Positions 1 through 11,410 of a stretch of DNA of 11,410 bases are shown in pieces. The stretch is from Armatimonadota bacterium. Lineage in GTDB: Bacteria; Armatimonadota; Zipacnadia; Zipacnadales; UBA5352. The stretch covers positions 1-11,410 of the forward strand of contig JAYENL010000163.1 of NCBI GenBank assembly GCA_034722055.1. Reading direction: 5' to 3'. The position numbers and the translations under genes are program-made. The notes beneath the pieces were generated by a model. The model saw only the letters and a program-made list of their open reading frames with translations, did not search any database and was not told the DNA's origin. The stretch's first letter is position 1. Every line of letters starts with the position of its first letter.

Positions 1-1
1 C

Positions 2-754
2 GTCGGGGCCGGCCCCAGCGGGTTGATGGCCGGTCGCGAGCTGGCTCGCGCCGGCGGCAAGGCCCTGATCGTGGAGCGCAACAACTACCTCGGCGGCGGC
101 TTCTGGCTGGGCGGGTACCTGATGAACAAGGTGACGGTCCGCGATCCAGCCCAGCACATTCTCGAGGAGCTGGACGTGCCGTTCGAAGAGGCGCAGGAAC
201 GGCTCTACGTGGCAGACGGGCCTCACGCGTGTTCGAAGCTGATTGCGTCGGCCTGTGACGCGGGAGTTCGCGTGCTCAACATGACCGTCCTCGAGGATCT
301 GGTGGTCCGCGAGGGGCGCGTGGGCGGCGTGGTGGTCAACTGGACGCCGGTGCAGGCGCTGCCCCGGCAGATCACCTGCGTGGACCCGGTGGCGCTGGAG
401 GCGGAGGTGGTGGTGGATGCCACCGGTCACGACGCGGTGGCCGTGTGCGCGCTGGCGCGGCGCGGCCTCGTCGAGGTGCCCGGCTGCGGCGCCATGTGGG
501 TCGAGGGGTCCGAGGACGCGGTGGTGGAGGGGACCGGCGAGGTCTATCCCGGCCTGCACGCGTGCGGGATGGCTGTGGCGAGCGTCCGCGGACTCCCGCG
601 CATGGGCCCCACCTTCGGCGCCATGCTGATCTCGGGCCGTGAGGTCGCGCGTCAGATTCTGGCGTCCGGCCCCACTGGGATGGGGGCGGGGGCCCGAGAG
701 GGCGAAGTCGAGAGCATTCCCGCCACGCAGCAGTCAGAGGCCCAGAGACGATGA
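2..754 (+). CDS. thi4: Thi4-family thiazole (ADP-thiazole) synthase, Cys-type; 5' end lies outside the window
   Basis: Frame from base 2 reads VGAGPSGL (Rossmann GxGxxG), then [33 protein letters not shown] and [14 protein letters not shown], all hallmark Thi4 motifs. The ORF-track start at 23 is an artefact of truncation. Confidence 0.95.
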
Positions 755-761
755 TACCGAT

Positions 762-884
762 CAGGTCGTTGCATCTCAGCCGCATGGCGATGCCCCAGCC
801 GCGGGCGCGCCGGCGCTTCCCCCTGCCGGCGCGTTCGCGGCGCGCTGCGCGTGCCGGCTGAGGCAGGCTCCGCGCGACGACCTG
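762..884 (+). other. Long interrupted GC-rich stem-loop between thi4 and the DUF39 gene
   Basis: Nested pairings 762-772/874-884 (11 bp, one G-U), 775-782/855-862 (8 bp) and 799-814/825-840 (16 bp, two G-U) around the loop GCTTCCCCCT. Confidence 0.65.
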
Positions 885-1012
885 CCACCGATGTGATGTT
901 CCCCCCTCAGTCGGTCACGCACTTCCGTTGCCCTGTTGCACCGATCGGCGCAGCGAGCGCATGCCACAGATACTGCAGCGCCCGCACGGGCGCGCGGAGG
1001 GAGTGCTGACAG

Positions 1013-2236
1013 ATGCCCAAGACATACGAGCAGATCAACGAGAGGATCAGGGCCGGGGAGGCCGTGGTGGTCACCGCCGAGGAGATGATCGACACCGTGG
1101 AGGAGAACGGTGTCGAGGCAGCGGCCGAGCAGGTGGACGTGGTCACCACAGGCACCTTCGCGCCCATGTGCTCGTCGGGTGCCTTCATCAACTTCGGCCA
1201 CGCCAATCCCCGAATCAAGGTCCAGAAGGCGTGGCTCAATGACGTGAACGCCTACGCCGGGCTGGCGGCGGTTGACCTCTACATCGGCGCCACTGAGGTG
1301 CCCGAGCACGACCCGCTCAACCGCGAGCATCCCGGCGAGTTCAGGTACGGCGGCGGCCACGTCATCGAGGACCTGGTGGCCGGCCGCGATGTGCGGCTGC
1401 GGGCGGTGGCCTACGGGACCGACTGCTACCCGCGGCGGGAGCTGGACACGTGGATCAGGCTGGATGACCTCAACGAGGCCTTTCTGTGCAATCCGCGCAA
1501 CGCCTATCAGAACTACAATGTGGCCGTGAACGCGCACGCCGACCGGCCGATCTACACCTACATGGGCGTGCTCAAGCCCGAGTTGGGCAACGCCAACTAC
1601 TGCTCGGCCGGCCAGCTCAGCCCGCTGCTGAACGATCCGCTCTACCGGACCATCGGCATCGGCACGCGGATCTTCCTGGGCGGCGCGCAGGGCTACGTGT
1701 TCTGGCAGGGCACCCAGCACAACCCGACGGTGGATCGCACCGAGGGCGGCGTACCCAGGGGCGGAGCCGGCACCCTCTCTGTCGTCGGCGACCTCAAGCA
1801 GATGAGCCAGCGGTGGATCAGGGGCGTGAGCCTCTACGGCTACGGCGTGTCGCTCAGCGTGGGCCTGGGCATCCCCATCCCGGTGCTGAACGAGGAGATC
1901 GCGCGTTTCACCGCGGTCCGGGATGAGGACATCGTGGCGCCGATCGTGGACTACAGTCGCGGCTACCCCTACAGCGAAAGCGGGCCGCTGGGCCACGTCA
2001 GCTACGCCCAGCTCAAGACCGGCGAGATCGAGATCGACGGACGGGCTGTGCCCACGGCGTCGCTGTCCAGCTACCCCAGGGCGCAGGAGATCGCTCAGAC
2101 GCTCAAGGAGTGGATCCAGGCGGGCCAGTTCCTGCTGTCGCGGCCCGCGGAGCTGCTGCCCTCGGCGGAGTCGGGCCTGACCTTCAAGTCGCTGAGGGAG
2201 CGTCCGGTCGAGGAGGAGGTGGCTGCACGTGGCTAA
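1013..2236 (+). CDS. Homocysteine biosynthesis protein / L-aspartate semialdehyde sulfurtransferase (DUF39, MA1821-like), no CBS domains
   Basis: Motifs KTYEQINERI, VDVVTTGTFAPMCSSGAF (conserved Cys, codon 1169-1171), YGGGHVIEDL, NPRNAYQNY, IYTYMG, GQLSPLLNDP, IGIGTRIFLGGAQGYV and GTQH. SD-like GGAGGGAG upstream. Confidence 0.93.
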   Translation: MPKTYEQINERIRAGEAVVVTAEEMIDTVEENGVEAAAEQVDVVTTGTFAPMCSSGAFINFGHANPRIKVQKAWLNDVNAYAGLAAVDLYIGATEVPEHDPLNREHPGEFRYGGGHVIEDLVAGRDVRLRAVAYGTDCYPRRELDTWIRLDDLNEAFLCNPRNAYQNYNVAVNAHADRPIYTYMGVLKPELGNANYCSAGQLSPLLNDPLYRTIGIGTRIFLGGAQGYVFWQGTQHNPTVDRTEGGVPRGGAGTLSVVGDLKQMSQRWIRGVSLYGYGVSLSVGLGIPIPVLNEEIARFTAVRDEDIVAPIVDYSRGYPYSESGPLGHVSYAQLKTGEIEIDGRAVPTASLSSYPRAQEIAQTLKEWIQAGQFLLSRPAELLPSAESGLTFKSLRERPVEEEVAARG

Positions 2237-2636
2237 GGCCAGAGTGGTCTTTCACTACCCCAGGGCGCTGATCGACGCGCCCATCGCCTCGCGGGTGGCG
2301 CGCGACTTCGACCTGGAGTTCAACATTCTGCGCGCGAACATCACGCCGGACTCGCAGGGCCTGCTGGTGCTGGAGCTGTCGGGCGATCCTCAGGCGCTGA
2401 GCGATGCGCTCGAGTGGGCCGGCGAGCAGGGCGTAGCGGTCCAGCCGCTGGAGCGGGATGTGGTGCGGGACGACGACCTCTGCACCCAGTGCGGGGCCTG
2501 CGTCACCATCTGCCCCACCGCCGCCCTCTCCAGGGACCCGCGCACCCAGGAGGTGGGATTCGATCCGGAGGAGTGCGTGGCGTGCGAGCTGTGCGTGCCC
2601 GCGTGCCCGCCGCACGCCATGACGGTGGCGTTCTGA
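2229..2636 (+). CDS. NIL-domain 2x[4Fe-4S] ferredoxin (MA1822-like partner of the DUF39 enzyme)
   Basis: N-terminal FNILRANI (NIL domain) followed by CTQCGACVTICP and CVACELCVPACP. GTG start overlaps the end of the DUF39 gene, with GAGGAGGAGG upstream. Confidence 0.93.
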   Translation: MAKARVVFHYPRALIDAPIASRVARDFDLEFNILRANITPDSQGLLVLELSGDPQALSDALEWAGEQGVAVQPLERDVVRDDDLCTQCGACVTICPTAALSRDPRTQEVGFDPEECVACELCVPACPPHAMTVAF

Positions 2637-2647
2637 CGGTGTCGCGT

Positions 2648-2696
2648 CCCGGCCGGCGAGCGGTCTCCCATCCCTCCCTGACGCTCTCCGGCCGGG
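2648..2696 (+). other. Intergenic hairpin with C-rich loop upstream of cysK
   Basis: CCCGGCCGG(C)GAGCG at 2648-2662 pairs with CGCTC(T)CCGGCCGGG at 2682-2696. No U-tract follows. Confidence 0.55.
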
Positions 2697-2741
2697 CTTC
2701 CCAGCCAAAGGACGAATGAGGCAAGAGGAGGCGCACCCGCC

Positions 2742-3674
2742 ATGAGCATCGCTCAGGACGTCACGGAGCTTATCGGTGACACCCCGCTGGTGGAGCTGGA
2801 ACGCCTGGCCGATCGGCTGCCGGGCCGGGTGGTGGCGAAGCTGGAGGCATTCAACCCCGGCTTCAGCGTCAAGGACCGCATCGCACTGTCGATGATCGAG
2901 GCGGCGGAGCGTACCGGCCGAATCGGCCCGAACACCATCCTGGTGGAGCCGACGTCGGGCAACACGGGCATCGGGCTGGCGGTGGTGGCCGCCGCGAAGG
3001 GCTACCCGCTGGTGCTGACGATGCCGGAGAGCATGTCCATCGAGCGCCGGCGGCTGCTGAAGGCTCTGGGCGCCGACCTGGTGCTCACCCCCGCGGAGGA
3101 GGGTATGAAGGGCGCCATCGAGCAAGCACTGGACCTGGTGGACAGCGACGACAGGTACCTGGTCCTGCAGCAGTTCGAGAATGAGGCGAACCCGGAGGTC
3201 CACCGACTCACGACCGCCCAAGAGATCTGGGACGATACCGGCGGAGCCGTGGACATCTTCGTGGCCGGCGTGGGCACTGGCGGCACCATCACGGGCGTGG
3301 CGGAGGTGCTGAAGACGCTTAAGCCCGAGGTGAAGGCGATTGCCGTCGAGCCGGCGGACTCCGCGGTGCTGTCCGGGGGCGAGCCCGGGTCGCACAACAT
3401 CCAGGGCATCGGCGCCGGCTTTGTGCCCGAGGTGCTCAACCGCGAGGTGATCGACGAGGTGATCGCCGTGGAGAGTGACGCGGCCATCAGCACGGCACGC
3501 GCGCTGGCACGAAGAGAGGGCATCCTGGCCGGGATCTCGTCCGGCGCCGCCGCCTGGGCGGCCCTGCAGGTGGCTCAGCGCAATGACAGCGAGGGCAAGC
3601 TGATCGTCACCGTGCTGCCCGACACCGGCGAGCGGTATCTCTCCACGCAGCTCTTCGCTCTCAATGACCGGTAG
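2742..3674 (+). CDS. cysK: Cysteine synthase A (O-acetylserine sulfhydrylase)
   Basis: [23 protein letters not shown] (PLP Lys), [43 protein letters not shown] and [19 protein letters not shown] at 2725-2731. Confidence 0.97.
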
Positions 3675-3679
3675 CCGAA

Positions 3680-3722
3680 CGCGGGGCGACGGGTCCCGGC
3701 CGCGACGGCCCGTCGCCCTGCG
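3680..3722. terminator. Hairpin between convergent genes, candidate terminator/3'-protecting stem
   Basis: 3680-3695 pairs with 3707-3722 (16 bp including two G-U on the + strand) just after the cysK stop. It lacks a poly-U tail, so terminator function is uncertain. Confidence 0.5.
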
Positions 3723-3763
3723 GCTCGGCGCCGCCGGGGCGATCCGCTCCATCCGTCGAGGGG

Positions 3764-5167
3764 CTACGGCTCCAGGGCACTGGCCGAGTAGTCCGTGCGC
3801 TCGACCGCGGCCACAAGCTCCTGCGCGGTGACCGCTCCCTTCTCGGCGGTCACGCGAGCGGTGCTGGATTCAAGACTCACCTCCGCCCGGACAACGCCAC
3901 GCACCCCCTCAAGCGCGCCGGTGACAGTCGCCACGCACTTCTCGCAGGTCATCCCCTCGATCGTCAGTCGGAAGGTCTCCGTGTCCATGGCACTCTCCTC
4001 CTCGCGCACTGCCGCTTCGACGACTGCAAGCAGGTCCTCCTCCTCCCAGAAGGTCCCCGGCCCCATGATGAAGCTCACCTGGCGGTCCTCGCCGTTCTGA
4101 CTGATGGTCACGTTCCGCCGGCCATTGACCAGCACAGCCCCGCAGGTCAGGCCCGCCTCCTGCCAGCGCCTGAAGCCCTCGTCAGTCTGGAAGTCCACGA
4201 ACTCAGTGCTGACGGCGCCCCTGTGCTTCTGCTCAATGCGGTCCAGCAGCTGTTTGATGTGCTGGTGTGTCTCATTGTCCGGGTAGAAGGCGACCACGCT
4301 GACCTTCGCGTCTGCCACGCCGGGGGCGTCAACCGGCTCCAGCCCGTTCCCCTCCAGCAGCGCCAGGCCCCTCTCGGAGACCATGAAGGCCACGAACTCC
4401 GCCGCCAGCTCTGGCTCCGGCGCGTCTCGAAGCACGGCGACCACCGCCTCGGCGGGCCCGTAGCTGTCTCTGGGCAGCTCGAAGGCGATCTCCACCGCCT
4501 TCTGCGGGATCTTGTCCTCGCTGGTCTGCAGCGGGCAGCGCAGGTACATGAAGCCCGCCTGGGACTGTCCCTTGGCCACCATCTGGTGGGACTCGATGGC
4601 GTGATCGGTGAGGATCATGTTCGGCTGCAGCCGCTCCCACAGCTCAAGCGCGGTCAGGGCCTCGCGCGCGTAGAGGCCGGCGGAGTTGAGCGAGGGGTCG
4701 GGGCAGGAGATGGTCTCGGCCTTGAGGAGGTCGTCGGGCGCCTCGATCCCCGCCGGGTTGCCCGCCGGCACGGCGCAGACGAGCGTGAGGCGGGCGAATG
4801 AACGCCTGGAGTCCGGCTGGATCAGGCCCGCGTCCTCCAGCAGCCTCATCTGCTGCTCGCCCGGCGAGATGAAGACGTCCGCCGCCTCGCCCCTGTCGCG
4901 GATGCGCTTGGCCAGCACCACGGCATTGTCGAGAACCGTCTCGATATCGACCCCCTGGTGCTGTCGCTCGAACTCGTCGGTGACGGCCCTCAGGGGCAGG
5001 ACCATGCCACACGGCACCATGATCCTGATCGAGCGCGTGACGGGCGGCGTGCCCGCAGCAGCCGGCGTCGCCTCCACCTGGTCGGTGCCCTCTCGGCAGC
5101 CAACCGAGAGCGCCACGAGGCCGAGTAGGAGGAACGCCACCAGGTGCGCTGCCCTTCTCGCGTGCAT
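3764..5167 (-). CDS. Lipoprotein: ModA-like substrate-binding domain + thioredoxin-like domain + C-terminal HMA (CopZ-like) domain
   Basis: Lipobox LSVG|C24. ModA-fold motifs ADVFISPG, FARLTLVCAVPAGNPAGI, PDPSLNSAGLYAREAL and PELAAEFVAFMVSERG. The middle beta-alpha-beta..VLVNG segment resembles a thioredoxin fold (less certain). C-terminal LTIEGMTCEKCV..V..AL is a classic HMA motif. Confidence 0.88.
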   Translation of the reverse strand: MHARRAAHLVAFLLLGLVALSVGCREGTDQVEATPAAAGTPPVTRSIRIMVPCGMVLPLRAVTDEFERQHQGVDIETVLDNAVVLAKRIRDRGEAADVFISPGEQQMRLLEDAGLIQPDSRRSFARLTLVCAVPAGNPAGIEAPDDLLKAETISCPDPSLNSAGLYAREALTALELWERLQPNMILTDHAIESHQMVAKGQSQAGFMYLRCPLQTSEDKIPQKAVEIAFELPRDSYGPAEAVVAVLRDAPEPELAAEFVAFMVSERGLALLEGNGLEPVDAPGVADAKVSVVAFYPDNETHQHIKQLLDRIEQKHRGAVSTEFVDFQTDEGFRRWQEAGLTCGAVLVNGRRNVTISQNGEDRQVSFIMGPGTFWEEEDLLAVVEAAVREEESAMDTETFRLTIEGMTCEKCVATVTGALEGVRGVVRAEVSLESSTARVTAEKGAVTAQELVAAVERTDYSASALEP

Positions 5168-5181
5168 TGCGCCTCACCATC

Positions 5182-6306
5182 CTACAGATTCAGCATGCAC
5201 TCGCAGATGTACTCACCGATCTCGCTGGCGAACAGCCAGGCGGCGCCGGTGGTGAAGACGACCTCGCAGGCGATGAAGGCCGCCGCCTTCCGCCATCCGA
5301 CACAGCGGGCGATGATCACCGCTCCCGGCAGGCTGGCGCCGGTGCCGGTCAACAGGATCGCCATGGCTGGCCCGGTCGCCAGCCCCAGCTTCATCATGGC
5401 CTTCGCGAACACCACCTCGGACAGGACGGGGAAGTACATCAGCTCCCCGAAGAGGTCCGCGAACATCAGCGAGCGCATGGAGTTGTCCCCCACGTTGCGG
5501 TAGATCCACTTGATGTCCACGTACATCGTCGCTAAGCCAATGGCGATGACGGCGGGGATCAGCACGGGGATGACGGTTTTGAGCAGGTCCCATGTCTCCC
5601 GCCACCACCGGCGGGCGTCCTCGGACGTAAAGCCCCAGGCCATCAGCACCACCACACCGCCGGAGATGCCCACCATCCCCGCCACCTTCCAGCCCACGCC
5701 CGTCTCCACAGCGCCGAAGACTACCATGGCGGTGAGCAGGCCGAACAGGCCCCATGTCTTCAGCCCGAGGGTGTCCACATTCGTCGTCGGCCCCTCCGGC
5801 AGCTCCACCCGCCGGTCCTCCCGCCCGAACAGCACGGCCATCGTCAGCCCACTGACCACCCCCACCAACGGTACAAGGATGGCGCGCCAGAGGCCGATCT
5901 GCCAGCCGATGGCTTTGAAGACCAGGACCAGGGAGACGAGGTTGATCGCCGGCCCGGCGTAGAGGAAGGTGCTGGCAGGGCCGATGCCCGCCCCCGTCCG
6001 GTAGATGCTCACGAACAGCGGCACCACGTTGCACGAGCACAGCGATAGGACGGTCCCGGAGATGGCGGCGACGGAGTACGACACGGACCTGCGCGCGCCG
6101 CTGCCGAGGTATCTGAGGGTGACCGCCGGGGGGACGAAGGCGGCCACGGCACCGGCCAGCAGGAAGGCCGGCAGCACCGTCACCATCGCCTCGCACGTGA
6201 AGAGGCAGCACTGGAAGACATCGACGACCTCGGCAAGCGTCTCGGCAGCGCCCGTGGCTCTCTCGCTCCTTCCCGTCCTGTCCCACGACCGGCGCCCGAC
6301 CGTCAA
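5182..6306 (-). CDS. DUF318/ArsP-family predicted permease (start codon uncertain)
   Basis: Multiple hydrophobic helices with family motifs PAFLLAGA, GTVLSLCSCNVVPLFVSIYRTGAGIGPASTFLYAGPAIN and GLATGPAMAILLTGTGASLP. The N-terminal ~25 residues from TTG 6306 may not be translated. Confidence 0.88.
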   Translation of the reverse strand: MTVGRRSWDRTGRSERATGAAETLAEVVDVFQCCLFTCEAMVTVLPAFLLAGAVAAFVPPAVTLRYLGSGARRSVSYSVAAISGTVLSLCSCNVVPLFVSIYRTGAGIGPASTFLYAGPAINLVSLVLVFKAIGWQIGLWRAILVPLVGVVSGLTMAVLFGREDRRVELPEGPTTNVDTLGLKTWGLFGLLTAMVVFGAVETGVGWKVAGMVGISGGVVVLMAWGFTSEDARRWWRETWDLLKTVIPVLIPAVIAIGLATMYVDIKWIYRNVGDNSMRSLMFADLFGELMYFPVLSEVVFAKAMMKLGLATGPAMAILLTGTGASLPGAVIIARCVGWRKAAAFIACEVVFTTGAAWLFASEIGEYICECMLNL

Positions 6307-6494
6307 TCGCAGCAGTCGGGGCCGCCGGCGGCCGCTCTCATGCGACGTTTTCCGTGAAGTTACAAACGATCTCCAAGCGCCCAGGAGTTCCCACAGGGGC
6401 GGATTGCCCAGGATTGGGCTCAGACATTGCCGAAATGAAGGTCGGGCATGGCCCAGGGAGCCTTTTTCTGGCCGAGGGAACTTGGGGGCATGGG

Positions 6495-6516
6495 TTCAAT
6501 GTTATCTATCAATGAA
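6495..6516. promoter_or_regulatory. AT-rich imperfect palindrome, candidate transcription-factor operator in the divergent promoter region
   Basis: TTCAATGTTATCTATCAATGAA matches its reverse complement at 16 of 22 positions (TTCAnTGnTAnnTAnCAnTGAA) and stands out as AT-rich in a GC-rich window. Confidence 0.55.
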
Positions 6517-6629
6517 GCGAGAGTGGACGGTACCGCAGAGCTGTTGCGCCGGGGAACAGGCGCTGTAAGGCCCCAAACCGGACGCACGGCATCAGTCGCA
6601 CACAGGGCCCGCTGTTGGGAGGAGACGTC

Positions 6630-7523
6630 ATGAAAGGGCTGAAGATTGCTGCAATCCTGATGGCATTGGCCATCATCCCCGCCGTGGTAGCGGCCGTGGG
6701 ATGCGCGCGCAACGTGGGAGAGGACATCGCCCCGCCGGCTCGAGACGAGCCTGTAGAGGCCGCGCAGCGGGACCTGTATCTTGCGGTGGCATGTGGTGTG
6801 GCGGGGCCGTACGGGGAGATCAAGGAGAGGTTTGAGCAGGCGCACCCTGAGGTGACACTGCACCAGGAGATCGGCAACATCGTGACCATGGCCGAGCGCC
6901 TGCGCGACGGCCGGGCCAGCGCCGACATGTTCATGAGCGTCGGCAGCGTGGCGCTGGGCGAGCTGCATGAGGAGGGCCTGCTGCTGGAGCCGCCCATGGA
7001 CTTCGCGGAGGACCGCCTGGTGGTGCTCGTTCCCGAGGGCAATCCGAAGGACATCGAGGAGCTTGAGGACCTGGCCGACGATGGCGTGGAGACGGTGGCG
7101 GTGGCCGCGAGCAAGTCCACGCCGGGGCACTTCGCGGAGATGGCCCTGCGCCGGGCCGGACTGTGGGAGCCGCTCCAGGACCGTCTCGTCCGCCCTGACA
7201 AGCCCGCCATGCTCAAGGGCTTCGTCTCTGAGGGCAAGGCCGACGCGGCGGTCATGCTGCTCACCTGCGCCACGAAGGAGGCGGAGATGGGCGAGGAGCC
7301 CGCCGAGGGCGTCCCCGGAACGGAGATCGCGCTTGAGGTGCCGCACAAGTACTACGACCGGCTCGTCTGTCAGATCGGCATCCTCAGGAACGCGTCCGAT
7401 CCGGAGCTGGCGCGGGAGTTCGCGGAGTTCGTCACCACCGATGAGCCGCAGCGGATCCTGTCGCGGTGGGATTTCGCGCCCTGCGAGAGGGCCGGCGAAG
7501 GGGATGCGTCAGCCGAAACGTGA
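6630..7523 (+). CDS. ModA-like substrate-binding lipoprotein with non-canonical (Cys) binding-site motifs
   Basis: ATG 6630 follows GGAGGAG. Lipobox AAVG|C25. Motifs ADMFMS, FAEDRLVVLVPEGNPKDI..LEDL, TPGHFAEMALRRAGLWE, VSEGKADAA and PELAREFAEFV. Confidence 0.88.
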   Translation: MKGLKIAAILMALAIIPAVVAAVGCARNVGEDIAPPARDEPVEAAQRDLYLAVACGVAGPYGEIKERFEQAHPEVTLHQEIGNIVTMAERLRDGRASADMFMSVGSVALGELHEEGLLLEPPMDFAEDRLVVLVPEGNPKDIEELEDLADDGVETVAVAASKSTPGHFAEMALRRAGLWEPLQDRLVRPDKPAMLKGFVSEGKADAAVMLLTCATKEAEMGEEPAEGVPGTEIALEVPHKYYDRLVCQIGILRNASDPELAREFAEFVTTDEPQRILSRWDFAPCERAGEGDASAET

Positions 7524-7540
7524 TGAAGCGAGGGAGCAGC

Positions 7541-8107
7541 ATGGCGGTCACCATCAGCATCTACCACGCACCCAAGCGCTGCGCGAAGTGCGAGCGCATG
7601 GAGGAGATGGCGCGCGAGGTGGCGGCCTCGTTCCCGGGGCGGGTCGAGATCGTTCTCACGCCCGTGGGTGAGGCACCCGCGGAGCTGGGCGTGATCATGC
7701 CGCCGAGCATGGCCGTGGACGGCCAGTTGGTGGCTGTTGGCAGGCTGCCCAACAAGCAGGACGTCGCCGCCACGGTCGCCGAGGCCCTGGGCGGAGAGCA
7801 GCCCACGGGCGCCGCCGGCCCGGGCGGCAGCGCCTTCGGGCACGGCCGAGCGGTGATCGAGGGCGAAAGGGTCTACGTGTGCGCGGAGGACTTCTCGGAT
7901 CGCTCCGGCTGCCAGCCCATGCTCCTGTTCTGGTACGTCGATGAGGGCGACAGCGTTGAGGAGGGGCAGGAGCTAGCGGAGGTGGAGTCGGCCAAGGCGG
8001 TCTTCGTCATCGAGAGCCCCGTCAATGGGCTGCTCGAAGAGATCCTGGTCACTGAGGGGGAGACCATCGAGCCGAACCAGCGCCTGGCGGCGCTGAGGGC
8101 GGAGTAG
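7541..8107 (+). CDS. Fusion of a small CxxC thioredoxin-like domain (MTH895/redox-active disulfide protein 2 type) and a lipoyl/biotinyl-carrier domain
   Basis: N-terminal CAKC (7580-7591) plus LGVIMPPSMAVDGQLVAVGRLP. C-terminal WYVDEGDSVEEGQELAEVESAKAVFVIESPVNGLLEEILVTEGETI with lipoyl-type Lys at 7994-7996. SD GAGGGAG precedes ATG 7541; alternative ATG 7523 overlaps the upstream stop. Confidence 0.88.
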   Translation: MAVTISIYHAPKRCAKCERMEEMAREVAASFPGRVEIVLTPVGEAPAELGVIMPPSMAVDGQLVAVGRLPNKQDVAATVAEALGGEQPTGAAGPGGSAFGHGRAVIEGERVYVCAEDFSDRSGCQPMLLFWYVDEGDSVEEGQELAEVESAKAVFVIESPVNGLLEEILVTEGETIEPNQRLAALRAE

Positions 8108-8157
8108 CTGGGCCATGGGGGCCGCGGCTCGCGGCCGGAGCACGGAGAGATGGGGTC

Positions 8158-10317
8158 ATGATCTATCTCGATAACGCCGCAACCACGCCTGTGGACGAGC
8201 GAGTTCTGGAGGCCATGCTGCCGTATCTGCGGCGGGACTTCGGCAATCCCAGCAGCTCGCACGCCGCCGGGAGGGCGGCGCGAAGGGCGGTGGAGGAGGC
8301 CCGAGGCGCCGTGGCCGCAGCGATCGGCGCCGAGCCGTCACAGCTCATCTTCACCACCTCGGGCACCGCCGCCAGCAACCTCGCCATCCGCGGCACACTC
8401 GGCGCACTTGGGGGCGACCGGGGACACGTAGTTACAAGCGCCATCGAGCACGCGAGCGTCCACAGGATTGTGAGGGCGCTGGGGGAGGCGGGGTGGCTCA
8501 CCACGGTGCTGCCGGTCACCCCCGAGGGGCAGGGTGAGCCTGAGACGCTGCAGGCCGCGCTGCGCCCGGACACGGCGCTGGTGTCCATCATGTACGGGAA
8601 CAACGAGATCGGCTCGCTGCAGCCCGTCGGCGAGATCGGCGCCCTGTGTCGGGAGCGCGGCGTGCTCTTTCACTGCGATGCGGTGCAGGCCCTCGGCCAC
8701 GTGCCCTTGGAACTGGCCCAGCTTCCGGTGGCCTTCATGAGCTTCTCGGGCCATAAGATCAACGCGCCCAAGGGCGTCGGGGCACTGTTCGTGCGCGACA
8801 GGTCGCTGCTGCAGCCGGTCTTGACCGGCGGCGGCCAGGAGCAGGGGCTGTGGCCGGGAACGGAGGCGGTGGCGAACATCGTTGCCCTCGGCGCGGCGGC
8901 TCGGCTGCTTCCCGAGCTGCTGGCTGCAAGCGAGGAGATGGCCCGCCTCCGCGATGAGCTCATCGAGCAGGTGCTCGACGGAGTGCCGGGAGCACGGGCC
9001 ACCGGGCATCGCACCGAGCGCCTGCCGCACATCGCCAGCTTCTGCTTCGAGGGCGTGTCCGGCGACGCCCTCGTCATGGCCCTGGACCAGCGCGGCATCT
9101 GCGCATCGACGGGCGCGGTGTGCTCCAGCGGCTCGGGTAAGCCCTCCCGGGTTCTCCAGGCGATCGGGCTGTCGGATCGGCTGGCGGGGAGCTCGCTGCG
9201 TCTGAGCCTGGGGCGCCGGAGCACGGCCGGGGAGGTGCGCGAGGCGGCGCAGGCGGTGGTGCAGATCGTGAACGCGCTCCGCTCGGAGGGCGCCCCGAGG
9301 GCACACAGGCGGCGTCCGCTGAACCCGGCGCTGGCGGGCCCCGTTGAGGCTGGGCGCCTCGATGCCCAGGAGCGGCGGCGACTCACAGACGAGATCAATG
9401 CGCTGGGCGGCCAGAGGGGCGCGGTCGTCGTGGCCCACAACGCGCAGCTCCCGGAGGTCCAGGACATCGCCGATGAGTGCGGCGGCATCGGGCATCTGAT
9501 GCGGGCGGCGCTGGATGCGAAGGCCGGCACCATCGTCTCCTGCGGCGTCTCGTTCATGGCGGAGCTGATCGCCTGCCTGCGTCCGGATGTGATGGTGCTG
9601 AACCCGTCGTCTGATGCCCGCTGTCCCATGCGCCGAATGGTCTCCGTTGAGGACGTCCGCGAGCTGCGGGCGGCGCATCCTGACGCTCCAGTGGTGGCCT
9701 GTGCGAAGACCGGCCCGGAGGTCATCGCCGAGGCCGACATCTGCTGCACACCCGACAACGCCGTGGCCGTGGTGGGCTCGCCCACCTCCGATCAGGTCAT
9801 CATGGTGCCGGACCGCAACCTCGCCGCCTGGGTGCAGAGCCGGCTTCCGGAGGCGGAGGTCATCGCCGCGGAGGGCTACTGCCCGCCGCATCGAGTGATG
9901 ACGCTGGAGGTGCTCGAGGCGGCGACCCGCAGACATCCCGACCTGTTGATACTGGCGCACCCTCACTGTTCGCGGGAGGTGCTGGGACGTGCGGACTTCA
10001 TCGGCGGCAGTGACGGGATGGTGGAGTTCGCGCGCCGGCAGGAGAACCGGGAGATGCTGGTGGTGAGCGAATGCGGCCTTGTGCACCGCCTGCGGCGGGA
10101 GCAGCCGCAGGCCACCTTCCACGCCGCCCCGCAGATGGTCTGCGCGACCATGAAGCGTGTGGGCCGGCGCGAGGTCCGGGACGCCCTCCGCGATACGCGT
10201 GAGGTCGTTTCCGTGGACCCCGGTACCGCGCATCGCGCTGCAGGTGCCATCAACCGGATGCTGGAGGTTGTCGCGAGCGTGCCCGACCACCACACAAGTG
10301 AGGGGAGCACAAAGTGA
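8158..10317 (+). CDS. Group I cysteine desulfurase (IscS/NifS-like) fused to a divergent NadA-like [4Fe-4S] domain
   Basis: Desulfurase part (~8158-9282): IYLDNAATTP, FGNPSS, IEHASV, NNEIG, HCDAVQA, SGHK (PLP Lys 8755), GGGQE, STGAVCSSG (catalytic Cys 9121), SLRLSLGR. NadA-like part (~9382-10270): AHNAQ.PEVQDIAD, CGVSFMAE, CPM, PDRNL, YCPPH, AHPHC, CATMK. Confidence 0.92.
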   Translation: MIYLDNAATTPVDERVLEAMLPYLRRDFGNPSSSHAAGRAARRAVEEARGAVAAAIGAEPSQLIFTTSGTAASNLAIRGTLGALGGDRGHVVTSAIEHASVHRIVRALGEAGWLTTVLPVTPEGQGEPETLQAALRPDTALVSIMYGNNEIGSLQPVGEIGALCRERGVLFHCDAVQALGHVPLELAQLPVAFMSFSGHKINAPKGVGALFVRDRSLLQPVLTGGGQEQGLWPGTEAVANIVALGAAARLLPELLAASEEMARLRDELIEQVLDGVPGARATGHRTERLPHIASFCFEGVSGDALVMALDQRGICASTGAVCSSGSGKPSRVLQAIGLSDRLAGSSLRLSLGRRSTAGEVREAAQAVVQIVNALRSEGAPRAHRRRPLNPALAGPVEAGRLDAQERRRLTDEINALGGQRGAVVVAHNAQLPEVQDIADECGGIGHLMRAALDAKAGTIVSCGVSFMAELIACLRPDVMVLNPSSDARCPMRRMVSVEDVRELRAAHPDAPVVACAKTGPEVIAEADICCTPDNAVAVVGSPTSDQVIMVPDRNLAAWVQSRLPEAEVIAAEGYCPPHRVMTLEVLEAATRRHPDLLILAHPHCSREVLGRADFIGGSDGMVEFARRQENREMLVVSECGLVHRLRREQPQATFHAAPQMVCATMKRVGRREVRDALRDTREVVSVDPGTAHRAAGAINRMLEVVASVPDHHTSEGSTK

Positions 10318-11357
10318 AGCCTACACGACCGGCAGCTTTCGCGCGCGTGGCGCTGGCGGCGACAGAAGCGCTCTTCCTCGCCGCGGTGCTCGCGGGGTCA
10401 GGCTGCACGACGAACCGCAGTGCCGATGCCATCACGGCCGACAGCAGCGATGCAGGTGCCGCTGCCGAAGAGCTGGTCATCTTCCACGCCGAGGACCTGA
10501 CGCGCCCCTTCAGCGCCCTGGAGGCCATCCTGGAGCGCCGCGAGCCGGGGCTGGACGTCGTGCGCGAGTCCGGCAGCAGCGAGATGGCGTGCCGGAAGGT
10601 AACCGACCTCGGCCGCAGGGCCGACGTGGTGGCGGTCACCGACTACTCCCTGATCGACCAGATGCTGATACCCGACCTCACGAGCTGGGCGGTGACCTTC
10701 GCCCGCAATCGCATCGTGCTGCTCTACGGGGAGGCAAGCCGCCACCATACCGAGATCGGCAGCGACAACTGGTTCGAGATCCTGCTGCGGGAGGACGTAA
10801 CCTACGGCTACGCCGACCCGTCCATCGCGCCGGTGGGCTACCGGACGCTGCTGAGCTTCAGGCTGGCGGACATTCACCACGGGGGCGGCGACGGGCGTCT
10901 CTACGAGCGCCTTGTCCGAGGCTGCCCGGAGACGAACATCCGCCCGCACTGCGAGCAGCTTTTCCCGATGGTCCAGTCGGGATCGCTGGACTACGTCTTC
11001 CACTATCGATCCCTGGCAGCCCAGCACCACCTGCAATACGTTGAGCTGGCCCCGCAGGTGGATCTGAGCGATCCAGCTCTGGCGGACCAGTACGCTCGGG
11101 CGAGCGTTGAGATTCCCGGGGGACCGGGCGGGCGGCCCGAGACGGTCACGGGCAGGCCCATCGTCTACGCCATCACGATCCTGGACGACGCGGGCAACCG
11201 GCAGGCGGCGATGGGCTTCCTGCGCCTGCTTTTAGGCTCGGAGGGCCGGAAGGCACTCGAGGAGCACCTCCTGGACCTCACGCAGCCGAACGTCACCCCC
11301 GGCTCCGAGCGCCCGCCGGAGGAGCTCGCCGATCTGATTGACGACACTGTCTCCTGA
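10314..11357 (+). CDS. WtpA-like (tungstate/molybdate-binding family) lipoprotein with altered ligand residues
   Basis: GTG start overlaps the upstream TGA. Lipobox LAGSG|C31. WtpA-type motifs LVIFHA, RKVTDLGRRADVVAVTDYSLI, NWFEILLR, GYRT, LDYVFHYRSLAAQHHLQYVEL..VDLSDP and PIVYAITI. Confidence 0.9.
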   Translation: MKPTRPAAFARVALAATEALFLAAVLAGSGCTTNRSADAITADSSDAGAAAEELVIFHAEDLTRPFSALEAILERREPGLDVVRESGSSEMACRKVTDLGRRADVVAVTDYSLIDQMLIPDLTSWAVTFARNRIVLLYGEASRHHTEIGSDNWFEILLREDVTYGYADPSIAPVGYRTLLSFRLADIHHGGGDGRLYERLVRGCPETNIRPHCEQLFPMVQSGSLDYVFHYRSLAAQHHLQYVELAPQVDLSDPALADQYARASVEIPGGPGGRPETVTGRPIVYAITILDDAGNRQAAMGFLRLLLGSEGRKALEEHLLDLTQPNVTPGSERPPEELADLIDDTVS

Positions 11358-11410
11358 TTCCTGGCGGGCCCGGATCGAGTGTGCAACGCAGCAGATCGCG
11401 TGCACGCCAG

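What the first reader, a model, noticed from the sequence alone, without database searches (positions are those of the whole stretch)
3764..11357. Candidate undescribed system: divergent six-gene cluster of repurposed, thiol-equipped transport and sulfur-transfer proteins
Seen: ArsP/DUF318 permease (CSC, CC, CEC) and a ModA-Trx-HMA lipoprotein on one arm; a Cys-ModA lipoprotein, a Trx-lipoyl fusion, an IscS-NadA-like fusion and a His/Cys WtpA-like lipoprotein on the other. Genes within each arm are closely packed. Every gene is an unusual fusion or carries non-canonical cysteines, while canonical ligand or catalytic residues are missing in four of them. Established: DUF318 permeases co-occur with small CxxC thioredoxins in ars loci and in the SAO organometallic locus; As(III) and Hg(II) bind vicinal thiols, including dihydrolipoamide; lipoyl proteins (LbpA) can carry sulfur. 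Inference: a surface-capture, permease and cytoplasmic thiol/persulfide relay for a thiophilic species (As/Sb/Se/Te compound, Cu/Hg, thio-Mo/W or polysulfide). Automated annotation would mislabel it as molybdate uptake plus NAD synthesis.
Basis: partly seen in the sequence, partly recalled or inferred. Interest (0 to 1): 0.88.

Follow-up and report, generated by a model that had tools for sequence, protein, structure and literature searches.

The report
Cysteine-lined transport cluster in Armatimonadota
Six tightly packed genes of an uncultured anaerobic bacterium encode cysteine-bearing look-alikes of molybdate/tungstate-binding proteins, an arsenic-type permease, a thioredoxin-lipoyl fusion and a sulfur-mobilising enzyme fused to a disabled NAD-synthesis enzyme; together they likely pass a sulfur-loving metal or sulfur species across the membrane from cysteine to cysteine, and are predicted not to take up molybdate or make NAD.

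Summary
In detail: all six genes, their domain fusions, extra cysteines and tight packing are there. Canonical ligand or catalytic residues are replaced in four of them: ModA-X, ModA2, WtpA' and NadA'.

The complete six-gene set is narrow. It occurs intact in G000 and one same-genus genome, under purifying selection (dN/dS 0.15-0.28), and as a decaying copy in a third genome.

A core trio is widespread in the phylum: an ArsP-type permease with CC/CSC/CxC, followed by two ModA-fold lipoproteins that each carry one cysteine per lobe. It sits in 14 of the 17 Armatimonadota genomes found to hold ModA-X, usually inside a WtpBC-type ABC operon. In 10 of those 14, including this one, no MoaC was found. 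This genome also yielded no MoeA, tungsten enzyme or nitrogenase hit. Molybdate or tungstate uptake is therefore unlikely.

NadA' keeps its three Fe-S cysteines but loses the active site, and a normal nifS-nadA pair lies elsewhere in the genome.

Best reading (about 0.4): a Mer/SAO-like thiol relay for a thiophilic ligand of unknown identity. This is a new variant of a known kind.

The parts
3764..5167 (-). ModA-X-HMA lipoprotein (467 aa). It has a lipobox Cys24, a ModA-fold domain with Cys53 (VPCGM) and Cys211 (LRCP), a CxxC-less thioredoxin-like X domain (283-395) with His301 and Cys342, and a C-terminal HMA domain (GMTCEKC).
   Evidence: Domains. Conserved residues. Alignment to solved ModA. 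Models and fold searches: (TM to target up to 0.85 with ModA structures). Atlas.
5182..6306 (-). ArsP_1-family permease with three vicinal cysteine pairs: CC 33-34, CSC 90-92 and C-terminal CEC 368-370. The start is uncertain (TTG at 6306 or ATG at 6186).
   Evidence: Domain hits. All three pairs are conserved in 11 of 11 related loci. CC and the C-terminal CxC are absent from the Leptolinea and E. coli plasmid permeases. Start-codon problem.
6307..6629 (.). Divergent intergenic region, presumably holding the promoters and an operator. It contains a 22-nt imperfect palindrome, TTCAATGTTATCTATCAATGAA, at about 6493-6516.
   Evidence: 93% identical to G001 over the aligned 500 nt. No Rfam family and no sigma-70 consensus match.
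6630..7523 (+). ModA2 lipoprotein (297 aa) with the same two-lobe cysteine pair as ModA-X. These are Cys60 and Cys218 in the numbering of the 302-aa ORF that starts at 6615.
   Evidence: Domain hits. Cys60 and Cys218 are kept in all related matches that cover those columns. Ser12 is replaced by Gly, Tyr170 by Leu and Asp173 by Cys relative to solved ModA.
7541..8107 (+). Cytoplasmic Thioredoxin_3 (CAKC) fused to a lipoyl/biotinyl domain (ESAKA lysine), with conserved Cys114 and Cys124 in front of the lipoyl fold.
   Evidence: Domain hits. Seven homologues at 54-95% identity and their alignment. In locus L028 the two halves are separate genes.
8158..10317 (+). NifS/IscS-type cysteine desulfurase (1-~380; PLP lysine and catalytic cysteine intact) fused to NadA' (~400-719). 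NadA' keeps the three [4Fe-4S] cysteines, but Tyr, Asp-Ser, Tyr/Asn, Ser, Glu and Ser-Thr of the quinolinate synthase site are replaced.
   Evidence: The fusion was found only in G000 and G001. In 1.84 billion representatives the next relative of NadA' is 41% identical. The stem branch is long, 1.99 changes per column.
10314..11357 (+). WtpA' lipoprotein (347 aa), overlapping the previous gene by 4 nt. Its motifs are HAEDL, DPSIAP and PHC, where canonical WtpA has HAGSL, NSDP (Asp ligand) and PKE (Glu ligand).
2..3674 (+). Flanking context, not part of the cluster proper. Sulfide-dependent Thi4, HcyBio, NIL-ferredoxin and CysK lie beside the cluster here and, about 3 kb away, in G014. They are absent from the G001 contig.

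Best explanation
The cluster is predicted to be a thiol-exchange relay. Two ModA-fold lipoproteins, each carrying one cysteine on each lobe of the binding cleft, would capture a thiophilic ligand outside the cell. This ligand is most likely a soft metal ion or a metal-sulfide species rather than molybdate or tungstate. The lipoproteins would hand it to an ArsP-type permease lined with three vicinal cysteine pairs, which would likely carry it inward to cytoplasmic dithiol carriers.

Shown by the calls or the sequence:
- the domain architectures;
- the conserved cysteines;
- the loss of the oxyanion and quinolinate-synthase residues;
- the conserved gene order ArsP, ModA-X, ModA2 in 14 genomes;
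- purifying selection on all six genes;
- a separate housekeeping nifS-nadA pair elsewhere in the genome;
- no hit for MoaC, MoeA_N, AFOR_N or NifDK in this 92.7%-complete genome.

Inferred:
- The cysteine pairs bind the cargo and pass it on by ligand exchange, as MerP and MerT do with Hg(II) and as proposed for the SAO system.
- Transport is inward and serves metabolism rather than resistance. The module sits in importer operons, lacks an ArsR/MerR-type regulator in the loci examined, and lies beside biosynthetic genes.
- In this genus the cytoplasmic receivers are the Trx(CxxC)-lipoyl protein and NifS-NadA'. Its fused desulfurase would build a [4Fe-4S] cluster with one open iron site on the catalytically dead NadA scaffold, which would act as acceptor, sensor or sulfur-transfer site for the cargo.
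- The extracytoplasmic HMA domain and WtpA' (with new Glu, Asp, His and Cys at the site) would be extra capture sites.

The identity of the ligand is unknown.
For: Conserved cysteines:
- Cys53, Cys211, His301 and Cys342 are invariant in 14 ModA-X sequences of 31-82% identity.
- ModA2 carries cysteines at the same two positions.
- CC, CSC and the C-terminal CxC of the permease are kept in 11 of 11 loci. CC and the C-terminal CxC are missing from two resistance-type relatives.

Gene order:
- ArsP lies directly upstream of ModA-X in 14 of the 17 genomes with ModA-X, 13 intact and 1 remnant.
- ModB-like genes follow in 10 loci and ModC-like genes in 7.

Against Mo/W oxyanions:
- Ligand residues are replaced.
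- MoaC was not found in 10 of the 14 module-bearing genomes.
- G000 gave no MoeA_N, AFOR_N or NifDK hit, and only a weak partial PF00384 hit.
- Canonical Asp/Glu WtpA occurs in the three g16 genomes that hold MoaC (G025, G035, G039), while the four WtpA copies from f1 genomes (G000:C55, G001:C26, G004, G014), where no MoaC was found, carry Ala/His-Cys.

Against NAD synthesis:
- NadA' lacks 6-7 site residues that nearly all of the 22 compared NadA sequences keep.
- A housekeeping nifS-nadA pair is present at C242.

Other support:
- Family knowledge points to metals: HMA best hits are CopZ, MerP and UxxU metal-binding proteins, and ArsP_1 best hits are SaoE and SO_0444 Cu/Zn efflux.
- Typical resistance modules pair the permease with ArsR and Trx_3. 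None of the loci I annotated holds such a regulator.
- Trx-like, lipoyl and NifS genes recur next to ModA-X in two further genomes (L028, L032).
- dN/dS is 0.15-0.28 for all six genes.
- B. subtilis NifS-NadA is described as a dedicated donor-acceptor pair with in-situ cluster assembly (passage read in PMC13066941).
- The SAO design consists of cysteine/selenocysteine-lined binding proteins, an extra binding lipoprotein, an ArsP-family SaoE and a Trx-like SaoT (10.1101/2022.07.06.499078; abstract and sections 16-20 and 35 read).
Against: - No binding, transport or expression data exist.
- The tools returned no model coordinates, so I could not check that the cysteines converge in space.
- Known ArsP-family members are exporters (recalled, and as stated in the SAO preprint), so inward transport is unprecedented.
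- The ModB/ModC proteins of the relatives' operons carry no invariant cysteines. They look like ordinary oxyanion importers, so the ABC part may move something else.
- Four module-bearing genomes do have MoaC. In family f7, ModA-X sits beside an aldehyde:ferredoxin oxidoreductase, a MoaD-like gene and a MoeB-like gene, which favours W or sulfur.
- The cluster adjoins sulfide-dependent biosynthesis genes in two genera, which favours sulfur.
- In G014 the locus is decaying: the permease is deleted and Trx-lipoyl is frameshifted.
- Translation of the permease CC motif in this genus is uncertain.
- The roles assigned to residues rest on recalled literature numbering.
Confidence: 0.4

Rival explanations
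1. Reduced-sulfur acquisition. The cysteine-bearing lipoproteins and permease would take up sulfane sulfur, polysulfide or thiosulfate as cysteine-bound persulfides. They would pass it to Trx-lipoyl and NifS-NadA', feeding the sulfide-dependent Thi4, HcyBio and CysK enzymes next door.
For: - Thi4, HcyBio, NIL-Fd and CysK flank the cluster here and lie about 3 kb from it in G014, at 74-86% identity.
- No NIR_SIR sulfite reductase was found in G000, so reduced sulfur is needed.
- The SBP and permease families include sulfate/thiosulfate transporters (CysT/CysW/CysA hits; SubI).
- NifS, MoaD-like and MoeB-like sulfur carriers lie next to ModA-X in L028 and L032.
- A ThiE gene follows ModA2 in L026.
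Against: - In G001 the same cluster is flanked by carA/carB-like genes instead.
- A cysteine desulfurase takes sulfur from cysteine, which is odd in a pathway that would supply cysteine synthesis.
- HMA and ArsP_1 are metal(loid) families.
- No rhodanese, TusA or DsrE-type carrier was seen in the loci annotated.
- To my knowledge (recalled) no transmembrane persulfide relay has been described.
Confidence: 0.2
2. Resistance. The permease would export a toxic thiophilic metal(loid) such as As(III), organoarsenical, Hg, Cu, Zn or Cd. Trx-lipoyl would be the cytoplasmic chelator, and the cysteine lipoproteins and HMA domain would sequester the metal outside.
For: - ArsP_1 relatives are annotated as efflux proteins (SaoE, SO_0444).
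- Plasmid relatives sit next to ArsR and Trx_3.
- A Shewanella homologue matters under zinc stress (figure legend read in 10.1101/072470).
- The dithiol lipoyl group and HMA are classical soft-metal binders (recalled).
- The DNA is held by runs labelled brine metagenome.
Against: - No ArsR/MerR/CsoR-type regulator was seen in any annotated locus.
- In 10 loci the module sits inside an importer operon.
- No mobile-element genes turned up in the loci annotated, and the neighbours seen include biosynthetic genes.
- NifS-NadA' has no role in such a scheme.
Confidence: 0.15
3. Molybdenum or tungsten acquisition under sulfidic conditions. The cysteine-bearing ModA/WtpA look-alikes would bind thiomolybdate or thiotungstate, and NifS would serve cofactor sulfuration.
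For: - The best family hits are modA, WtpA, WtpB and WtpC.
- The relatives' ATPases carry TOBE domains.
- L028 reads AOR, ferredoxin-like gene, MoaD-like gene, NifS, ModA-X; L032 reads ModA-X, NifS, MoaD-like gene, MoeB-like gene.
- MoaC is present in 4 module-bearing genomes and in the 3 genomes that have ModA-X without ArsP.
Against: - G000 (92.7% complete) gave no MoaC, MoeA_N, AFOR_N or NifDK hit, and only a weak partial PF00384 hit.
- 10 of the 14 module-bearing genomes gave no MoaC hit, among them G027 at 98% completeness. No AFOR_N was found in those among the 41 relatives searched, and G027, G032, G037 and G040 gave no PF00384 hit either.
- The Asp/Glu ligands of WtpA and Ser/Tyr ligands of ModA are replaced.
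Confidence: 0.12
4. Transmembrane reductant relay, DsbD/CcdA-like. Electrons would flow from dihydrolipoyl to Trx CxxC, through the permease cysteine pairs, and keep extracytoplasmic cysteine proteins (the X domain, HMA and the lipoproteins) reduced. Nothing would be transported.
For: - There is a cytoplasmic CxxC thioredoxin fused to a redox-active carrier domain, cysteine pairs at both ends of and inside the membrane protein, and an extracytoplasmic thioredoxin-like domain.
Against: - The X domain lacks CxxC and has only one conserved Cys.
- The Trx-lipoyl partner is absent from the 11 ABC-type or related loci examined.
- ArsP_1 is a transporter family.
Confidence: 0.08

Closest known systems
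SAO (selenocysteine-assisted organometallic) locus of Clostridioides difficile and other anaerobes (Haft & Gwadz 2022, bioRxiv 10.1101/2022.07.06.499078; abstract and sections 16-20 and 35 read)
   Same: - Confined to anaerobes.
- An uptake ABC transporter with a Cys-lined binding protein plus an extra Cys-bearing binding lipoprotein.
- An ArsP-family permease with CSC.
- A small MJ0307/Thioredoxin_3-type protein.
- Repeated vicinal Cys motifs, including a C-terminal one.
- The authors argue for metabolism rather than resistance.
   Different: - The protein families differ. Here the binding proteins have the ModA/WtpA fold, and the SaoE, SaoA and SaoT models are missed by wide margins or not hit.
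- The locus holds no MerB-like SaoL, DsrE-like SaoD or SaoC.
- No selenocysteine was seen.
- This cluster adds HMA, lipoyl and NifS-NadA' modules.
- SAO itself is a hypothesis from a preprint.
MerP-MerT mercury uptake relay (recalled knowledge, not read here)
   Same: - An extracytoplasmic HMA (GMTCxxC) domain.
- A membrane protein with vicinal cysteine pairs.
- Hand-over to cytoplasmic cysteine pairs by ligand exchange.
- Inward transport of a thiophilic metal.
   Different: - There is no MerT, MerA or MerR homologue in the cluster.
- The membrane protein belongs to ArsP_1.
- The capture proteins are two-lobed solute-binding proteins.
ArsP / SO_0444 / ArsR-Trx_3-permease resistance modules
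   Same: - Pfam ArsP_1 membership and the CSC motif.
- Frequent pairing with a Thioredoxin_3 protein.
   Different: - The extra N-terminal CC and C-terminal CxC.
- No ArsR regulator.
- Fixed partnership with two di-Cys lipoproteins.
- Here the Trx is fused to a lipoyl domain.
- Scores lie far below the equivalog cut-offs (89.3 against 325; 52.4 against 300).
ModABC / WtpABC molybdate-tungstate importers
   Same: - The fold: TM to target up to 0.85 with solved ModA structures, and E 2e-61 to solved WtpA/ModA for WtpA'.
- Relatives carry WtpB/WtpC-like genes.
   Different: - Ligand residues are replaced by Gly/Cys, Ala, Leu or Cys, or by Ala and His-Cys.
- There is no permease or ATPase gene in this cluster.
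- No Moco pathway was found in the host genome.
NifS-NadA donor-acceptor pair of Bacillus subtilis and the adjacent nifS-nadA genes of this order
   Same: - A cysteine desulfurase dedicated to building the [4Fe-4S] cluster of NadA (passage in PMC13066941).
- The two genes are adjacent in 20 of the 41 genomes (my count from the table).
- The fusion keeps the desulfurase residues and the three cluster cysteines.
   Different: - Here the two are fused, which was seen in only 2 proteins of the 5.8-billion set.
- NadA has lost its substrate and catalytic residues.
- The gene is an extra copy beside the housekeeping pair.

Membership tests
ModA (molybdate-binding protein) | Type II periplasmic binding fold of the SBP_bac_11 family | tested here: met
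   Pfam scores 146.7 and 127.3 bits. The ModA-X model has pLDDT 88 and matches solved ModA structures at E 1e-20.
ModA (molybdate-binding protein) | Oxyanion-binding residues (Ser12, Ser39, Tyr170 in E. coli numbering, recalled) | tested here: not met
   ModA-X has Gly at Ser12 (preceded by Cys) and Ala at Ser39; Tyr is mostly kept. ModA2 has Gly at Ser12 and Leu at Tyr170.
ModA/WtpA transport system | Adjacent ABC permease and ATPase genes | tested here: not met
   None lie in the window or in the G001 contig. They are present in 10 related loci. The only ModB-like gene of G000 is in the separate WtpABC operon on C55.
ModA/WtpA transport system | Host makes or uses Mo/W cofactors | tested here: not met
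   MoaC, MoeA_N, AFOR_N and NifDK were not found in G000 at 92.7% completeness. Absence cannot be proven for a MAG.
WtpA (tungstate-binding protein) | Carboxylate ligands Asp153 and Glu218 (A. fulgidus numbering, recalled) giving octahedral coordination | tested here: not met
   They are Ala and Cys in WtpA' and in the four WtpA copies from family f1. They are Asp and Glu in the three MoaC-holding genomes G025, G035 and G039. The whole-protein score of 261 bits passes TIGR03730 (242.75) but 288.9 misses NF003196 (355).
NadA (quinolinate synthase) | Family profile and three cysteine ligands of the [4Fe-4S] cluster | tested here: met
   Pfam 270.4 bits. All three Cys columns are invariant in the 24-row alignment.
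NadA (quinolinate synthase) | Substrate-binding and catalytic residues (HNYQ Tyr, GDS, YxN, TS, HPE Glu, ST; roles recalled) | tested here: not met
   The motifs read HNAQ, GGIG, CAKT, CCTP, HPHC and GSDG/GGDA in the two NadA' sequences, against near-universal conservation in the other 22 rows.
NifS/IscS cysteine desulfurase | PLP lysine and catalytic cysteine loop | tested here: met
   SGHK and TGAVCSSGSG align with the housekeeping enzymes. The NifS equivalog score of 424.5 is below the cut-off of 530.75.
ArsP / SaoE / SO_0444 permeases | ArsP_1 profile and CSC motif | tested here: met
   157.2 bits. CSC aligns with the Leptolinea and E. coli plasmid permeases.
ArsP / SaoE / SO_0444 permeases | Equivalog-level similarity to a characterised or named subfamily | tested here: not met
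   SaoE 89.3 against 325; SO_0444 52.4 against 300.
SAO system | Presence of SaoL, SaoP, SaoB, SaoX, SaoC, SaoT and SaoD families, and selenocysteine | tested here: not met
   NCBIfam listed no Sao model for the cluster proteins other than the weak SaoE hit, plus a SaoA hit below cut-off for a relative's ATPase. No TGA lies at a Cys column. These families were not searched genome-wide.
Lipoyl/biotinyl carrier domain | Domain profile with the modifiable lysine, and a modification pathway in the host | tested here: met
   Biotin_lipoyl 58.1 bits. The lysine of E-S/T-A-K-A is invariant in 10 sequences. LipA scores 365 bits against a cut-off of 310, and there are two BPL_LplA_LipB genes. Whether the lysine is lipoylated, biotinylated or bare cannot be tested here.
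Thioredoxin fold (X domain of ModA-X) | Beta-alpha-beta-alpha-beta-beta-alpha fold with a CxxC active site | tested here: inconclusive
   The fold is supported: pLDDT 91, thioredoxins as the top PDB matches at E 1e-4 and TM 0.5-0.6, and the Atlas result. CxxC is absent; a weak profile match (E 0.12) places His301 at the second Cys.

The most novel reading that the evidence does not exclude
An ArsP-family permease works as a binding-protein-dependent importer of a metal-sulfur species. Di-cysteine ModA-fold lipoproteins hand the cargo through three membrane cysteine pairs to a Trx-lipoyl carrier. A NifS fused to a NadA-derived scaffold uses its open-iron [4Fe-4S] cluster to accept the cargo and build or repair a metal-sulfur cofactor. 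This would be a previously unknown route by which anaerobes in sulfidic brines acquire thiophilic metals.
Probability: 0.12. Interest if true: 0.9.

Novelty: new variant of a known kind. Interest (0 to 1): 0.64.

Why it matters
If the reading holds, three points follow.
- The ModA/WtpA fold, a textbook oxyanion binder, has been converted into a two-lobe thiolate clamp.
- ArsP-type permeases, known as exporters, may work with binding proteins.
- A quinolinate synthase has been recycled as a cluster-bearing module, loaded in cis by its own desulfurase.

Together these would give a second, selenium-free example of the still hypothetical SAO-type 'cysteine bucket brigade', with proteins that could be purified and tested directly.

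There is also a practical point. Annotation pipelines name these genes molybdate transport and NadA (source names). That would credit molybdenum uptake to genomes in which no Moco pathway was found, and it over-counts NAD synthesis genes.

Tried and rejected
- **Selenium.** No in-frame TGA lies at any conserved Cys column in the 17 ModA-X matches. The selD hits are all below cut-off. The Sec/Se idea is not supported.
- **Regulatory RNA or riboswitch.** No Rfam family reached gathering score in the window or in 10 related loci, 137.6 kb in all.
- **Promoter and terminator scan.** Nothing above the shuffled expectation.
- **Wider locus hunts.** The pattern-based scan of genome contigs returned only 2 loci. 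The scan of metagenome contigs returned one 1.1-kb locus at 31% identity. The distribution beyond Armatimonadota is therefore untested.
- **Atlas feature search for ModA-X.** It gave only generic ModA clusters, with scores of at most 0.86.
- **Literature.** The following searches found no paper describing these fusions or cysteine-bearing ModA proteins, within the library searched:
  - UPF0718 / DUF318 / COG0701 / PF03773;
  - thiomolybdate + ModA;
  - NadA-like / NadA paralog / NadA homolog;
  - thiotungstate / WtpA / TupA;
  - ArsP + redox-active disulfide protein 2.
- **Complex prediction (ArsP with ModA-X).** The queue was full and nothing was folded. Binding between these proteins is therefore untested.
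- **Sequencing runs.** No RNA holder was listed. I did not lay any reads.
- **Invariant cysteines in the relatives' ABC permease or ATPase.** None found.
- **Origin of NadA'.** Whether it arose by duplication of the housekeeping gene or by transfer is unresolved in the tree.
- **Recurrent regulators or other extra genes around the related operons.** None found among the neighbours annotated.

Full report
**What is there.** The window is a whole 11,410-bp contig (C163) of a 6.1-Mb, 330-contig MAG, 92.7% complete. The source name of a near-identical protein places it in Armatimonadota. G+C is about 69%. ORF listing and Pfam/NCBIfam scans give the following genes.

- On the minus strand:
  - a 467-aa lipoprotein with an SBP_bac_11 (ModA-like) domain, an unassigned middle domain and a C-terminal HMA domain (3764-5167);
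  - an ArsP_1 permease (5182-6306).
- On the plus strand:
  - a ModA-like lipoprotein (6630-7523);
  - a Thioredoxin_3-lipoyl fusion (7541-8107);
  - a 719-aa Aminotran_5 + NadA fusion (8158-10317);
  - a WtpA-like lipoprotein (10314-11357).

Gaps within the arms are 14, 17, 50 and -4 nt. Upstream lie sulfide-dependent Thi4, HcyBio, NIL-ferredoxin and CysK.

**Residue checks.** The roles of the residues are recalled from the structural literature; the alignments were made here.

NadA':
- Against solved NadA and 22 other NadA sequences, NadA' keeps all three cluster cysteines.
- It reads HNAQ for HNYQ, GGIG for GDSL, CAKT for YVNT, CCTP for CCTS, HPHC for HPEC and GSDG for STGG.
- Its 'CC' is ordinary for NadA.

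WtpA':
- Against solved WtpA/ModA and relatives, WtpA' has Ala and Cys where the tungstate-ligating Asp and Glu sit.
- It has HAEDL for HAGSL.
- The Ala/His-Cys pair is shared by the binding protein of the genome's separate WtpABC operon on C55 and by three other f1-family copies.
- The three genomes G025, G035 and G039, which hold MoaC, keep Asp and Glu.

ModA-X and ModA2 replace the Ser12-equivalent by Gly, preceded by Cys. They place a second Cys at the Asp173-equivalent, just after the Tyr170 position.

The IscS half keeps the PLP lysine and the catalytic cysteine.

The middle domain of ModA-X is a CxxC-less thioredoxin-like fold:
- my model has pLDDT 91, and the 40 PDB matches with E <= 0.001 that I read are thioredoxins or thioredoxin fusions, at TM 0.5-0.6 with a high rmsd;
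- the Atlas model gives TM 0.62-0.66 to thioredoxin clusters;
- profile matches are weak, E 0.1-0.6.

The whole ModA-X model has pLDDT 88 and matches solved ModA at E 1e-20.

**How far the cluster is conserved.**

The six-gene set:
- The same-genus genome G001 has all six genes in the same order, at 82-91% amino-acid identity, but with different flanks.
- dN/dS for the six genes is 0.15-0.28.
- The divergent intergenic region is 93% identical between G000 and G001.
- Among the 41 genomes of the order searched with the fusion protein, only G000 and G001 carry the fusion.
- In 20 of the 41, by my count from the table, nifS and nadA are adjacent separate genes. G000 itself has such a pair at C242, in a neighbourhood shared with G003, G007 and G010.
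- The 5.8-billion-protein search found two such fusions, plus one unrelated aldo-keto-reductase-NadA-ferredoxin fusion.
- In 1.84 billion representatives, the nearest relative of NadA' after G001 (77%) is 41% identical.
- NadA' sits on a stem branch of 1.99 changes per column, against a median tip length of 0.69.
- Trx-lipoyl has seven homologues at 54-95% identity. All have CxxC and the ESAKA-type lysine; Cys124 is invariant and Cys114 nearly so.

The core module:
- ModA-X without HMA has nine homologues at 58-71% identity.
- A scan of 401 Armatimonadota genomes plus follow-up gives 17 genomes with ModA-X.
- In 14 of these 17, an ArsP gene lies directly upstream and ModA2 directly downstream. 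The ArsP gene is intact in 13 and a deletion remnant in G014.
- In 10 loci a ModB-like gene follows (66-82% identical among them). In 7 loci a TOBE-bearing ModC-like gene follows.
- ModA2 is then usually fused to a third ModA domain, and further cysteine-bearing ModA paralogues follow.
- Cys53, Cys211, His301 and Cys342 of ModA-X, the two equivalent cysteines of ModA2, and the CC, CSC and C-terminal CxC of the permease are conserved throughout.
- Cys155 is not conserved.
- CSC is family-wide. CC and the C-terminal CxC are specific to this subfamily.

Other contexts:
- Two f7-family genomes have ModA-X without ArsP, flanked by a lipoyl protein, NifS and a MoaD-like gene. L028 adds a CxxC-less Trx_3-like gene and a tungsten-type aldehyde oxidoreductase. 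L032 adds a MoeB-like gene.
- In G014 the locus is decaying: the permease is deleted internally and Trx-lipoyl is frameshifted. It still lies near the same Thi4-HcyBio-NIL-Fd-CysK genes.

**What it is not.**
- Not NAD synthesis. The active site is gone and a housekeeping pair exists elsewhere.
- Probably not molybdate or tungstate uptake.
  - G000 yielded no MoaC, MoeA_N, AFOR_N or NifDK, and only a weak partial PF00384 hit.
  - MoaC was not found in 10 of the 14 module-bearing genomes. These include G027 (98% complete), G040, G026 and G014 (96%). It was found in 4.
  - Strong molybdopterin-enzyme and AOR hits mostly track the MoaC-bearing genomes; G006 and G008, where no MoaC was found, are exceptions.
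  - Absence in MAGs is never proof, but the pattern is consistent.
- No selenium signal.
- No sulfite reductase was found.
- LipA and two lipoate/biotin ligase-family genes are present.

**Most likely mechanism (confidence about 0.4).** I read the cluster as a thiol-exchange relay for a thiophilic ligand.
- The ligand would be captured by the two-lobe cysteine clamps of the lipoproteins. In this genus the HMA domain and the Glu/Asp/His/Cys site of WtpA' would help.
- It would be passed to the permease cysteine pairs and received in the cytoplasm by the Trx-lipoyl dithiols and by NifS-NadA'.
- The fused desulfurase would assemble a [4Fe-4S] cluster in cis, as described for the B. subtilis NifS-NadA pair (passage in PMC13066941).
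- I infer inward, metabolic use from three things: the importer-operon context, the lack of ArsR-type regulators (present next to plasmid relatives), and the biosynthetic neighbours.

All steps beyond architecture, conservation and gene order are inferred.

Four rivals remain open: reduced-sulfur uptake (0.2), resistance/efflux (0.15), thio-Mo/W acquisition (0.12) and a DsbD-like reductant relay (0.08).

Points against my reading:
- known ArsP members are exporters;
- the ABC subunits of relatives carry no conserved cysteines;
- the f7 context points to tungsten or sulfur;
- the flank here points to sulfur;
- translation of the permease CC motif in this genus is uncertain.

**Comparison with what is known.** The closest design is the SAO locus proposed by Haft and Gwadz (preprint; abstract and sections 16-20 and 35 read). 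The classical MerP-MerT relay (recalled) is also close. The protein families differ, and no SAO model is met. My literature searches found no description of di-cysteine ModA-fold proteins, of a NifS-NadA' fusion or of Trx-lipoyl fusions in the library searched. I therefore class the cluster as a new variant of a known kind (thiol-lined trafficking of thiophilic species). Two elements are unusual: a ModA fold turned into a thiolate clamp, and a NadA pseudoenzyme fused to its desulfurase.

**Limits.**
- The tools gave no model coordinates, so cysteine geometry was not measured.
- No RNA run is listed for the stretch.
- The contig ends 53 nt after WtpA'. In G001 two small ORFs without Pfam hits follow.
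- The scan's earlier notes on this genome supplied only context (an anaerobic fermenter) and were not tested here.

Noticed in passing
L017 (G014) 7784-9960: The orthologous locus in another genus is decaying. The ArsP gene is reduced to N- and C-terminal fragments of about 60-75 codons in different frames. The Trx-lipoyl gene is frameshifted with stops. ModA-X and ModA2 stay intact.
   Followed up: partly
proteins P0038, P0040, P0003: Other NadA-family proteins in public data also carry degenerate active sites, with different substitutions (P0038, P0040). One is fused to an aldo-keto reductase and ferredoxin domains (P0003). Non-catalytic or repurposed NadA may be a wider phenomenon.
   Followed up: no
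G000:C55 (L035 6172-9413): The genome's only WtpABC-type operon has a binding protein with Ala and His-Cys in place of the tungstate-ligating Asp and Glu, in a genome where no Moco pathway was found. The WtpA copies of G001, G004 and G014 carry the same motifs. The cargo of this ABC transporter is therefore also open.
   Followed up: partly
G000:C221 (L037 7199-9529): Another ModA-like lipoprotein gene lies next to a 385-aa protein with an N-terminal glutaredoxin-like CxxC domain and a weak ArsG-type permease hit. This is a second thiol-plus-ModA pairing in the same genome.
   Followed up: no
G000:C135 (L038 7944-8261) and G000:C281:27851-28075: Homologues of the X domain (34-36% identical) occur in other proteins of the genome. 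The Atlas lists unnamed ~170-aa Armatimonadota clusters with the same predicted fold (TM 0.84-0.88).
   Followed up: no
G000:C154 (L036 7687-8727): A second ArsP paralogue (69% identical) stands alone, without lipoprotein partners. It keeps the N-terminal CC but lacks the C-terminal CxC.
   Followed up: partly
G000:C314:33031-35788: A second CysK-HcyBio-NIL-ferredoxin set (56-72% identical to the window's copies) exists in the genome.
   Followed up: no
L028 8665-9879 and L032 10627-11832: The NifS genes next to ModA-X in family f7 carry a C-terminal CxxxCxC tail (DIGKCDENCPCF). This tail is absent from the housekeeping and fused copies.
   Followed up: no
window about 6493-6516: A 22-nt AT-rich imperfect palindrome lies in the otherwise GC-rich divergent intergenic region and is conserved in G001. 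It is a candidate operator for an unknown regulator.
   Followed up: no
L021 8140-8330 and other relatives: In most relatives the permease has an extra N-terminal transmembrane segment before the VDVFxCC motif. This segment is missing in the window's genus, which bears on which side of the membrane the CC pair faces.
   Followed up: no

Follow-up and report, generated by a model that had tools for sequence, protein, structure and literature searches.

The window, an 11,410-nucleotide stretch of an Armatimonadota contig, carries a forward-strand gene (positions 7541..8107) that is preceded by a purine-rich Shine-Dalgarno-like stretch and encodes a 188-aa protein in which an MTH895/ArsE-like thioredoxin, a linker, and a Cys-loop lipoyl domain follow one another. 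In a Pfam scan, Thioredoxin_3 (PF13192) matched residues 12–78 around the motif C14-A-K-C17 (38.3 bits, cut-off 24.8), and Biotin_lipoyl (PF00364) matched residues 130–184 around E-S-A-K152-A (58.6 bits, cut-off 22.1). AlphaFold2 modeled two folded domains (mean pLDDT 83). The thioredoxin-fold domain (residues 1–85, 7541..7795, forward strand) holds C14 (7580-7582) and C17 (7589-7591); a Gly/Ala/Pro-rich, poorly conserved linker at about residues 84–103 (7790..7849, forward strand) is disordered in the model (pLDDT <50 at residues 93–98); and the E2-type lipoyl domain (residues 104–188, 7850..8104, forward strand) is acidic, with 20 Asp and Glu against 6 Lys and Arg. The predicted lipoylation site, K152 (7994..7996, forward strand), lies in the turn between strands 144–149 and 154–158. 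These data agree with the first-pass annotation, which had described a CAKC thioredoxin joined through a Gly/Ala linker to a lipoyl domain with an ESAKA motif. The same annotation had placed a segment with two more Cys between the domains; C114 (7880..7882) and C124 (7910..7912) are indeed present on the forward strand, but both lie inside the lipoyl domain, and there is no separate segment.

Immediately downstream of the fusion gene, as previously claimed, lies a cysteine desulfurase gene (8158..10317, forward strand, starting 50 bp further on), whose product keeps the PLP Lys motif and the catalytic-loop Cys and is fused to a NadA-like domain (9358-10317, forward strand); this is followed by a gene for a WtpA-like tungstate-binding protein identified in an NCBIfam scan (10314..11357, forward strand) and, just outside the window, by two DGC genes and an aquaporin gene (contig C163, 11847-13596). 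A ModA-like lipoprotein with conserved C55 and C213 at the ligand cleft is encoded 17 bp upstream of the fusion gene (6630..7523, forward strand). On the reverse strand are genes for an ArsP/DUF318-family permease with a CSC motif (5182..6306; PF03773, 157 bits) and, from profile scans and an alignment, for a second two-Cys ModA-like lipoprotein with a C-terminal HMA (CxxC) domain (3764..5167). The start of the window (1-3674, forward strand) contains a sulfide-using cluster recognized by Pfam and NCBIfam, namely Thi4, HcyBio with NIL-ferredoxin, and CysK. Scanned with Pfam and NCBIfam, the 10 main genes of the window included no E1, E2, E3, or glycine-cleavage gene, in line with the first-pass annotation; parts of dehydrogenase and glycine-cleavage systems do occur outside the window, elsewhere in the same genome.

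A search of 1161 candidates for relatives of the fusion protein gave 8 matches, 7 of which are full-length fusions with 54–95% identity, and all seven named genome records with a relative are Armatimonadota MAGs. All 8 close fusions share C14, C17, C114, C124, and K152 without exception, and the dN/dS of the gene against its closest relative is 0.15 (one pair). Because full-length fusions recur at this identity and the dN/dS is this low, the fusion is not a chance joining; it is real, conserved, and under purifying selection. At one locus (L017:10001-10612) the fusion gene is frameshifted and no desulfurase follows, the copy being either a pseudogene or an assembly error, and in one genome a BioB-like radical SAM gene lies directly 3' of the fusion gene (L016:9023-10006).

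The thioredoxin half has the features of Thioredoxin_3: a profile score over the cut-off, a CxxC, and the Pro expected in the cis-Pro loop. C14, K16, C17, and P55 are invariant in 15/15 thioredoxin sequences. TIGR00412 (MTH895/ArsE) is the family that most members match (15/15), although the window domain itself, at 33.6 bits, is below the curated cut-off of 62; the domain also matches MTH895 in the PDB (1ILO, E = 2e-4). SaoT was rejected as an identity for it (16 of 65 bits). A second thioredoxin-fold protein, which lacks CxxC (e.g. L023:3907-4188), is conserved and has no Pfam match in most members; it is fused to an aquaporin at one locus (L024) and to a lipoyl domain in one protein (P0012). 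At another locus, a gene upstream of the module joins an excisionase-type HTH to a thioredoxin of the MTH895 family (L026:458-1030), and a relative in the window genome (C38:54315-54905) precedes an ABC transporter.

The lipoyl half was modeled as residues 104–188, all in strands (pLDDT 92.5). Foldseek gave matches to lipoyl and biotinyl domains alike, and K152 aligns with the DKA Lys of 1LAB. The best family and PDB matches are E2 lipoyl domains, above biotin carriers, and the best lipoyl model scores 46 bits against 26–33 bits for the BCCP models. The hallmark of biotin carboxyl carrier proteins is a Met-Lys-Met motif; this assignment was ruled out by the ESAKA motif and by BCCP scores lower than that of the lipoyl model. 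Assignment as the E2 subunit of a 2-oxoacid dehydrogenase failed for want of an E3-binding or catalytic domain and of adjoining E1 genes, and GcvH was rejected because PF01597 (GCV_H), a profile of ~125 aa, matches over only 35 residues and scores 19.8 bits against a cut-off of 22.2. In the model, C114 ends the first strand and C124 is in the loop before the second strand. In E2 domains, this strand 1–2 loop is described as a near neighbor of the lipoyl-Lys turn (PMC6270654), so that C124 is predicted to sit in the loop beside that turn.

A profile built from 18 lipoyl domains retrieved 118 short proteins, and subfamily membership was set, over all proteins fetched, at domains scoring at least 75 bits (n = 80). 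Among these 80, the C124 column is Cys in 71, 7 are truncated before the column, and 2 borderline members have Asp or Ile; of 325 lower-scoring lipoyl domains, 176 cover the column and 1 of these has Cys, a split that is partly circular because the profile seeds were Cys-bearing. An independent genome search also showed a score gap: 14/401 phylum genomes matched at E ≤ 1.2e-21, and the next match was at 6e-16. The lipoyl Lys, on whose conservation the first-pass annotation had staked its reading, is kept in 78/80 domains, and the two proteins P0022 and P0115 keep the loop Cys with the Lys absent. The residues before the Lys are mostly AKA or AKS, with DKA in 2/80 and at loci L075-L079; distant members carry the canonical ETDKA, and no motif variant counted in the 80 domains has Met-Lys-Met. 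Of the Cys pair that had been pointed out, C124 is nearly family-wide, but C114 is specific to a clade, being invariant in 8/8 close fusions and present in 2/18 rows of the wider alignment. Based on these alignments, the lipoyl half belongs to a subfamily of its own among E2-type lipoyl domains, marked by a near-invariant Cys. Its distribution is patchy, and 0/12 other genomes of the window's own family contain it.

Most subfamily proteins are not fused: 65 of the 80 stand alone and 15 are joined to a thioredoxin, 11 as thioredoxin(CxxC)-lipoyl, 3 as lipoyl-thioredoxin(CxxC), and 1 with a thioredoxin that lacks CxxC. A short, rough tree groups the reversed fusions in a single well-supported clade and sets the forward fusion P0186 away from the others, for which reason we consider that fusion probably arose more than once. 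The concern that the two domains might be separate genes in all relatives is thereby removed, and the window fusion is one form of a larger Armatimonadota module.

To define this module, 21 non-redundant subfamily loci were compared with 20 ordinary lipoyl-domain loci from the same genome sample over 8 kb around each; the test contigs were shorter on average (11.8 versus 14.3 kb covered), and no P value is given because the loci are kin and the neighbor queries came from the test loci. The loop Cys itself was found at 21/21 test and 0/20 control loci. Within 8 kb, a cysteine desulfurase and a CxxC thioredoxin were each found at 15/21 test loci and 0/20 controls, the homologous thioredoxin without CxxC at 13/21 versus 0/20 (the broken copy at L017 not counted), and a ModA-like gene at 8/21 versus 0/20. 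ArsP (7 of 21), DGC (6), aquaporin (5), and ArsM-like (4) genes were each absent from the controls; at least one of these four was present at 12/21 versus 0/20 loci, and the other 9/21 test loci, several of them on short contigs, had none within this distance. HcyBio, ThiF, and ThiS were each near 3/21 loci (HcyBio at L017 and L021, as well as in the window), WtpA near 2, and AOR near 1, and L025 has a modABC-type operon. E1-alpha was within 8 kb at 0/21 test and 13/20 control loci, and E3 at 1/21 and 0/20. The neighbor scans showed no LbpA-type (shdr) context, and no lipoate ligase or LipA, for which the first-pass annotation had suggested searching near homologs, is linked to the module. The commonest gene order is thioredoxin (no CxxC), lipoyl, thioredoxin (CxxC), desulfurase. 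The adjoining thioredoxin lacks CxxC at L078 and L079, no thioredoxin is within 8 kb at L072, L073, L076, and L077, and at L075, L076, and L077 the lipoyl gene lies with an aquaporin or ArsM-like gene and has no adjoining thioredoxin or desulfurase.

The desulfurase of the module has a distinctive end. All 11 complete unfused module desulfurases terminate in CxxxCPC, as do 30/30 loci returned by a wider search (L116-L145, e.g. L023:4835-6034), where a thioredoxin usually adjoins; the window desulfurase has no such tail. Its NadA-like domain, found also at L015, keeps three Cys and has lost active-site residues (HNAQ for HNYQ and other changes; dN/dS 0.35), and an intact iscS-nadA pair is present on contig C242 of the same genome. 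This domain may be an Fe-S scaffold that replaces the CxxxCPC tail. The tailed desulfurase occurs in 32/401 phylum genomes, again with a score gap, including 12/13 other genomes that carry the lipoyl subfamily; no subfamily match was found in the remaining 20/32. Of 11 tailed loci read from genomes without a lipoyl match, 10 have a thioredoxin nearby and none has a lipoyl gene, from which we conclude that the core of the module is desulfurase plus thioredoxin and that the lipoyl domain is an accessory. In family f39, the tailed desulfurase lies beside an ABC ATPase that by eye resembles WtpC/ModC.

Several neighbors only resemble the families they recall. Two Cys are present at the ligand cleft in 12/13 aligned ModA-like lipoproteins, which are not canonical molybdate binders; relatives occur in 57/401 genomes (Cys checked in part of them). 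These lipoproteins are often paired with an ArsP permease, and some have an extra domain with a conserved CG motif. The ArsP-family permease matches SaoE (89 of 325 bits) and SO_0444 below their cut-offs, as does every ars-family NCBIfam match of the module. An ArsM-derived protein was found in 4/401 genomes of 3 families (L076:9586-10776, L077:8001-9236, L078:8030-9256, and L079:about 9500-10700), and in 4/4 its gene is 9–216 bp from the lipoyl gene. It has a degenerate SAM motif, keeps two Cys in its C-terminal domain, scores 66–92 bits of 500 with NF040538 (three scanned in frame), and gave no PDB match; identity as a true ArsM was rejected, since 4/4 lack the three Cys motifs present in the ArsM of the window genome. 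The window genome has an ArsM over the cut-off beside an Acr3-like permease (by eye) at C287:1377-3330, a contig separate from the module.

The window genome encodes LipA (contig C186), an E3 (C240), an ordinary thioredoxin reductase, and two GcvH, one next to a lipoate ligase-family protein (C10) and the other accompanied by P-protein genes. Of 13 other subfamily carriers, 12 have a ligase, 12 an E3 over the cut-off, and 10 a LipA; LipA was not found in the remaining 3/13, whose genomes are 72–93% complete. The presence of these enzymes is necessary but not specific. A ketoacyl-synthase cluster of the same genome that includes E1-alpha (C104:236-5194) also encodes a lipoyl protein whose tail resembles an E3-binding domain, and another contig has a free E2 catalytic domain (C257:20190-20888), as though one E2 had been split.

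From the architecture, conservation, neighborhood, and presence of lipoylation enzymes observed above, we infer lipoylation and the following chemistry. Housekeeping ligase and LipA would lipoylate K152, as the motif, fold, and genome content suggest, and dihydrolipoamide dehydrogenase, by its known chemistry, could reduce the lipoyl arm with NADH. The dihydrolipoyl arm would then pass electrons to C14/C17, probably via a mixed disulfide with C124, and the thioredoxin, given its gene coupling, would act on the adjoining desulfurase to resolve a persulfide or a metalloid on the three-Cys tail; reduced sulfur and electrons would thereby reach a thiophilic substrate. The presence of ArsP, aquaporin, DGC, and the two-Cys ModA-like lipoproteins makes a trivalent (organo)arsenical or a similar soft metal(loid) the candidate for that substrate. 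The proposal is, in short, a dedicated lipoyl-to-thioredoxin electron relay (NADH -> E3 -> lipoyl-K152 -> C124 -> CxxC) that reduces a desulfurase persulfide or a bound metalloid within an ArsP/ArsE/DGC-type system, and we lend it slightly less belief than doubt. Dithiols release sulfide from enzyme persulfides. Lipoylated proteins are described as NADH-linked reductants of AhpD, Ohr, and OsmC (PMC8945050; PMC4069020), and an acetoin dehydrogenase operon of Pseudodesulfovibrio mercurii ND132 is reported to respond to As(V) with no obvious link found (bioRxiv 10.1101/2022.10.17.512643). Against the relay, genes for ligase, LipA, and E3 are not linked to the module, and glycine cleavage would by itself call for these enzymes elsewhere in the genome; electrons need not take a lipoyl route, since the genome has an ordinary thioredoxin reductase; the lipoyl part is an accessory; and some loci have no thioredoxin or one without CxxC. 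The arsenic part of the reading is weakened by ars scores below cut-off, by the 9/21 loci that lack the markers, by the location of the clear ars genes on another contig, by ArsM-like neighbors that have neither the ArsM Cys motifs nor an intact SAM motif, and by the reported inclusion of Cu/Zn exporters among ArsP-family relatives (bioRxiv 10.1101/2022.07.06.499078).

Other explanations share much of this evidence. The dihydrolipoyl dithiol and C124 could form a three-sulfur site for As(III), methylarsenite, or Sb(III), serving as a decoy for the central lipoyl enzymes and handing its load to the thioredoxin, the desulfurase tail, or ArsP. The predicted position of C124 next to the Lys turn (a model read against E2 domains, PMC6270654), the three Cys by which ArsR is reported to bind As(III) (bioRxiv 10.1101/2022.10.17.512643), the reported inhibition of PDH by methylarsenite through lipoate (PMC12608789), the many two- and three-Cys sites across the system, and the three loci at which the lipoyl gene has an aquaporin or ArsM-like neighbor and no adjoining thioredoxin or desulfurase all favor such a trap, but it would leave the tight desulfurase link (15/21) unexplained and has to accommodate the loci without arsenic-type markers, so that we regard it as unlikely though worth weighing. 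The first-pass idea of a tethered dithiol pair acting as a shuttle or as a trap for As(III)-like species is partly supported: the conserved desulfurase partner and the enrichment of arsenic- and metal-type genes speak for it at the genomic level, but the tether is optional. A role in sulfur supply unrelated to arsenic, in which persulfide would be stripped to sulfide for sulfide-using enzymes or would feed ThiF/MoeB-ThiS/MoaD for Mo/W cofactor, seems to us about equally doubtful: it accords with the sulfide-dependent Thi4, HcyBio/NIL-ferredoxin pair, and CysK of the window, with the HcyBio, ThiF, ThiS, WtpA, AOR, and modABC-type genes near some loci, and with the reported precedent of LbpA, a lipoyl protein with Cys that serves sulfur metabolism (bioRxiv 10.64898/2026.10.01.755906), yet these neighbors differ between loci, are often on the opposite strand, and, except for the two-Cys ModA-like genes, are rarer than ArsP, DGC, and aquaporin, whose link to the module, like that of the ArsM-like genes, it would not explain. 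The relay, the trap, and sulfur supply are not mutually exclusive. In a bolder reading that we hold less likely still, the lipoyl arm and loop Cys would capture a trivalent arsenical or similar metalloid and, with the CxxC thioredoxin and the three-Cys-tail desulfurase, convert it enzymatically to a thio-species for export via ArsP or aquaporin.

Two further readings are less likely than any of these. A domain that is not lipoylated (or is biotinylated), acting as a plain Cys-bearing scaffold or as a persulfide carrier via C124, would fit the loop Cys being at least as conserved as the Lys, the two proteins that keep the Cys and lack the Lys, the three carriers in which LipA was not found, and the several module members that look like enzymes with lost catalytic residues. 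The retention of the Lys, the ETDKA motif of distant members, and the lack of any counted Met-Lys-Met make this improbable, as does the acidic surface, a property reported for substrates of canonical ligases (bioRxiv 10.64898/2026.10.01.755906). We find it very hard to credit that the protein is a spare H protein of glycine cleavage or a lipoyl arm that has come away from a split 2-oxoacid dehydrogenase. JGI labels many members "E2 component," and there is the free E2 catalytic domain on C257, but E1-alpha is near none of the 21 test loci and near 13/20 controls, the genome has its own lipoyl protein beside E1-alpha (C104) and two GcvH, and the GCV_H score is below cut-off. In E2 domains, changing the DKA Asp is reported to leave lipoylation intact and to slow acylation by E1 (PMC6270654), so that Ala in this position would be expected to lower E1 acylation.

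The placement of this domain with a desulfurase and arsenic/metal genes, rather than with the usual metabolic complexes, suggests that lipoic acid has an undescribed job here. Lipoylation is, to our knowledge, rare, and the types of acceptor known are few, namely E2 subunits, GcvH, and LbpA; the subfamily is a candidate new acceptor class, and databases currently mislabel its members as "biotin carboxyl carrier protein" or "E2 component." Through it, lipoate is connected both with the poorly understood ArsP/ArsE/DGC set and with desulfurases whose CxxxCPC tail is undescribed. A search of the full-text literature, with closed-access papers and preprint supplements outside its scope, returned no description of the thioredoxin-lipoyl architecture, which apparently belongs to an undescribed conserved module beyond one odd gene. 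Since donor and acceptor thiols are in one soluble 188-residue chain, electron flow, persulfide transfer, and As(III) binding should be tractable with a few point mutants. A positive outcome would bear on the formation of microbial thioarsenicals, which is listed as unknown in bioRxiv 10.1101/2022.10.17.512643; if the thiolation reading were true, the module would be a genetically encoded metalloid-thiolation pathway and a new use of lipoic acid, in which the classic toxic target of arsenic is turned into a tool for handling it.

The protein could not be placed in SAO, E2, GcvH/LbpA, BCCP, or, at the cut-off, TIGR00412, yet it resembles parts of several known systems. The E2 lipoyl domains of 2-oxoacid and acetoin dehydrogenases (PF00364; PDB 1LAB) share the ~80-residue fold, have the Lys in the same turn, and give the best sequence matches; the proteins described here differ in that they lack an E3-binding or catalytic domain and an E1 neighbor, mostly read AKA in place of DKA, and conserve a Cys at a position that is Thr, Ser, Glu, Ala, or Asp in E2 domains. 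LbpA of sHdr sulfur oxidation is likewise described by the Dahl lab as a free lipoyl protein with conserved extra Cys outside dehydrogenase complexes, and it has a role in sulfur redox, whereas the domain here is linked to sulfur by gene context (bioRxiv 10.64898/2026.10.01.755906). According to the same source, LbpA is GcvH-like, ~130 aa long, and basic at its surface, has two terminal Cys, and is encoded in shdr clusters with its own ligase and LipS1/S2; the present domain is E2-like and acidic, with one loop Cys and no ligase in the neighborhood.

The SAO system as reported by Haft and Gwadz (bioRxiv 10.1101/2022.07.06.499078) also combines an ArsP-family exporter, a thioredoxin-like protein, and binding proteins with cleft Cys, and is read as handling a heavy-metal species. 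It is built from other protein families: SaoE and SaoT are far under cut-off here, no MerB-like lyase or Sec was seen, and the nine-gene operon is absent; the main text of that paper contains neither "lipoyl" nor "lipoate." The arsenic-induced ArsR-ArsP-ArsE-DGC operon of P. mercurii ND132 is similarly reported to join ArsP, a PF13192 thioredoxin, and DGC, but in four genes with no lipoyl protein or desulfurase (bioRxiv 10.1101/2022.10.17.512643), and the window thioredoxin is below the TIGR00412 cut-off. The likeliest functional model for the fusion protein is given by the lipoyl-dependent thiol relays, Lpd-SucB/DlaT-AhpD-AhpC and Ohr/OsmC, in which electrons are described as passing from NADH through E3 and a lipoyl group to a protein dithiol (PMC8945050). 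Those relays are reported to borrow the E2 of central metabolism and to serve peroxidases (PMC8945050), whereas in the Armatimonadota module the lipoyl domain is dedicated, is sometimes fused to its acceptor, and has a desulfurase as its partner.
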